From NCBI GenBank assembly GCA_040289515.1, contig PSLI01000001.1, forward strand, positions 32,001 through 96,000: 64,000 nt of DNA. The letters are read 5' to 3'. Position 1 is the first letter of the stretch, and every line of letters begins with the position of its first letter. This DNA comes from Candidatus Sysuimicrobiota bacterium. Its GTDB lineage: Bacteria > Sysuimicrobiota > Sysuimicrobiia > Sysuimicrobiales > Sysuimicrobiaceae. A program made the position numbers and the translations under genes. The notes below the pieces were generated by a model, which was not told where the DNA came from, did no database searches, and saw only the letters and a program-made list of their open reading frames with translations. Of the stretch, positions 1-64,000 are shown piece by piece.

Positions 1-756
1 ATCGGGTCCACCATCAACTGGTCCCCCCAGGGGAAGGAGCTGAACCTGTTCTCTCTCCCCTTCCTGTTCCCCGGCGATCGGGCCTACCGGGCGCTGGACG
101 CGGTTCAACAAAGCGAGGTGGGCGAGCGGCTGTTTCGCCTCATTGAGTCCAAGGGCGTGGTGCCCCTGGCCTGGGGGGAGAACGGATTCCGCCAGCTCAC
201 CAACTCCGTCCGCCCCGTGCGCAAGCCGGCGGACCTACAGGGGCTCAAGATCCGGGTAGTGGGGTCGCCCATCTTCATCGACATCTTCCGGTTTCTGGGG
301 GCGAACCCGGTCAGCATGAACTGGGCCGAGGCCCAGACGGCCTTCGCGCAGGGCACGGTGGACGGTCAGGAGAACCCCATCAACTCCGTGATCATCCCCT
401 TCAAGCTGTGGACCACCCAGAAGTACGTGACCGTGTGGAACTACGTGGTGGACCCCCTCATCCTCGGCATGTCCAAGCAGGCGTGGGACATCCTGTCGCC
501 GCAGGACCGGGAGATCGTGCGCAGCACGGCGCGGGATGTCATGGCCCGGCAGAAGCAGGAGGCCCGGGCGGGCCTGGTGGGCTCCGTGGAAGCCCTGGAG
601 ACCCTGCGGAGGAACGGCATGGAGGTGGTGGTGCTGACCCCCGAGGAGGTGGAGGCCTTCCGACAGGCCACCCTGCCTGTGTACCGGAAGTGGAAGCAGG
701 AGATCGGCCGGACTCTGGTGGAGGCTGCGGAGAAGGTCATCCAGAACACTCGCTGA
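1..756 (+). CDS. dctP: TRAP transporter substrate-binding protein (5'-truncated by window edge)
   Basis: Frame open from base 1 (IGSTINWSPQ...); DctP motifs ENGFRQLTN, DLQGLKIRV and GTVDGQENP; followed by dctQ/dctM-like genes. Confidence 0.93.
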   Translation: MGSTINWSPQGKELNLFSLPFLFPGDRAYRALDAVQQSEVGERLFRLIESKGVVPLAWGENGFRQLTNSVRPVRKPADLQGLKIRVVGSPIFIDIFRFLGANPVSMNWAEAQTAFAQGTVDGQENPINSVIIPFKLWTTQKYVTVWNYVVDPLILGMSKQAWDILSPQDREIVRSTARDVMARQKQEARAGLVGSVEALETLRRNGMEVVVLTPEEVEAFRQATLPVYRKWKQEIGRTLVEAAEKVIQNTR

Positions 757-767
757 CCGCGGGCCTC

Positions 768-1250
768 ATGCCACCTGGGTTGATCCGCCGGCTGATGGAT
801 CGGGCCGAGGAGCTGCTCCTGGTGGCTCTCTTTGTCCTCATGTTCGTCATCTCCTTCGCGAACGTGGTGGCGCGCTACTTTCTGCGGTTCGCCCTCGCGT
901 TCACAGAGGAGATGGTGCTGGCGGCCTTCGTGTGGGCCACCCTGTTGGGTACTGCCACCGTCGTGCGCCGCGGCGCGCAGCTGGCCTTTACCTTTCTCGT
1001 GGATCGAGGAAGTCGGCCAACCCGGCGGCTGGCCCTGTGGCTGTCCTCCACCGCCACCGTGGTCGTCTTCGGGGCTCTGGCGTACTACGGGGTGCAGCAG
1101 GTAGAGCTGGAGCGCCGCCTGGGCTTCACCACGGAGGCGCTGGCGCTGCCGCAATGGTGGTACACGGCCGGGGTCCCCGCCTTCGCCGTGTGGGTGGTGT
1201 TCCGCGTCCTGCAGGCCGCGTGGGAGCTGGACCGAACCCTTCGCGCATGA
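768..1250 (+). CDS. dctQ: TRAP transporter small permease
   Basis: About 160 aa with four hydrophobic segments, NVVARY...FTEE motif; ATG at 768; stop overlaps next ATG. Confidence 0.88.
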   Translation: MPPGLIRRLMDRAEELLLVALFVLMFVISFANVVARYFLRFALAFTEEMVLAAFVWATLLGTATVVRRGAQLAFTFLVDRGSRPTRRLALWLSSTATVVVFGALAYYGVQQVELERRLGFTTEALALPQWWYTAGVPAFAVWVVFRVLQAAWELDRTLRA

Positions 1251-2527
1251 CCGCTGTCGCTTTCTTTGGCGCGTTCCTGGTCCTGCTTCTGGTGGGCGTC
1301 CCCATCGCAGCCGCCCTGGGCGTGGCCAGCCTGGCGTTCCTGTGGACGCACCCCTTGGGTGTGCAGGTGATGGCGGCCAACGTGTACTCCAACATCGCCA
1401 AGTTCCCCCTGCTGGCCATCCCGTTTTTCATCCTGGCGGGGTACGTGCTCGACCGGGTGGGGGTGTCGCGGCGGCTCGTGGACTTGCTCAGCCTGCTGGT
1501 GGGCCCGGTGCCGGGGGGGCTCGCCCTGGTGGCGATCGGTGGGTGCGTCCTGTTCGGCGCCATCTCAGGGACCGGGCCCGCGGACACCGCGGCGATCGGC
1601 ACCATCATGATCCCTGCCATGATCCGGCGTGGGTACGACCCCGCCTTTGCGGCCGCGGTGGTGGCCGCTGCGGCCACCACGGACGTCCTCATTCCGCCCA
1701 GCGTGGCCTTCGTGGTGTACGGGGTGATCACGGACACGTCCGTGCCGCGTCTGTTCGCCGCAGGCGTGGTGCCGGGGCTGCTCATGGGGTTGGCTTTGCT
1801 GGCTCCCGCGTACCTCATCAGCCGACAGAAAGGGTGGGGCGGGGCCCGGTGGGGGAACGTGCAGGAGATCCTGCGGGCCCTGTGGGACGCCAAGTGGGGC
1901 CTGCTGGCCCCGGTGGTGATCCTGGGCGGGATCTACAGCGGCATGTTCACGCCCACGGAAGCCGCGATGGTGGGAGTGGCCTACGGGCTGTTCCTGGGGT
2001 TGGTCGTGCTGCGCAACGTGACCCTGCACGACCTGTTCGAGACCTTCCGGGAGGCGGCGGTGGCCTCGGCGGTGGTGATGAGCGTGGTGGCGTTCGCCGG
2101 CCTGTACTCCTGGACGGGCGCCACTCTCGGTGTCCTGGACCAGGCGGCGCGCGCCGTGACCCGCTTCACCGACAGTGCGGTGGTCCTGCTGTTGCTGCTC
2201 AACGTGCTGTTCCTCCTTGCCGGAATGGTCCTGGACGCCATCTCCATCTTTTACGTGTTCGTCCCCATTCTGCTGCCCGTGATGGCCAAGTTCGGGTGGG
2301 ACCCCGTTTGGTTCGGGGTGGTCATGGCGGTCAACCTGTCCATCGGGACGCTCACCCCGCCAGTGGCTCTGAACCTGTACGTCGCTTCCCACATCGCCCG
2401 CGTGTCGGTGGGCCGAATCGCGCGCGCGGCCCTGCCCTTCGTGGCTTGCCTGGTGGCGGTGCTGCTGGTCCTCACCTACTGGCCGGGCCTGGTGCTGTGG
2501 TTTCCCAACGCGGTCGGGGTGCGCTAG
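1247..2527 (+). CDS. dctM: TRAP transporter large permease
   Basis: FPLLAIPFFILAG, LIPPSVAFVVYG, GMFTPTEAA and TPPVALNL motifs; ATGA overlap with dctQ. Confidence 0.95.
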   Translation: MTAVAFFGAFLVLLLVGVPIAAALGVASLAFLWTHPLGVQVMAANVYSNIAKFPLLAIPFFILAGYVLDRVGVSRRLVDLLSLLVGPVPGGLALVAIGGCVLFGAISGTGPADTAAIGTIMIPAMIRRGYDPAFAAAVVAAAATTDVLIPPSVAFVVYGVITDTSVPRLFAAGVVPGLLMGLALLAPAYLISRQKGWGGARWGNVQEILRALWDAKWGLLAPVVILGGIYSGMFTPTEAAMVGVAYGLFLGLVVLRNVTLHDLFETFREAAVASAVVMSVVAFAGLYSWTGATLGVLDQAARAVTRFTDSAVVLLLLLNVLFLLAGMVLDAISIFYVFVPILLPVMAKFGWDPVWFGVVMAVNLSIGTLTPPVALNLYVASHIARVSVGRIARAALPFVACLVAVLLVLTYWPGLVLWFPNAVGVR

Positions 2528-2532
2528 CCGCC

Positions 2533-2561
2533 TTGACCGGAGGTGGTGGCGAACCTACAAT
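2533..2561 (+). promoter_or_regulatory. sigma70-type promoter for the tRNA-Tyr/tRNA-Gly pair
   Basis: TTGACC-N17-TACAAT ending 11 nt before tRNA-Tyr. Confidence 0.8.
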
Positions 2562-2572
2562 CGCAGGTGGTT

Positions 2573-2659
2573 GGGCGGGTGCCCGAGCGGACAAAGGGGG
2601 CTGACTGTAGATCAGCTGGCGGAATGCCTTCGGAGGTTCGAATCCTTCCCCGCCCACCA
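2573..2659 (+). tRNA. tRNA-Tyr (GTA)
   Basis: Acceptor stem GGGCGGG/CCCGCCC, A73 and encoded CCA; anticodon arm GCTGA-CTGTAGA-TCAGC; long variable arm; T-loop TTCGAAT. Confidence 0.95.
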
Positions 2660-2668
2660 CTTCCGTGG

Positions 2669-2742
2669 GCGGGAGTAGCTCAATGGTAGAGCCCCAGCCT
2701 TCCAAGCTGGTGGTGCGGGTTCGATTCCCGTCTCCCGCTCCA
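2669..2742 (+). tRNA. tRNA-Gly (TCC)
   Basis: Acceptor GCGGGAG/CTCCCGC, U73 and CCA; anticodon arm CCAGC-CTTCCAA-GCTGG; T-loop TTCGATT. Confidence 0.97.
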
Positions 2743-2822
2743 CCTTCGCTTCCCAGACACCGGGAGGGCACCCGGTAACGCGGACACACGCCCTGGCGGA
2801 GCGGTTTTGGGGGGAGGCTGGG

Positions 2823-3548
2823 ATGCCACTTCGAACGTTTACGACCTGGACGTTGCTCGCCCTCGGGGGGCTCCTGGCAGCGGCTCCGGCCCCCGCGAAC
2901 GAAGCCCTGTTGCGGCAGGCCATCGCCAGCTTCTTCCGGGACGCCCGCGTCCTGCGGCTGGACGCGGTCCCGGACCTGTACGAGGGAGGGTACGCCCGGG
3001 TCAGCGTGTACGCTGCGGGGGCCACCCTGTCCGGGGGCTTTCGGGTGGATGAGGCGTGGGTGCGACTGGTGGGGGCCAGCTTCAACCCACAGGCCCTGCG
3101 CCGCGGACAGTTCCAGGTGGACAGCGTCCGCGACACAGCCCTGCATATGCGGGTGAGCTTCGACAGCCTGGAGCGGTACTTCTCGGAGCTGACGGCGGGC
3201 CAGCGGGTGCGCCTGTGGAGCGAGCGTGGGTACGTGCACGGTCGCGGCGTGGTGCCCCTGTGGGGTCCGGAGGTCCCCGTGGAGCTGCGGGGCGTGTTCG
3301 CGGTGGACGGAGGGCCGGAGCTATATTTCCGGCTGGACCGCCTGCGGGTGAGCGGCCTACCGGTCCCGGAGCCCGTGGTAAAGCAGCTGGAGCGACGCTT
3401 CAACCCCGTCCTCACCCAGAAGGACTGGCCGGTGCGGTTCAAGCTGCGGGCGGTCCTCACGCAGCCCGCAGACCTGGTGGTGACGAGCCAGCCCGGAGCC
3501 AGCTGCAGGATCTGCGCGGACTTCCCGTCCCCAACCTCCGGCCCCTGA
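2823..3548 (+). CDS. Exported protein, possibly LmeA/DUF2993-like
   Basis: GGAGG RBS, signal peptide ending in APA; beta-rich body ending FNPVL...WPVRFKLRAV; family call tentative. Confidence 0.6.
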   Translation: MPLRTFTTWTLLALGGLLAAAPAPANEALLRQAIASFFRDARVLRLDAVPDLYEGGYARVSVYAAGATLSGGFRVDEAWVRLVGASFNPQALRRGQFQVDSVRDTALHMRVSFDSLERYFSELTAGQRVRLWSERGYVHGRGVVPLWGPEVPVELRGVFAVDGGPELYFRLDRLRVSGLPVPEPVVKQLERRFNPVLTQKDWPVRFKLRAVLTQPADLVVTSQPGASCRICADFPSPTSGP

Positions 3549-3655
3549 GCACTCCGGCGTAGCGGGCGATGCCACGGTTCGTGTGCTAAGGTAGGGGCCG
3601 GTTGCCCGCGCAGGGTTCGCAACGCCTGAACACGGTATCGACGGAGGAACCCGCC

Positions 3656-4516
3656 ATGGGGGAGGTGCTGGACGGCCGCGCGCTGGCCGCGCGGATTCGC
3701 GAGGAGGTGCGCCGGGAGGTGGAAGCCTTTGCGGCCCGCCACGGCATCCGGCCGTCCCTCGCCGCCATCCTGGTGGGGGACGAGCCTGCCTGCGCCCTGT
3801 ACGTGCGCAACAAGGCCCGTGCCGCGGGACAAGCCGGCATCCGCTCGGAGACCTTCCACCTCCCCGCCCGCACTTCTCAGGTGGAGCTACTGGAGCTGGT
3901 GGACCAGCTGAACGAGCGGGAGGACGTGCACGGGATCCTCCCCCAGTTGCCCCTGCCGGAGCACCTGGACCCGCAGGCGGTGTTCGACCGCCTAGACCCC
4001 CGCAAGGACGTGGACGGGCTCAGCCCGTACAACGTGGGGCGCCTGGTCCTGGGCCGGCCCGCCCTGGTTCCCTGCACCCCCCTGGGGATCCTGGAGCTGG
4101 TGCGGGCCACAGGGGTCGAGTTGAAAGGCAAGCGGGCCGTGGTGGTGGGCCGCAGCAACCTGGTGGGCAAGCCTACGGCTCTGCTGCTGCTGGCCGAGCA
4201 CGCCACGGTGACCGTGTGCCACTCGCGCACCCGGGACCTGGCTACCCACACCCGGGAAGCGGACGTTCTGGTGGTGGCCGCGGGCAGGCCGCACCTGGTG
4301 ACCGCGGACATGGTGAAGCCGGGTGCCGTGGTGGTGGACGTGGGCATCACGCGGGAGGAGGGTGGGATCGTGGGCGACGTGGACTTCGCGGGGGTGCAGG
4401 CGGTGGCGGGCTGGATCACCCCTGTGCCGGGCGGGGTGGGGCCCATGACGGTGGCCATGCTCCTGCGAAACACCCTGCAGGCAGCCCGGCTGCAGCTGGA
4501 AGGAGGGGCGCCGTGA
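3656..4516 (+). CDS. folD: Methylenetetrahydrofolate dehydrogenase/cyclohydrolase
   Basis: [28 protein letters not shown] and [12 protein letters not shown] motifs. Confidence 0.97.
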
Positions 4517-5859
4517 GCGGGGTGTGGTCGTACACGCAGGCCCTGGACTGGCTGGAGGGCCTGCTGAACTACGAGCGGTCTGCAGTACCGTATGCGCAGA
4601 TCAAGCTGCAGCGGATCCAGGCCCTCCTGCAGCGGCTGGGCAACCCGCAGGACCGGCTGCGCTCAGCGCTGGTGGCGGGGACGAAGGGGAAGGGCTCCAC
4701 CGCGGCCATACTGGTGTCCATCCTGCAGGCGCACGGACAACGGGTGGGCTTCTACTCCAAGCCGCACCTGGAGCACTACCGAGAGCGGATCCGCATCAAC
4801 GACGCCCTGGTGTCCCCGGACCAGCTGGCACGGCTGGTCCAGGACACAGTGCCCGCGGTGGAGGTGGGTGCGGAGGACCCGTGGGGCAAGCCTACTTACT
4901 TTGAGGTATCCGTGGCCCTGGCGCTGCGCCACTTTGTGGAGGAGCGGGTGCACCGCGCGGTGTTGGAGGTAGGGATCGGGGGTCGGCTGGACGCCACCAA
5001 TGCCTGCCACCCCGAGGTGTCCATCGTCACCCCCATCTCCTACGACCACACGGACGTCCTGGGCAGTACTTTGCAGGAGATCGCGCGGGAGAAAGCGGGG
5101 ATCCTCCGTCCGGGCAGGATTCTGGTGTCCGCACCGCAGCCGCCGGAGGCAGAACGGGTCCTGGAGCAGGCGTGCCGGGAGTTGGGCGTGCGCTGGGTGC
5201 GGGTGGGCCGCGAGGTGCGGTTCCAGGTGGAAGCCAGCGACCTAGGCGGGCTACACCTGTGGGTGCGCACGGACGCTGGGTGGTACGGGAAGCTGCGGCT
5301 GCCCCTTCTGGGACGTCATCAGGCCACCAACGCCGCGGTGGCCGTGGCCGCGGCGGAGGCGTGGCTGACACAGGATGGCGCCCGGCTGGACCCGCACGCG
5401 GTGCGGGAGGGCCTGTGGCGGGTCCGGTGGCCGGCCCGGCAGGAGCTGCTGGCCGAGCGGCCGTGGGTGCTGGTGGACGTGGCCCACAACCCCGCTTCCA
5501 TGGCGGCCCTGCGTGCCACGTTGGAGGAACTGTTCGGCGACCGGCGCGTGGTGGTGGTGGTGGGCATGGTGCGGGGCCACGAGGTCCGGCAGACCCTGTG
5601 GGAGCTGCTGCCCGTGGCGGACGAGCTGGTGGCCACGACGCCGGACCACGTGCGGGCAGTCCCCGCCAGCGAGCTGGCCGAGGTGGTGGCGGAGGCTCGG
5701 TCACAGGTCCACGTGGTGGAGCCCTGCGAGGAGGCCGTGGCGTGGGCCCTGGGCCGCTGCGGGGCGGAGGACGTGCTGGTGATCACCGGCTCCTTCTTCG
5801 TGGCCGGCCCCGCACGGCGTGCCTTGCTGGCGCGAGCGCAGCCCGCGCCGGTATCCTAG
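4513..5859 (+). CDS. folC: Folylpolyglutamate synthase/dihydrofolate synthase
   Basis: [31 protein letters not shown] and DVAHNP motifs; GTGA overlap with folD. Confidence 0.95.
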
Positions 5860-5881
5860 CGGCGGGTCTGGGGGAGCGCCC

Positions 5882-7486
5882 GTGTGGGCCGATCTCCTGG
5901 TGGAACGGATTTGTGAGCAGCGCACCGCACCCTACGTGGTGAACGACGCGTGGACACCCTCAGGGCCCGCCCACGTGGGGTCCCTGCGGGGCGTGATTCT
6001 GCACGACGCGATCGCCCGGGGGTTGCGGGAGCGCGGGCTTCCCGTGGAGTTCCTGTACGGGTTCGACGACTTCGACCCCCTCGATGGACTCCCTCCTTCC
6101 CTGCCCCGCGAGTTTTACGAACCGCACATGGGTCGTCCTTTGTGCCACGTCCCCTGGCACGGGGAGGACGCCTCCAGCTTCGCGCACCACTTCGCCCGGG
6201 AGTTCGAGTCCACCTTCCGCGCCACCGGATGCGACCCCCGCACCTACCGCACCAGTGAGCTGTACCGCAGCGGGGCCTTCGACCCCGCTCTGCGGCTGGC
6301 CCTGGACCGCGCCGCGGAGATTGTGGCCATCGAGCGGGAGATCACGGGCAGCCGGCGGGCGGAACGGCACCCCGTACAGGTGGTGTGCGAGCAGTGCGGC
6401 CGCATCGGCACCACCGTGGTGCTGGACTGGGACGGCGAACAGGTGACGTACGAGTGCCGGCCGGACAAGGTGACCTGGGCCAAGGGCTGCGGGCACCGGG
6501 GCCGCCGCTCGCCCTTTGGGGGCGGGGCCAAGCTCACGTACCGGACGGAGTGGGCTGCCAAGTGGGCGTTGTTCGGGGTGAAGGTGGAGGGGGCTGGGAA
6601 GGACCACATGACCCGGGGTGGCAGCCACGACACTGCCTCCGTGGTGGCCCGAAGGATCTTCGGGGTGGAGGTCCCCTTCCCCATCCCGTACGAGTTCTTT
6701 CTGGTGGGGGGCAAGAAGATGGCCAGCAGCCGCGGCGGCGTGTCCGCGCGGGAGCTGCTGGAGGTCCTGCGGCCCGAGCTGGTGCGGTTTTTGGTGGTGC
6801 GGGCGTACTACCGGACCGCCATCAACTTCGATCCGAGCGGGGAAACGGTCCCCCGCCTGTACGACGAGTACGACCGGGCCGCGGCGGCGTACTTCGGGGA
6901 GCTGCCCGCCCGGACCCCGGGGGAGGCGCAGGACGTGCGGGACCTGGCCCGCACCTTCCACTACGCGTGGGTGAAACCCACCCCGCCCCGTCCCTTCGTG
7001 CGGCCACGCTTTTCGAAGGTGGCCTTCTGGGTGCAGATGCCCCACGTTCGGGTCGAGGAGCAGGTGGCGAAGGAAAAAGGCGCTGCCCTCACGGAGGCGG
7101 ACCGGGAGGAGCTGCGGGCACGGGTGGAGGACGCCCGGCGGTGGTTGCAGCGGTGGGCGCCGCCACAGTACCGTATCGCGGTCCGGGAAAACCTGCCGCC
7201 GGAGGTCTCAAGGCTCACGCCCGCGCAGCGGGACCTGCTGGCGCACCTTGCGGATCGGTTGGAAGGCGGAGAGCTGGAGGCGGAAGCTATCCAGACCACC
7301 CTGCACGCCCTGAGGGCGGAGCTGGGGCTAAGCGCCCGGGAAGCGTTCGCAGCCGTGTACCTGGCGTTTCTGGGCAAGGAAAGCGGCCCGCAGGCCGGGG
7401 CGCTGCTGGCAGCCCTGGGGCGGGAGTTCGTGTTGCGCCGGCTGCGGGAGGCTTCGGGGCGGCAGCCCGTGCGTCATGTTCCCTAG
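5882..7486 (+). CDS. lysS: Lysine--tRNA ligase, class I
   Basis: WADLL N-terminus, TPSGPAHVGS (HIGH-like), CxxC, GKDH, KMASSRG (KMSKS-like), C-terminal SGPQ. Confidence 0.93.
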   Translation: MWADLLVERICEQRTAPYVVNDAWTPSGPAHVGSLRGVILHDAIARGLRERGLPVEFLYGFDDFDPLDGLPPSLPREFYEPHMGRPLCHVPWHGEDASSFAHHFAREFESTFRATGCDPRTYRTSELYRSGAFDPALRLALDRAAEIVAIEREITGSRRAERHPVQVVCEQCGRIGTTVVLDWDGEQVTYECRPDKVTWAKGCGHRGRRSPFGGGAKLTYRTEWAAKWALFGVKVEGAGKDHMTRGGSHDTASVVARRIFGVEVPFPIPYEFFLVGGKKMASSRGGVSARELLEVLRPELVRFLVVRAYYRTAINFDPSGETVPRLYDEYDRAAAAYFGELPARTPGEAQDVRDLARTFHYAWVKPTPPRPFVRPRFSKVAFWVQMPHVRVEEQVAKEKGAALTEADREELRARVEDARRWLQRWAPPQYRIAVRENLPPEVSRLTPAQRDLLAHLADRLEGGELEAEAIQTTLHALRAELGLSAREAFAAVYLAFLGKESGPQAGALLAALGREFVLRRLREASGRQPVRHVP

Positions 7487-8444
7487 CCGCAAGGACCGCG
7501 CTCGACCGGTGACGGTGGTGTGCACCGCCCGGGTACAGCTGCAGCACGTAGAGCAGATCCGCCGCTGCGGTCCGCAGGTGAACGTACGGGCCGTGCGGCG
7601 GGAGGAAGCGGAGCAGCACCTGCCGGACGCGGAGGTGCTGCTCACGTGGGCGGTGCCGGATCCGTGGGTAGAGCGGGCAGTACGCCTGCGGTGGGTGCAC
7701 GTGACCTCTGCGGGGGTGGACCACCTCCTGGGGGGCGCCCTGTGGCGGTCTTCGGTGTGGATCACCAACAGCCGGGGCGTGCACGCGGGCCCGCTGGCCG
7801 AGCACGTGCTGGGCTGGCTGCTGATGTTCGCGCGCAACCTCCACATGCACCTGGAGCACCAGCGCCACCGGCGGTGGCAGCGGGAGGAGGGAGGACAGCT
7901 GACCGGCAGCACGGTGGGCATCCTGGGGCTGGGTGCCGTGGGCCGGGAGGTGGCCAGGCTGTGCAAGGCGTTCGGGGCACGGGTGGTGGGGATGCGGCGG
8001 CGTCCTGACCCGGTGCCGCACGTGGACCGCGTGGTGGGCCCGGGCGGGCTGCGGGACGTACTGGAGGTCTCCGATTACGTGGTGCTGACCCTGCCCCTGG
8101 TTCCCTCTACCCGGGGCCTGCTGGGCCCACAGCAGCTAGGCTGGATGAAGCCCCAGGCGGTGTTGGTGAACGTCGGTCGTGGAGGTCTGGTGGACGAGGT
8201 GGCACTCGCGGCCGTCCTCCGGGAGGGCCGGCTGCGGGGAGCAGCCCTGGACACGTTCGCCTCCGAGCCCCTGCCGCCCGACAGCCCCCTGTGGGGTCTG
8301 CCCAACGTCCTCCTTAGCCCCCACGTGGCGGGCAGCTTCCACGGGTACATGGACCGGGTGGTGGAGCTGTTCTGCGACAACCTCCGGCGGTACCTGGAGG
8401 GAGAGTCCCTGCGCAACGTGGTAGATAGGGAGACGGGATACTGA
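7476..8444 (+). CDS. D-2-hydroxyacid dehydrogenase family protein
   Basis: SAGVDH, GLGAVGREVA Rossmann motif, NVGRGGLVDE, LDTFASEPL and SPHVAG; alternative GTG start at 7509. Confidence 0.92.
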   Translation: MFPSRKDRARPVTVVCTARVQLQHVEQIRRCGPQVNVRAVRREEAEQHLPDAEVLLTWAVPDPWVERAVRLRWVHVTSAGVDHLLGGALWRSSVWITNSRGVHAGPLAEHVLGWLLMFARNLHMHLEHQRHRRWQREEGGQLTGSTVGILGLGAVGREVARLCKAFGARVVGMRRRPDPVPHVDRVVGPGGLRDVLEVSDYVVLTLPLVPSTRGLLGPQQLGWMKPQAVLVNVGRGGLVDEVALAAVLREGRLRGAALDTFASEPLPPDSPLWGLPNVLLSPHVAGSFHGYMDRVVELFCDNLRRYLEGESLRNVVDRETGY

Positions 8445-8460
8445 TGCGGGAGGGCCCGAG

Positions 8461-10533
8461 GTGAAAACCTACCCGGTAGAGCGCATCCGCAACGTGGCGG
8501 TGGTGGGGCACGGGGGCGTGGGCAAGACCAGCCTGGTGGAAGCGCTGCTGTTCTGCGCGGGTGCCACGGAGCGCCTGGGACGGGTGGAGGACGGCACGGC
8601 CACCACGGACTTCGACCCCGAGGAGGTGCGCCGCAAGATGACCATCAACGCGGCCACCGCGCCCCTGGAATGGAGGGACCACAAGATCAACCTCGTCGAC
8701 ACCCCGGGGTACCCCGACTTCGTGGGGGAGGCGTACGCGGCCCTGCGGGTGACGGACGTGGCCCTGTTCGTGGTGGACGCTCTGAGCGCGGTGCAGGTGC
8801 AGATGGAGAAGCTGTGGAAGGTGGCCGACCAGCGGGCCCTGCCGCGCCTGGTGGTGGTGAACCGGCTGGACCGCGAAAACGCCCAGTTCTCCCAGACAGT
8901 GGCGGCCCTGCAGGCGCGCTTCGGAACCCACCTGGTCCCCCTGCAGGTACCCCTGATCTCGGAGGGGGCCGTAAAGGGCGTGGTGGACCTGGTGTCCCTG
9001 CGGGCCTTCGCGTACCGGGATGCACGGGGCACGGAGGTGGCCCTCCCGGAGCAGGCACGGGAGGAGGCTCAACGATGGCAAGAGGCGCTGGCAGAACGGG
9101 CCGCGGAGTCCGACGATGCCCTGCTGGAGAAGTACCTGGAGTCGGGGGAGTTAGAAGAGGAGGACCTGCGGCGCGGGCTGCGGGCCGGGGTAACCTCGGG
9201 GAGGATCGTGCCGGTCCTGTGCGCGGTGGCCATACAGGCGTTGGGGGCGCGGGAAGTGCTGCAAGCGCTGGTGGACCTTGCCCCCGGCCCTGCGGAGCGT
9301 CCCCCGGAGGTGTCCCTGGAGGGGCAGTCCCTAGCGGCGGACCCTTCGGGTCCCCTTGCGGCCCTGGTGTTCAAGACCATGGCGGATCCGTACGTGGGTC
9401 GGCTGTCGTACTTCCGCGTGTACTCGGGCACCCTGCGGTCGGACTCGCAGGTGTACAACGCCACCAAGGAGCGCACGGAGCGGGTGGGCCAGCTGTATGT
9501 CCTGCGGGGTAAGCAGCAGATCCCCGTCCCGGAGGTCGTGGCGGGTGACCTGGGGGCGGTGGCGAAGCTCAGCGAGACCCAGACCAACAACACCCTGTGC
9601 ACCAAAGAGCACCCCCTCCGGCTGCGGCCCATCGAGTTCCCCAAGCCGGCCATCGCCATGACGGTGGAGCCCAAGAGCAAGCAGGACGAGGACAAACTGG
9701 GCCAGGCCCTGGCGCGGCTGGCGGAGGAGGATCCGACCCTGCACGTGGAGCACGACCCGGAATCCAAGAAGACGGTCCTGTCGGGGTTGGGGGAGTCGCA
9801 CCTGGAGATCGTGGCAGACCGCCTGCGGCGGAAGTTCCACGTAGAGGTACAGCTGGGCCAACCCCACGTGCCTTACCGGGAGACCATCCGCCGGAAGGCT
9901 ACCGCGGAGGGACGGTACGTGAAGCAGACAGGCGGCCGCGGACAGTACGGGGTGTGCACCATTGAGATTGAGCCCCTTCCCCGGGGAGCGGGCTACGAGT
10001 TCGTGGACAAGATCTTCGGGGGTGCCATCCCCCAGCAGTTCCGCCCCTCCGTGGACAAGGGTGTCCGTAAGGCCATGGAGGAAGGGGTGCTGGCGGGCTA
10101 CCCGGTGGTGGACGTGCGGGTCACCCTTCTCGACGGCAAAACGCACCCCGTGGATTCTTCCGACATCGCCTTCCAGATCGCGGGTTCTTTGGCCTTCAAG
10201 AAGGCCGCGGAGCAGGCGGGCATGGTGCTGTTGGAACCCATCATGAACGTGTCGGTGACGGTTCCCGACGATCTGGTGGGCGACGTGATGGGCGACCTCA
10301 ACGGCAAGCGGGGGCGGATCCAGGGGATGGAGTCCAACGGGGACGGCACCACCACCGTGCGGGCCCAGGTGCCGATGGCGGAGATGCTGCGGTATGCTAG
10401 CGACCTGCGGTCCATCACCGGGGGGCGCGGCTTTTTCGAGATGAGCTTCTCCCACTACGAAGAGGTACCCGCCCACATCGCGCAGAAGGTGACCGAGGAG
10501 GCTGCCCAACGGCGGCAGGCGGCCGAGGCCTAG
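8461..10533 (+). CDS. fusA: Elongation factor G paralogue (EF-G-like/EF-G2)
   Basis: G1 GHGGVGKT, DTPGYPDF, NRLD, PYRETI, KQTGGRGQYG and LLEPIM; stand-alone, not in an rpsL-rpsG-tuf context. Confidence 0.92.
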   Translation: MKTYPVERIRNVAVVGHGGVGKTSLVEALLFCAGATERLGRVEDGTATTDFDPEEVRRKMTINAATAPLEWRDHKINLVDTPGYPDFVGEAYAALRVTDVALFVVDALSAVQVQMEKLWKVADQRALPRLVVVNRLDRENAQFSQTVAALQARFGTHLVPLQVPLISEGAVKGVVDLVSLRAFAYRDARGTEVALPEQAREEAQRWQEALAERAAESDDALLEKYLESGELEEEDLRRGLRAGVTSGRIVPVLCAVAIQALGAREVLQALVDLAPGPAERPPEVSLEGQSLAADPSGPLAALVFKTMADPYVGRLSYFRVYSGTLRSDSQVYNATKERTERVGQLYVLRGKQQIPVPEVVAGDLGAVAKLSETQTNNTLCTKEHPLRLRPIEFPKPAIAMTVEPKSKQDEDKLGQALARLAEEDPTLHVEHDPESKKTVLSGLGESHLEIVADRLRRKFHVEVQLGQPHVPYRETIRRKATAEGRYVKQTGGRGQYGVCTIEIEPLPRGAGYEFVDKIFGGAIPQQFRPSVDKGVRKAMEEGVLAGYPVVDVRVTLLDGKTHPVDSSDIAFQIAGSLAFKKAAEQAGMVLLEPIMNVSVTVPDDLVGDVMGDLNGKRGRIQGMESNGDGTTTVRAQVPMAEMLRYASDLRSITGGRGFFEMSFSHYEEVPAHIAQKVTEEAAQRRQAAEA

Positions 10534-10768
10534 CTAGCCGGCCCCTACGGGCTGGGGAAGTGCGTGCGGGATGGGCACCTCCCCATCGTGGGCAGCTGGT
10601 TCGAACAGGGGGATTACGGGCAGCTGGTCCAGGAGTTGCTCCGCCGCCTGTGTGCCCGCGGTCCGCTCGAATCCCTCGATGAAGGCCACGCGAAAGCAGT
10701 CCGGCACCGCCAGGGGAGCCAGGCGGGGGGCACGAAGCGTGCCACCTGAGGCGGACGGAAACGTCGAG

Positions 10769-10798
10769 TTGCCCAGGCCGGGGGCTCCCTGGTAGAAT
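10769..10798 (+). promoter_or_regulatory. Putative promoter of rplU-rpmA
   Basis: TTGCCC-N18-TAGAAT with TG extension. Confidence 0.55.
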
Positions 10799-10826
10799 CC
10801 GGTGGGTTTCAGCCGGGGGTGGACAC

Positions 10827-11153
10827 GTGTACGCGGTGGTGGAAGCCGGCGGCAAGCAGTTTCGTGTGTGGGAGGGCCAGACCGTACGGGTGGAGCGCAT
10901 CCCGGGCGAGCCAGGCCAGGCGGTGGTGCTGGACCGGGTGCTGCTGGTTTCGGGCGAGCGGACCCTGGTGGGTAGCCCCTGGGTCTCAGGGGCCCGGGTC
11001 GTGGCCCGCATCGTGCAGCAGGGCCGGGGTCGGAAGGTGGTGGTGTTCAAGTACAAGCCCAAGGTGCGCTACCGCCGGAAGCGCGGTCACCGGCAGCCCT
11101 ACACGGAGCTGCGCATCGAGCGTATCGAAGCACCGGTTTTGGGAGGGAGCTGA
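10827..11153 (+). CDS. rplU: 50S ribosomal protein L21
   Basis: [14 protein letters not shown]...KYKPK...GHRQPYT. Confidence 0.98.
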
Positions 11154-11155
11154 GC

Positions 11156-12530
<1,375 letters not shown>

Positions 12531-12532
12531 CC

Positions 12533-13159
12533 ATGGCTCGCATCGGGATCATGGGCGGCACCTTCGACCCCATCCACCTGGGGCACTTGGTCACCGCGGA
12601 GGAGGCGCGCTGGCAGCTGAGGCTGGATCGGGTGATTTTCGTGCCCAACCGCCACCCGCCCCACAAGGACTCCGGGGAGGTCACGGACCCGGAGCACCGC
12701 TTCCGCATGACCTTCCTGGCGACCGCCACGAACCCGTACTTCGACGTGTCCCGGGAGGAGATCGACCGGCCGGGGCCCAGCTACGCCGTGGACACCCTGC
12801 GAGCGTTCCGGGTTCGGTTACAGAGCGCCGAGCTATTTTATATCACGGGCGCGGATGCCATCCACCAGATCCTGCGGGGCGAGTGGCACCGTACGGAGGA
12901 GCTACTCCGGCTGTGCGAGTTCATCGCTGCCAGCCGGCCCGGCTACGTCCTGGACCACCAGGACTGGCAGAACAGCACCATCGGGCGGGAGTACCGACAC
13001 CGCATCCACCTGCTGGAGATCCCGGCCCTCGCCATCTCGTCCACGGACATCCGGCGTCGGGTGCGCCAGGGCAAGCCCGTCCGGTACCTGGTGCCGGAGG
13101 CGGTGGAGCAGTACATCGTCAAGCACGGCCTGTACCGCGAGGCGGGAGGCGCCGGGTAG
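12533..13159 (+). CDS. nadD: Nicotinate-nucleotide adenylyltransferase
   Basis: GIMGGTFDPIHLGH, PPHK, ITGADA and ISSTDIR. Confidence 0.96.
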   Translation: MARIGIMGGTFDPIHLGHLVTAEEARWQLRLDRVIFVPNRHPPHKDSGEVTDPEHRFRMTFLATATNPYFDVSREEIDRPGPSYAVDTLRAFRVRLQSAELFYITGADAIHQILRGEWHRTEELLRLCEFIAASRPGYVLDHQDWQNSTIGREYRHRIHLLEIPALAISSTDIRRRVRQGKPVRYLVPEAVEQYIVKHGLYREAGGAG

Positions 13160-13162
13160 GGC

Positions 13163-13528
13163 ATGGACGGGTACGACAAGGCCCTGGTGGCGGCCCGGGC
13201 CGCGGAGAAGAAGAAGGCCGCGGACGTGGTGGTGCTGGACCTGCGGGCGTACACCCTGGTGGCGGACTACTTCGTCATCGCCACGGGGCAAAGCGTGGTG
13301 CAGCTGCGGGCCATCGCGGAGGCTGTGGAGGAGGCCATGGACGCCGCGGGCGCGCGCCTGCTGGGGCAGGAGGGAACGCCCCAGAGCCGCTGGGTCCTCA
13401 TGGATTACGGGGACGTGGTGGTGCACCTGCTGGGGCCCGAGGAGCGCGCGTACTACCGGCTGGAGCGGCTATGGGGTCCGGAGCGGTTTCAGCCCGCCAC
13501 CCCGCGCCGGGTGCGCAGCCGTCCTTAG
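13163..13528 (+). CDS. rsfS: Ribosome silencing factor
   Basis: KKAADVVVLDL, DYFVIATG, WVLMDYGDVVVH and YRLERLW. Confidence 0.96.
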   Translation: MDGYDKALVAARAAEKKKAADVVVLDLRAYTLVADYFVIATGQSVVQLRAIAEAVEEAMDAAGARLLGQEGTPQSRWVLMDYGDVVVHLLGPEERAYYRLERLWGPERFQPATPRRVRSRP

Positions 13529-13543
13529 CGGCGGGGGAAACCG

Positions 13544-14407
13544 TTGCGGGTGGAGTTCCGGCCGGCTACCGCGGAGGACACACACCGCCTGGTGGAGCTG
13601 TACGAGCCGGTGCACGCCGGCGGCTACTCTGCGTGCTTCGACAAGTACGGACCCATCGGCCCCCAGGACTTCTGGTGGGTGCAGTCGGAGAAGGACGTGC
13701 ACCTCATGCTGGTCAATGGGCAGCCCGCGGGCTTCGTGGTGCTGGGCCGGGAGGGGCGCCGGCTCCTGGTGGAGGAGGTGGTGGGGGCCGCGGGCCTTGC
13801 GGATGCCGCCCGGGCGGCGGTGCTGCGGCGCATCTGGCAGTTCCTGGCGGACTGTCACCGCGCCGCACGCCAGGAGTCGGTGCTGCTGCGCACGCACGAG
13901 GCGAACCCCCTGGCTCTGGCCCTGGCCCGGCGCGAGGGGTTCACCGTGGTGAACCTTCTGCGCACCGTGGTGCGGCGGGAGCGGGTCCGTACTGCCGACC
14001 CCCCGCCCGGGTACGTGGTCCGGCGCGCCGAGCCCCGGGATGCCGGAGAGATCGCCCGCGTGCACCAGGAGGCGTACGGGGAGCGGATCTCCGAAGCGGA
14101 GCTGAGCCAGCGCATGGCAAAGCCGCACACCCGCACCTTCGTGTGCGAGCGGCAGGGCGTGCGGGTGGGCTACGCCCACGCCGCCTCCCGGGGAGGGATC
14201 GCAGACCTGTGGGTGGCGGTGCGGGAGAACCATCGGCGCAGGGGCGTGGGCACGGCCCTGGCCTCCGCCGCGATGGCCTTCCTGCACACACGGGAGCAGC
14301 CCGCACGACTGAACCACTGGGGCCTGGACGCGGCTGCGGGGGCCCTGGTGCGGCGTCTGGGATTCGTCACGGAACGCGTGCACCTGTACTTCGAGCGCCC
14401 TCTGTAG
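13544..14407 (+). CDS. Tandem-domain GNAT acetyltransferase
   Basis: Acetyl-CoA motif AVRENHRRRGVGTAL in the C-terminal half; degenerate N-terminal GNAT-like half; TTG start. Confidence 0.8.
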   Translation: MRVEFRPATAEDTHRLVELYEPVHAGGYSACFDKYGPIGPQDFWWVQSEKDVHLMLVNGQPAGFVVLGREGRRLLVEEVVGAAGLADAARAAVLRRIWQFLADCHRAARQESVLLRTHEANPLALALARREGFTVVNLLRTVVRRERVRTADPPPGYVVRRAEPRDAGEIARVHQEAYGERISEAELSQRMAKPHTRTFVCERQGVRVGYAHAASRGGIADLWVAVRENHRRRGVGTALASAAMAFLHTREQPARLNHWGLDAAAGALVRRLGFVTERVHLYFERPL

Positions 14408-14416
14408 CCGGGCGCG

Positions 14417-14446
14417 TTGACGGAAGTAGGGTCGCTGTGCTACAAA
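14417..14446 (+). promoter_or_regulatory. Putative promoter of the T-box leader
   Basis: TTGACG-N18-TACAAA with TG extension, 12 nt before stem I. Confidence 0.5.
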
Positions 14447-14458
14447 CGGTGCGAACTC

Positions 14459-14702
14459 GGCGAGGAAGGGGCCGGACGGGACTGGCGACCGAAAGCGAGC
14501 CGGCGGCGGGTGCGAAGCCGGCGGGGAGCCGCCCGGACACCCACCCTGGAGCCGCGGGTGCAAGGCCAAAATCGGCCGGAAGCCCGCCGGGGACGCCCGT
14601 TGCCGCGTAGAGAGTGCCGGCGGTCCGGCAACCGGACTGCCGGAAGCAGGGTGGTACCGCGGAGTGCGCCTTCGCCCTTGCGGGCGGAGGCGCTTTGCGT
14701 TG
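14459..14702 (+). promoter_or_regulatory. T-box riboswitch, probable Pro (CCC) specifier
   Basis: Stem I with AGCGAG and GGTGCGAA motifs; specifier CCC at 14540-14542; T-box AGGGTGGTACCGCG at 14648-14661; terminator GCGCCTTCGCCC-ttgc-GGGCGGAGGCGC-TTTGCGTT; lies directly before proC. Confidence 0.9.
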
Positions 14703-14714
14703 AGGTGGACAACG

Positions 14715-15530
14715 GTGGACGGCAGCACGTTTGCCACAGTGGGGTTCGTGGGCGCCGGCAACATGGCGGAGGCCCTCCTCAGCGGCATGCGCGCCGCAGG
14801 CTGGCCTGCGGACCGGATCTGGGCCACGAACCGCTCCAACCGGGCAAGGCTGGACTGGCTGCGGGCCCGGTACGGGGTCCGCACCACCCACAGCAAGGAC
14901 GAGCTGTGCGGGGCCAGCCAGGTGCTAGTGCTGGCGGTCAAACCCAAAGACGTCCCGGAGGCCACCGAGCAGCTGCGCCCCCACGTGCGGCCTGGCCATC
15001 GGCTGGTGTCGGTGGTGGCGGGACTTACCCTGCACTCCCTCGAACGGGCGTTCCCTGGCATCCCTGCGGTGCGGGCCATGCCCAACACTCCCTCCGCGGT
15101 GCGCGAGGGGGTCACTGCCTTCTCCCTGGGCCGGTGGGCCCGGGAGGAGGACGCGCGCCTGGCACGTCAGATGTTCGGTTCGGTGGGTGCGGTGGTGGAG
15201 GTGCCGGAGGAGCGCCTGGACCTCGTGACCGGGCTTTCCGGCAGCGGGCCCGCGTACGTGTTCTTCGTGGTGGAGAGCCTCATCGAGGCGGGCGTGCGGG
15301 CCGGGCTGCCGCCCCAGGTGGCGCGGGACCTGGTGGTGCAGACGGTATTCGGGGCCGCCCGCATGTTGCGGGACACAGGGGAGGATCCGGCGGAGCTGCG
15401 CCGGCGGGTCACCTCGCCCGGCGGGACCACTATAGCGGGGCTGGGGGTCCTGGAGGAGCACGGCGTCCGGGGAGCCCTGGTGGAGGCGGTGCAGCGAGCC
15501 GCGCAGAGGGCCCGCGAACTGGCTTCGTGA
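14715..15530 (+). CDS. proC: Pyrroline-5-carboxylate reductase
   Basis: GFVGAGNMAEA, LAVKP, RAMPNTP, GLSGSGPAY and VTSPGGTT. Confidence 0.97.
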   Translation: MDGSTFATVGFVGAGNMAEALLSGMRAAGWPADRIWATNRSNRARLDWLRARYGVRTTHSKDELCGASQVLVLAVKPKDVPEATEQLRPHVRPGHRLVSVVAGLTLHSLERAFPGIPAVRAMPNTPSAVREGVTAFSLGRWAREEDARLARQMFGSVGAVVEVPEERLDLVTGLSGSGPAYVFFVVESLIEAGVRAGLPPQVARDLVVQTVFGAARMLRDTGEDPAELRRRVTSPGGTTIAGLGVLEEHGVRGALVEAVQRAAQRARELAS

Positions 15531-16360
15531 GCACCCCGCGGGTGGCCTTTCAGGGTGAGCGGGGCGCCTTCAGTGAGGAGGCGGCTCTGCAGCAATTCGG
15601 GCAGGTGGAGGTCCTGCCCCGGCGCACCCTGCGCGAGGTGTTCGAGACGATAGCGCGCGAAGAGGCGGACGCGGGCATTGTGCCGGTGGAGAACTCCGAG
15701 GCTGGCAGCATCAACGAGACGTACGACCTGCTGCTGCAGTTTCATCACGCTCTGCGCATCACGGGGGAGGTGACCCTGCGGGTCTCCCACTGCCTGCTGG
15801 GGATTCCGGGCACCACCCTAGACCGCGTGCGTCGCGTGTACTCCCACCCCCAGGCCCTGGCGCAGTGCGAGGCGTTCCTGCGGCAGCTGAAAGCGGAGGT
15901 GATCCCGTACTACGACACCGCGGGCTCCGCGCAGATGCTGGCCCGGAGCCCTGCCCCCGACGCCGCGGCTATCGCCAGCCGGCGCGCCGCGGAGCTGTAT
16001 GGGCTGGTGGTGCTGGCGGAGGAGATCCAGACCAACCCCCTGAACTACACGCGGTTTTTGTCCGTGGCCAAAAGCCCCGCGCCGCGCCGGGACCCCAGCA
16101 AGACCTCCGTGGTGTTCGCGACCGCCCACCGGCCCGGGGCCCTGTACCGCGCCCTGGGCGCTTTGGCCCAGGAGGGGCTGAACCTAACCAAGTTGGAGAG
16201 CCGGCCCGCACGCCAAGCGGTTTGGGAGTACGTGTTCTACGTGGACTTTGAGGGTCACGAGGAGGAGGCGCGTGTGCAGCGCGCCCTGGAAGCGCTCCGG
16301 GCGCAGTGCCTGTGGGTCATCCGGCTGGGCTCGTACCCCGCCGCGGGATTGCCCCCATGA
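15527..16360 (+). CDS. pheA: Prephenate dehydratase with ACT domain
   Basis: VAFQGERGAFSEEA, PVENS, SHPQALAQC, NYTRF and NLTKLESRP; GTGA overlap with proC. Confidence 0.96.
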   Translation: MSTPRVAFQGERGAFSEEAALQQFGQVEVLPRRTLREVFETIAREEADAGIVPVENSEAGSINETYDLLLQFHHALRITGEVTLRVSHCLLGIPGTTLDRVRRVYSHPQALAQCEAFLRQLKAEVIPYYDTAGSAQMLARSPAPDAAAIASRRAAELYGLVVLAEEIQTNPLNYTRFLSVAKSPAPRRDPSKTSVVFATAHRPGALYRALGALAQEGLNLTKLESRPARQAVWEYVFYVDFEGHEEEARVQRALEALRAQCLWVIRLGSYPAAGLPP

Positions 16361-17421
16361 GGCCGTGGCCCGGAGTTCTGCAGGCGTTCGCCGACCGCCT
16401 GCCCGTGACGGACCGCACCCCGATGCTGTCCCTGCAGGAGGGCAACACCCCCCTGGTGCCCTCCGTGTCCATCGGACGCGAACTAGCGGAAGCGGAGCTG
16501 TACTTCAAATGGGAGGGCGCCAACCCCACGGGCTCCTTCAAGGACCGGGGCATGGTGGTGGCCGTGGCCAAAGCCGTGGAATCCGGCGCTTGCGCGGTGG
16601 TGTGCGCGTCCACAGGAAACACCGCGGCGTCTGCGGCGGCGTACGCGGCCCGGGCGGGGCTCCGCTGCCTGGTGGTACTGCCAGAGGGATCCGTGGCCAC
16701 GGGCAAGCTGGCTCAGGCCCGGGTGCACGGGGCGGTGGTGGCCAGCGTCCCGTGCTCCTTCGACCGGGCCCTGCAGCTGGTACGGGAGGCCAGCGAGCGG
16801 TTGTCGGTCGCCCTGGTCAACTCCGTAAACCCCTACCGCCTGGAGGGACAGAAAACCGCGGCCTTCGAGATCCTGGAGCAGCTGGGACGCCCGCCCAACG
16901 CGGTGGTGCTCCCGGTGGGCAATGCGGGCAACATCACCGCCTACTGGCGCGGGTTCTGCGAGGGGTTGGAGCCCGCTTCCCGGCCGCGCCTGTGGGGGGT
17001 ACAGGCCGCGGGCGCGGCGCCTCTGGTTTTGGGCAGCCCGGTGGACCACCCGCAAACCGTGGCCAGTGCCATCCGGATCGGCCGGCCCGCCTCGTGGGAG
17101 GGCGCGTTGCAGGCCGCTGCGGAGTCCGGGGGCCGAATCCTGGCGGTTACCGACGAGGAGATCCTGGAGGCGCAGGCGCGGCTGGCTCGGGAGGAAGGCT
17201 TGTTCGTGGAACCTGCCTCCGCGGCCTCGGTGGCAGGGTTGCTGCGTCTGGTTCGGGAGGGGGTGCAGATCCGCGGCACCGTGGTGGCCGTGCTAACCGG
17301 CCATGGGCTCAAGGACCCCACCAGCGCCGACCGCGCGCCGCCCCCGGTGCAGGTGGAGCCCACCGTGGAGGCCCTGGACGACCTGCTGGCAAGGCGTTCT
17401 CGGTCACCCGCGGGCCGGTAA
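16357..17421 (+). CDS. thrC: Threonine synthase
   Basis: EGNTPL, NPTGSFKDRG (PLP lysine), ASTGNT, NSVNPYR and PVGNAGN. Confidence 0.96.
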   Translation: MRPWPGVLQAFADRLPVTDRTPMLSLQEGNTPLVPSVSIGRELAEAELYFKWEGANPTGSFKDRGMVVAVAKAVESGACAVVCASTGNTAASAAAYAARAGLRCLVVLPEGSVATGKLAQARVHGAVVASVPCSFDRALQLVREASERLSVALVNSVNPYRLEGQKTAAFEILEQLGRPPNAVVLPVGNAGNITAYWRGFCEGLEPASRPRLWGVQAAGAAPLVLGSPVDHPQTVASAIRIGRPASWEGALQAAAESGGRILAVTDEEILEAQARLAREEGLFVEPASAASVAGLLRLVREGVQIRGTVVAVLTGHGLKDPTSADRAPPPVQVEPTVEALDDLLARRSRSPAGR

Positions 17422-17432
17422 AATCAAGCGAG

Positions 17433-18707
17433 ATGCTGCGCGTGGGCCTATTAGGGCTGGGAACGGTCGGGAGCGCCGTGGTGCGCGGGCTGCAGCACAC
17501 CTCCGCGGAGCTGCAGCACCGGGCTGGGATGCCCATTGTTCTCCGCCGGGTGGCTGTGGCGCACCTTGACAAGCCCCGCCCCGTGACACTGGACAGGGAC
17601 CTCCTCACGGACGACGCCTGGGCGGTGGTGCGCGACCCTGAGGTGGACGTGGTGGTGGAGCTTATCGGGGGCCTGGAGCCGGCCCGCAGCTACGTGCACG
17701 AGGCGCTCCGCCTGGGCAAGTCCGTGGTCACCGCCAACAAGCAGCTTATGGCCGGCCGCGGCCGGGAGCTGCTGCAGGCCGCGGAGGCCTCCGAAGTGGA
17801 CCTGCTCTTCGAGGCCAGCGTGGCAGGGGGGATCCCCATCATCCGCACCCTCAAGGAGTCCCTGGCGGGCGACCGGGTGCGGGAGATCGCCGCCATCCTA
17901 AACGGCACGACCAACTACATCCTCACCCGCATGGAGGAGGAAGGGCTGTCGTTTGCGGAAGCCCTGAGCGAGGCGCAGCGGTTGGGCTTCGCGGAGAGCG
18001 ACCCGACGGAGGACATCGAGGGGCACGACGCCGCGGCGAAGCTGGCCATCCTGGCCAGCGTGGCCTTCAACAGCCGGGTGGTGCGCAGCGATGTGTCCTG
18101 CGAGGGGATCGCGCAGCTCACCCAGCGGGAGGTCACCTACGCCCGGCAGCTGGGGTTCACCCTGAAGCTGGTGGCCCACGCGCGGGACCTGGGGGAGGAG
18201 GTGGAGGTGGCGGTGTATCCGGCCCTGCTGCCCAGCTCCCACCCCCTGGCCTCCGTGCGGCGGGAGTTCAACGCGGTGTGGATGCGGGCGGAGTCCTCAG
18301 GGGAGCTGCTCCTATACGGCCGCGGGGCCGGGGGACAGCCCACCGCCTCCGCAGTGCTGTCGGACCTGGTGGCGGTGGCCCGGAACCGACGCCGCAATGC
18401 TCACGGCCGGGTGAGCTGCACCTGTTACCACCGCAAGGCGATCCGCAGAGCGGGCGACCGGGAGGTGAGCGCGTGCCTCGTGCTGCGGGTGGTGGACCGG
18501 CCCGGGGTGTTTGCGCAGGTGGCCTCGGCCTTCGCGGACGAACAGGTGAGCCTGCACTCCATCGTGCAGCAGAGCCGGGGACAGGAGGCGGACGTCCTCC
18601 TGCGTACCCACCCCGCTCCGGAGCGCGCCCTGCGGGCGGTTTTGCACAGGCTGTCGGGCATGCCCGTGGTGCGGGGCTGCAGCCCCCTGCTGCGGGTGAT
18701 TGAATGA
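17433..18707 (+). CDS. hom: Homoserine dehydrogenase with ACT domain
   Basis: GLLGLGTVG, VTANK, FEASVAGGIP, NGTTNYIL and GAGGQPTASAV. Confidence 0.96.
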   Translation: MLRVGLLGLGTVGSAVVRGLQHTSAELQHRAGMPIVLRRVAVAHLDKPRPVTLDRDLLTDDAWAVVRDPEVDVVVELIGGLEPARSYVHEALRLGKSVVTANKQLMAGRGRELLQAAEASEVDLLFEASVAGGIPIIRTLKESLAGDRVREIAAILNGTTNYILTRMEEEGLSFAEALSEAQRLGFAESDPTEDIEGHDAAAKLAILASVAFNSRVVRSDVSCEGIAQLTQREVTYARQLGFTLKLVAHARDLGEEVEVAVYPALLPSSHPLASVRREFNAVWMRAESSGELLLYGRGAGGQPTASAVLSDLVAVARNRRRNAHGRVSCTCYHRKAIRRAGDREVSACLVLRVVDRPGVFAQVASAFADEQVSLHSIVQQSRGQEADVLLRTHPAPERALRAVLHRLSGMPVVRGCSPLLRVIE

Positions 18708-18735
18708 CCCCAAGAAAGCGAGGACACGAGCGGCC

Positions 18736-19950
18736 ATGAGCCTCATTGTGCAGAAGTTCGGCGGCACCTCGGTGGCGACGCCGGAGCGGATGTTCCACGT
18801 GGCCCGCCGGGTGGCCCGCACGCGGCGGGCAGGCCACCAGGTGGTGGTGGTGGTCTCGGCCCCGGGGGACACGACCGACGAGCTCATCCAGCGCGCCCAC
18901 CAGATCACGGAGCGGCCCTCGCCGCGGGAGCTGGACATGCTCCTGGCGGTGGGCGAGCAGATGTCCGTGGCCTTGTTGGCCATGGCCCTGCAGGAGGAGG
19001 GGGAGCGGGCCACCGCACTGACGGGCTGGCAGGTGCGCATCCTCACCGAACCCGTGCACACCAAGGCCCGCATCCTGGAGGTGGAACGGGGCCGGCTGCT
19101 GGACGAGCTGGCGCGCGGCCGCATCCCGGTGGTGGCGGGGTTCCAAGGGGTGACGGCCTTCGGGGAAGTCACCACGCTTGGGCGGGGCGGGTCCGACACC
19201 ACCGCGGTGGCGGTGGCTGCGGCCCTGGAAGCGGACGTGTGTGAAATCTACACCGACGTGCCGGGGGTGTTCACCGCGGACCCTCGCCTGGTGCCCACGG
19301 CCCGGAAGCTGCCGTACCTCACGTACGACGAGATGCTGGAGATGGCGTCCTCGGGGGCGGTGGTGGTGCAGACCCGGGCCGCGGAGTACGCCAAGCTGCA
19401 CCGGGTGCGGCTGCACGTGCGGAGCACCTTCGAGGAGGAGGAGGGAACCCTGATCGGGGAGGAGCCCATGGAGCCGGTGCGGTCCGTGAACGCGGTGACG
19501 CACGACGTGGACGTGTGCAAGATCACGGTGCAGGACCTGCCCGACGTGCCGGGCGTGGCCCACCGGCTGTTCGGGGTGCTGGCGGAGGCCCACGTGAACG
19601 TGGACATGATCGTGCAGACCGCCAGCCGGGGCGGGCGGGCGGACATCTCCTTCACCGTGAGCCGCGCAGACGCCCGGGCAGCCCTGGAGGGTGCGGAACG
19701 GGTGGCCCGGGAGCTGGGGGCTGGGAAGGTGGAAAGCGAGGAGGGAGTGGCCAAGGTGTCCGTAGTCGGGGCGGGGATGGTGAGCAACCCCGGGGTGGCC
19801 GCCACCATGTTCGGCGCTTTGGCCGCGGAGCAGATCAACATCCAGATGATCAGCACCTCCGAGATCAAGATCTCCTGCGTCATCGACGCCGCCTCCGTGC
19901 CCCGGGCGGTGCGGGCCCTGCACCGGGCCTTCAACCTCGAGGAGGACTGA
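18736..19950 (+). CDS. lysC: Aspartate kinase (alpha subunit)
   Basis: VQKFGGTSV, TLGRGGSDTTAV, YTDVPGVFTADPR and two ACT domains. Confidence 0.97.
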   Translation: MSLIVQKFGGTSVATPERMFHVARRVARTRRAGHQVVVVVSAPGDTTDELIQRAHQITERPSPRELDMLLAVGEQMSVALLAMALQEEGERATALTGWQVRILTEPVHTKARILEVERGRLLDELARGRIPVVAGFQGVTAFGEVTTLGRGGSDTTAVAVAAALEADVCEIYTDVPGVFTADPRLVPTARKLPYLTYDEMLEMASSGAVVVQTRAAEYAKLHRVRLHVRSTFEEEEGTLIGEEPMEPVRSVNAVTHDVDVCKITVQDLPDVPGVAHRLFGVLAEAHVNVDMIVQTASRGGRADISFTVSRADARAALEGAERVARELGAGKVESEEGVAKVSVVGAGMVSNPGVAATMFGALAAEQINIQMISTSEIKISCVIDAASVPRAVRALHRAFNLEED

Positions 19951-19976
19951 AACCCGAACGCTTCTCGCAAACTGTC

Positions 19977-20005
19977 TTGGACGGCTGCCAACTTCCCGGT
20001 AGCAT
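19977..20005 (+). promoter_or_regulatory. Putative promoter of the NCS2 permease operon
   Basis: TTGGAC-N17-TAGCAT. Confidence 0.6.
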
Positions 20006-20068
20006 AGGGCCGGCGGCCGGCACGTACCGGACGGCCCGTTCGTCATTTCCGAACTGGAGGTGGTGGCG

Positions 20069-21469
20069 TTGGCGCATGCGCGCGCCCTCCCGGTGGAGGC
20101 AGGCTGGCTGGAGCGCACCTTTCAGCTGCGGGAGCGTAACACCACGGTGGGCACCGAGGTGCGGGCGGGGCTGACCACCTTCATGGTCATGGCCTACATC
20201 ATTTTTGTGAACCCCAGCATCCTAGGCCAGGTGGCAGACCCCACGGGGGCCAAGATGCCCTTCCCGGCTGCGCTCACGGTCACGTGCCTGACTGCGGGCG
20301 TGCTCAGCATCCTCATGGGCCTTGCGTCTAACTACCCCTTTGCCCTGGCGCCGGGCATGGGGCTGAACGCGGTGGTGACCTTCCAGCTGGTGGGAGCCCT
20401 GAAGTTGACCTGGCCGCAGGCCATGTCCGTGATCCTGCTGGAAGGCCTGGTGATCCTGGTCCTGGTGCTCACCCGGTTCCGGGAGGCGGTCATGGATGCC
20501 ATCCCCATGTCCCTGAAGCGGGCCATCGGGGTGGGCATCGGCCTGTTCATCGCCCTGATCGGGTTCGTGAACGGCGGCTTCGTCTCCAAGGGCGAGGCCA
20601 CCGCTCTGACCCTAGGCCGGCTGCACGCCCTGCCCATGGCGGTGTTCGTGCTGGGGTTTTTGATCACGGGCTACCTGCTGGCTCGGCGGGTGCGGGGGGC
20701 TCTGCTGTCCGGCATCCTGCTGACCACGGCCGTGGCGGTGGTGGCCAACGCCCTGTGGGGTGGTGGCCGGGCCTTCGGTCCATCCGCGGTGCTGCCGGAG
20801 CGCTGGGTAGCGGCTCCCGCGGGCCTGTGGGGCCCGGACCGCGTGTTCGGCCGCGTGGACTTCGGCTTTTTCACCACCTTGGGGGTGGCCACGGCAGTTC
20901 TGGTCACCTTCTCCATCATGCTGGCGGACTTCTTCGACACCATGGGCACTGTGGTGGGCATCGCGGGAGAGGCGGGCTTCCTAGACCCGCAGGGCCGGCT
21001 GCCGCGGATCCGGCAGGTCCTGCTGGTGGACTCCCTGGGCGCTGCCCTGGGCGGGTTTGCCAACAGCAGCAGCAACACCACCTACATCGAAAGCGCCGCG
21101 GGGGTGGCGGAGGGCGGCCGCACGGGCGTGGTGTCCGTGGTGGTGGGCGTGCTGTTTTTGCTGGCCATGTTCTTGAACCCTATCGCGGGGATGGTGCCCA
21201 AGGAGGCCACGGCCCCCGCCCTGATCCTGGTGGGGTTCTTCATGATGACGGTGGCCAAGGACATCCCTTGGACGGACTACGAGGAGGCCATTCCCGCCTT
21301 CGTGACCATGCTGGTGATGCCCTTCACCTGGAACATCACCAACGGGATCGGGGCGGGGTTCATCACGTACACCGCTTTGAAACTTCTGGGCGGCAAAGCG
21401 CGCGAGGTGCGGCCCCTCATGTGGTTAGCGTCGGCCGCCTTCGTGGTGTACTTCCTGTTCCCCGCGTAG
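20069..21469 (+). CDS. NCS2/AzgA-family purine permease (PbuG-like)
   Basis: EVRAGLTTFMVMAYIIFVNP, APGMGLNA, DFFDTMGT and YIESAAGVAEGGRTG; TTG start 8 nt after GGAGG (GTG 20060/20063 possible). Confidence 0.93.
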   Translation: MAHARALPVEAGWLERTFQLRERNTTVGTEVRAGLTTFMVMAYIIFVNPSILGQVADPTGAKMPFPAALTVTCLTAGVLSILMGLASNYPFALAPGMGLNAVVTFQLVGALKLTWPQAMSVILLEGLVILVLVLTRFREAVMDAIPMSLKRAIGVGIGLFIALIGFVNGGFVSKGEATALTLGRLHALPMAVFVLGFLITGYLLARRVRGALLSGILLTTAVAVVANALWGGGRAFGPSAVLPERWVAAPAGLWGPDRVFGRVDFGFFTTLGVATAVLVTFSIMLADFFDTMGTVVGIAGEAGFLDPQGRLPRIRQVLLVDSLGAALGGFANSSSNTTYIESAAGVAEGGRTGVVSVVVGVLFLLAMFLNPIAGMVPKEATAPALILVGFFMMTVAKDIPWTDYEEAIPAFVTMLVMPFTWNITNGIGAGFITYTALKLLGGKAREVRPLMWLASAAFVVYFLFPA

Positions 21470-21473
21470 CGGT

Positions 21474-22265
21474 TTGCGCGTTGGTCTGGTAAGCCTGCTC
21501 ACGGACTTCGGGCCCCACGGCCGCTACGTGGCGGAGGTCCGGGCGGTGCTGCTAGCACCAGCTCCCGGCGCGCGCGTGGAGGTGGTAGACATCAGCCACG
21601 CGGTACGCCCGCACCACGTGCGGGAGGCCGCGTACCTGCTGCGTTCCGCGGTGCGCAGCTTCCCGCCGGGAACGGTACACGTGGCCGTGGTGGACCCCAC
21701 CGTGGGCACCGCGCGCCGGGCCGTGGTGGTAAGCTCCGGAGGCCACCTCCTGGTGGGGCCCGACAACGGCCTCCTGCTGCCCGCCGCCAGGTCTCTGGGC
21801 TCGCCCCAGGTGCGGGAGCTCGTGCACCCCGACCTGCGCAGACCGTGCGTGTACCCCACCTTCTGGGGACGGGACGTGTTTGCCCCGGCCGCCCGCTGGC
21901 TGGCCCTGGGCTTCCCCTTTGAGGAGGTGGGGCCAGAGGTCCGCGACCCTGTGGTGCTGGAGGAACGCGCCCCCCAGCGAGCGCCGGGACTACTGGTGGG
22001 AGAGGTGGTGACCTGCGACGCCTTCGGCAACCTCGGCACCAACATCCCCGGCAGCTGGCTGGACTCCCTGCCGGAGGCCGTCTGGGTCCGGCTGGAAAAT
22101 CGAGCTGAGCCCGCCCGGCGGGTGCGCACCTACGCAGATGCGGCTCCCGGCACTTTGGTGGTGCTGGTGGGTAGCGACGGGCTCGTGGAGGTGGCAGTAC
22201 GGGAGGGCAACGCCGCCTCCCGGCTTGGCGGGAGGCCGGGGGACCCCGTGGAGCTTCGAGCCTGA
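21474..22265 (+). CDS. SAM hydroxide adenosyltransferase / chlorinase-fluorinase family protein (DUF62)
   Basis: LLTDFG, VAVVDPTVGTARR, GPDNG, TFWGRDVFAP, DAFGNLGTNI and EVAVREGNA. Confidence 0.92.
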   Translation: MRVGLVSLLTDFGPHGRYVAEVRAVLLAPAPGARVEVVDISHAVRPHHVREAAYLLRSAVRSFPPGTVHVAVVDPTVGTARRAVVVSSGGHLLVGPDNGLLLPAARSLGSPQVRELVHPDLRRPCVYPTFWGRDVFAPAARWLALGFPFEEVGPEVRDPVVLEERAPQRAPGLLVGEVVTCDAFGNLGTNIPGSWLDSLPEAVWVRLENRAEPARRVRTYADAAPGTLVVLVGSDGLVEVAVREGNAASRLGGRPGDPVELRA

Positions 22266-22327
22266 CTCCGGGGCTAGATGGGGCGTTACAATGACCGGAA
22301 AGAGTTTTCCTGCGGGGAGGCGTCGAC

Positions 22328-23659
22328 ATGTGCGGCGTGTCGTGGAGGCAGGCGGCGGTTGTGGCGTGTCTAGCGGCCGCGCTGGTGGGCGCGTGGGTAC
22401 TGCCCCTGCAGGCGGCGGATGCGTCGTTGGTGTTCCGGGTGGTGGAGCTCCTGCGGGACGAGCACGTATCCCGTCCGGACCCCGTGCAGCTGTACCGCGC
22501 GGCCATAGGCGGGCTGCGGGAGACGCTGCAGCGCGCGGGCATATCCGCGCCCCTTCCGGACGTGTTCGCCCGGGACGAGCAACACGCCCGGGAGCAGTTT
22601 CAGCTCCGGTTCGACCAGGCCTTGCGGCTTGGTGCGGGCCGCTTGGGAGAGCGGGAGCTTCAGTTCGCGGCCGCGCGGGCCGCGGCGGCCAGCCTGCGGG
22701 ACTCCCACACCAGCTTCATCACCCCGGAGCGGCTGGCGGAGCTGCGACGCCAGCAGCAGAACGAGGCGGCCTTCACGGGCATCGGCATCCTCCTGCTGGC
22801 CAAGGAGGGCAGATTCTACGCGCGCCTGGTGTTCCCCGGCGGGCCCGCACAGCGCGCTGGGCTTCGGCCCTTCGACCGCATCCTGGCCATCGACGGGGTG
22901 AGCACGGAGGGGATGACCACCGACCAGGTATCCAGCCGCATCCGCGGGCCCCAGGGGACCCAGGTCAGCCTCACCATCCAGCGCCCGGGCCAGTCCGCCC
23001 CCGTGGTGGTCACCACGGTGCGGGAGCCCATCGTGGTGCCCTCCGTGGAGTGGGCCTTGTTGGAGGGGGACGTGGGGTACGTGCGCTTCGGGCAGTTCAA
23101 CCAGGGCTCCAGCGCCCGTCTGGCCCGGGCGGTAGCGGAGCTTCAGCAGCAGGGTGTGCGGGGCCTGGTGTTGGATCTGCGGGGTAACCGGGGGGGGCTC
23201 GTGTCCGAGCTGAACCGGGTGGCGGAGCTGTTTTTGCCGCCGGGCGCGCTAGTGTATACCCTGGAGAGCCGGGAGGAAGGCCGCGGCAGCTACGTGACGC
23301 GCTCCGGCCCTCTTCTGGCCTCCTCAGTGCCCATGGTGGTGCTGGTGGACGACGACACCGCCAGCGCGGCGGAGCTTTTGAGTGCTGCGCTGCGCGACCA
23401 CGGTCGGGCACCCCTTGTGGGCGTTCGCACCGCGGGTGCGGTCCTGTTGAGCGTGACGTTTCCCCTGCCCGGGGGCGCAGGCCTGAGCGTGGCCATCGCC
23501 CGCATGCGAACCCCTCGCGGGGAGGAATTGGAAGGGCGCGGCCTGGTCCCAGACGTGCAGGTGGATCTCACCACCGCGGACCTGGAAGCTGGGTTCGATA
23601 GCCAGCTGGTGCGCGGCCGGGAGGTACTGGGCCGCAGCGCGGCCACCTGGGCCCGCTGA
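22328..23659 (+). CDS. S41 family C-terminal processing peptidase with PDZ domain
   Basis: Signal peptide, DSHTSF, FTGIGI, PDZ region, [15 protein letters not shown] and GLVPD. Confidence 0.9.
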
Positions 23660-23738
23660 GCTTTCCCCGGGTCGTGGCGGCAGGGACCGGCTCGGGTGGT
23701 GTGGAAGTCACCGCCTCAAAGCCAGTCAGGAGGGGACC

Positions 23739-25103
23739 ATGAAGGACCTCACAAAGGTGGTACTGCCGGAAACCGAGCTGCCCAAGGCCTGGTACAACAT
23801 CCTGGCGGACCTGCCGACCCCTCCCCCACCCCCCCTCCATCCGGGGACCAAGCAGCCCGTGAGCCCCGGGGACCTTGAACCCCTGTTTCCCCGGGAGATC
23901 ATCCTGCAGGAGGTCGCTACGGAGCGGTGGATCGACATCCCCGAGCCCGTGCGGGAGGTGTACCGCCTGTGGAGGCCCACGCCCCTCATCCGGGCACGCC
24001 GGCTGGAGGCGGCGTTGCAAACCCCCGCCCGCATCTACTACAAGTACGAGGGTGTAAGCCCCGCGGGCAGCCACAAGCCCAACACCGCGGTGGCGCAAGC
24101 CTTCTACAACTGGCAGGCGGGCGTGCGGCGCCTCACCACGGAGACCGGGGCGGGACAGTGGGGGTCGGCCCTGGCCATGGCCTGCCGCATGTTCGGACTG
24201 GACTGCACCGTGTACATGGTGCGGGTCAGCTACCAGCAGAAGCCCTACCGCCGCATCCTGATGGAAACGTGGGGGGCGGAGGTGGTGCCCAGCCCCAGCG
24301 ACCGCACCCAGGCGGGACGGACCATCCGCCAGCAGCATCCGGACTCCCCCGGCAGCTTGGGCATCGCCATCAGCGAGGCGGTGGAGGACGCGGCCACCCA
24401 CGAGGACACCAAGTACTCCCTGGGCAGCGTGCTGAACCACGTCCTTTTGCACCAGACGGTCCTCGGCCTGGAGGCCAAGCGGCAGATGGAGGTGTTCGAC
24501 GACTACCCGGACGTGGTCATCGGGTGCATCGGTGGCGGGAGCAACTTCGCGGGGCTGGCGTTCCCCTTTCTGCAGGATAAGCTGCGGGGCCGGAACCTAC
24601 GGGTGGTGGCCGTGGAGCCCACCGCCTGCCCCACCCTCACCAAGGGGCGCTATCTGTACGACTTCGGGGACACCGCGCGCACGACCCCGCTCCTTAAGAT
24701 GTACACCCTGGGGCACACCTTCATCCCGCCGGGCATCCACGCGGGTGGCCTCCGCTACCACGGGGACGCGCCCACCGTGTGCCTGCTGGTGCACCAGGGC
24801 TACATCGAGGCGGTGGCGTACCCGCAGAATGCCGTGTTCGAGGCCGCGGTGACCTTTGCCCGCACGGAGGGCATCCCCCCGGCCCCGGAGAGCGCCCACG
24901 CGGTGCGGCGCGCCATCGACGAGGCCATCGCGTGCCGGGAGTCGGGGGAGTCGCGGGCCATCCTGTTCAACCTGTCGGGTCACGGGCACTTCGACCTGGC
25001 GGCGTACGAGGAGTACCTGAGCGGGAGGTTGCCGGACTTCGAGTACCCGGAGGAGGAGGTTCGCAGGGCCCTGGAGGGGCTGGGGGCGCTGCAGCCCGCC
25101 TGA
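23739..25103 (+). CDS. trpB: Tryptophan synthase beta chain type 2 (TrpB2)
   Basis: [35 protein letters not shown] and HAGGLRYHG; no adjacent trpA. Confidence 0.95.
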
Positions 25104-25106
25104 GGA

Positions 25107-25508
25107 TCACGCGCCCGCCAGGGGGAAGCCCAGCACGCGGTCGGCCCGGAGCCCCAGCTCCAGCAGGAGCTGCAGGGCTTGCGGGCGGCACTCCTCCGGC
25201 ACCACCAGGTGGAACTCCCCACCGCAGGCGTCCGCGTACGCGCGAAACAGCCGCCACTGCTGCGCGGTCTCCTCCAGGTGCAGGGTGTCGCACGTCTCCA
25301 CCTCCACCACCACCAGGCGGTTGGCGGGATCACGGCAGGTGAGATCGGGCCGGGAGGGCGAAAACCCTGCCAGGTGGAGGGAGCGGGGCGGCCGCTGCCC
25401 GGGCAGGTCCGCGAAGATGCGCTGGAATCCGGAAGCTGCGTACGCGCCGCAGGCGGCCCGGACTAGCCGCACGTGCCACTGAAAGGACGCCAGCTTGCGG
25501 TGCGCCAC
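25107..25508 (-). CDS. Hypothetical protein with PD-(D/E)xK-like motif
   Basis: Fills the gap between trpB2 and dtxR; RPDLTC...VVVEVET pattern. Confidence 0.65.
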   Translation of the reverse strand: MAHRKLASFQWHVRLVRAACGAYAASGFQRIFADLPGQRPPRSLHLAGFSPSRPDLTCRDPANRLVVVEVETCDTLHLEETAQQWRLFRAYADACGGEFHLVVPEECRPQALQLLLELGLRADRVLGFPLAGA

Positions 25509-25582
25509 GGCCCCAGCTTGCCACGGCAGCGCCTACGGGCCAAGGTGCCCCCGCCGTGCTATGGTTTCCTCAAGAGGGAGTC

Positions 25583-26275
25583 GTGTCCACCCACGACATC
25601 GCCAAGACCGAGCGGACGGAGATGTACCTCAAGGCGGTGTTTGCCTTGCAGCACACCGCTCCCCCGGCCACCGTGTCGAAGGTGGCGGACTTTATGGGCG
25701 TTTCGGTGCCCTCCGCCTCAGAGATGCTGAAGCGGCTGGAGCAGCAGGGGTACGTCCAGGGCACCGGGGAGGGCGTGGGCCTGACGCCTGCAGGGTGGGA
25801 GGTGGCGGTGCGGGTGGTGCGCAGGCTGAGGCTGGCCGAGCGCCTGCTCACCGACGTCCTGGGATTGGATCTGGAGCGGGTGTACGAGGAGGCGTGCAAG
25901 CTGGAGCACGTCATCAGCCCGGAGGTGGAAGCCAGGTTGGAGCACGTGCTGGGCTCGCCCGCTCGTTGCCCCCACGGCCTGCCCATTCCGGGTCCGGATG
26001 GCTCCGTGGACCCCGTGCCCGGTTGCACCCTCGCGGACCTAGCGGAGGGCGACGCAGGATACGTGTGGGCCATCCCCGAGGAAGATCCGCAACTGGTCGC
26101 CTACCTGCGTTCCCTGCACCTGGTGCCGAACACGCGTGTGCAGGTGTTGGAGGTGGCGCCCTTCAACGGGCCCATCTTCTTCGACGCAGGGGGGCTCCGA
26201 CACGCCATTGGACGGGAGGCGGCTAGCCGCGTTTGGGTGCAGCGGGAGATAGGTAACTCTGTACAGGATCGTTAG
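25583..26275 (+). CDS. DtxR/IdeR family metal-dependent repressor with FeoA-like C-terminal domain
   Basis: EMYLKAVF, HTH region VSVPSASEMLKRL, RLAERLL, EACKLEH and CPHGLPIP. Confidence 0.95.
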   Translation: MSTHDIAKTERTEMYLKAVFALQHTAPPATVSKVADFMGVSVPSASEMLKRLEQQGYVQGTGEGVGLTPAGWEVAVRVVRRLRLAERLLTDVLGLDLERVYEEACKLEHVISPEVEARLEHVLGSPARCPHGLPIPGPDGSVDPVPGCTLADLAEGDAGYVWAIPEEDPQLVAYLRSLHLVPNTRVQVLEVAPFNGPIFFDAGGLRHAIGREAASRVWVQREIGNSVQDR

Positions 26276-26277
26276 GG

Positions 26278-26308
26278 TTGACAAGCCAGTCTGGTTAGAC
26301 TAGCCTAA
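26278..26308 (+). promoter_or_regulatory. Promoter with overlapping DtxR/IdeR-type operator
   Basis: TTGACA-N17-TAGCCT; TCTGGTTAGACTAGCCTAA (26290-26308) matches 15 of 19 positions of TTAGGTTAGGCTAACCTAA. Confidence 0.85.
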
Positions 26309-26358
26309 AAGTCACAAATCCTGAGTTCTTCGATTCACACAAAGGAGGTGTTGGCGGC

Positions 26359-27396
26359 GTGCGATCCCGCCTGTTGTCTACTCTAGCGGTCCTGGTGGTT
26401 TTCGTGGTACTGCCCAGGTCGGGCGCCTTCGGCCAAGCTAGAGAGCTTAACCTGTACAACGGACGCCACTACGACACCGACGAGGCCATCTACCGGGAGT
26501 TCACCCGCAGGACCGGGGTACGGGTGAACCTGATCCAGGGGGACGCGGACCAGCTCATCGAGCGCATCCGGGCGGAGGGGGCCACGAGCCCCGCGGACGT
26601 GCTGATCACCGTAGACGCCGGGCGCCTGTACCGGGCCCAGCAGCTGGGGTTGTGTCAGCGGGTGGACTCGCCGGTGCTGCACACCCGGATCCCCGCGCAC
26701 CTGCGGGACCCGCAGGGCCACTGGTTCGGGTTCACGAAGCGCTATCGGGTCATCGCGTACGCCCGGGCGCGCGTGCCGCGATCGATGCTGTCCACGTACG
26801 AGGACCTGAGTTCCTCCCGCTGGAAGGGCAGGCTGCTGGTGCGCAGCTCCAGCCACGTGTACAACCAGTCCCTGGTGGGAGCCCTGCTGGCGTGGCACGG
26901 GGAGTCCTTCGTGGCTCGCTGGGCCCGGGGCGTGGTGGCCAACCTAGGGCGTCCCCCGCAGGGAGGCGACCTGGACCAGCTGCGCGCTGTGGCGGCAGGG
27001 GAGGGCGACGTGGCCCTGGTGAACCATTACTATTACCTGCGCCTGCTGAACTCGCCTCACCCCGTCGACCGCGCGGTGGCCCAGCAGGTGGGGTTGTTCT
27101 TCCCTAACCAGGAGCCCGAGGAACGGGGCGTGCACGTGAACCTGAGCGGTGCGTGCGTGACCAGCACCTCCCGCAACCGCCAGGCCGCGGTGGCCTTCCT
27201 GGAGTTCTTAAGCTCCGATTTCGCCCAGGAGGTGTTCGCCAGAGGCAACTTCGAGTTCCCGGCGGTCCGCGGCATTGCCAACCCCATGGCCGCAGTCGCA
27301 CCCGCCACGCTGCGGGAGGACACGCTGAACGCGGCTGTCTACGCCGCAAACGGTGGGAAGGCCCTGCAGCTGATGGTGGCAGCGGGCTGGAGGTGA
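26359..27396 (+). CDS. fbpA: Fe(III) ABC transporter substrate-binding protein (FbpA/FutA)
   Basis: Signal peptide, LNLYNGRHYDTD, PADVLITVDAG, YNQSL, NHYY and NFEFP. Confidence 0.93.
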   Translation: MRSRLLSTLAVLVVFVVLPRSGAFGQARELNLYNGRHYDTDEAIYREFTRRTGVRVNLIQGDADQLIERIRAEGATSPADVLITVDAGRLYRAQQLGLCQRVDSPVLHTRIPAHLRDPQGHWFGFTKRYRVIAYARARVPRSMLSTYEDLSSSRWKGRLLVRSSSHVYNQSLVGALLAWHGESFVARWARGVVANLGRPPQGGDLDQLRAVAAGEGDVALVNHYYYLRLLNSPHPVDRAVAQQVGLFFPNQEPEERGVHVNLSGACVTSTSRNRQAAVAFLEFLSSDFAQEVFARGNFEFPAVRGIANPMAAVAPATLREDTLNAAVYAANGGKALQLMVAAGWR

Positions 27397-27408
27397 GCTC
27401 CTATCCCC

Positions 27409-29142
27409 GTGACCGCACCGGGGGCGGGTAGGGGAGCCGGCTCGGGTGTCTGGTTTTCGGCTCGGCAGGGCCTGCTACCCGCCTGCGGTGCCGCGCTGGC
27501 CGTGGCGTTGTCCCTGCCCGTCCTCACAGTGGCGGCCACCGTCCTCAGCCCCGCGCACGGAGAGTGGGTGGAGTTTGTGCGGTTGGTGCTCCCCCGCTAC
27601 GTGCAGAACACCGTGTGGCTGCTGGGAGGGGTTGGCGTGGGGACCCTGGTGGTGGGGGTCACCGCCGCGTGGGTGGTGACCGCCTACCGGTTCCCCGGCC
27701 GGCGGCTGGCCCAGGTCGTTTTGCTGCTGCCCCTGGCGGTACCCGCGTACCTCGTGGCGTACGCGTACGCGGACCTGCTGCAGTACTCGGGGCCGGTGCA
27801 GTCCGCCCTGCGGGCGTGGCTGGGGTTGGCCCGAGGCTACCCGTTCCCGGAGATTCGCTCCCTGGGCGGGGCGGTGTTCGTGCTCACCTTTGTCCTGTAC
27901 CCCTACGTGTATCTTCTGACGCGGGCCGCGCTCTTGGAGCAGTCGCCCCTCACGTGGGAGGTAAGCCGGACCCTCGGGTATGGGGCGTGGGGGACGTTCT
28001 TGCGGGTGGCCCTGCCCGTGGCCCGACCGGGAATCGCGGCCGGGCTCGGCCTCGTGGGGATGGAGGTGCTGGCGGACTTCGGCACGGTAAAGTACTTCGA
28101 GCTGGACACCTTCGCTACCGGGGTGTACCTGGTGTGGTTCAGCTACGGGTCCGTGGCGGGAGCTGCCCGGCTGGCAGCTTGGCTGGTGGGGTTCGTGCTG
28201 GCCGTGGTGGCGGTGGAGCGCCTGTCGCGGGGCCGCCGCAGGTACCACAGGCCTCCAGGCCCGCTCCGCGAGGCGCGCCCCATGCACCTTTCCGGCGTGC
28301 AGGCAGCGGTGGCGCTGGTCGCCTGCCTTCTGCCGCCCGCGGTGGGCTTTGGGATCCCGGGGACCTACCTCGCGTGGATGGCATGGGTGGGGGGGGACCC
28401 CCTGTGGAGTAGGGCTTTCCTGGAGCTGGCGGGCAACACCTTCGCTCTGGCCGCCGCCACCGCGGCCGTGGCAGTGCTCCTGGCGGCGGTGCTGGCGTAC
28501 GGCGTACGCCTTGCCCCCAGCCCCGTGATGCATCTGGCCGCTCGGGTGGTCTCCCTGGGTTACGCGGTGCCAGGTGTGGTGGTGGCCGTTGGGATCCTGG
28601 TGCCCTTCGGCTGGCTCGCAAATCTGCTGGACCCGTACCTGCGGCGTTTGGGCCTTTCGGGCGCGGCCCTCACCGGCTCCACCTTCACCCTGGTCTACGC
28701 CTACCTGGTCCGGTTCCTCGCCGCAGCCCTGAGCACCGTGGAGGCGGGCCTGAGCCGCATCGGCCCCACCCTGGAGGGTGCCGCCAGGACCCTGGGCCAC
28801 GGGCCCTCAAGCGTCCTGGTGCGGGTTCACGCCCCCCTCATGCGGGGGAGCGTGTTCACGGCAGCCCTGTTGGTGTTCGTGGACGCCCTCAAGGAGCTGC
28901 CGGCCACCCTGGTCCTCAGACCCCTCAACTTCGACACCCTGGCGGTTCGGGTGTACCAGCTGGCCAGTGACGAGCGCTTGATGCAGGCGTCCACCGCGGG
29001 GCTGTGCATCGTAGCCGTGGGGCTGTTGCCGGTTCTGCTGCTGGACCGGGCGGTGCACCGCTCCCGGGTTGAAGCCCCCGTCGAGATTTCGGGCGCCCAT
29101 CGGGCGGAGGTCCGATTGACCCCACCTGTGCGCTTCGCCTAG
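27409..29142 (+). CDS. fbpB: Fe(III) ABC transporter permease
   Basis: LPLAVPAYLVAY, LYPYVYL, ADFGTV and KELPATLVLRP; start position uncertain. Confidence 0.92.
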   Translation: MTAPGAGRGAGSGVWFSARQGLLPACGAALAVALSLPVLTVAATVLSPAHGEWVEFVRLVLPRYVQNTVWLLGGVGVGTLVVGVTAAWVVTAYRFPGRRLAQVVLLLPLAVPAYLVAYAYADLLQYSGPVQSALRAWLGLARGYPFPEIRSLGGAVFVLTFVLYPYVYLLTRAALLEQSPLTWEVSRTLGYGAWGTFLRVALPVARPGIAAGLGLVGMEVLADFGTVKYFELDTFATGVYLVWFSYGSVAGAARLAAWLVGFVLAVVAVERLSRGRRRYHRPPGPLREARPMHLSGVQAAVALVACLLPPAVGFGIPGTYLAWMAWVGGDPLWSRAFLELAGNTFALAAATAAVAVLLAAVLAYGVRLAPSPVMHLAARVVSLGYAVPGVVVAVGILVPFGWLANLLDPYLRRLGLSGAALTGSTFTLVYAYLVRFLAAALSTVEAGLSRIGPTLEGAARTLGHGPSSVLVRVHAPLMRGSVFTAALLVFVDALKELPATLVLRPLNFDTLAVRVYQLASDERLMQASTAGLCIVAVGLLPVLLLDRAVHRSRVEAPVEISGAHRAEVRLTPPVRFA

Positions 29143-29151
29143 CCTAACCCG

Positions 29152-30246
29152 ATGGAGGATCCCGTGGTGGTGCGGGCAGCACAGACAGAACGGGCTAGCG
29201 AGCCCCGGGTACGCCTGCTGGGGGTGTCGAAGCACTTCGGGAGCGTGCAGGCCCTCCGGCAGCTGACGCTGTCCGTGTACCCGGGGGAGATCCTGGTTCT
29301 GCTGGGTCCCAGCGGCTGCGGGAAGACCACAGCCCTGAGAATCGTGGCGGGGCTAGAGCAGCCGGACGAGGGGTGGGTGGAGCTAGCGGGCCGGGTGGTG
29401 GCGGGCCCGCGGTGGGTACCCCCGGAGGCCCGGGGGGTGGGCATGGTGTTTCAGGAGCCCTCCCTGTTCCCGCACCTGACCGTGCTGGAAAACGTGGCCT
29501 TCGGGCTGCGCAACGCCTCCCGCGCGGAGAGGCTGCGAAGGGCTTCCGAGGTGCTGGAGCGGGTGGGCGCCGGGGACCTGGCAAGTCGGTTCCCCCACGA
29601 GCTGTCCGGGGGCGAGCAGCAGCGGGTGGCCCTGGCCAGGGCCCTGGCCCCCAGGCCCTCCGTGGTGCTTCTGGACGAGCCCCTCAGTAGCCTCGACCCG
29701 GAGTTGCGGCGCCGCATGCGGGAGGAGCTGCGACGGCTCCTTAAAACGGAGGGCAGTACCGCTATCCTGGTCACCCATGACCAGGAGGAGGCGTTCGCGG
29801 TGGCGGACCGCATCGGGGTGCTGAGCCGCGGGCGGCTGTGGCAGGTGGGGCCGCCGGAGGAAATTTACCACGCTCCTGCCTGCCGGTTCGTGGCGGACTT
29901 CGTGGGCGAGGCGGAGTTTTTACCTGGACAGGTACAGCGGCACGTGGCGCGCACCGAGCTGGGGGAGTTCCCCTGCAACGGCTTGCCGGACGGCACCCCC
30001 GTGGAGGTGATGGTGCGGCCCGCGGACTTGAGCCTGAAACCGAGTCCGGACGGGCCCGCGGTGGTGGTGGGGCGCCGGTTCCTGGGACCGGACACGGTGT
30101 ACGAGGTACGGTTGGCTTCGGGACGCGTGGTACGGTGTCGTTTCACCGGGGACGCAGGCCTCAGGCCGGGAACCCGGGTGCAGGTGTGGGCCACCTCACC
30201 CCGCACCGTGGTATTTCCCGCAGAGGATCCCAGCCCTCCTGCGTGA
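29152..30246 (+). CDS. fbpC: Fe(III) ABC transporter ATP-binding protein
   Basis: GPSGCGKT, LSGGEQQRVALARA, LLDEP, VTHDQEEA and TOBE-like C-terminus. Confidence 0.93.
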   Translation: MEDPVVVRAAQTERASEPRVRLLGVSKHFGSVQALRQLTLSVYPGEILVLLGPSGCGKTTALRIVAGLEQPDEGWVELAGRVVAGPRWVPPEARGVGMVFQEPSLFPHLTVLENVAFGLRNASRAERLRRASEVLERVGAGDLASRFPHELSGGEQQRVALARALAPRPSVVLLDEPLSSLDPELRRRMREELRRLLKTEGSTAILVTHDQEEAFAVADRIGVLSRGRLWQVGPPEEIYHAPACRFVADFVGEAEFLPGQVQRHVARTELGEFPCNGLPDGTPVEVMVRPADLSLKPSPDGPAVVVGRRFLGPDTVYEVRLASGRVVRCRFTGDAGLRPGTRVQVWATSPRTVVFPAEDPSPPA

Positions 30247-30252
30247 TCGGCT

Positions 30253-32607
30253 TCAGGCCTCCTCGGTCACGAACACCACCCGCAGGATCTCCTCGATGGT
30301 GGTGATGCCCTCCAGCACCTTCCGGATTCCGTCCTCCCGCATGGTCCGGAAGCCCTCCTGTCGAGCCACCTCGCGGATCTCCGAGGCCGAGGCCCGCTGG
30401 ACCACCCGCTCCCGGATGCGATCGGTCACCCCCAACAGCTCGTACACCCCGGTGCGCCCCCTGTAGCCCGTCTGGCGGCAGGCATCGCAGCCCGCGCCCC
30501 GGTACAGCACCAGGTCCTGTTCGTCCGCCAGCTCCTCCGACAGCCTGCGGACCGCTTCGCGCGGTGGCCGGTACGCCTCCTTGCACTTGGGACAGATGGT
30601 GCGGCACAGTCGCTGGGCCAGCACCCCGATGACCGAGGAGGTGATGAGGAAGGGCTCGATGCCCATGTCCACCAGGCGCGTGAAGGCGCTGGGGGCGTCG
30701 TTGGTGTGCAGGGTGCTCAGCACCAGGTGACCCGTGAGAGCTGCCTGGACCGCGATCTCCGCGGTCTCCCGGTCCCGGATCTCCCCCACCATGATCACGT
30801 CGGGGTCCTGCCGGAGAATGGACCGCAGTCCGGTGGCGAAGGTGAGCCCCGCCTTGGGGTTCACCTGCACCTGGTTGATGCGGGGGAGCTGGTACTCCAC
30901 GGGGTCCTCCACCGTGATGATGTTCTTGTCCAGGGTGTTGATCTTGCTCAGGGTGGCGTACAGGGTGGTGGTCTTCCCGCTCCCCGTGGGGCCGGTCACC
31001 AGGATCATGCCGTAGGGCTTGCTGGATAGCTCCTCCCACCGCGCCTGCACGTCGCTGGCCATCCCTAGCCGGTTGAGGCGGATGAGGGCGTTGGACTGGT
31101 CCAGGATCCGCATCACGACCTTCTCCCCGAACAGGGTGGGGAGGGTGGACACCCGCAGGTCGATGTCCCGACCGTTCACCTTCAGGTGGATGCGGCCGTC
31201 CTGGGGCCGCCGCCGTTCCGCGATGTCCAGGTTGGCCACGATCTTAATGCGGGAGACCAGGGCCGCCTTGAGGTTCTTGGGCGGGGACATCACGTCGTGC
31301 AGCACCCCGTCGATCCGGTACCGGACGTGCAGGCCGTTCCGGTGGGGCTCGATGTGGATGTCGGAGGCCCCCTCCCGGATGGCTTGGTCCAGAATCACGT
31401 TGACCAGCTTCACCACAGGGGCCTCGTCCACCATCTCCCGGAGGCGGTCGATGCTGACCTCCTCCTCCGCTGCGGCCTCCTCCTCCGGGACCACCGCCTG
31501 CTCCAAGATCGACCCCACGTGGTAGTACCTGTTGATGGCCTGCATCAGCTCGTCTTCCGTTGTGATGCGGGCCTCCACGTCCATCCCGGTGACCAGGCGC
31601 ACGTCGTCCAGGGCCAGCAGGTTCAGGGGGTCCACCAGGGCCACCACCAGCCGATCCCCGTTGCGGGCGAAGGCCAGGACCTTGTGGCGGGCGGCGATGT
31701 GCTGGGGAACGAGCCGCACCACGTCCCGATCCACGGGGGTGCTGGACAGGCTCACGTACGGGCAACCCCACTGTACGCCGATGACCTTGGCCAGGTCCTC
31801 CTCGGTCAGGAGGCCCATGCGGACCAGGATGCGGCCCAGCCGCTCGCCCGTGCGGGCTTGCACCTCCAAAGCTTGCTGCAGCTGGAGCTCGTTCAGCAGC
31901 CCCATACGGACCAGGATGCCGCCCAACGCCTCCCGGCGGACCAAACCGGGGCCCGCCGGCCGGGCCGCAGCCTTGGGACCGGACGGGGGCGCGGGGGGAC
32001 CGGAGGCTGCAAAATCCGGCACGGGCAAGCTGGGCGGGGTGGGTTGCTCGGAGGCTTGTGAGGGCTGCATCTGGGGAGGTTCCTGGCCCGCGGGAGGTTC
32101 CTCCGTCGGCGCCGGCTCCGGGGCCGGTGCCCCCGGCAAGGGTGCTTCCGGGATACTGGCGGCTTCCGCGGGGGCGGTTTGCTGGTCCGGCTGACCCTCC
32201 GCCGCCAACTCGGGCTGGCTCCTGGTTGGCTGCACCGTGTGCCCGTTCACCCGGGCCTCAAGAGCGGCTGCACGGTCCAGAACGCTGGCCGCCTCCTGGC
32301 TCAACCCCAGCCGCTCGTACACCTCCCCCAGGGCCAGCAGGACCACCACGGCCTCCTTCAGGTAGCCCCCGCGCTGGTACAGGTCTGCCAGGTCCAGGTA
32401 GTGCACGGGCTCCTGCGGGGCCAGCTCGATGAGCTTCTTGTACTCCGCGATGGCCTCCTGCAGCCGGCCCGCGTGGGCACACCGCTGTGCTTCGTGGTAG
32501 CGCCACGCGCACTCCAGGGTCAGGTTGCCCGCGGGGATTCCCAGCGACGCCTTGCACTCCCGCAGCGCTGCCAGCTCCGCCTCGGCCTTGGTCGCTTGTG
32601 CCTTCAC
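30253..32607 (-). CDS. pilB: Type IV pilus assembly ATPase PilB/GspE with N-terminal TPR, Pro-rich linker and MshEN-like domain
   Basis: ASDIHIEP, ERRRPQDG, GPTGSGKTTT, TVEDPVEY, LRQDPD, HTNDA and tetra-Cys motif. Confidence 0.95.
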   Translation of the reverse strand: MKAQATKAEAELAALRECKASLGIPAGNLTLECAWRYHEAQRCAHAGRLQEAIAEYKKLIELAPQEPVHYLDLADLYQRGGYLKEAVVVLLALGEVYERLGLSQEAASVLDRAAALEARVNGHTVQPTRSQPELAAEGQPDQQTAPAEAASIPEAPLPGAPAPEPAPTEEPPAGQEPPQMQPSQASEQPTPPSLPVPDFAASGPPAPPSGPKAAARPAGPGLVRREALGGILVRMGLLNELQLQQALEVQARTGERLGRILVRMGLLTEEDLAKVIGVQWGCPYVSLSSTPVDRDVVRLVPQHIAARHKVLAFARNGDRLVVALVDPLNLLALDDVRLVTGMDVEARITTEDELMQAINRYYHVGSILEQAVVPEEEAAAEEEVSIDRLREMVDEAPVVKLVNVILDQAIREGASDIHIEPHRNGLHVRYRIDGVLHDVMSPPKNLKAALVSRIKIVANLDIAERRRPQDGRIHLKVNGRDIDLRVSTLPTLFGEKVVMRILDQSNALIRLNRLGMASDVQARWEELSSKPYGMILVTGPTGSGKTTTLYATLSKINTLDKNIITVEDPVEYQLPRINQVQVNPKAGLTFATGLRSILRQDPDVIMVGEIRDRETAEIAVQAALTGHLVLSTLHTNDAPSAFTRLVDMGIEPFLITSSVIGVLAQRLCRTICPKCKEAYRPPREAVRRLSEELADEQDLVLYRGAGCDACRQTGYRGRTGVYELLGVTDRIRERVVQRASASEIREVARQEGFRTMREDGIRKVLEGITTIEEILRVVFVTEEA

Positions 32608-32652
32608 GGTTTCCTCGCGGCCCCGCCTCCCGGGGCCTCGGTCCGTATGAAT

Positions 32653-32668
32653 AGCAGGTTCTGTGCCC
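32653..32668 (-). promoter_or_regulatory. Putative sigma54 (-24/-12) promoter for pilB
   Basis: Minus strand GGGCACAGAACCTGCT has GG-N10-GC and resembles TGGCAC-N5-TTGCT. Confidence 0.55.
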
Positions 32669-32745
32669 CTCCCCGCCGTCTTTCAGAACAGGCTTTACCG
32701 CAAGGTAGCACCGTACCCCGACCTTCCGCAAGCCCGGCCCATTTG

Positions 32746-32761
32746 TGGAACGAAACTTGCT
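32746..32761 (+). promoter_or_regulatory. Putative sigma54 (-24/-12) promoter for the dnaB-like-pilT-pilC operon
   Basis: TGGAACGAAACTTGCT, one mismatch to TGGCACG-N4-TTGCT, 45 nt before the ATG. Confidence 0.72.
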
Positions 32762-32806
32762 CCACCCCTCCCGGCAGGACTCTACTGGGGCAGGAGGGAA
32801 GTAGCG

Positions 32807-34369
32807 ATGCCCATGGACGCGCGGTACGAGCTGGACGTGGCCGTGCTCAGCGGGTTGGTGGCGGACCGCCACCTGGTTAGTTTGGCCCTCAACGAGGGGT
32901 TCGCGCCGGAGCTGCTCGATAGCCCCACCGCCCAGCGCCTCAGCAAGGTGCTCCTGGAGCTGGCCATGGCCCAGGCCGCGCCCCTAGACGAGGTGGCGGT
33001 GCGCCACGAGGTGCAGGAGCGGGGTCTGCTGAGCCCCGAGATGGAGCGGTTGCTGCAGGCGGTGCATCTTTGCCGGCCGCCAGCTGCGTCTCAGATGGTG
33101 GGGTACCTGGAGGTGCTCAAGGCCCGGGAGAGCCGGCGGCGGCTAGAGGCCGTCCAGAGGCGGATTCAGGATTTCCTGCGCCAGGGGGAGCGGACGGGAT
33201 CGCGGGACCTGGTGCGGTTCGTGGGTGAGCTTGTAGGGGAGCTGTTTGAGATCCAGAAGCGACGCCTGCGGCAGCGCCTGTTGCCTGCGGGGGACGTGCT
33301 GGCCGAGCTGCTGGAGAACGTGCAGAACCCCGCAACCGGGGGGTTTCTGGGCTACTCCATCTCCCCCTTTGACCGGCTGAACCGGGTGCTGTCGGGGCTG
33401 CGCCCGGGCTTCTACTACGGGCTGGCGGGCGCTCCGCGTCGGGGCAAGACGAACCTGACCCTGCAGATGGCCACCTATGTGGCCCGGAACCACCGCATCC
33501 CCGTCCTGTTCTACTCGTGGGAGCAGACCACCAAGGTGCTGGCCGCTCGCCTGCTGGCCATGGAGCTCCTCGTAAGCCCCGCGGACATCCTGGCAGGCAC
33601 GGTGGGCCGCGCCCGGGTGGACACAGGCCGGCTGCGGGCCGCGGAGGAAGAAGTGTACCGGTACGCACCCTACCTGTATCTGGTGGAGGCGGGCCGCAAG
33701 GATACCCTGGACCGCATCAAAGCACACGCCTACAACGTGATGCAGGAGCACGACACCAACCGGATCCTCATCTGCCTGGACTATCTGCAGAAGATCCCCC
33801 TGGAGGAGCCCGTGGCGGACGAAAAGGCCCGCACGGACCTCATCTCCTCCCAGCTGGCGGAGCTGAGTTTGGAGCTGCGGGCACCCATCCTGGCCATCTC
33901 GCCTTTGGACAAGGAGGGCTGCCGCCTGGACGAGCGCCCTGCGGAGGAGGATGGGCCCAGTGAGCTGTACGAGCGGCCCACCATGCACCACAGCGTGGGC
34001 TCCGGGGATCTGGAGTACGACCTGGACGTGGCCATGGTGCTGGTCAAGGACTGGAAGGCCACGCACGACCTGCGGGAGTACCTGGAGTCCAAGGCTCGGC
34101 AGGAGGGCACAGACCCCGAGGAACTGCCCAGGATCGACATCCTCAACCTGTTTATCGACAAGAACCGGGACGCCCCGGAGGTGGAGTCCAACATCGTGCA
34201 GTTTGCCTTCTTCATTCCCCTCAATAAGCTGGTGGAGCTGGGCTACAAGCACGAGAAGGAGTACCGCGGGGACTTCCGGGGCTTCTCCAAGGTGGTGGAG
34301 ATCTACACCCAGCTGAAGGAGGCGGGGTTGCTCCCGAGCGTCCGGGAGACCCTCGTGGCGAGCAACTGA
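32807..34369 (+). CDS. Divergent DnaB-like (SF4, RecA-fold) helicase
   Basis: AGGAGG RBS; DnaB-like N-terminal domain; Walker A GAPRRGKT, YSWEQ, Walker B LDYLQ, ISPL, SGDLEYDLDV and KNR arginine-finger motif. Confidence 0.88.
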   Translation: MPMDARYELDVAVLSGLVADRHLVSLALNEGFAPELLDSPTAQRLSKVLLELAMAQAAPLDEVAVRHEVQERGLLSPEMERLLQAVHLCRPPAASQMVGYLEVLKARESRRRLEAVQRRIQDFLRQGERTGSRDLVRFVGELVGELFEIQKRRLRQRLLPAGDVLAELLENVQNPATGGFLGYSISPFDRLNRVLSGLRPGFYYGLAGAPRRGKTNLTLQMATYVARNHRIPVLFYSWEQTTKVLAARLLAMELLVSPADILAGTVGRARVDTGRLRAAEEEVYRYAPYLYLVEAGRKDTLDRIKAHAYNVMQEHDTNRILICLDYLQKIPLEEPVADEKARTDLISSQLAELSLELRAPILAISPLDKEGCRLDERPAEEDGPSELYERPTMHHSVGSGDLEYDLDVAMVLVKDWKATHDLREYLESKARQEGTDPEELPRIDILNLFIDKNRDAPEVESNIVQFAFFIPLNKLVELGYKHEKEYRGDFRGFSKVVEIYTQLKEAGLLPSVRETLVASN

Positions 34370-34373
34370 GGGG

Positions 34374-35528
34374 GTGGCCGTGAACATCGAGCAGCTCCTG
34401 AAGGACGTGGTGGACCGCCAGGGCTCGGACCTGCACCTTACCGCTGGGGTCCCCCCCCTGATGCGGGTGTGGGGCCAGCTGGTGCCCATGACCGGCTACC
34501 CCGTCCTCACCCCCGAGGACACCTACCAGCTGGCCTACAGCATGCTGAACACCTTCCAAAAGCAGAAGTTTGAGAAGAACTGGGAACTGGACCTGTCCTA
34601 CGGGGTACCCGGGTTGGGCCGGTTCCGGGTGAACGTGTACCGGCAGCGGGGGGCGGTGGGGGTGGCCGTTCGGGTGATCCCCCACGAGATCCCCCGTCTG
34701 GAGGATCTGAACCTGCCCAGCGTGCTGACAGAACTTACCCGCAGGCCCCGGGGCCTGATCCTGGTCACGGGCCCCACAGGGCAGGGCAAGTCCACCACCC
34801 TGGCAGCCATGGTCAACCAGATCAACGAGGAGCGCAGCTGCCACATCGTCACCATCGAGGACCCCATTGAGTACCTGCACAGCCACAAGCGCAGCGTCGT
34901 GAACCAGCGGGAGCTGGGCGTTGATACCCAGTCCTTCCCGAACGCCCTGCGGGCGGCCCTCCGGGAGGACCCGGACGTGGTCCTGATCGGGGAGATGCGG
35001 GACCTGGAGACCATCGCGACCGCCCTCACCATCGCGGAGACCGGGCACCTGGTCTTCGCCACCCTGCACACCGCCAACGCCGCGCAGTCCGTTGACCGCA
35101 TCATCGATGTGTTCCCGCCGCACCAGCAGCAGCAGGTGCGGGTGCAGCTCAGCTCGGTGCTGGAGGCCGTGGTGAGCCAGATCCTGCTGCCCAACCAGCT
35201 GTTCCTGCGGCGGTTCGGCAACCAGGAGGGGTACGCTGTGGCGCGGCGCAGCGGCGGGGTAGACACCGTGCGGCGGAGCTGGCCCACCCTGGAGGAGATC
35301 GGCCGGGTGCCTGCGGTGGAGGTGATGATTGTCACCCCCGCCCTCCGCAACCTCATCCGGGAGGGGAAGACCCACCAGATCGAGTCCGCCATCCAGACCG
35401 GGGCGGAGTGGGGGATGCAGACCATGGACCAGTCCCTGCGGGATCTGTACCAGCGGGGGCTCATCTCCTACGAGGACGCCCTCGGGAACGCCATCCATCC
35501 CGAGGAGCTGCGCCGGATGATAGGCTGA
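34374..35528 (+). CDS. pilT: Type IV pilus retraction ATPase
   Basis: SDLHL, RFRVN, GPTGQGKSTT, TIEDPIEY, ALREDPD, ETGHLV, ALRNLIRE and GMQTMD. Confidence 0.96.
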   Translation: MAVNIEQLLKDVVDRQGSDLHLTAGVPPLMRVWGQLVPMTGYPVLTPEDTYQLAYSMLNTFQKQKFEKNWELDLSYGVPGLGRFRVNVYRQRGAVGVAVRVIPHEIPRLEDLNLPSVLTELTRRPRGLILVTGPTGQGKSTTLAAMVNQINEERSCHIVTIEDPIEYLHSHKRSVVNQRELGVDTQSFPNALRAALREDPDVVLIGEMRDLETIATALTIAETGHLVFATLHTANAAQSVDRIIDVFPPHQQQQVRVQLSSVLEAVVSQILLPNQLFLRRFGNQEGYAVARRSGGVDTVRRSWPTLEEIGRVPAVEVMIVTPALRNLIREGKTHQIESAIQTGAEWGMQTMDQSLRDLYQRGLISYEDALGNAIHPEELRRMIG

Positions 35529-35541
35529 AGGGAGGACGGAG

Positions 35542-36759
35542 GTGGCCCTCTACCAGTACACCGCCCGGGAGCAGACCGGCCGCGTGGTTTCGGGGACCCT
35601 GGAAGCCGACAACGAGGTCCAGGTGGCGGAGAAGCTGCACCAGATGGGCTTGTTCATCACCGCCATCGAGCGGGTCAAGGCGGGGCCCGGGGAGGTGTGG
35701 AGCTTCCTGGATCTGTTCCGGGGCATCTCCCTGCGGGACCTGGCCCTGTTGAGCCGTCAGTTTTCCACCATGGTGAACTCGGGCCTCACCCTGGTGCGGT
35801 CGTTGGTCATCCTGGAGCAGCAGACCACCAGCCACCGCCTGCGGGAGGTCCTCCAGAAGGTGCGTGCAGACGTGGAGCAGGGCCACGCCCTGGCGGACGC
35901 CTTGGCCAAGCACCCTCAGGCCTTCAGCTCCCTGTACGTGAACATGGTGCGGGCAGGGGAGGCAGGCGGCGTGCTAGACGACGTGCTGCAGCGCCTGAGC
36001 ACCTTCCTGGAGAAGGAGTTCGCCCTGCGGCAGAAGATCAAGTCCGCCATGGTGTACCCCGTGATCCTCACCCTGGCCGCGACCGGTGCCCTGCTGTTCA
36101 TGACCATGGTCATCATTCCTCAATTCGTGGTGTTCTTCCGCGAGCTGAACGTGGGTGAGCTGCCCCTGCCCACGCAGGTGGTGATGGGCATCAGCTACCT
36201 GCTGCGCGCGTACTGGTTCGTGTGGGTCCCGGGGACCGCGGTACTCGTAGGGGGCTTCCTGCGGTGGCTGCGCACCGCCACGGGGAAGGCCTGGTGGGAC
36301 CGGGCCAAGCTGCGCCTGCCCGTGTTCGGGCCGGTGATCCAGAAGACCCTCCTGGCCCGGTTCGCCCGCACCCTGGGCACCCTCCTCGGTGCCGGGGTCC
36401 CGCTTCTGCAGGCCTTCGACGTGACCAGCAAGGCGGTGGACAACGTGGTGGTGGAGGAGGCCCTTCGAAAGGTGCGGGCCAGCATCCGGGAAGGGGAGAG
36501 CATCGCCGTCCCCCTGTCTCAGGTGGAGCTGTTTCCGCCCATGGTGGTGCAGATGGTACGGGTGGGGGAGGAGGCCGGGAATCTGGAGGAGATGCTGGCG
36601 AAGTTGGCGGACTTTTACGACACGGAGGTGGAAGCCGCGGTCCAGGCCCTGGCCAGCACCCTGGAGCCCGCCATGATCGTGTTCATGGGGTTCGTGGTGG
36701 GCGCCATGGTTATCTCCCTGTACCTACCCATTTTCCAGATGGCCGCGAAGGCGGGTTAA
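35542..36759 (+). CDS. pilC: Type IV pilus platform protein PilC/GspF
   Basis: RQFSTMVNSG, AGEAGGVLD, SAMVYP, VGEEAGNL and LYLPIF. Confidence 0.96.
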   Translation: MALYQYTAREQTGRVVSGTLEADNEVQVAEKLHQMGLFITAIERVKAGPGEVWSFLDLFRGISLRDLALLSRQFSTMVNSGLTLVRSLVILEQQTTSHRLREVLQKVRADVEQGHALADALAKHPQAFSSLYVNMVRAGEAGGVLDDVLQRLSTFLEKEFALRQKIKSAMVYPVILTLAATGALLFMTMVIIPQFVVFFRELNVGELPLPTQVVMGISYLLRAYWFVWVPGTAVLVGGFLRWLRTATGKAWWDRAKLRLPVFGPVIQKTLLARFARTLGTLLGAGVPLLQAFDVTSKAVDNVVVEEALRKVRASIREGESIAVPLSQVELFPPMVVQMVRVGEEAGNLEEMLAKLADFYDTEVEAAVQALASTLEPAMIVFMGFVVGAMVISLYLPIFQMAAKAG

Positions 36760-38611
36760 ACACCCCGCGGGGTCGCACCACCACCGCGTCGCTGACGGGC
36801 CGCTCTCCTCCCTCGTCGGAGGGGCGGTTCGCTACAGTTCCCCCCACCACCAGAGTGGTGGAGCCGCCCCCGTCGAGGTTCACGGCCTCCCGCGCGCCCA
36901 GGGCGACCAGCTCCCGCGCCAGCTCCTCCAAGGTCATGCCGAGCCCGTGCTCGGGCCAGCGTCCATCCACCACCACCAGCAGCAGGCTGCCGTCCTGCCC
37001 GATGCCCACCGCGGTGCGGGGGTGGCGGCGGTTCCGAAAGCCGTCCGGGAAGCCTTCGTGGGCAGGACGGGCAACACCCCCCAACACGAGGCGCGGGCCG
37101 CCACACACCACGTGCCGCGCGGCCTGCCAGCGCGCATCCCCGGAGGCGGGATGCAAAGAGAGCAACACCCGTACAGGGTCGCCCGCCCGCAGACCCTGCA
37201 GCGCGGCCGTGGCAGTGCCGCTGGCCGACACCACGTAGCCATCCGGCGGGATCGCGGCACTGCCCCCGGAACGCGCTTCCCGCACCACTCCGCCCGCCAC
37301 CACCACCTCCAGCTCGGCGTCGCCCCGTGTGGCCTGCCCGAAGCGCGGGGTGTACAGGATCACTTCCCCGCTCCTGCGGACGCGGTTTACTCCCGAAAGG
37401 CGCACGGTGACGCCGGGCGCGACAAGCTTGCCCTGCCAGTCCAGGGCGTCCATCAGCACGAACCCTTCGCCCAACCCCAAACACGTGCGGCCGGGTACTG
37501 GCTCGCTCACCCACTCCCCATCCACCACCAGCCCTCCTGCGGGGTCGCCGTCCGGTGCGAAGAACCCGCCGTTGATGGCCGCCAGCGCCCCCACCCGCCG
37601 GCTTATCTCCGAGGTGCGCTCGCGTCCCGGTACCTGGTCCCGCGCCAGCACCGGCCGCACCTCAAACCGGTCCGGATCCACGCGCAGCGCGGCCACCCAC
37701 TGGGGCCCGGGAAGTCTTTCCAGGTCCCGCACCGTGGACAGCACCCAGGTGGGCAACCCTTCCTCCCGCAGGCGCGTGGCCAGCTGCTCTGCCTCCCGGC
37801 GGGTGGCAAAGGAGCCCACGCGCACCTTGTACAGCCCGTCCAGTTCGTCCACGGAGGCCACGAGCCCCGCATCCCGCATGCGGGATGCAAGCCGCTGCGC
37901 GTTGTCGGGGTTACCGAACGCGCCCACCTGCACCCGCCAGGTCGGCAGGGCCCGCAGGGCACCGCGCTTTTCTACCGCCAGCAGAAGTCCGCTCGATACA
38001 ACCTGCTGATACCGCAGCCGCACGCCTTCCTCCACGGCCCTCAGGTAGGCCCACAGCAGGCCCGCAGCCTCGCCGCGGGTGAGGGGTTCATCCCGGCGCA
38101 GGACCCCGGAGGAGTCCTGCAGGAGGGGTGGCTCGGTGCGGGTGGCCAGCACCAGTGCGGGGGTCACCGGACCGGGGGTATCCACGCGGGAGGCCAGCCA
38201 GTCCGCCTCCCACCGATACCCCAAAGCCCGCACCACCCAGTCCACGGCATCCTCCCGGCGCACGGCCTCCGCGGGCCGGAAACGCACTTGGTCCGATACG
38301 AGGCCGTAGCGACTGGCGGCCTCCACGAAGGGCGCTTCGGGGTGCGAGGCCGGAATGTCGCCGAACGTGGAGTGCTCGACCCGCCTCGTCGGGAGCCCCT
38401 TCGCCGTCACCAGCCACCGCAAAAAGCGTGCCCGCGAAAGAGTTGCGTGAGGCCGAAACAGGCCGTCGGGGTCGGTGTCCACCACCCGGCGCTCCAGCAG
38501 GGTCTGGATGGCAACGGCGGCCTGACTTGCAGCCCAATCGCCGGAGGCGGGCTGAGTCCGGGCCAAGCTCGCTATAGCAGCTACCCACAGGACAACGAGT
38601 GCCCTTCGCAC
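36710..38611 (-). CDS. Exported SLH + SPOR + phosphodiester glycosidase (NAGPA-like) protein
   Basis: Signal-like N-terminus; SLH motifs FRPHATLSRA and FRPAEAVRRE; SPOR VQVGAF...VRVGSF; AINGGFF, HPRTAVG and NLDGGGS; start uncertain; 3' end overlaps pilC by 50 nt. Confidence 0.85.
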   Translation of the reverse strand: MRRALVVLWVAAIASLARTQPASGDWAASQAAVAIQTLLERRVVDTDPDGLFRPHATLSRARFLRWLVTAKGLPTRRVEHSTFGDIPASHPEAPFVEAASRYGLVSDQVRFRPAEAVRREDAVDWVVRALGYRWEADWLASRVDTPGPVTPALVLATRTEPPLLQDSSGVLRRDEPLTRGEAAGLLWAYLRAVEEGVRLRYQQVVSSGLLLAVEKRGALRALPTWRVQVGAFGNPDNAQRLASRMRDAGLVASVDELDGLYKVRVGSFATRREAEQLATRLREEGLPTWVLSTVRDLERLPGPQWVAALRVDPDRFEVRPVLARDQVPGRERTSEISRRVGALAAINGGFFAPDGDPAGGLVVDGEWVSEPVPGRTCLGLGEGFVLMDALDWQGKLVAPGVTVRLSGVNRVRRSGEVILYTPRFGQATRGDAELEVVVAGGVVREARSGGSAAIPPDGYVVSASGTATAALQGLRAGDPVRVLLSLHPASGDARWQAARHVVCGGPRLVLGGVARPAHEGFPDGFRNRRHPRTAVGIGQDGSLLLVVVDGRWPEHGLGMTLEELARELVALGAREAVNLDGGGSTTLVVGGTVANRPSDEGGERPVSDAVVVRPRGVFNPPSRPSGKWVGTGR

Positions 38612-38709
38612 GGGGGTTGGCTTCGCAACTTCGGGGCCAGCCTCCTGCGGAAGGGGACAGCCCACCAACGTGGAATGTTCCCACCGCGACGCTTGGGGGG
38701 GGAGGACCC

Positions 38710-39696
38710 GTGGTTCAGCTGCGGACGTCTTACGCGCAGGACCTGCGGCTGGTTTCGAGCTGGACGGGCTGGCTGGGCGTGGTGCTCCTGGGCGTGGGGC
38801 TGGCCCTACTGCCCCTGCTGGCACCCCGGTACGTGGTGTACGTAGCCACCATGGCCGCGGTGCACACGTTGGTGGCAGTGGGCCTGAACCTGTTGGTGGG
38901 CTACGCCGGCCAGATCTCCCTGGGCCACGCGGGCTTTTTTGCCGTGGGTGCGTACACCCACGGGCTGGTGCTGACCCGGCTGGGGTGGGGGTTCTGGCCG
39001 GCTTTCGCAGCCGCGGCCGTGGTGAGCCTCCTGTTCGGGTACGGGGTAGGGGTGCCGGCCCTTCGGCTTTCAGGTCCGTACCTGGCGGTGGCCACCATGG
39101 CCTTCGGCCTGGCCGTGCACCAGGTGCTGGTGAATTGGGAGGCCCTCTCGGGCGGGCGATCCGGACTGTTCCTGCCCGAGGTGCGGCTGCTGGGTGGGTC
39201 CCTGAAGGACGAGCGGATGCTGTACGGCGTCGTGGTGGCCGTGACCGTGTTGCTGGTGCTGGCCGCGGCGCGTCTGGTGCGCTCGTATGTGGGGAGGGCG
39301 TTCGTTGCCATCCGGGACAGCGACGTAGCCGCGGAGCTGTCGGGGGTCGACCTCACTCGTTACAAAACCCTGGCCTTCGCCCTGAGCGCCCTGTACACGG
39401 GAGTGGCGGGTGCCCTCCTGGGGCACGTGGTGGGCTTCCTGGAGCCGCAGCTGTTTACCCTGTTTGAGTCCGTGTACTTCCTCTCCTTGGTGGTGGTGGG
39501 GGGCCTGGCCTCCATCACGGGCAGCGTGCTGGGCGCGGTGCTTTTGACCCTGCTGCCGCAGGTGCTCTCCGGAGTGGGGGAGGCCCTCAACGTCCTGTAC
39601 GGGGCCGCGGTGATCCTGGTTCTGCGGTTCGAACCGGGCGGGCTGTACGCCCGGTGGCTGAAGATCCAGCGGTACTGGAGGACCTGGCCTTTGTGA
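38710..39696 (+). CDS. livM: Branched-chain amino acid-type ABC permease
   Basis: GLNLLVGYAGQISLGHAGF, LRLSGPYLAVAT and GRAFVAIRD. Confidence 0.92.
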   Translation: MVQLRTSYAQDLRLVSSWTGWLGVVLLGVGLALLPLLAPRYVVYVATMAAVHTLVAVGLNLLVGYAGQISLGHAGFFAVGAYTHGLVLTRLGWGFWPAFAAAAVVSLLFGYGVGVPALRLSGPYLAVATMAFGLAVHQVLVNWEALSGGRSGLFLPEVRLLGGSLKDERMLYGVVVAVTVLLVLAAARLVRSYVGRAFVAIRDSDVAAELSGVDLTRYKTLAFALSALYTGVAGALLGHVVGFLEPQLFTLFESVYFLSLVVVGGLASITGSVLGAVLLTLLPQVLSGVGEALNVLYGAAVILVLRFEPGGLYARWLKIQRYWRTWPL

Positions 39697-40568
39697 CGCT
39701 GCTGCTGCAGTACGTGGCCAACGGCCTGGCGGCGGGAAGCCTGTACGCCCTGGTGGCGCTGGGGGTCGTGCTGCTGTACCGGTGCTCCCGCGTGCTGAAC
39801 TTCGCGCATGGGGACGTGAGCACCCTGGGAGTGTTTTTGGCCTTCAGCGGCCTGGTGCGCGGCTGGCCGTACAGCCTTGCTCTGACCGCTGGGCTTGCGG
39901 GTGCTGCCCTGGTCTCCGCGGTCTTCTACCGGGCCCTGATCCGGCCCGTGCGGCAGCCCACGCCGTTGAGCCTGGTGATCACCACCCTGGGGTTCGCGCT
40001 GTTTTTGAGCGGGCTGATGGTGTGGATATGGGGAACGGACACCAAGGTGTTCCCGTTTCCCCTGTCGGAGGTGCGGGTGTACCGCCTGGGCGAGGTGGTG
40101 GTGAGCGAGCTGACCGGGGGCTCCCTGGCCGCGGGCTTGACGCTGGTGGGGGGCTTGACCCTGCTCGTTCACAGGACCCGTCTGGGCCTGGCCATGCGGG
40201 CGGTGGCGCAGAACCCCGTGGCCGCCCAGCTGTTGGGGGTACCCGCAGGCCGCGTGTTGGCCGCCACCTGGGCCGTGGCCGGGGCCCTGGGCGCGGCCGC
40301 GGGGATGCTGCTGGCCCCGGCGGTGCTGCTGGACCCCTTCATGATGCTGGACCCGTTCCTGAAGGGGTTCGCGGCCGCGGTGCTGGGCGGGATGGACAGC
40401 CTGGCGGGCGCGGTGGTGGGCGGGCTGGTTCTGGGTGTGGCGGAGAGCCTGTTTGCGGGGTACGTGTCGGTGAAGTACAAGGCCACCCTGAGTTTCGTGG
40501 TGATTGTGGCGGTGCTGCTGGCAAGGCCGGAGGGCTTGCTCGGCCGGCCCTTCCAGCGGCGCGTGTAG
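39693..40568 (+). CDS. livH: Branched-chain amino acid-type ABC permease
   Basis: NGLAAGSLYALVALG, NFAHG and GLAMRAVAQN. Confidence 0.92.
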   Translation: MTLLLQYVANGLAAGSLYALVALGVVLLYRCSRVLNFAHGDVSTLGVFLAFSGLVRGWPYSLALTAGLAGAALVSAVFYRALIRPVRQPTPLSLVITTLGFALFLSGLMVWIWGTDTKVFPFPLSEVRVYRLGEVVVSELTGGSLAAGLTLVGGLTLLVHRTRLGLAMRAVAQNPVAAQLLGVPAGRVLAATWAVAGALGAAAGMLLAPAVLLDPFMMLDPFLKGFAAAVLGGMDSLAGAVVGGLVLGVAESLFAGYVSVKYKATLSFVVIVAVLLARPEGLLGRPFQRRV

Positions 40569-40599
40569 GCGGGAAGAACACAAGGAAAGGAGGGAGGTC

Positions 40600-41772
40600 A
40601 TGCACCGCGTGTGGTGGTTGCTGGGAGTGCTGTTGCTGGTCCTGCCCCTGGGCAGCTTCGCTCAGGAGCGCGGCGTGACCGCGGAGGAGGTGGTGGTGGG
40701 GACATCCATGCCCCTGAGCGGGCCCGCCGCGTACTGGGGCGCGGTGGGTCGGGCTATGGAGGCGTACGCGCGGTACCTGAACGACCAGGGCGGCATCCAT
40801 GGTCGGCGGCTGCGGGTGGTGGTGCGGGACGACAGCTACCTGCCTCCGCGGGCCGCGGCCAACGTCCGCGAGCTGGTGGAGCGGGTGGGCGTGTTCGCCA
40901 TCGTGGGGCTCATCGGCACCGCCAACGCCTTCGCGGTGCGGGACTACATCGTCCGCAACGAGGTGGTGTGGATCACGCCCACCGCGGACGCCACCATCTG
41001 GTACGGCTTCCGGGACAAGAAGTACCTGTTCGTCACCTACCCCTCGTACGTGGAGGAGGCCAAGATCCTGGTGGACTACGCAGCCAAGCAGCTGGGGATC
41101 AAGACGGTGGCGGTGTTCTACCAGAACGACCTGTACGGGCAGAAAGGACTTCTGGGCGCCAAACAGGGTGCGGTGCGGTCCCGGGTACGCCTGGCGGCTC
41201 AGGTGCCCTACGAGGTCACCCAGACGGACGTGAGCTCGGAAGCCGTGAAGCTGCGGGAGTCGCGGGCGGACGCGGTGCTCCTGTACGCCACCCCGCGCCA
41301 CGGTGCCCTCATCGTGCGGGAGATGGCCAAGCTGGGCTATACGCCCAAACTGCTGAGCTCCTTCACCCTAGGGGACCCCATCATGTTCGCGCTGGCGGGG
41401 GAGGCGTGGAACGGGGTGATCTCCACCGCCTTCTTCCCCCTGCCGGGCACCGGGGACAGCCGGGTGGACGAGGCGCTGGCCATCCTCACCCGGGTGGACC
41501 CGGCTTTGCGCGCCAACCCCTTCAACGCCCTGGCGGGGTGGGCATTCATGGAGCCCTTCGTGGAGGGCCTGCGGCGCGCAGGTCGGGAGCTCACCCGCGA
41601 GCGGTTCGTAACCGCCATGGGGAGCATCCGGGGCTGGGATGGCCAGGTGATCCGGCAGGTCACCTTCGGGCCGGACCGCCGGCAGGGCACCAACCGGCTG
41701 TTCCTCACCCGTGCGGAGGGTGGCCGGTGGACCCGGCTGTCGGACTGGATCAGCTACCCCGTGGGCTTCTAG
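40600..41772 (+). CDS. Liv-type ABC substrate-binding protein
   Basis: Strong RBS, signal peptide, GVTAEEVVVG, PLSGPAA, NDQGGIHGRRL and DDSY. Confidence 0.9.
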   Translation: MHRVWWLLGVLLLVLPLGSFAQERGVTAEEVVVGTSMPLSGPAAYWGAVGRAMEAYARYLNDQGGIHGRRLRVVVRDDSYLPPRAAANVRELVERVGVFAIVGLIGTANAFAVRDYIVRNEVVWITPTADATIWYGFRDKKYLFVTYPSYVEEAKILVDYAAKQLGIKTVAVFYQNDLYGQKGLLGAKQGAVRSRVRLAAQVPYEVTQTDVSSEAVKLRESRADAVLLYATPRHGALIVREMAKLGYTPKLLSSFTLGDPIMFALAGEAWNGVISTAFFPLPGTGDSRVDEALAILTRVDPALRANPFNALAGWAFMEPFVEGLRRAGRELTRERFVTAMGSIRGWDGQVIRQVTFGPDRRQGTNRLFLTRAEGGRWTRLSDWISYPVGF

Positions 41773-41780
41773 GGGGACCG

Positions 41781-42557
41781 GTGGCGCTCAATTCGCCCCT
41801 GCTCCAGGTGGAAGGCCTCACCCTGCGCTTCGGCGGGCTTGCGGCCCTGCAGGACGTGAGCCTGCAGGTGTGGCCCGGGGAGCTGGTGAGCATCATCGGC
41901 CCCAACGGGGCCGGCAAGACCAGCCTGTTCAACTGCGTGTGCGGGCTGTACCAGCCCCAGCAGGGCCGCGTGGTGTTGGGGGGCCGCGACATCACCCGCG
42001 CAGCCCCCCACCTCATCGCCCGCCTGGGGGTGGCCCGCACCTTCCAGAACCTGGAGCTGTTCAGGGGGATGACGGTGCTGGATAACCTCCTGCTGGGCTG
42101 CCACCGCCACTTCCGCAGCCCAGTGTGGGAGGTGGCCCTGCAGACGCGCAGGGTGCGGGAGGAGGAGGTTCGGCAGCGGGAGCGGGCGGAGGTGATCCTG
42201 GAGTTTTTAGAGCTGCAGGCGTACCGGGAGCGTCCCGTAGCTGCCCTGCCCCACGGGGTGCAGAGGGTGGTGGAGTTGGGCCGCGCCCTTGCCAGCCAAC
42301 CGCGCCTGCTGCTGCTGGACGAACCCTCCGCGGGCCTGACGGCGGAGGAGAAGGAGGAGCTGAAGTTCCGGCTGCAGGACGCGCGGCGGGCCTTCGGGGT
42401 CACCGTGGTGCTGGTGGAGCACGACCTGCGCATGGTCATGGACCTGTCCGAACGTGTAGTGGTGCTGGACCACGGGGAGGTCATCGCCCAGGGACCGCCC
42501 CAGCAGGTGCAGAGCGACCCCAAGGTGGTGGAGGCGTACCTGGGCGTGGGCGCATGA
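41781..42557 (+). CDS. livG: Liv-type ABC ATP-binding protein
   Basis: FGGLAAL, GPNGAGKT, RTFQN, LLDEP and EAYLG. Confidence 0.93.
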   Translation: MALNSPLLQVEGLTLRFGGLAALQDVSLQVWPGELVSIIGPNGAGKTSLFNCVCGLYQPQQGRVVLGGRDITRAAPHLIARLGVARTFQNLELFRGMTVLDNLLLGCHRHFRSPVWEVALQTRRVREEEVRQRERAEVILEFLELQAYRERPVAALPHGVQRVVELGRALASQPRLLLLDEPSAGLTAEEKEELKFRLQDARRAFGVTVVLVEHDLRMVMDLSERVVVLDHGEVIAQGPPQQVQSDPKVVEAYLGVGA

Positions 42558-43327
42558 GCGCGGAGGTGCTGTCCTGCCGGAACGTGGAGGCGGGCTACCG
42601 CAAGGGGCTGGCGGTCCTGCGGGGTGTCTCGCTACATGTGCGGGAGGGTCAGGTGGTGGCCCTCCTGGGCAGCAACGGGGCGGGCAAGAGCACCCTCCTG
42701 CGGGCCGTGATGGGCCTGATCCCCGACCAGCCGGAGAAAGGCGAGGTGGTCTTCCGCGGAGCGCGGCTCAACGGCAGGGACCCTGACGCCATCACGCGCC
42801 TCGGGGTGGTCCTGGTGCCAGAGGGGCGAGGGCTCTTCCCGGAGCTTACGGTGGAGGAGAACCTGCAGCTCGTTGGTTACGCGCGCCCCTACACCCGGGC
42901 GGACTATGAGGCGGTGCTCGATCGGTTTCCCGTGCTGCGGGAGCGGAAAAGTCAGCAAGCGGGGACCCTGTCGGGCGGGGAGCAGCAGATGCTGGCCATC
43001 GCCCGGGCCCTTTTACTGCGGCCGTCGCTGCTGCTGCTGGACGAGCCCTCCCTGGGGCTGGCCCCACGGGTGGTGGCGCACATCTTCGGGATCCTGCAAG
43101 CCCTGAACCGGGATGGCTTGTCCATCCTCCTGGTGGAGCAGAATGCCCGCATGGCCCTGCAGGTGGCCCACTACGGCTACGTGCTGGAAGCCGGGCGGCT
43201 GGTGCTGGAGGGCCCCGCGGAACGGCTGCGGGAGGATCCCAACGTCCAGGAGCTTTACCTGGGTGTGCAGCGGGAGCCTTCGCCCAAAGGCTTCCGACGG
43301 TGGCGCCCCCGACGCCGGTGGGCGTGA
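42554..43327 (+). CDS. livF: Liv-type ABC ATP-binding protein
   Basis: GSNGAGKST, VPEGR, LSGGEQQMLA, DEPSLGLAP and VEQN. Confidence 0.93.
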   Translation: MSAEVLSCRNVEAGYRKGLAVLRGVSLHVREGQVVALLGSNGAGKSTLLRAVMGLIPDQPEKGEVVFRGARLNGRDPDAITRLGVVLVPEGRGLFPELTVEENLQLVGYARPYTRADYEAVLDRFPVLRERKSQQAGTLSGGEQQMLAIARALLLRPSLLLLDEPSLGLAPRVVAHIFGILQALNRDGLSILLVEQNARMALQVAHYGYVLEAGRLVLEGPAERLREDPNVQELYLGVQREPSPKGFRRWRPRRRWA

Positions 43328-43339
43328 TGGGTTGTGCAG

Positions 43340-43747
43340 CCGCCATCGGGCGCGACGGGAGCCAGGCCGGGGGAACCGGGCACTTGTAGCGGGAACATTA
43401 CGCCGCCTGGTGGCGGAGAATCCGTCGCGCGCATCTCCCCGGGGGATCTGCAGAGACGCCGGACAGCTGGAGGAGGACCTGCGGTGGTTTGAGGCAACCG
43501 TCCTCGCGTGTTTCGGTACCGCGGCCCGTACGTGGCCATTCACCGCCCGCGCGTCATCGATCACGACCCCGACTTCGACACCCTTGCGCGGCGCGTCTTC
43601 GCGAAGCTCGGCCCGGTCCCCGTGTGCATGCCCACGGTGACACCCCGGGAACGGATCGTTCGCGTTCCTGTGGGGATCACCCTCCACGGCCCGCGGGAGG
43701 TTCTCGGGATTGCCAGCGGCCCCCGTCCGGTACGATCGCCCGCTTAG
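43340..43747 (+). pseudogene. Frameshifted DUF5678-like protein remnant (boundaries approximate)
   Basis: LEEDLRWFEA in one frame continues as NRPRVFRYRGPYVAIH...VIDHDPDFDTLARRV in another; one missing A near 43495 joins them; no clean start codon. Confidence 0.5.
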
Positions 43748-45561
43748 CGGTACAAGGCCTCGATGAGATCCCCGTACTTCTCCAGGATGACCTTGCGCTT
43801 CACCTTCAGGGTGGGGGTGACCTCCCCGTCCTCCTGGTACAGCCGCTTGGGCAGCACGGCGAACCGCTTCACCTGCTCGGGGCTGCTGAGGGAGCAGTTC
43901 ACCCGGTCCACCTCCCGGGCGATGAGGTCGTGCACCTGCTCGTTGCTGCTCAGGTCTGCGAAGGTGGAAAATGGGATGCGCCGGTCCTGCGCCCAGCGCG
44001 CCACGTGGTCCTCGTCGATGACGATGAGGGCCACCAGGTAGGGACGGCGGTCACCCACCACCACGGCGTCGTGGATGTAGGGGCTGGCCTTCAGCAGGTT
44101 CTCCACGTAGGCGGGTGCGATGTTCTTTCCGTACGCGTTCACGATGAGGTCCTTCTTCCGGTCCGTGATGCGTAGGAAGCCCTCGGAGTCCATCTCCCCC
44201 ACGTCCCCGGAGTGCAGCCACCCGTCCCGGAGGGCCTGCGCGGTGGCCTCCGGGTCCTTGAAGTAGCCCGCGAACACGTTGGGGCCCCGCACGAGGATCT
44301 CCCCATCAGGGGCGAGGCGTACCTCCACCCCGGGGAGGGGCTGACCCACGGTGCCCAGGCGGATGCGGTCCCCCTGGTGGATGGTGGTGGGGCCGCTTCC
44401 CTCCGTCTGCCCGTACACCTCCCGGATCCGGACCCCCAGGGCGTGGTAGAATTCAAGGATCTCCGGTGCGATGGGGGCGGCCCCGGACACCGCGAACCGC
44501 ACCCGGTCCAGCCCCAGGCGGCACCGCAGCGGGCGCAGCACCAGACGGTCCCCTAGGGCGTGCGCCACCCGCAGGCCGAAGGGGACGTGAGCGCCCCGCA
44601 GCCGCGCGTGCGCGTAGCGCCTTCCCACCCGCAGGGCGACCTCGTACGCGAAGCGCTTGAAGCCGTCCGCCCCCCGCATGTGCAAGGTGAGCTGTGCGTG
44701 CAGCTTCTCCCACAGCCGGGGCACCGCGAACAGGATGGTGGGCCGAACCTCCTGCAGGTTCTGGAAGAGGGTATCGAGGCTCTCCGCGAAGTAGACGGTG
44801 TAGCCCCACACGAGGGGCAGGTACACGCTCAGCATGCGCTCCGCGATGTGGGACAGGGGCAAAAAGGACAGGGCCGTGTCGGTGGGGTACAGGGCGTTGG
44901 CCTGTCCGAGGGCCTGCGCGGTCCACAGGAGGTTGCGGTGCGTGAGCATGGCCCCCTTGGGCGGCCCCGTGGTGCCGGAGGTGTACAGCAGGATGGCTAC
45001 GTGGTCCTCCGCAGCCTGGTGCGCCAGGCGCTGTAGCCCGTCCGGGTCCCACGCGGCGCGGCCCAGGGCCCGCAGGTCCTCCAAGGTCATCACCTGAGGA
45101 TCGGAGAAGCCCTCCAGCCCCTCCGGGGCCATGACCACGATGCGTTCCAGGGCCGGCAGCCGGCCCCGTACCTCCAGGGCCTTGTCCAGCTGCTCTTCGT
45201 CCTCCACGAAGAACACCTGCGCCTCACTGTGGGCCAGGACGTACGCGCACTGCTCGGGCGGGTTGGTGGCGTACACCGCCACGGACAGGCCGCCCGCCAA
45301 GAGGATCCCCATGTCGCAGAACAGCCACTCGGGCCGGTTGTTGCCGATGATGGCGGCAGCCTGCCCGGGCCGGAAACCCAGGGCCAGCAGCCCGCACGCC
45401 ACCTCCTGAGCCGCACGGCCGTACTCGGCCCACGTGACCGGGTGCCACAGCCCCCGGCGCTTGTGCCACATGGCCACGCGTCCCCCGCGCTCCCGGATCG
45501 CCTGCAGGAAGCGTTGCGGCACGGTTCCGGTGGTGGTGCGCGCTAGTTCCAGGGTCGCCAT
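43744..45561 (-). CDS. Long-chain fatty-acid--CoA ligase (AMP-binding)
   Basis: YTSGTTGPPKG, FLPLSH, EVYGQTE, GWLHSGDVG, DRKKDLI and TPTLKVKR. Confidence 0.95.
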   Translation of the reverse strand: MATLELARTTTGTVPQRFLQAIRERGGRVAMWHKRRGLWHPVTWAEYGRAAQEVACGLLALGFRPGQAAAIIGNNRPEWLFCDMGILLAGGLSVAVYATNPPEQCAYVLAHSEAQVFFVEDEEQLDKALEVRGRLPALERIVVMAPEGLEGFSDPQVMTLEDLRALGRAAWDPDGLQRLAHQAAEDHVAILLYTSGTTGPPKGAMLTHRNLLWTAQALGQANALYPTDTALSFLPLSHIAERMLSVYLPLVWGYTVYFAESLDTLFQNLQEVRPTILFAVPRLWEKLHAQLTLHMRGADGFKRFAYEVALRVGRRYAHARLRGAHVPFGLRVAHALGDRLVLRPLRCRLGLDRVRFAVSGAAPIAPEILEFYHALGVRIREVYGQTEGSGPTTIHQGDRIRLGTVGQPLPGVEVRLAPDGEILVRGPNVFAGYFKDPEATAQALRDGWLHSGDVGEMDSEGFLRITDRKKDLIVNAYGKNIAPAYVENLLKASPYIHDAVVVGDRRPYLVALIVIDEDHVARWAQDRRIPFSTFADLSSNEQVHDLIAREVDRVNCSLSSPEQVKRFAVLPKRLYQEDGEVTPTLKVKRKVILEKYGDLIEALYR

Positions 45562-45638
45562 CGTCTCCCCCAACCAGTCCAGGCGCTTGCCTTGCTCTGC
45601 CCAGTAGGATACCCTTTTAGCACCGGGAGGTAGGAAGC

Positions 45639-45869
45639 ATGATCCGTCCACCCATCGAGACGCTGCTGGAGCGGGTGCCGAACAAGTACCTGCTGGTGGT
45701 GCTGGCCGCCAAGCGGGCGCGCGAGCTTCGTTCCGGGCAGCTGCCCCTGGTGGACGTGGACTCCCAGAACCCCGTGACCGTGGCCCTGGAGGAGATCGCC
45801 GCGGGCCGCCTCCGTCCGGAGATGCCGGAGCCTGTGGAGGCTATCTTCGCCAACCTGCCCAACCCGTAG
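45639..45869 (+). CDS. rpoZ: RNA polymerase omega subunit
   Basis: NKYLLVVLAAKRAREL and PVTVALEEI. Confidence 0.95.
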   Translation: MIRPPIETLLERVPNKYLLVVLAAKRARELRSGQLPLVDVDSQNPVTVALEEIAAGRLRPEMPEPVEAIFANLPNP

Positions 45870-45873
45870 CCAC

Positions 45874-46989
45874 CTAGCGCTGGAGCACCTCCTCCACGGG
45901 CGAGGCGGGTAGCCCGTGGGCCTCTGCTACGCGCGGGTGGGTGACGCGGCCGGCCACGACGTTGAGCCCGCGAGCCAGGGCCGGGTCCTGCCGGCAGGCC
46001 TCCCGCCACCCCTTGCGGGCCAGCGCGATGGCGTAGCTTACCGTGGCGTTGGTGAGGGCTACCGTGGAGGTGCGGGGGACAGCCGCGGGCATGTTGGTGA
46101 CCCCGTAGTGGATCACCCCGGACCACTCGTACACCGGGTCGCTGTGGGTGGTGGGCCGAATGGTCTCCACGCAGCCCCCCTGGTCCACGGACACGTCCAC
46201 GATCACCGACCCAGGCTTCATGACCCCCACCAGCTCCGCGGAAACCAGTTTGGGGGTGCGCGCGCCAGGGACGAGCACCGCGCCGATCAGCACGTCCGCG
46301 TAGCTGACCGCCTGCTCTACGGTGTACGGGTTGCTAGCCAGCACCTGGATACGGCCGTGCAGTACGTCGTCCAGGTGCGCCATGCGCCGCGGGTTGCGCT
46401 CCAGCACGGTCACCTGCGCCCCCATCCCCAGGGCCACCTTTGCCGCGTGGGTACCCGCCACCCCGCCGCCCAGGATCACCACCGTCCCGGGGGCGACCCC
46501 CGTGACCCCGCCCAGGAGGGTGCCCTTCCCGCCCTGTGTGCGCTTCAGGTAGTAGCTGGCCTCCTGCACGGCCAGCTTGCCGGCCACCTCGCTCATGGGT
46601 GTGAGCAGGGGAAGCTCGCCGTCGGGCAGCTGCACGGTCTCGTACGCCACCGCCACCGCGCCGGAGCGCAAAAGGGCGTGGGTGAGGGCCTCGTTCGCGG
46701 CCAGGTGAAGGTACGCGAACAGGACCAGGCCGGGTCGCAGATACCCGTACTCCTCGGGGAGGGGCTCCTTCACCTTCATCACCAGGTCGCAGCCCCACAC
46801 CTCTGCAGGGTCCCGGGTGATACGCGCGCCCCGGCCCGCGTACTCCTCGTCGGAGAACCCGCTGCCCTCCCCCGCGCCCGCCTCCACCACTACCTGGCAG
46901 CCGGACTCCACCAGCTGCATGACACCCGCGGGCGTCATGGCCACCCGGTACTCTCCGTCCTTCCGCTCCCGTGGGACGCCCACCCGCAT
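45874..46989 (-). CDS. ald: Alanine dehydrogenase
   Basis: MRVGVPRE, EYRVAMTP, KVKEP, YLHLA, PMSEVAG, DQGGC and NMPAAVPRTST. Confidence 0.97.
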   Translation of the reverse strand: MRVGVPRERKDGEYRVAMTPAGVMQLVESGCQVVVEAGAGEGSGFSDEEYAGRGARITRDPAEVWGCDLVMKVKEPLPEEYGYLRPGLVLFAYLHLAANEALTHALLRSGAVAVAYETVQLPDGELPLLTPMSEVAGKLAVQEASYYLKRTQGGKGTLLGGVTGVAPGTVVILGGGVAGTHAAKVALGMGAQVTVLERNPRRMAHLDDVLHGRIQVLASNPYTVEQAVSYADVLIGAVLVPGARTPKLVSAELVGVMKPGSVIVDVSVDQGGCVETIRPTTHSDPVYEWSGVIHYGVTNMPAAVPRTSTVALTNATVSYAIALARKGWREACRQDPALARGLNVVAGRVTHPRVAEAHGLPASPVEEVLQR

Positions 46990-47078
46990 TACCTCCTGTG
47001 GGATTCCGCGGGCGGGGGATCCTCCCCTGCTGGCCTCTGGCGCTACCATCGGCGGGGCTTGGCCGTGGGGGCCGACGG

Positions 47079-48262
47079 ATGCGAGCCGTAGACCTGCAGA
47101 CTGCGGGGTGGTGGGCGGCCTGTGCGGCAGCACGCCTGGCTTTGCTGTGGGTCCCGGGGCACCCCACAGACTTGGCCACCTTCCACGCATGGGCCCTGCA
47201 GCTGGCCGCGCACGGCCCCTGGCGCTTCTACGCGGGAGCCGGGTTCGTGGACTACCTGCCGGGCTACCTTGTGCTGCTGTGGCCTGTGGGCTACGTGGCG
47301 GGTAGCTACCCGCAGCTGGCGCACGTGCTGTTGAAAGCTTTGCCCGCCCTAGCGGACTTCGCCGTGGCGTCGCTGCTGGTGCGGTTGGGCGGCCGGGCGG
47401 CGGGGGTGGCATACCTGGCCAATCCGGCCACCCTGGTGGTGGGCGCGTGGTGGGGCCAGGTGGACAGGTGGAGTCGGTGGCTGCGGCGGCTTTCCTGGCT
47501 TGTGCGTGGGCTTGGGTGCGGGGCCGGGACGCGTGGTCCGGTGTTCTGTTCGGGCTGGGTGTGCTCACCAAACCGCAGTACGCCCCGGCGGCTGCGGTGC
47601 TGGTGTGGGGGCTGGGGGGGCTGCGTCGGGACAGGGTTACGTGGGCGCTGGCAGGATGCGGGGCTGTGGTCGCGCTGGGCAGCGTGTTGTTCGCGACCTC
47701 AGCGTGGCAGCTGGCCCGGCTGCTGCGTTCCGCCTCCGCCACCTACCCGTACGGGTCCGTCAACGCCCTCAACGTTTGGTACCTCGCGGGGCTGAACTGG
47801 AAGCCGGACGCCACGCGGGTGCTGGGGCTGCCGGCGCACGTGTGGGGGCTGGTGCTGGTAGCCGCCTACACGGCCTGGGTGGTGAGGCAGGCGGCCGGTC
47901 GGAAGGAAGTCCCGCTCGCGGCCCTGGCGGCGTCCGCGGCTTCCTTGGGGCTGTTTGTGTTCGCCACCCGCATGCACGAACGCTACCTGTTCTTCGCCCT
48001 GCCCCTAGCCCTGCTGGCGTGGGCAGGTGGGCGGCTCCCCGGGAGCCTGTGCGCGGCCCTGTCCATGGCAGCCGTGGCCAACCTGTTGTTCGGCCTCGCG
48101 TACCTGGCGCACTTCCCCCAGTACCCGGGCCCATGGACAGCGTTCGCGGCCTACCTCAGGCCCCCCGTCCCGGAGGCAGCGGCCGTGTTGGACTTGGTCC
48201 TGGTGGCATGGAAGGCCTGGCTCGTTCATTGGGCGGCTCGCGGTGCTACGCTGGAGCCGTGA
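47079..48262 (+). pseudogene. Multi-TM GT-C-type glycosyltransferase split by an 8-bp tandem duplication
   Basis: DYLPGY, LKALPALAD, NPA, WWGQV, then KPQY and TRMHERY in a second frame; CAGGTGGA is duplicated at 47457-47472. Confidence 0.8.
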
Positions 48263-48765
48263 GGGGCAGCGTCAGCACCAGCGACCGCCTGCGGGCCGTA
48301 GCGGAGGAGTACGTGCGTGCCCTTCGCCGCGAGCTACAGGACCGGTTGGTCTCCGCGGTGCTGTTTGGATCCGTGGCCCGAGGCGAAGCAGGCCCCATCT
48401 CAGACGTGGACCTACTGGTGGTGGCAGAGGGTCTGCCGGAGGCGCGACTCCAAAGGCACCAGGTGCTGGCCGGACCGGACGAGGCGGTGGAACCCCTCCT
48501 GCGGGCGTTGCGGCGGGAGGGGATCCTGGCGGACGTGCGCCCCATCCTGAAGACCCCCGAGGAGGCCTCACGGCCCCGCATGCTGTACCTGGATCTGGTG
48601 GAGGACGCGGTGCTGCTGTACGACCGGGACGGCTTCTTCGCCGGGATACTGGAGCGGATGCGCGGGAGCCTGCAGCGGCTGGGGGCGCGCAGGATCCGGC
48701 GGGGCGGTCTCCGCTACTGGGACCTGAAGCCCGACTACAAGCCCGGCGAGGTGTTTGAGATTTGA
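48259..48765 (+). CDS. Minimal nucleotidyltransferase (MNT)
   Basis: LFGSVARG...SDVDLLVV (GS-X10-DxD); C-terminal YWDLKPDYKPGEVFEI. Confidence 0.9.
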   Translation: MRGSVSTSDRLRAVAEEYVRALRRELQDRLVSAVLFGSVARGEAGPISDVDLLVVAEGLPEARLQRHQVLAGPDEAVEPLLRALRREGILADVRPILKTPEEASRPRMLYLDLVEDAVLLYDRDGFFAGILERMRGSLQRLGARRIRRGGLRYWDLKPDYKPGEVFEI

Positions 48766-49181
48766 CCAACCGCACGACGGCCCGTGCCTACGTGGAGCAG
48801 GCCGGGGTGATCCTGGAGGAGGCGAAGTCCCTGCGCGAACGCGGTGCCTGGAACCTTGTCGTGCGGCGGTGTCAGGAGTCCGTGGAGCTCAGCCTCAAGG
48901 GCGCCCTGCGGGCGGTGGGGGTGGAGGTCCCGAAGGTGCATGACGTGGGCTTGACCGTGCAGGAGCACGCGGGTCGGTTTCCAGCGCACCTCCGAGGGCA
49001 GGTGTCCCGGATGGTGCTGATCTCCCGGAGACTTGGTCGGGAGCGGGAGCTGGCCTTTTACGGCGATGAGGACGCGGGCACCCCGCCCCAGGCCCTGTAC
49101 CGGGAGCAGGACGCGGAGCTGGCCCTTCAGGACGCACAGCAAGCTTTCCGCTGGGCCCAGGCGGTCCTGGAAGGTGCCTGA
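48762..49181 (+). CDS. HEPN domain protein
   Basis: QESVELSLKGAL, PKVHDV and RELAFYG; TTGA overlap with MNT. Confidence 0.88.
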   Translation: MTNRTTARAYVEQAGVILEEAKSLRERGAWNLVVRRCQESVELSLKGALRAVGVEVPKVHDVGLTVQEHAGRFPAHLRGQVSRMVLISRRLGRERELAFYGDEDAGTPPQALYREQDAELALQDAQQAFRWAQAVLEGA

Positions 49182-49190
49182 CAGGGCGTC

Positions 49191-49913
49191 TTAGCTCCTC
49201 AGCTCACCCCGCAGCCTCCAAAGCTCCAGGAAGGCCCGCAGCACCACGTCCGGCCGGGCCCCGCTCTGCCTGCCCCACGGCCGGGGGTAGTGCGGGACCC
49301 CAGCCTCCACGATGCGGGCACCGCACCGGGCAGCTCGGCAGAGGAGCTCGGTGCTTAGGAACGCCCCCGTGGCCCGCAAGGGCAGCTCTTGCACCACCTT
49401 CGTCCGCAGGAGCTTGAAGCCGCAGTCCACGTCCCGTACCCGCACCCCGAACCACATGCGCACGAGGGTGTTCCAAAGCCACGCGAACAGCCTCCGGTGG
49501 GGGGGGTCCCGGCGGCGAAGGCGGTAGCCCACCACCAGGTCCGCAGAGGCCGCGTGGGGTAGCAGCCGCACCACGTCCCCGGGGTCGAACTGGCCGTCCC
49601 CGTCCACCAGGAGCACCCACGGGTAGCGGGCGGAGAAAAAGCCCGTGCGCAGCGCAGCCCCGTAGCCCCGGTTCCTGTCGTGGCGCACCACGCGCACCCT
49701 GGGGTCCTCCGCGGCCAGGGCCTCCGCCACGTGCGGGGTGCGGTCTGTGCTGCCGTCGTCCACCACGATCACCTCGAAGGGTACCTGCAACGCCTCCAGG
49801 GCGCGGACTGCGGCCCGCACCACCCCTTCCACGTTCCCCTGTTCGTTGTGGCACGGCAGAAACGCGCTGACCCCGCCGCAGACAGCTGCCAGGTCCTCGG
49901 GTCGCAAGCTCAC
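49191..49913 (-). CDS. GT2 polyprenol-phosphate glycosyltransferase (DPM synthase-like)
   Basis: PCHNE, VVDDGSTDRT, NRGYGAAL, DGDGQF and DVDCGFKL. Confidence 0.92.
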   Translation of the reverse strand: MSLRPEDLAAVCGGVSAFLPCHNEQGNVEGVVRAAVRALEALQVPFEVIVVDDGSTDRTPHVAEALAAEDPRVRVVRHDRNRGYGAALRTGFFSARYPWVLLVDGDGQFDPGDVVRLLPHAASADLVVGYRLRRRDPPHRRLFAWLWNTLVRMWFGVRVRDVDCGFKLLRTKVVQELPLRATGAFLSTELLCRAARCGARIVEAGVPHYPRPWGRQSGARPDVVLRAFLELWRLRGELRS

Positions 49914-50263
49914 GCGCTGCTGCTCACCAGCACCAACCCCACCAGGATGGCCGCGATGCCGGCCACCCGCACCACGGGGATGGCCTCGCCGAACACATAC
50001 GCGGAGGCCAACAGGACGATCACGTATCCGAGGGACAGGAGGGGGTACGCGAGGCTCAGGGGCGCCCGTGAGAGCACCACGATCCACAGGATGCTGGCCA
50101 CCCCGTACAGGCCGAAGCCCACCAGGATATGGGGGTTGGTAACGATCCGCCACAGGAGCAGGCCTACGTCGGTCACCCCGCACACCCGCAGGGCCCCCAT
50201 CTTGAGCAGCACCTGGCCTGCGGCTCCCAGCACCACGGAGATGAGGATCAGTACCAGCGTCAT
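49910..50263 (-). CDS. EamA/SMR small membrane protein (ArnE/ArnF-like flippase)
   Basis: 117 aa with four TMs; GQVLLK, LSLAYP and FGEAI. Confidence 0.85.
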   Translation of the reverse strand: MTLVLILISVVLGAAGQVLLKMGALRVCGVTDVGLLLWRIVTNPHILVGFGLYGVASILWIVVLSRAPLSLAYPLLSLGYVIVLLASAYVFGEAIPVVRVAGIAAILVGLVLVSSSA

Positions 50264-50288
50264 GGAGCGCCCCCGCTTGTCCGGCGTG

Positions 50289-51473
50289 TTACACCCAGGA
50301 GCGGGTCCAGGCCCACCAGCGCAGCCACCCCGCCGGGACCGGGTAGGCGGTGAGGACCGGCAGCTGATAGCCGAACACCACACCCGCAAGCGCCCAGTAC
50401 GCAGCCGCCCAGCCCGGCCACCGCTCCCGGACCCGCTCCAGGGCCGCGGCCACGGCCAGGTACCCGAAGGGCAGCACCGGAGTGAAATGGTACACGAACA
50501 GCAGCCGGCCCACGAAGGCGTAGGGGAAGTAGCTCAGCACGAACCCGGCCACCGCGAAGGCCAGAGCGGGGCAGGTGCGGGCCTGCCGGGCCGTCAGGGC
50601 CACCGCGGGCAGCACCGCCCACCACACCACGGGGTTGCCCACCGCGAAGATGCCCTTCATCCACCCGCCGTGCGCCTCGTAGTGGTACCACATGGGGCGC
50701 AGCAAAAGCGGCCAGGACCACCACGGGCTTGCGTACGGGTGGGTGGCCTGCAGGGTGGCGTGGTACCGGTACATGTTGCCGTGCAGCCGCACCAGCTCCG
50801 CGAGGGTCTCCCCGCGGAAGGCGTGCGGCAGGTAGCTGGCACCGTACACCAGCACGGGCGCGGCCACCAGGGTCGCGGCCAGGGCCCACCAGGGCCACGC
50901 AGCGCCGGCGCGCTTGGCCGTCCACACCAGTACGGCCAGTACGGCCAGGGAAGCCAGGCCCGTCCACTTGGTGGCGCACGCGGCTCCCGCGGCGGCTCCT
51001 GCGGCCACCAGCCAGCCCCACCGGCCGGTGCGCACCGCCGCCCAGCCGAAGGCGTAGGCCAGCACCCCGAAGGTCACCAGGAACACCTCGGGCTTGGCAA
51101 TACGGGACTCCACCAGCAGCATGGAGTCCAGCGCTCCCAGGGCAGCCACCGACAGCCCCACGGAGGGCCTTCCCGTGGCCAGGGTCCCGAACGCGTACAG
51201 GGCAACGATCAGCAGTGTCCCGAAGACCGCGGGCAGCAGCCGCCAGCCCCGGGCGTTGAAGCCCAGAAGGCGCACCCCCACCGCCACCAAGAGCTTGGAC
51301 AAAGGGGGGTGGGTCCACTCGTACAGGGGCTGGCCCGAAAGGTACTCCCGGGCGGTGCGGGCGTAGTAGATCTCGTCGAAGACCTGCCCAGGCGGTTGGT
51401 CGAGCCGCCAGAACCGCAACCCCGCGGATAGCAGCACCAGGGCCAGAAGCCACCTTGCCGGGCGGTGCGCCAT
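50289..51473 (-). CDS. Phospholipid-carrier-dependent glycosyltransferase (GT39/PMT-like)
   Basis: LRFWRL, VFDEIYY, HPPLSK, GWRL, TKWTG, HPYASPWWSWP and LFVYHF; ATG 7 nt after a -10 element. Confidence 0.88.
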   Translation of the reverse strand: MAHRPARWLLALVLLSAGLRFWRLDQPPGQVFDEIYYARTAREYLSGQPLYEWTHPPLSKLLVAVGVRLLGFNARGWRLLPAVFGTLLIVALYAFGTLATGRPSVGLSVAALGALDSMLLVESRIAKPEVFLVTFGVLAYAFGWAAVRTGRWGWLVAAGAAAGAACATKWTGLASLAVLAVLVWTAKRAGAAWPWWALAATLVAAPVLVYGASYLPHAFRGETLAELVRLHGNMYRYHATLQATHPYASPWWSWPLLLRPMWYHYEAHGGWMKGIFAVGNPVVWWAVLPAVALTARQARTCPALAFAVAGFVLSYFPYAFVGRLLFVYHFTPVLPFGYLAVAAALERVRERWPGWAAAYWALAGVVFGYQLPVLTAYPVPAGWLRWWAWTRSWV

Positions 51474-51584
51474 CGAGTGCATGGTAGCGCGCACCCTTGA
51501 CACCGCCAACGGTCGGCGCTGAGCCGGGACTTCTGTTTTCCATCCCGTGGCCGCCCCCAGGGGCCTGCGGTATACTCGGCGTGG

Positions 51585-51661
51585 GGCGGCGTAGCTCAGT
51601 TGGCCAGAGCACGCGGTTCATACCCGCGGTGTCGGGGGTTCGAAGCCCTCCGCCGCCACCA
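51585..51661 (+). tRNA. tRNA-Met (CAT), elongator type
   Basis: Acceptor GGCGGCG/CGCCGCC, A73 and CCA; arm CGCGG-TTCATAC-CCGCG; TATACT -10 at 51571-51576. Confidence 0.93.
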
Positions 51662-51676
51662 CGGGGCTAATTAGGG

Positions 51677-53161
51677 TTGTCTATCCACGCGCGACCGCAG
51701 GCTCAGTCGCCGGGCGCGGCCCGCCGGATCCGCGAGCAGCTGCTCAGCACCGTGCGCCGCACCGTGGACGCTTATGAACTTCTGCCGGAGGGCGTGCGGG
51801 TGCTGGCCGCGTGCTCCGGGGGCGGTGACTCCGTGGCCCTGGTTCACCTCCTGGCCCGGCTGGCGGCCGACAGGCGCTGGGAGGTGTACGTGGGGCACGT
51901 GCACCATGGGCTGCGGTCCTCCGCGGACGGGGACGCGGCGTTTGTCGCGGAGCTGGCTGGACGCCTGGGCCTGCCGTGCTTGACGCGCAGGTTGCGGGGT
52001 CTTGGGGGGCCCAACGGGGAGGCGAGGTCCCGAGCAGCCCGTTACGCGGCCCTGGCAGAGATGGCGCGCGAGGCGGGCGCGCAGGCGGTAGCCACGGGGC
52101 ACACTCTGGACGACCAGGCAGAGACGGTGCTGCTGCGCCTCCTTCGGGGGACCGGGGTGGCGGGGCTGTCGGGAATCCTGCCCCGCAGGCCGCTGGCGGC
52201 CGGAGTGGATCTCGTGCGTCCGCTTCTGTGGTGCCGTCGCCAGCAGCTGCGGCAGTTCCTGACGGAGGAAGGAGAGGCCTGGCGGGAGGACGAGACCAAC
52301 GCGGACCTGCGCCACGCCCGCAACCGAGTCCGCGCGCGCTGGATGCCCCTGTTGAGCACCGAGAACCCACGGCTTGCCGAAGCCCTGGCCCAGCTGGCGG
52401 AGGTGGTGCGGGAGGAGGAGTCGGTGTGGGCCGAGCAGGTGGCTCGAATCGTCCACCAGCTGGCCTGTCCCGCGCAGGGCGGTTGGACGGTCACGTTGCG
52501 GGAGTTCTGCCGCCTGCCGGTGGCGCTGCAGCGGCGGGTGCTGCGGGAGCTGGTGGGAAACCTGCGCGCCCCACGGTTCGTTCAATTGGAGCAAGCGCGT
52601 CGCCTGGTTTGCAGCGAGCAGCCAGGCCAGGAGCTGGCGTTCGGAGGAGGTGTGCGTCTGCAGGTGGGGTCGGACAGCTTCTGGGTCGGCGTACCGAGCC
52701 AGCCGCCCGAGTACGAGCCGGTGCCGCTTCCGGTGCCGGGGCGGTGCCTGGTGGCGGAGCTGGGTGTACTGGTGGAAGCCCGGGTGGAGCCCCTGGAGGC
52801 CCGCGGGGGGGGCTGGTGGGAAGCGGAGCTGGACGTGCGCTGGGTGCAGCGGGAGCTGGTGGTTCGCACCCGCAAGCCAGGGGATCGCATCCGGCTGGCG
52901 GTGGGCACCCGGAAGCTGCAGGACCTGCTGGTGGACCTGCGGGTCCCCCGGTGGGAGCGGGACCGCGTGCCCCTGGTGGCGAGCCGGGACGGGGAGGTTG
53001 TGTGGGTGGTGGGGCGCCGGGTGGCGGACGCGGCGCGGCCGGCCCCGGAAGCCTCGCACTGCCTGCGACTGCGGGCGTGGCCTTTGGAGGCGGGGCCTAC
53101 ATCCGGCCGGCCGGACGTCGATGGTATACTGGGTGAGCAGCCGCCGGCCGGCTGCGGCTGA
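51677..53161 (+). CDS. tilS: tRNA(Ile)-lysidine synthase
   Basis: SGGGDS PP-loop, HHGLR, RAARY, HTLDDQAET, RPLL, RNRVR and C-terminal RKLQDLL. Confidence 0.95.
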   Translation: MSIHARPQAQSPGAARRIREQLLSTVRRTVDAYELLPEGVRVLAACSGGGDSVALVHLLARLAADRRWEVYVGHVHHGLRSSADGDAAFVAELAGRLGLPCLTRRLRGLGGPNGEARSRAARYAALAEMAREAGAQAVATGHTLDDQAETVLLRLLRGTGVAGLSGILPRRPLAAGVDLVRPLLWCRRQQLRQFLTEEGEAWREDETNADLRHARNRVRARWMPLLSTENPRLAEALAQLAEVVREEESVWAEQVARIVHQLACPAQGGWTVTLREFCRLPVALQRRVLRELVGNLRAPRFVQLEQARRLVCSEQPGQELAFGGGVRLQVGSDSFWVGVPSQPPEYEPVPLPVPGRCLVAELGVLVEARVEPLEARGGGWWEAELDVRWVQRELVVRTRKPGDRIRLAVGTRKLQDLLVDLRVPRWERDRVPLVASRDGEVVWVVGRRVADAARPAPEASHCLRLRAWPLEAGPTSGRPDVDGILGEQPPAGCG

Positions 53162-53197
53162 CCGGCGCGGTGCCCGCGAGAACGGGAGGACGGTGCG

Positions 53198-55114
53198 GTG
53201 ACCAACCGGTACGTGCGGAGCCTGGTGATCTGGGCGCTGGTGGTGGCGGTGGTGTTGTTCGTGCTGGTGCCCATGTACCGCAGCACCCGCACCGTGCCCC
53301 GGTCCATGGACTTCAGCGAGTTTTTGACCCTGGTGGAGCAGGGACAGGTGGCGGGCAAGGTGGTGTTCAACGAGGACAACAGCACCATCACCGGGGAGCG
53401 GCGGGACGGGCAACCCTTCCGGACCACCTACTCCAAGGAGGCCACCCTTCAGATCCAGGCCCTCCTGCGCCAGAAGGGCATCCCCTTCGCGGTGGAGGCG
53501 CCCACCCGGAATTCCCCGTGGCCCAACCTGCTGAGCAGCTTCCTGCCCCTGCTGCTCATCATTGGGCTGTGGTTCCTCATGATCCGCCAGGCGCAGTCGG
53601 GCAGCAACCAGGCCCTGTCCTTCGGGAAGAGCCGCGCCCGGCTGCACCACGAATCCAAGCCCAAAGTGACCTTCGAGGACGTGGCGGGCGTGGACGAGGC
53701 CAAGGAGGAGCTGCAGGAGATCATCGAGTTCCTCAAGCACCCCAAGAAGTTCCAGGCCCTCGGGGCCAAGATCCCGCGGGGCGTGCTCCTGGTGGGCCCC
53801 CCCGGCTCCGGGAAGACCCTCCTGGCCAAGGCGGTGGCCGGGGAGGCGGGGGTCCCCTTCTTCTCCATCTCCGGCTCGGAGTTCGTGGAGATGTTCGTGG
53901 GGGTGGGGGCTTCCCGGGTGCGGGACCTGTTCGACCAAGCCAAGAAGAACGCCCCGTGCCTGGTGTTCATCGACGAGATCGACGCGGTGGGTCGCCAGCG
54001 TGGGGCGGGGCTGGGCGGCGGCCACGACGAACGGGAGCAGACCCTGAACCAGCTCCTGGTAGAGATGGACGGCTTCGACCCCAACGCGGGGATCATCGTG
54101 ATCGCGGCCACCAACCGGCCGGACATCCTGGACCCCGCCCTGCTGCGGCCGGGCCGGTTCGACCGACGCATCGTGGTGGACAACCCAGACACCAAGGGCC
54201 GCAAGGCCATCCTGGAGGTGCACCTGCGGGGCAAGCCGCTGGCAGAGGACGTGAACGTGGACGTGTTGGCCAAGCGGACCCCCGGGTTCTCCGGCGCGGA
54301 CCTGGCCAACCTGGTGAACGAGGCGGCCCTGCTGGCCGCGCGCCGGAACAGGCGCCGCATCACGATGGCGGAGTTCGATGAGGCCATCGAGCGGGTGATC
54401 GCGGGCCCGCAGCGGCGCAGCCGGGTGCTGTCACAGCGCGAACGGGAGCTGGTGGCCTTCCACGAGGCCGGCCACGCCCTGCTCCGCAAGCTGTTGCCCC
54501 ACGCGGACCCGCCCCACAAGGTCACCATCGTGTCCCGGGGCATGGCGCTGGGCTACGTGATGGGGATGCCCCCCGAGGACCGCTACACCCGCACCCGGGT
54601 GGAGTTGCTGGACGAGATCACGGTGGCCATGGGGGGCCGGGTGGCGGAGGAGATCGTGTTTGGGGAGGTTACCACGGGCGCAGAGAACGACTTCGAGCAG
54701 GCCACGGACATGGCTCGCAAGATGGTCACGGACTTCGGGATGTCAGAGAAGCTGGGCCCCATGTCCTTGGGGAAGCGGCACGGGCCGGTGTTCCTGGGCC
54801 GTGACCTGGTGGAGAGCCGAAACTACAGCGAGGAGATCGCCTACGAGATTGACAAGGAGGTCCGGCGGATCATCGACGAGTGCTACACCCGGGCCAAGCA
54901 GATCCTGGAGGCTCACCGGGATAAGCTGGAGGTGGTGGCCCGGGCCCTGCTGGAGAAGGAGTCCCTGGACGCGGAGGAGCTGGAGCGGCTCCTGGCCGGC
55001 CAGCCCCTCGAACCAGAGCCCGCCGCTGCGCAGACAGCGGCCCCGCAGCCGGCCACCCGCCTGGCGGCCCCGCCCGTGGTAGCCTCCCTGCGTCCGAAGC
55101 CGGAAGCCAGCTAG
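53198..55114 (+). CDS. ftsH: ATP-dependent zinc metalloprotease FtsH
   Basis: Two TMs, [23 protein letters not shown] and HEAGH. Confidence 0.98.
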
Positions 55115-55458
55115 CCGATGTTTGCGTGTTGGGGGTTGTTCTGAGCTCGCTTGGCCGGGACCTCAAGAGCTAAAACCCGCGTCGTGTCTGGGTTTTCTTG
55201 GGGGACGGTGGCGGGTGTGCGCAGCTTGCATATTTTTGCCCCATATTTTGCCCATGGAAGGGCAGCTTATGAAGTAGGCTGGTGAAATGTTCCTGCGGAC
55301 CGTGACCCGGCGGCAGGGCGGGCCCACCTGCCAGTACCTGTACCTGGTGGAGTGCGCGTGGGAGGAAGGTGGCGCCCGCCAGCGGGTGGTGGCCCCTGTA
55401 GTGGAAAATCAAAATCAAAAATCCAGCTACGACAAGCCCCGTCCCGTGCAAACATCGG
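55115..55458. mobile_element. Miniature, internally deleted IS1634-like element (344 bp)
   Basis: Perfect 11-bp terminal inverted repeat CCGATGTTTGC/GCAAACATCGG extending imperfectly to about 33 bp; contains a truncated transposase-like N-terminus from 55287; locally AT-richer. Confidence 0.75.
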
Positions 55459-55476
55459 AGCCTGCCCGCAATCTGC

Positions 55477-56052
55477 TCAGGCCACGGAAGCGGAAAGCAG
55501 CTCCTGGGCCTGCACCACGCGGATGCCCGCCCGTTCCCACTCCCGCCGGCGATCGGGCACCTGGTCGGGGTAGACAGGCCGGGCCGCGTCCTCGATCACC
55601 GCGGTGCGGAACCCCGCCCGGGCCGCGTCCAGGGCGGTGGCGTGCACGCAGTAGTCGGTGGCCAGGCCGCACACGTACACCTCTTCCACGCCCAGTCCCC
55701 GCAGGAGCTCGGCCAGACCCGTGCCCTCAAACGCGGAGTACGCTTCCTGATCAGCGCGGTACGCCTTCCGCACGATGTGGGTGATGGGCTCCCGTCGTAG
55801 ATCCGGGCGCAGGTCCGCGCCCGGGGTGCCCTGCACGCAGTGGGAGGGCCAGGGTCCGCCGCGCTCGCGGAAGGACACGTGGTCGGCGGGGTGCCAGTCC
55901 TGGGTAGCCACCACCGGACGGCCTGCCCGCGCGAAGGCCTGCGCGAGCGCATTCACCACGGGAACGATGCGATCGCCCTCGGGCACCGCCAGCGCTCCCC
56001 CGGGGCAGAAGTCGTTCTGCACGTCCACCACCACCAAGGCTGCCTGCTCCAC
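55477..56052 (-). CDS. pncA: Nicotinamidase/pyrazinamidase
   Basis: VDVQNDFCPGGAL, TQDWH, WPSHCVQG, YSAF and GLATDYCV. Confidence 0.95.
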   Translation of the reverse strand: MEQAALVVVDVQNDFCPGGALAVPEGDRIVPVVNALAQAFARAGRPVVATQDWHPADHVSFRERGGPWPSHCVQGTPGADLRPDLRREPITHIVRKAYRADQEAYSAFEGTGLAELLRGLGVEEVYVCGLATDYCVHATALDAARAGFRTAVIEDAARPVYPDQVPDRRREWERAGIRVVQAQELLSASVA

Positions 56053-56132
56053 CGCCACACCTCCCTGCAGCACCTCTCAGCGTATAGTATACTTCCGTGC
56101 GAATCCGGTAGACGCGCTTGCGGGAGGCGAGG

Positions 56133-56594
56133 TTGGCCAAGCGGAACGCGCCGGAGGACCTGCGGCGGCCCTTGCTGGTGTACGTGAGCGTGGTGGCGAC
56201 CCTGGGCGTGCTGTTGGGCGTGCTGCAGGCGCGGTACGAGGCGCGCCGGCGGCCGCCCAGCGCGGAGGTGGTGGTGCGCCAGCTCACGGAAAGCTTCATC
56301 GGGGAAGGAACGGTCCGCTCCGTCAGCCTGCAGGGTGGGGTGGCGGAGCTGGAGGTGGCCATGGACGGCGTGCGGGCGCTGCCCCAGGACCGGTCGCAGT
56401 GGCCGCAGTTCTTCCGGGACGCCACGGACGTGGCCGCGGACCGACTGCTGACCCCGCCCCCGCAGATCACTAGCCCCGCCTTGCGCAGTCTGGAGCGCGT
56501 GACCATCCGCTACACCCTGCAGGGCCAGGAGGTGGCACGGGGCTCCAAGCGGCGGGGGCAGACCGCCACCACCGTCACCATGGCGCGGCCGTGA
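56133..56594 (+). CDS. Hypothetical membrane-anchored protein
   Basis: GGAGG RBS and TTG start; single N-terminal TM; GC3-rich codons. Confidence 0.65.
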   Translation: MAKRNAPEDLRRPLLVYVSVVATLGVLLGVLQARYEARRRPPSAEVVVRQLTESFIGEGTVRSVSLQGGVAELEVAMDGVRALPQDRSQWPQFFRDATDVAADRLLTPPPQITSPALRSLERVTIRYTLQGQEVARGSKRRGQTATTVTMARP

Positions 56595-56604
56595 GGAGGG
56601 CGAG

Positions 56605-56952
56605 GTGTACGTGCTGAACTTTTACTCCAGCGTGTTCGCGGAACAGCTCCGGCAGGGACGCAAGACGGCCACCATCCGGTTGGGGGACAAACGGGACAAG
56701 TACCGCGAGGGCCAGATCGTGTGGGTTACGGTCGGTCGGCGGTTCGGGGAGCGGCAAAGGATTTTCAGTGCGGTTATCGACAAGACGGAGTACAAACAGG
56801 TGAAGGACCTCACCCCACGGGAGATCGAGCGGGACCACCCGGAGCTGCGGCGGCACGAGGACCTGTTGGAGTTTCTGTCCTCCATCTACGGTCGCCCCGT
56901 GACCCTGGAGGATTGGGTCACCGTGGTGCACTTCTCTCCCGTGCGGGAGTGA
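56605..56952 (+). CDS. ASCH domain protein
   Basis: LNF...GRKTATIR (GxKxxTxR ASCH signature), C-terminal VTVVHF; AGGAGG RBS. Confidence 0.85.
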   Translation: MYVLNFYSSVFAEQLRQGRKTATIRLGDKRDKYREGQIVWVTVGRRFGERQRIFSAVIDKTEYKQVKDLTPREIERDHPELRRHEDLLEFLSSIYGRPVTLEDWVTVVHFSPVRE

Positions 56953-57529
56953 GGTTCCCGGAAGCCCGGTTGGCTGGCGGCGGCAACAGGAACTGGGGAG
57001 GGATGGCATCCGCCAGGTAGACGTCGTCGCTGGCGCAATAGAATGCGACTCCGGCCTCGTGGGCGCGGCGGGCCAGCACCGTGAGGATCACGGGGCTGGG
57101 GCTGTGCCGCAGGCCCACCTCCCGGGCCTGCAGGGGGGTTCTGGACAGGTGCACGAACCGACGGGTTCCGGGACGCAGCCCCTCCGACAGGATGGCCTCC
57201 AGCCGCTCGGGTGCGGTGCCGTGGTACAGCCACTCGGGGGGCCGCTGCGGCGTGCCCTCGGGCTGCACCGGTACGCTGTGGCCGTACAGGGCTCGCATGC
57301 GGCCGTCCCGCAGCTCGAAGCGACGCCGGCCGGGCAGCGCCACCACCGCCTCCAGGTCACCCGCGGTGGCGTCCTCCCACCCCCGCTGCCGCCGGATGGC
57401 TTCCAGCAACGCGTCCACGGGCACCCACCCGTGAGCGTCCAAGCGCAGGCCGAAGGCCTCCGGGCGGTGCCGGAGGATCAGGGACAGCAAGCGGCTCAGC
57501 CGCTCCGCGCGGCTCCGGTCCGCGGTCAT
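56918..57529 (-). CDS. kptA: RNA 2'-phosphotransferase (Tpt1/KptA)
   Basis: LSLILRHRP, RFE, RALYGHS, LYHGT and VHLS. Confidence 0.94.
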   Translation of the reverse strand: MTADRSRAERLSRLLSLILRHRPEAFGLRLDAHGWVPVDALLEAIRRQRGWEDATAGDLEAVVALPGRRRFELRDGRMRALYGHSVPVQPEGTPQRPPEWLYHGTAPERLEAILSEGLRPGTRRFVHLSRTPLQAREVGLRHSPSPVILTVLARRAHEAGVAFYCASDDVYLADAIPPQFLLPPPANRASGNLTPARERSAPR

Positions 57530-57576
57530 GGGTTGGATCCCGAGCGTATGATACACGCGGCGGGAGGGCCTTCGGG

Positions 57577-58470
57577 ATGAAGCCCCTCGTGGAGTGCGTC
57601 CCCAACGTGAGCGAGGGCCGCCGGCAGGAGGTGGTGGAGGAGCTGGCGGAGGCGGTGCGGGCCACTGGCGGTGTCCGGCTGTTGGATTACTCGTGGGACT
57701 GGGCGCACCACCGGTCCGTGTTCACGTTTGTCGGGCCTCCCGAGGCGGTGGTGCAGGCGGCGCTGGCGCTGGCCGCGGTGGCGGTGCGGCGCATCGACCT
57801 GCGGACCCACCGTGGGCTGCACCCGAGGATCGGCGCCTTGGACGTGGTCCCCTTCGTCCCCCTGCGGGGTGTGACCCTGGAGGACTGCGTGCAGCTGAGC
57901 CGCACCTTCGCCCAGGCCCTGTGGGAGCGGCACCGGGTGCCGGTGTACTTCTACGCCCACTCCGCCCTGCGGCCGGGCCGCCGCTGGCTACCGTACATCC
58001 GGCGCGGGGGGTTCGAGGCACTGCAGTCCCGCATCGCGGAGCCCGACGGTCACCCCGACGTGGGCGAGCCCAGGGTCCACCCCACCGCGGGAGCCACCGC
58101 CACCGGCGCCCGCGAGCTGCTGGTGGCGTGGAACTTCACCCTGGCCACGGAGGACGTGCAGGTGGCCTGGGCGGTGGCGCGGCGGGTGCGCCAGTCCTCC
58201 GGGGGACTGCTCGGCGTGCAGGCCTCCGGGTGGGCTTTGCCGCAGGGAGGGGTGCAGGTGTCGGTGAACGTGCTGGACTACCGCGCCACACCCTTGGACG
58301 TGCTGTACGAGGCGGTGCGCGAGGAAGCCGCCCGGTACGGGGTGCAGATCGCTGCCACGGAGTTCGTGGGGCTGGTGCCCGCGGAGGCGGTGGCACAGGT
58401 GGCCGCGCGCGCCCTGCGGGCGTCCAACCTGGACGTCCGCAGGGTGCTGGAAGCGAGGTTGGTGGAGTGA
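57577..58470 (+). CDS. Glutamate formiminotransferase
   Basis: ECVPNVSEGR, HHRSVFT, IDLRTHRGLHPRIGALDVVPFVPL, IRRGGFE, HPTAGA and QVSVN. Confidence 0.92.
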   Translation: MKPLVECVPNVSEGRRQEVVEELAEAVRATGGVRLLDYSWDWAHHRSVFTFVGPPEAVVQAALALAAVAVRRIDLRTHRGLHPRIGALDVVPFVPLRGVTLEDCVQLSRTFAQALWERHRVPVYFYAHSALRPGRRWLPYIRRGGFEALQSRIAEPDGHPDVGEPRVHPTAGATATGARELLVAWNFTLATEDVQVAWAVARRVRQSSGGLLGVQASGWALPQGGVQVSVNVLDYRATPLDVLYEAVREEAARYGVQIAATEFVGLVPAEAVAQVAARALRASNLDVRRVLEARLVE

Positions 58471-59333
58471 GGCCGCAATACATCCGCTGCGGCCGCCGCG
58501 TCCTTCCCGTGGGGCGCCGCACCCTGGTGATGGGCGTGCTGAACGTCACCCCGGACTCCTTCAGCGGAGACGGCCTGTTCACGGGCCCCGACTGGCTGGA
58601 GCGGGTGGTGCACACGGGGCAGCAGATGGTGCAGGAGGGCGCAGACCTGCTGGATGTGGGCGGGGAGTCCACGCGGCCCGGTGCGGATCCCGTGCCCTTG
58701 GAGGAGGAGCTCCGGCGGGTGGTGCCTGCGGTGGAGGCTCTCCGGAAGGCCGTAAACGTCCCCATCTCCGTGGACACCACGAAGGCGGAGGTGGCCCGGC
58801 AGGCCCTGCGGGCGGGGGCGGACCTGGTCAACGACATCAGCGCCCTGCGCTGGGACCCCGACATGGTGAAGGTGGTGGCGGAGGCGGGCTGTGGGGTGGT
58901 CCTGATGCACATGAAGGGCACCCCCAAGGACATGCAGCGCGACCCCCGCTACCACAACGTGGTGGCGGAGGTGCGGGTCTTCCTCGAGGAGCGCCTGCGC
59001 TGGGCGGAAAAGCACGGGATCGCCCGCGAGCACGTCCTGCTGGATCCTGGTTTCGGGTTCGGGAAGCGCCCGGAGCACAACTTGGAGCTGGTGCGCCACC
59101 TGCGGACCTTCCGAGAGCTGGGCTGCCCGGTGCTGCTGGGCGCGTCCCGGAAGAGCACCATCGGAGTGCTGCTGGGCGGGCTTCCGCCTGCAAAGCGGGT
59201 GGAGGGCACCGCGGCGGTGGTGGCCCTGGCGGTGGCGTACGGCGTGGACGTCGTCCGCGTGCACGACGTGCGGGCCATGGTGCGGGTGGTACGGGTGGCG
59301 GATGCCCTGGTGCGTGGGTGGAATCCAGGCTAG
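58467..59333 (+). CDS. folP: Dihydropteroate synthase
   Basis: MGVLNVTPDSFS, GGESTRPGA, DPGFGFGK, GASRKS and RVHDV. Confidence 0.97.
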   Translation: MRPQYIRCGRRVLPVGRRTLVMGVLNVTPDSFSGDGLFTGPDWLERVVHTGQQMVQEGADLLDVGGESTRPGADPVPLEEELRRVVPAVEALRKAVNVPISVDTTKAEVARQALRAGADLVNDISALRWDPDMVKVVAEAGCGVVLMHMKGTPKDMQRDPRYHNVVAEVRVFLEERLRWAEKHGIAREHVLLDPGFGFGKRPEHNLELVRHLRTFRELGCPVLLGASRKSTIGVLLGGLPPAKRVEGTAAVVALAVAYGVDVVRVHDVRAMVRVVRVADALVRGWNPG

Positions 59334-59342
59334 GAGGTGGCG

Positions 59343-59726
59343 GTGGACCGCATCGTGCTGAAGGATATGGCCTTCTACGGCCCCCACGGGGTGCAGCCCG
59401 AGGAGCGCGAGCGCGGCCAGGTGTTCTTCGTGGACGTGGAGCTGGAGTGCGACCTGCACCCCGCGGGCCACAGCGACAACCTGCTAGACACCGTGGACTA
59501 CCGGGAGGTGTACCGGCGGGTGCAGGCGGTGCTCACAGGGCCTTCGCGGGCGCTGCTGGAGGCGCTCGCGGAGCAGGTGGCCCACCGGTTGCTGGAGCTG
59601 GAAGGTGTGCAGTCGGTGCGGGTGGAGGTTCGCAAGCCCCACGTGAACCTGGGCGGGCCGGTCGGGTTCGCTGCGGTGCGGGTGGAACGCCGGCGGGCCG
59701 TCCGGGTGGGTTCGTCGGAGGTGTAG
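59343..59726 (+). CDS. folB: Dihydroneopterin aldolase
   Basis: FYGPHGVQPEERERGQ, TVDY and LLEALA; alternative start 59337. Confidence 0.95.
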   Translation: MDRIVLKDMAFYGPHGVQPEERERGQVFFVDVELECDLHPAGHSDNLLDTVDYREVYRRVQAVLTGPSRALLEALAEQVAHRLLELEGVQSVRVEVRKPHVNLGGPVGFAAVRVERRRAVRVGSSEV

Positions 59727-59728
59727 GA

Positions 59729-60205
59729 GTGAACGAGCGGGTGTTCCTCTCCCTCGGGTCGAACCTGGGCGCCCGGCAGGCAAACCTGCAGGCGGCGTTG
59801 AGGCTGCTGCAGGAGGGAGGGGTGCGGGTGGTGCGGTGCAGCTCCTGGTACGAGACGGACCCCGTGGGCTACGTGGACCAGCCGCCCTTTCTCAACCTGG
59901 TGGTGGAGGCCCGCACGGAGCTTTCGCCGCACGCCCTTCTGCGGCTGGCGCAACGCGTGGAGTCTGCCCTGGGGCGTGTGCGGCAGGTGCCCTGGGGCCC
60001 GCGTACGGCGGACGTGGACCTGCTGCTGTACGGGAATCGGGTGGTGGCCACCCCGGAGCTGGTCCTGCCGCACCCCCGCATGCGGGAACGCGCCTTCGTC
60101 CTGGTCCCTCTGCACGAGGTGGCCCCGGACCTGGTACTGCCAGACGGGACTCCTGTACGCAGCCTGCTGCCGCAGGTGGCAGACCAGCGAGTGCAGCGGC
60201 GATGA
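59729..60205 (+). CDS. folK: 6-hydroxymethyl-7,8-dihydropterin pyrophosphokinase
   Basis: LSLGSNLG, YETDP, FLNLV, WGPRTADVDLL and LPHPRMRERAFVLVPL. Confidence 0.96.
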   Translation: MNERVFLSLGSNLGARQANLQAALRLLQEGGVRVVRCSSWYETDPVGYVDQPPFLNLVVEARTELSPHALLRLAQRVESALGRVRQVPWGPRTADVDLLLYGNRVVATPELVLPHPRMRERAFVLVPLHEVAPDLVLPDGTPVRSLLPQVADQRVQRR

Positions 60206-60948
60206 CGGAGCTAGACGCCGTGCAGCGCGACCTGCGCACCCGGTACGTGGGCCGGCGGCTTTACTGGTTCGAGGAGGTGACCTCCACCAACGACGTGGCC
60301 CACACCCTGGCGGAACAGGGGACGCCGGAGGGGACCGTGGTGGCGGCGCGCACGCAGACCGAGGGGCGGGGTCGGCTGGGGCGACGGTGGGTCTCCCCAC
60401 CCGGTGGGCTGTGGCTGTCCGTGGTGTTCCGTCCTCCTGCAGCGCCCCATGAGCTTCCGCGCCTGGGCCTGGGCATGGGCGTGGCGTGCAGCCGGGCTTT
60501 GGAGCGCGCCTGCGGGGTTCGCGTGGGCCTGCGGTGGCCCAACGACCTGGTGGTGGAAGGCCGAAAGGTGGGCGGTATTCTCGTGGAATCCGGGCCGGAG
60601 GGACGGTGGCTGGTGGTGGGGATCGGCGTGAACGTGAGCGTGCCCGCAGACCAGCTCCCCGAGGGCGCCGCGTCCGTGGAGCAGGTGGCGCCCGTCGATC
60701 GCGCCGCGCTCCTGCAGGCCCTCCTGGTGGAGGTGGAGATGGCCTATGAGCTGTTCCGCGGTGGGGACTGGGCCACCCTGCTGGACTGGTGGCGCCGCAG
60801 GTCCACCACCCTGGGCCGCCGCGTGCGGGTGCACGTGGCCTCGGGGGTGTACGAGGGGGTTGCGGAGGACGTGGACGAGGACGGCGCGCTCCTTCTCAGG
60901 CTGCCGGACGGGCGGCACAAACGCATCGTGGCGGGGGACGTAGGCTGA
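60202..60948 (+). CDS. birA: Biotin--protein ligase without N-terminal HTH
   Basis: STND, QTEGRGRLGRRW, RWPND, KVGGIL and GIGVN. Confidence 0.94.
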   Translation: MTELDAVQRDLRTRYVGRRLYWFEEVTSTNDVAHTLAEQGTPEGTVVAARTQTEGRGRLGRRWVSPPGGLWLSVVFRPPAAPHELPRLGLGMGVACSRALERACGVRVGLRWPNDLVVEGRKVGGILVESGPEGRWLVVGIGVNVSVPADQLPEGAASVEQVAPVDRAALLQALLVEVEMAYELFRGGDWATLLDWWRRRSTTLGRRVRVHVASGVYEGVAEDVDEDGALLLRLPDGRHKRIVAGDVG

Positions 60949-60969
60949 GGCTCGGGGAGGGGAAAGACG

Positions 60970-61941
60970 GTGCCGGCCATCACGGACGTAGCGGGGATCC
61001 GGGTAGGGCATGCCACGGACCTGGAGGCAGCTACCGGCTGCACCGTGGTCCTGTGCGAGCAGGGCGCGGTGGCGGGCGTGGAGGTGCGAGGCAGCGCACC
61101 AGGTACCCGCGAGACGGATCTGTTGCATCCCCTCAACCGCGTGCAGCACGTGCACGGGGTCCTGCTGACGGGTGGCAGTGCGTTCGGCCTGGCGGCTGCG
61201 GACGGGGTGATGCGCTACCTAGAGGAGCGGGGGGTGGGCTACGACGTGGTGGTGGCCAGGGTCCCCATCGTGCCCGCGGGGGTCATCTTTGATCTGTGGT
61301 TGGGCCGCCCCGACGTGCGGCCGGACGCTGCCATGGGCTACGCGGCGTGCCAGGCCGCCTCCGAAGACCCGCCGGGGGAGGGAACCGTGGGCGCGGGCAC
61401 CGGTGCGACCGTGGGCAAGCTGTACGGTCCTGTGGGAGCCATGAAGGGCGGCGTCGGGACGTGGGGGGAAACGCTGGCCGGTGGCCAGGTGGTGGCGGCC
61501 CTGGTGGTGGTGAATGCGGTGGGCGACGTGCTGGCTGCGGACGGGTCGGTGCTGGCGGGGACGCGCGACCCCGCCACGGGAAAGCTGGTGGGCTCCGCGG
61601 CGCTGCTGCGCAGCGGCTACGTGCCGCCCCGCATGCTCGGCCAGAGCACCGTGGTGGGGGTGGTGGCCACCAACGTGTCGCTGTCCAAGGTGGAGTGCAA
61701 CCGCCTGGCGCGGGTGGCGCACCACGGGCTGGCGCAGGCGGTCTCGCCCTCCCACACCACCCTGGACGGCGACACCTTTTTCGCCCTGAGCCTCGGGCAG
61801 GTAGAGGGCGTCTACGACGTGGTGGCCGCGGCGGTGCCCTCCGTGGTGGCGGAGGCCATCCGACGTGCGGTGCGGGCGGCACGCGGGCTGCACGGCATCC
61901 CAGGGCTGGCGGATGGCCCTGAAGGGTTGCACCCAGCCTGA
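60970..61941 (+). CDS. P1/DmpA-family (S58) peptidase
   Basis: ITDVAGIRVGH, GSAPGTRETD, LTGGSAFGL, VGAGTGA, NAVGD and DGDTFF. Confidence 0.92.
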   Translation: MPAITDVAGIRVGHATDLEAATGCTVVLCEQGAVAGVEVRGSAPGTRETDLLHPLNRVQHVHGVLLTGGSAFGLAAADGVMRYLEERGVGYDVVVARVPIVPAGVIFDLWLGRPDVRPDAAMGYAACQAASEDPPGEGTVGAGTGATVGKLYGPVGAMKGGVGTWGETLAGGQVVAALVVVNAVGDVLAADGSVLAGTRDPATGKLVGSAALLRSGYVPPRMLGQSTVVGVVATNVSLSKVECNRLARVAHHGLAQAVSPSHTTLDGDTFFALSLGQVEGVYDVVAAAVPSVVAEAIRRAVRAARGLHGIPGLADGPEGLHPA

Positions 61942-61955
61942 AGCGCGGTTAGGCT

Positions 61956-62042
61956 GTTGGCGGGCCGGCATCCACTGCGAGTCGGACCCCGGCGAACCGA
62001 AATCCCCTTCGGTCCGTCCGGTACTGGGAGGCCAGACTGGAA
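61956..62042 (+). ncRNA. Structured leader, candidate pan-motif RNA
   Basis: Consecutive hairpins, the last GTC-c-GGT-a-CT-ggg-AG-GCC-a-GAC with unpaired adenosines, directly before the RBS of a PanT-like gene. Confidence 0.45.
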
Positions 62043-62054
62043 CGGAGGTGCCGC

Positions 62055-62840
62055 GTGGAGCCTGTCCGATCCTCCGCGCCCGCACGGAGGGGTCTGCGTC
62101 TGCGGGCGCAGGACCTGACGGTGGTAGGAGCTCTGGGTGCTGTAAGCGCGGTGCTGGGCACAGTACCCGGGCTTGGCTTCGTCCCCGCCCCCACGCCCGC
62201 GGGGGCTGCCACCACCCTGCATATTCCCGCTATCCTGGCTGGCCTGACACGGGGTCCCGTGGCGGGAGCCCTGGTGGGGTTGGTTTTCGGGTTCTTCAGC
62301 TTCACCCGCGCCACGCTCCCCTTCTTCAAAGACCCGCTTATCGCGTTTGTCCCGAGGGTGCTCATCGGCGTGCTCACCGCGTACGCCTTCGCCCTCCTGG
62401 GCCGCACGGCCTCTCGCGCGGTGGCGGCTTTGGCCTGTGGGGCGGCGGTGTTCGTGGCCCTGGGGCCCGGGGCCGCAGCCTTCGAGGCCGCTTTCGCGGC
62501 GGGCCGGGTGCCCTCCAGCTGGCTGGTGGACCTGTATCACGCGGTGGCCGCGCAGACATCCCGCACCCCATGGGTGGGTTTTGCCGCGGGCCTTGCGGGT
62601 GCCCTGCTGGCGTATGCGGCCCTGCGGCCAGAGGACGCGCCGGTGGGGGCCGCGGCGGTGGTGGGCACCCTCACCAACACCGTGGGAGTGCTCATCCTGA
62701 TCGTGCTGCGGTTCCCCGAGATGATGCCGCCCGGTGCTGCATTCCTGGTGGGCGCCACCCACGGCCTGCCGGAGGCGGTGCTGGCCGTGGTGGTGACCGT
62801 GCCTACCTACCGGGCCCTGCGGGCCGCAAGGCTGGTGTGA
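62055..62840 (+). CDS. ECF transporter S component, PanT-like
   Basis: LGFVP, TTLHIPAI, GLVFGFFSF, PRVLIG, GTLTNTVGVL and HGLPEA; adjacent to coaX. Confidence 0.85.
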   Translation: MEPVRSSAPARRGLRLRAQDLTVVGALGAVSAVLGTVPGLGFVPAPTPAGAATTLHIPAILAGLTRGPVAGALVGLVFGFFSFTRATLPFFKDPLIAFVPRVLIGVLTAYAFALLGRTASRAVAALACGAAVFVALGPGAAAFEAAFAAGRVPSSWLVDLYHAVAAQTSRTPWVGFAAGLAGALLAYAALRPEDAPVGAAAVVGTLTNTVGVLILIVLRFPEMMPPGAAFLVGATHGLPEAVLAVVVTVPTYRALRAARLV

Positions 62841-62849
62841 GGAGGCGCC

Positions 62850-63641
62850 GTGTTGCTGGCGGTGAACGTGAACAACACGCAGATCAAGCTGGCGGTGTAC
62901 CCGGATCCCGAGCGGGACCCGCAGCCCCGGGTAGACTGGCGGGTGTCTACAGACTGGCAGAAGACGGAGGACGAGTACGGCGTCCTGTTCGCCCACCTGT
63001 TCCAGCACGCGGGGCTGAGCCTCCGGGACGTCACGGACGTGGCGGTATCGTGCGTGGTGCCACCCCTGTTGGACACCGTGGAGCGGCTGTGCGAGCGGTA
63101 CTTCGGCACGCGCCCGTTGGTGGTGGGGCCGGGGATCCGTACCGGGATGCGGATCCTGTACGAGAACCCCCGGGAGGTGGGCGCAGACCGCATCTGCAAC
63201 GCGGTGGCCGCCTTCGCCCGGTACGGCGGCCCCAGCGTGGTGTGCGACTTCGGGACCGCCACCACCTTCACCGCGGTGTCCCGGGAGGGCGACTTCCTGG
63301 GGGGAGCCATCGCCCCGGGCATCGGCATCTCCCTGGACGCCCTGGCGGAGCACACCGCACAACTCCCCCGCATCGACCTGGAGAAGCCCCGCAGCGCCAT
63401 CGGCCGGTCCACGGTGGCGGCCATGCAGGCAGGAGTGTACTACGGGTTCATCGGGCAGGTGGAGGAGATCGTGCGCCGGATTCAGCGGGAGCTGGGCGAG
63501 CCCGCCACGGTGATCGCCACGGGCGGCTGGGCGCGCCTGCTGGCCGAGGAGCTGACCTGCATCCACCACCACGACCCCCTGCTGACCCTGGAGGGACTAC
63601 GCATCCTGTTCCTGCGGAACCGCAGGGTGGAGGCGCGGTAG
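62850..63641 (+). CDS. coaX: Type III pantothenate kinase
   Basis: MLLAVNVNNT, SCVVP, YENPREVGADR, DFGTATT, GGAIAPG, ATGG and LTLEGL. Confidence 0.95.
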   Translation: MLLAVNVNNTQIKLAVYPDPERDPQPRVDWRVSTDWQKTEDEYGVLFAHLFQHAGLSLRDVTDVAVSCVVPPLLDTVERLCERYFGTRPLVVGPGIRTGMRILYENPREVGADRICNAVAAFARYGGPSVVCDFGTATTFTAVSREGDFLGGAIAPGIGISLDALAEHTAQLPRIDLEKPRSAIGRSTVAAMQAGVYYGFIGQVEEIVRRIQRELGEPATVIATGGWARLLAEELTCIHHHDPLLTLEGLRILFLRNRRVEAR

Positions 63642-63664
63642 GGCCCGCGTGGTACATTGGCCTC

Positions 63665-64000
63665 GTGAAGCGGGTGGTGAGCGTGAGCCTGGGCTCCTCC
63701 CAGCGTGACAGCCGCCTGGAGCTGGAGCTGCTGGGCGAGCGGGTGGTGGTGGAGCGGGTCGGCACGGACGGTGACCTGCGGCGGTGCGCGCGGCTGCTGG
63801 AGTCCCTGGACGGGACCGTGGACGCCATCGGCCTGGGCGGCATGGACCTGTTCCTGCAGGCGGGGCACCGGCGCTACTACCTGCGGGACGCGGTGCGGCT
63901 GGCGCGCCGGGTCCGGCGCACGCCGGTAGTGGACGGCAGCGGTCTCAAGCAGGCGTGGGAGCCCTTCGTGGTGCTGCACTACCTGCCGGAGGTGGTGGGC
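63665..64000 (+). CDS. Conserved hypothetical protein, family often mislabelled quinate 5-dehydrogenase (3'-truncated)
   Basis: KRVVSVSLGSSQRD...RVGTDGD...LDGTVDAIGLGG...TPVVDGSGLK; open to window end; not in the supplied ORF track. Confidence 0.75.
   Translation, partial: MKRVVSVSLGSSQRDSRLELELLGERVVVERVGTDGDLRRCARLLESLDGTVDAIGLGGMDLFLQAGHRRYYLRDAVRLARRVRRTPVVDGSGLKQAWEPFVVLHYLPEVVG

Follow-up and report, generated by a model that had tools for sequence, protein, structure and literature searches.

Why does a gene with the architecture of a DNA helicase stand directly before the retraction genes of a type IV pilus? The question is raised by a 64-kb stretch of the genome of an uncultured hot-spring bacterium (Sysuimicrobiota), called the window here. 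A sequence-only reading of the window had described a 520-amino-acid open reading frame (ORF) of DnaB architecture at positions 32807 to 34369 of the forward strand, and its coordinates and motifs hold. This gene, a DnaB-like paralogue that we call DnaBL, runs from an ATG start to a TGA stop at 34367 to 34369, with a Shine-Dalgarno-like GGAGGG, read from the sequence, at 32793 to 32798 on the same strand, 8 nt 5' of the ATG. Four nucleotides separate its stop codon from the GTG of pilT (34374 to 35528, forward strand; an alternative GTG lies at 34380), the junction is free of terminator-like sites, and pilC (35542 to 36759, forward strand) starts 13 nt after the end of pilT at 35528. The pilB gene (30253 to 32607, reverse strand; 784 amino acids from the GTG at 32607) is divergent, so that every gap and strand is as had been described. 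Likewise, the claim that replication and phage genes are absent nearby was borne out: primase, ssb, rplI, and phage genes are all missing from the 20 flanking ORFs scanned (18700 to 47742). To our knowledge, PilB- and PilT-type ATPases are the only ones on which type IV pilus motors run, and in the literature that we searched we found no pilus operon described as containing a DnaB-like gene. The main text of the Sysuimicrobiota paper (PMC11604079) contains no occurrence of pili, pilus, pilT, competence, or DnaB; its supplementary tables may list pil genes. The best explanation, in which our confidence stops a little short of even, is that DnaBL serves the type IV pilus motor of this lineage as an accessory ring ATPase and is not a replication helicase.

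The identity of the neighboring genes is clear, since family models recognize all three members of the motor trio. The extension ATPase PilB has an N-terminal TPR region, a proline-rich linker, MshEN, and T2SSE (T2SSE, 496 bits; MshEN, 83 bits; plus TPR matches), and scores 670.9 bits against TIGR02538 (cutoff, 675.65) and 679.3 bits against TIGR02533 (cutoff, 630.25). The platform protein PilC has two T2SSF matches (220 bits) and reaches 409 bits against NF052607, under the 700-bit cutoff. The retraction ATPase PilT matches TIGR01420 at 489 bits, but in two separate segments, pointing to an insert of about 40 amino acids after residue 275. We considered whether this insert accompanies DnaBL across phyla and rejected the idea: PilT homologues in five distant carriers align only to residues 2 to 276, which makes the insert phylum specific. 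A resemblance between the PilB TPR region and the TPR protein at +1 from DnaBL in Riflebacteria was also discarded, because the BLASTP matches (E values of 0.027 and 0.006) cover short TPR-like stretches and indicate no specific link.

DnaBL itself belongs to the DnaB-like SF4 helicase superfamily by its C-terminal domain and its N-terminal fold. It scores 88.1 bits against DnaB_C (PF03796), above the cutoff of 27, and one clade member (P0129) matches the N-terminal domain model PF00772 (E = 4.9e-8). The predicted structure (pLDDT, 91.3) matches 7t22_A in Foldseek (E = 2.4e-23; TM, 0.63 to 0.78), a match to full-length DnaB in which the N- and C-terminal domains align together and the complete N-terminal collar is kept. 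Compared with replicative DnaB (7t22, 4esv, 2r6a, and 8a3v), DnaBL is alike in its helical N-terminal domain, linker, and RecA-type C-terminal domain, and also in Walker A (GAPRRGKT), Walker B (LDYLQ), the position of the catalytic glutamate, and the K.R finger, the intersubunit Lys/Arg of DKNR; a SWEQT motif is present as well. In 13 of 13 aligned clade members, GAPRRGKT, EQT, DY.QK.P, and DKNRD are invariant. Yet it differs from replicative DnaB in its score against the replicative equivalog TIGR00665 (116.2 bits, where the cutoff is 385.25), in its gene context of pilus rather than replication genes, and in an extra helix before KNR together with a C-terminal extension. The insert and the extension, both of which had been claimed, are seen in a HMMER alignment with Geobacillus DnaB, where the insert measures about 18 to 20 amino acids; it lies at about residues 415 to 440.

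DnaBL is a paralogue, since the genome holds a separate, canonical dnaB on contig C9 that scores 283 bits against DnaB_C and bears an intein in its P-loop. Five of five distant carrier genomes searched likewise contain a DnaB above the TIGR00665 cutoff (543 to 583 bits). The tree unites all 23 clade rows on a single branch (SH-aLRT, 99) and places the canonical DnaBs of these genomes, and with them the replicative helicases, elsewhere. By sequence the clade is small, sharply bounded, and strongly diverged from replicative DnaB: a phmmer search of 1.84 billion representatives returned only 26 proteins at E ≤ 1e-30, after which scores fall to about 115 bits. Its carriers include Sysuimicrobiota, Riflebacteria, Wallbacteria, Muiribacteriota, Caldisericota, Acidobacteriota, and Desulfomonilaceae. 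The gene is rare and yet spread over many phyla, always as a second DnaB, and its annotation, which is either generic or "replicative DNA helicase," is misleading at the least.

DnaBL also departs from DnaB in the loop that, in DnaB, we take to contact single-stranded DNA; the roles of its RESG motif and of the LSQL glutamine are presumed in the same way. As had been claimed, the Geobacillus alignment places VGSGDLEYDLD opposite RESGSIEQDAD and ISPL opposite LSQL, and across the clade RESG has become xGSG and LSQL has become ISP/SL. Furthermore, the H3-H4 loop, which is longer than in replicative DnaB, is acidic in each of the 30 clade members compared (net charge, −1 to −8; mean, −4.4), against a mean of +1.1 in 31 other DnaB-family proteins. 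These features bear on the alternative that fares best, in which DnaBL would be a motor for transformation DNA, that is, a DnaB-type translocase or helicase that takes up or processes the single strand entering after pilus retraction, much as ComFA or RadA/Sms does. RadA/Sms and ComFA are the DNA motors of natural transformation in other bacteria. As DnaBL would be under this alternative, they are ATP driven and linked to pilus-dependent DNA uptake, RadA being a DnaB-type RecA-fold ring whose N-terminal zinc ribbon recurs in the Riflebacteria members of the clade. The complete ATPase site within a DnaB fold, the coupling to the pilT retraction ATPase, the presence of ComEC and DprA in the genome, and the ComFB genes that adjoin DnaBL in two loci (L161 and L183) fit this alternative too; ComFB proteins are reported to regulate both the formation of pili and the uptake of DNA (PMC12448109; 10.1101/2023.11.27.568819). 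However, DnaBL differs from RadA and ComFA in that it has no Lon-like C-terminal domain, no DEAD box, and no intact DNA-loop motif. No comEC, comEA, or dprA gene lies beside it in any neighborhood scanned, and a putative RadA-like gene (a weak DnaB_C match with a CxxC start) is already present on contig C14. The translocase option offered by the sequence-only reading is weakened, because the Arg-Glu of RESG is lost, the LSQL glutamine is replaced, and the aligned loop is acidic in every member. We regard a DNA-uptake helicase as rather unlikely, and as less likely than an accessory ATPase of the pilus motor.

The accessory-ATPase reading draws on the predicted regulation of the locus as well as on the protein. 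Two sigma-54-type promoter-like motifs from a whole-genome scan lie in the divergent intergenic region: GGGCACAGAACCTGCT (32653 to 32668, reverse strand), 45 nt upstream of the pilB start, and TGGAACGAAACTTGCT (32746 to 32761, forward strand), 45 nt upstream of the DnaBL start codon. In seven of seven aligned relatives the pilB-side motif keeps its core AGCA...T.CC with varying flanks, and the DnaBL-side motif TGGAACG.AA.TTGCT is invariant in a region whose mean identity is 56%. The GG-N10-GC pattern, the fixed distance, the retention in relatives, and the presence in the genome of a single rpoN and a single strong REC-sigma54-HTH_8 activator together mark these as predicted sigma-54-dependent promoters. 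Strict motifs of this type number 13 genome-wide, against 1.55 expected from shuffles, and the DnaBL-side motif is among them. The genes that follow strict motifs include a pilin gene, pilM (with pilN and the secretin gene), two HD-GYP genes, and one GGDEF gene, and the predicted regulon also holds a sigma factor and a response regulator. DnaBL thus shares its predicted promoter type with the pilin gene, the pilM-pilN-secretin genes, and pilB. A scan of 30000 to 37200 for consensus sigma-70 promoters gave no sites. As a point against the accessory-ATPase reading, the DnaBL-side motif is limited, among the loci scanned, to family f1, where 10 of 11 positions match in four of four loci.

By position, predicted promoter type, and phyletic pattern, DnaBL is tied to pilus genes in Sysuimicrobiota. 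In 33 loci of this phylum, pilB, pilT, or pilC adjoins DnaBL despite rearrangements: pilB1 is divergent or codirectional, and MerR, DUF6812, and pilB2 genes are variably present, but in every pil-linked locus pilB1 is an adjacent gene. Among 41 relatives, where full-length orthologues of the window-type pilT occur in 28, DnaBL and this pilT are both found in 27 genomes and neither is found in 10 (concordant, 37/41), counts in which kin are not independent and in which, where the genes are linked, one assembly gap removes both. The four discordant genomes are 72, 72, 83, and 93% complete. The two genes lie within 2.9 kb of each other in 19 of the 27 genomes that have both. In family f2 the co-occurrence holds in eight genomes even though DnaBL and pilT are on different contigs; four of nine f2 matches have one stop codon inside the aligned stretch. 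In that family the ORF at +1 from DnaBL encodes a small, hydrophobic, probably membrane protein of 158 amino acids that matches no family.

Set against this linkage is a second alternative, in which DnaBL has a job unrelated to pili, as a DNA repair or housekeeping ATPase, and its place in the pil operon is an inherited accident. Most carrier lineages are without pil linkage, and 46 clade loci lack pilB, pilT, and pilC alike within 8 kb (Sysuimicrobiota f2, Acidobacteriota, Limnocylindrales, Eisenbacteria, Desulfomonilaceae, Thermodesulfobacteriota, and others); the neighbors in the unlinked lineages are housekeeping genes such as enolase, heme synthesis, accB/accC, and BamA-LpxD genes. Family f2 has an intact MerR..pilB1-pilB2-pilT-pilC operon without DnaBL in cis, and the pil-linked genomes all belong to one order, so the linkage may reflect a single event. 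Nevertheless, the linkage has been kept down to 52 to 57% protein identity while surrounding genes were inverted, inserted, and lost, the predicted promoter type has been kept in all seven relatives, and the unlinked f2 genes still co-occur. In addition, at least five further lineages have PilB/MshEN, ComFB, or secretin genes next to DnaBL, where the chance rate of such pilus-type neighbors is roughly estimated, without controls, at 2 to 3% per lineage. An unrelated function strikes us as doubtful. The same evidence divides the claim that DnaBL is the lead gene of a pilus motor operon: it stands for part of one phylum and fails for the 46 unlinked loci. Moreover, relatives without a detected DnaBL retain MerR-pilB(-pilB2)-pilC and other pilT paralogues, so not all pilus motors of the order require DnaBL.

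Outside Sysuimicrobiota, the neighborhoods offer further hints of a partner for the proposed accessory ATPase. PilB or a PilB-HATPase fusion is encoded at +4 from DnaBL in L162, L180, and L181, and an MshEN protein at +3 in L113, L186, and L190; in the two ComFB loci, the ComFB gene is at +1 or −2 and a secretin gene is at −1. A conserved gene cluster present in 23 Riflebacteria loci contains a pilin-like gene, although the match is weak (N_methyl, E = 0.00096). No pilus-like neighbors were seen in the neighborhoods scanned from Caldisericota and from most Wallbacteria/UBP16 copies. We also considered a defense island and dropped it: PADLOC assigned DnaBL to no defense family, and the ATPase at +1 in Desulfomonilaceae matched only generic AriA/PtuA/GajA-type models. 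Last among the alternatives, a KaiC-like switch that signals to pilus genes through STAS, ComFB, sigma factors, and cyclic di-GMP enzymes without touching the motor could account for the STAS (L171, L173, and L175) and ComFB genes that adjoin DnaBL, the PAS histidine kinase at +2 in Desulfomonilaceae, and the regulators in the predicted sigma-54 regulon, but it is quite improbable given that DnaBL (P0005) has no KaiC (PF06745) match at E ≤ 0.01, keeps the full DnaB collar, and has no regulator gene in its operon in the window.

How, then, might an accessory ring ATPase have arisen and worked? A second copy of the DnaB family would have diverged and come under a sigma-54-type promoter directly before pilT-pilC; a second, diverged DnaB placed before pilus retraction genes and behind a pilin-type promoter likely serves the type IV pilus. 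By analogy with DnaB, the protein would form a hexamer and consume ATP, but with its channel-loop motif lost and the loop acidic, the ring would no longer thread single-stranded DNA as DnaB does. Instead, the protein would act on or with the pilus ATPases: gene coupling and co-occurrence suggest PilT as the partner, and the neighborhoods in other phyla suggest PilB or MshEN proteins. A complex prediction for PilB (residues 225 to 784) and DnaBL (residues 160 to 520), each with its own alignment, scored 0.01, which gives no answer either way. In this it would resemble the RecA-type ArlH, which works alongside ArlI in the archaellum; the ArlH-like, motor-accessory option raised by the sequence-only reading may apply. 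Like DnaBL, ArlH (FlaH) is of RecA type, and its gene lies with those for a PilB-like ATPase and a PilC-like platform protein; ArlH is described as interacting with ArlI, the archaellum motor ATPase (10.1101/2021.03.19.436134). ArlH is, however, a single KaiC-like domain from archaea, and DnaBL has the whole DnaB architecture and is bacterial. A bolder version, which we put forward only tentatively, is that a DnaB-descended hexamer was recruited as a third ATPase ring that docks on PilT or PilB and gates or powers extension and retraction, making it a bacterial counterpart of ArlH of independent origin. If true, a conserved RecA-type ring coexpressed with PilB and PilT would be an additional component of a machine that has been studied closely, and a replication helicase would have been reused for another task. 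One Caldisericum record without a metagenome-assembled genome (MAG) label (L189) carries DnaBL, so experiments may be possible.

The DnaB-like gene of the window (520 aa, 32807-34369, plus strand; its ATG follows GGAGGG at a distance of 8 nt) stands among genes of a type IV pilus motor. Its stop codon is followed after 4 nt by pilT (34374-35528, plus strand), pilC (35542-36759, plus strand) lies 13 nt downstream of pilT, and pilB (30253-32607, minus strand) is divergent across a 199-nt spacer. Family models identified pilT and pilC, and assigned T2SSE and MshEN domains plus an N-terminal TPR region to PilB. The sequence-only reading, which described this layout, was right in all details checked, and its statement that replication and phage genes are missing nearby held for the 20 flanking ORFs scanned. 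On the flanks are genes for an ABC importer and for a protein with SLH and SPOR domains; the latter, which also carries a NAGPA (phosphodiester glycosidase) domain (36710-38824, minus strand), is convergent with pilC and overlaps its final 50 nt. The window, with a G+C content of 70%, comes from contig C62; the assembly totals 1.99 Mb at 96.7% completeness. Its closest named relatives are MAGs of candidate phylum CSP1-3/Sysuimicrobiota, and the counterpart of the DnaB-like protein in "Candidatus Tepidifontimicrobium thermophilum" is 87% identical.

Our preferred reading, to which we give a little under an even chance, is that DnaBL, as we term the clade of diverged DnaB-like paralogs to which this protein belongs, serves as an accessory ring ATPase of this pilus motor. 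The support for a tie between DnaBL and pili is circumstantial but has four sources: where the gene stands, which promoter type precedes it, which genomes carry it, and which neighbors recur outside the phylum. The nearest functional analog would be ArlH, with ArlI, in the archaellum (10.1101/2021.03.19.436134), although DnaBL falls outside the ArlH family. We found no description of the DnaBL/pilus-operon arrangement in the literature searched. New here are a putative sigma-54 regulon, co-occurrence with one pilT variant, an acidic loop, a family with an unlinked operon, and operons that lack DnaBL.

Multiple lines of evidence bear on the identity of the gene. The ORF scored 88 bits on DnaB_C in the family-model search and 116 bits on the DnaB equivalog profile (TIGR00665), below the cutoff of 385. 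A canonical dnaB, the replicative helicase gene, is present on contig C9 (283 bits on DnaB_C, 794-aa frame, intein inside the P-loop), and thus the window gene is a paralog, as the sequence-only reading had supposed. For an AlphaFold model of the ORF (pLDDT 91.3, pTM 0.81, 61-row alignment), the top structural hits were to DnaB over its full length, with both domains aligned (7t22_A, E 2.4e-23, TM 0.63 to 0.78), so that the paralog is predicted to have a DnaB fold. In a tree of 50 rows, from which one extracted row was left out as a likely wrong frame, 23 DnaBL rows formed one branch (SH-aLRT 99), outside a 25-row branch (SH-aLRT 99) in which the six genomes concerned have their canonical DnaBs; a long-branch row, P0153, was placed near the RadA outgroup. 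Among 1.84 billion representatives searched with phmmer, only 26 proteins reached E ≤ 1e-30; the next ones scored about 115 bits at 28% identity. Canonical DnaB exceeded the equivalog cutoff in all five distant carriers tested (two Riflebacteria, Caldisericum, Wallbacteria, and Desulfomonilaceae), the Wallbacteria genome having a 583-bit canonical DnaB besides its DnaBL copies. Every DnaBL carrier tested therefore also has a canonical DnaB, which is new here. Public annotation of clade members reads only "DnaB-like helicase C-terminal domain-containing protein," "AAA family ATPase," or "replicative DNA helicase." Separately, the intein of the canonical dnaB (L003 1-2145 of contig C9, minus strand, outside the window) is inserted immediately behind the lysine of Walker A (…ARPSMGKC…HNTTF…), and DnaB frames of about 780 to 1230 aa in relatives suggest that dnaB genes across the order contain one or more inteins. 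A third, more diverged DnaB-like gene occurs in Riflebacteria and Wallbacteria genomes (G041, G042, and G044; L200 to L202); it scores 82 to 96 bits on TIGR00665 and forms a separate long branch in the tree.

The sequence-only reading had raised the question of whether the gene order is conserved, and here the outcome was mixed. Pilus genes adjoin DnaBL at all Sysuimicrobiota loci that had sufficient flank and an identity of 52% or more (n = 33), and the order of divergent pilB followed by DnaBL, pilT, and pilC is that of family f1; however, the genes are unlinked in family f2, and 46 loci, from f2 and from other phyla, had no pilB, pilT, or pilC within 8 kb. Pilus-linked loci outside f1 run in the order pilB1 (divergent or codirectional), DnaBL, MerR, DUF6812, pilB2, pilT, and pilC. 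Among 41 relatives from the order, DnaBL (E ≤ 1e-150) was found in 30 and a full-length ortholog of the window's pilT in 28. Both were present in 27 genomes, DnaBL only in 3 (completeness 72, 83, and 93%), this pilT only in 1 (72%), and neither in 10 (83 to 98%, a set that includes the unpublished genome G023). DnaBL and pilT share a contig at a distance of at most 2.9 kb in 19 of the 27; the remaining 8, all from f2, have them on different contigs, and the f2 operon runs MerR..pilB1(TPR)-pilB2-pilT-pilC without DnaBL. Two DnaBL-less genomes that were examined have pilT'-pilT''..MerR-pilB(-pilB2)-pilC, lack the window-type pilT, and retain a PilC that is 52 to 54% identical. Hence it is one particular pilT variant, not pili as such, that DnaBL tracks. 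Since the surveyed genomes are kin, the counts overstate independence; the joint absences perhaps reduce to two to four separate ones. Window-type PilT aligns with its family model in two separate segments, which points to an insert of some 40 aa beyond residue 275 (about 276 to 315). The 28 full-length orthologs share this C-terminal region, and PilT homologs in five distant DnaBL carriers align only over residues 2 to 276. In PilB, MshEN is preceded by a TPR region at the N terminus and then by about 100 aa of Pro-rich linker (31900-32607, minus strand); the TPR part is shared by the pilB1 genes of f5 and f2 and had no match in the two DnaBL-less genomes, one of which leaves no room for it.

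The spacer between pilB and DnaBL suggests shared regulation. Aligned across seven relatives, it contains two conserved islands, with the remainder 56% identical. One island holds a sigma-54-type motif before DnaBL, TGGAACGAAACTTGCT (32746-32761, plus strand); the other, before pilB (32653-32668), is the reverse complement of AGCAGGTTCTGTGCCC and reads GGGCACAGAACCTGCT on the minus strand. Both match the sigma-54 consensus GG-N10-GC and end 45 nt from their respective start codons, and we infer from sequence that these putative promoters are used. Genome-wide, the strict motif TGG(A/C)AC-N5-TTGC(A/T) has 13 matches, whereas 20 shuffles averaged 1.55 and never exceeded 3. First ORFs after it include a type IV pilin, pilM (then pilN and a secretin), and DnaBL. 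Others, on contigs C2, C11, C13, and C37 (L203, L206 to L208, and L210), encode two HD-GYP proteins, a GAF-PAS-GGDEF cyclase, a sigma-70-family factor, and a response regulator. A single rpoN is present, adjacent to the genome's sole strong sigma-54 activator (REC-sigma54-HTH_8 type), and because the motifs also precede HD-GYP and GGDEF genes, this single-activator regulon may join pili with c-di-GMP turnover. The promoter type precedes DnaBL only in f1, where all four loci score 10/11; no other scanned locus does. Downstream of the pilin gene with the sigma-54-type motif, on contig C8 (L214 1492-6410), lie genes for two large membrane proteins that contain PMT_2 glycosyltransferase domains, a possible hint that the pilin is glycosylated.

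Among 13 aligned DnaBL members (36 to 73% identical to the window protein), the motifs GAPRRGKT, PVL..(S/T).EQT, DY.QK.P, K.(E/D)G, G.GD.EYD.D, and DKNRD are invariant, so the ATP site and the intersubunit K.R element are conserved. In a profile alignment versus Geobacillus DnaB, LSQLSR is replaced by ISSLDKEGC and RESG by xGSG, the loop between these motifs is longer, about 18 to 20 extra residues precede KNR, and the C terminus is extended. A helix specific to DnaBL lies at about residues 415 to 435. DnaB contacts single-stranded DNA (ssDNA) through RESG and senses the gamma phosphate through the LSQL glutamine. From the H3 to the H4 motif, all 30 DnaBL proteins examined carry a net negative charge (−1 to −8; mean, −4.4), and 31 other DnaB-family proteins range from −3 to +5 (mean, +1.1). 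Given these changes, we infer that DnaBL remains a ring ATPase that would no longer grip ssDNA in the manner of DnaB. A role as a transformation helicase would fit the DnaB fold, the presence of ComEC and DprA in the genome, and ComFB neighbors elsewhere, but the acidic loop without a RESG motif weakens this alternative, which we consider rather unlikely.

Pattern scans recovered DnaBL relatives in 259 and 243 genome stretches, and many of these lineages lack pilus linkage, as would be expected if DnaBL had an unrelated function and the linkage were accidental, which we judge improbable. DnaBL neighbors include enolase and metallophosphoesterases in Acidobacteriota, Limnocylindrales, and Eisenbacteria, OB-fold/TctA genes in UBP16, and, in one MAG group (L186, L190, and L192), accB and accC on either side with efp upstream. 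Riflebacteria loci (L116 to L160, Ozemobacteraceae) have BamA-OmpH-LpxD-LpxC upstream on the opposite strand and a conserved +1 protein of 560 to 640 aa with a TPR-like stretch (39 loci); their DnaBL begins with a CxxC…CxxC zinc ribbon and also contains a long linker rich in P and Q. At 23 Riflebacteria loci, a weakly pilin-like gene belongs to a conserved cluster. Pilus-related genes recur as PilB at +4 (L162), a PilB-HATPase fusion at +4 (L180 and L181), and an MshEN-domain protein at +3 (L113, L186, and L190, in the last two without an ATPase domain). Given a roughly estimated rate of 2 to 3% for a PilB or MshEN gene within 5 kb of a random gene, this recurrence looks like more than chance. 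ComFB and STAS lie at +1 and +2 in L161, ComFB and a secretin at −2 and −1 in L183, and STAS genes close to DnaBL in L171, L173, and L175. ComFB proteins are reported to be c-di-NMP receptors controlling pilus biogenesis and DNA uptake (PMC12448109; 10.1101/2023.11.27.568819). A KaiC-like signaling role would fit the STAS, ComFB, and kinase neighbors, and we regard it as very improbable. In Desulfomonilaceae (Thermodesulfobacteriota; L093 to L114), a PAS kinase lies near DnaBL, and a small ABC-type ATPase (239 to 285 aa, AAA_15/AAA_21/SMC_N type) follows at +1 in 16 loci; a DUF6125 protein upstream in 10 loci completes a conserved trio.
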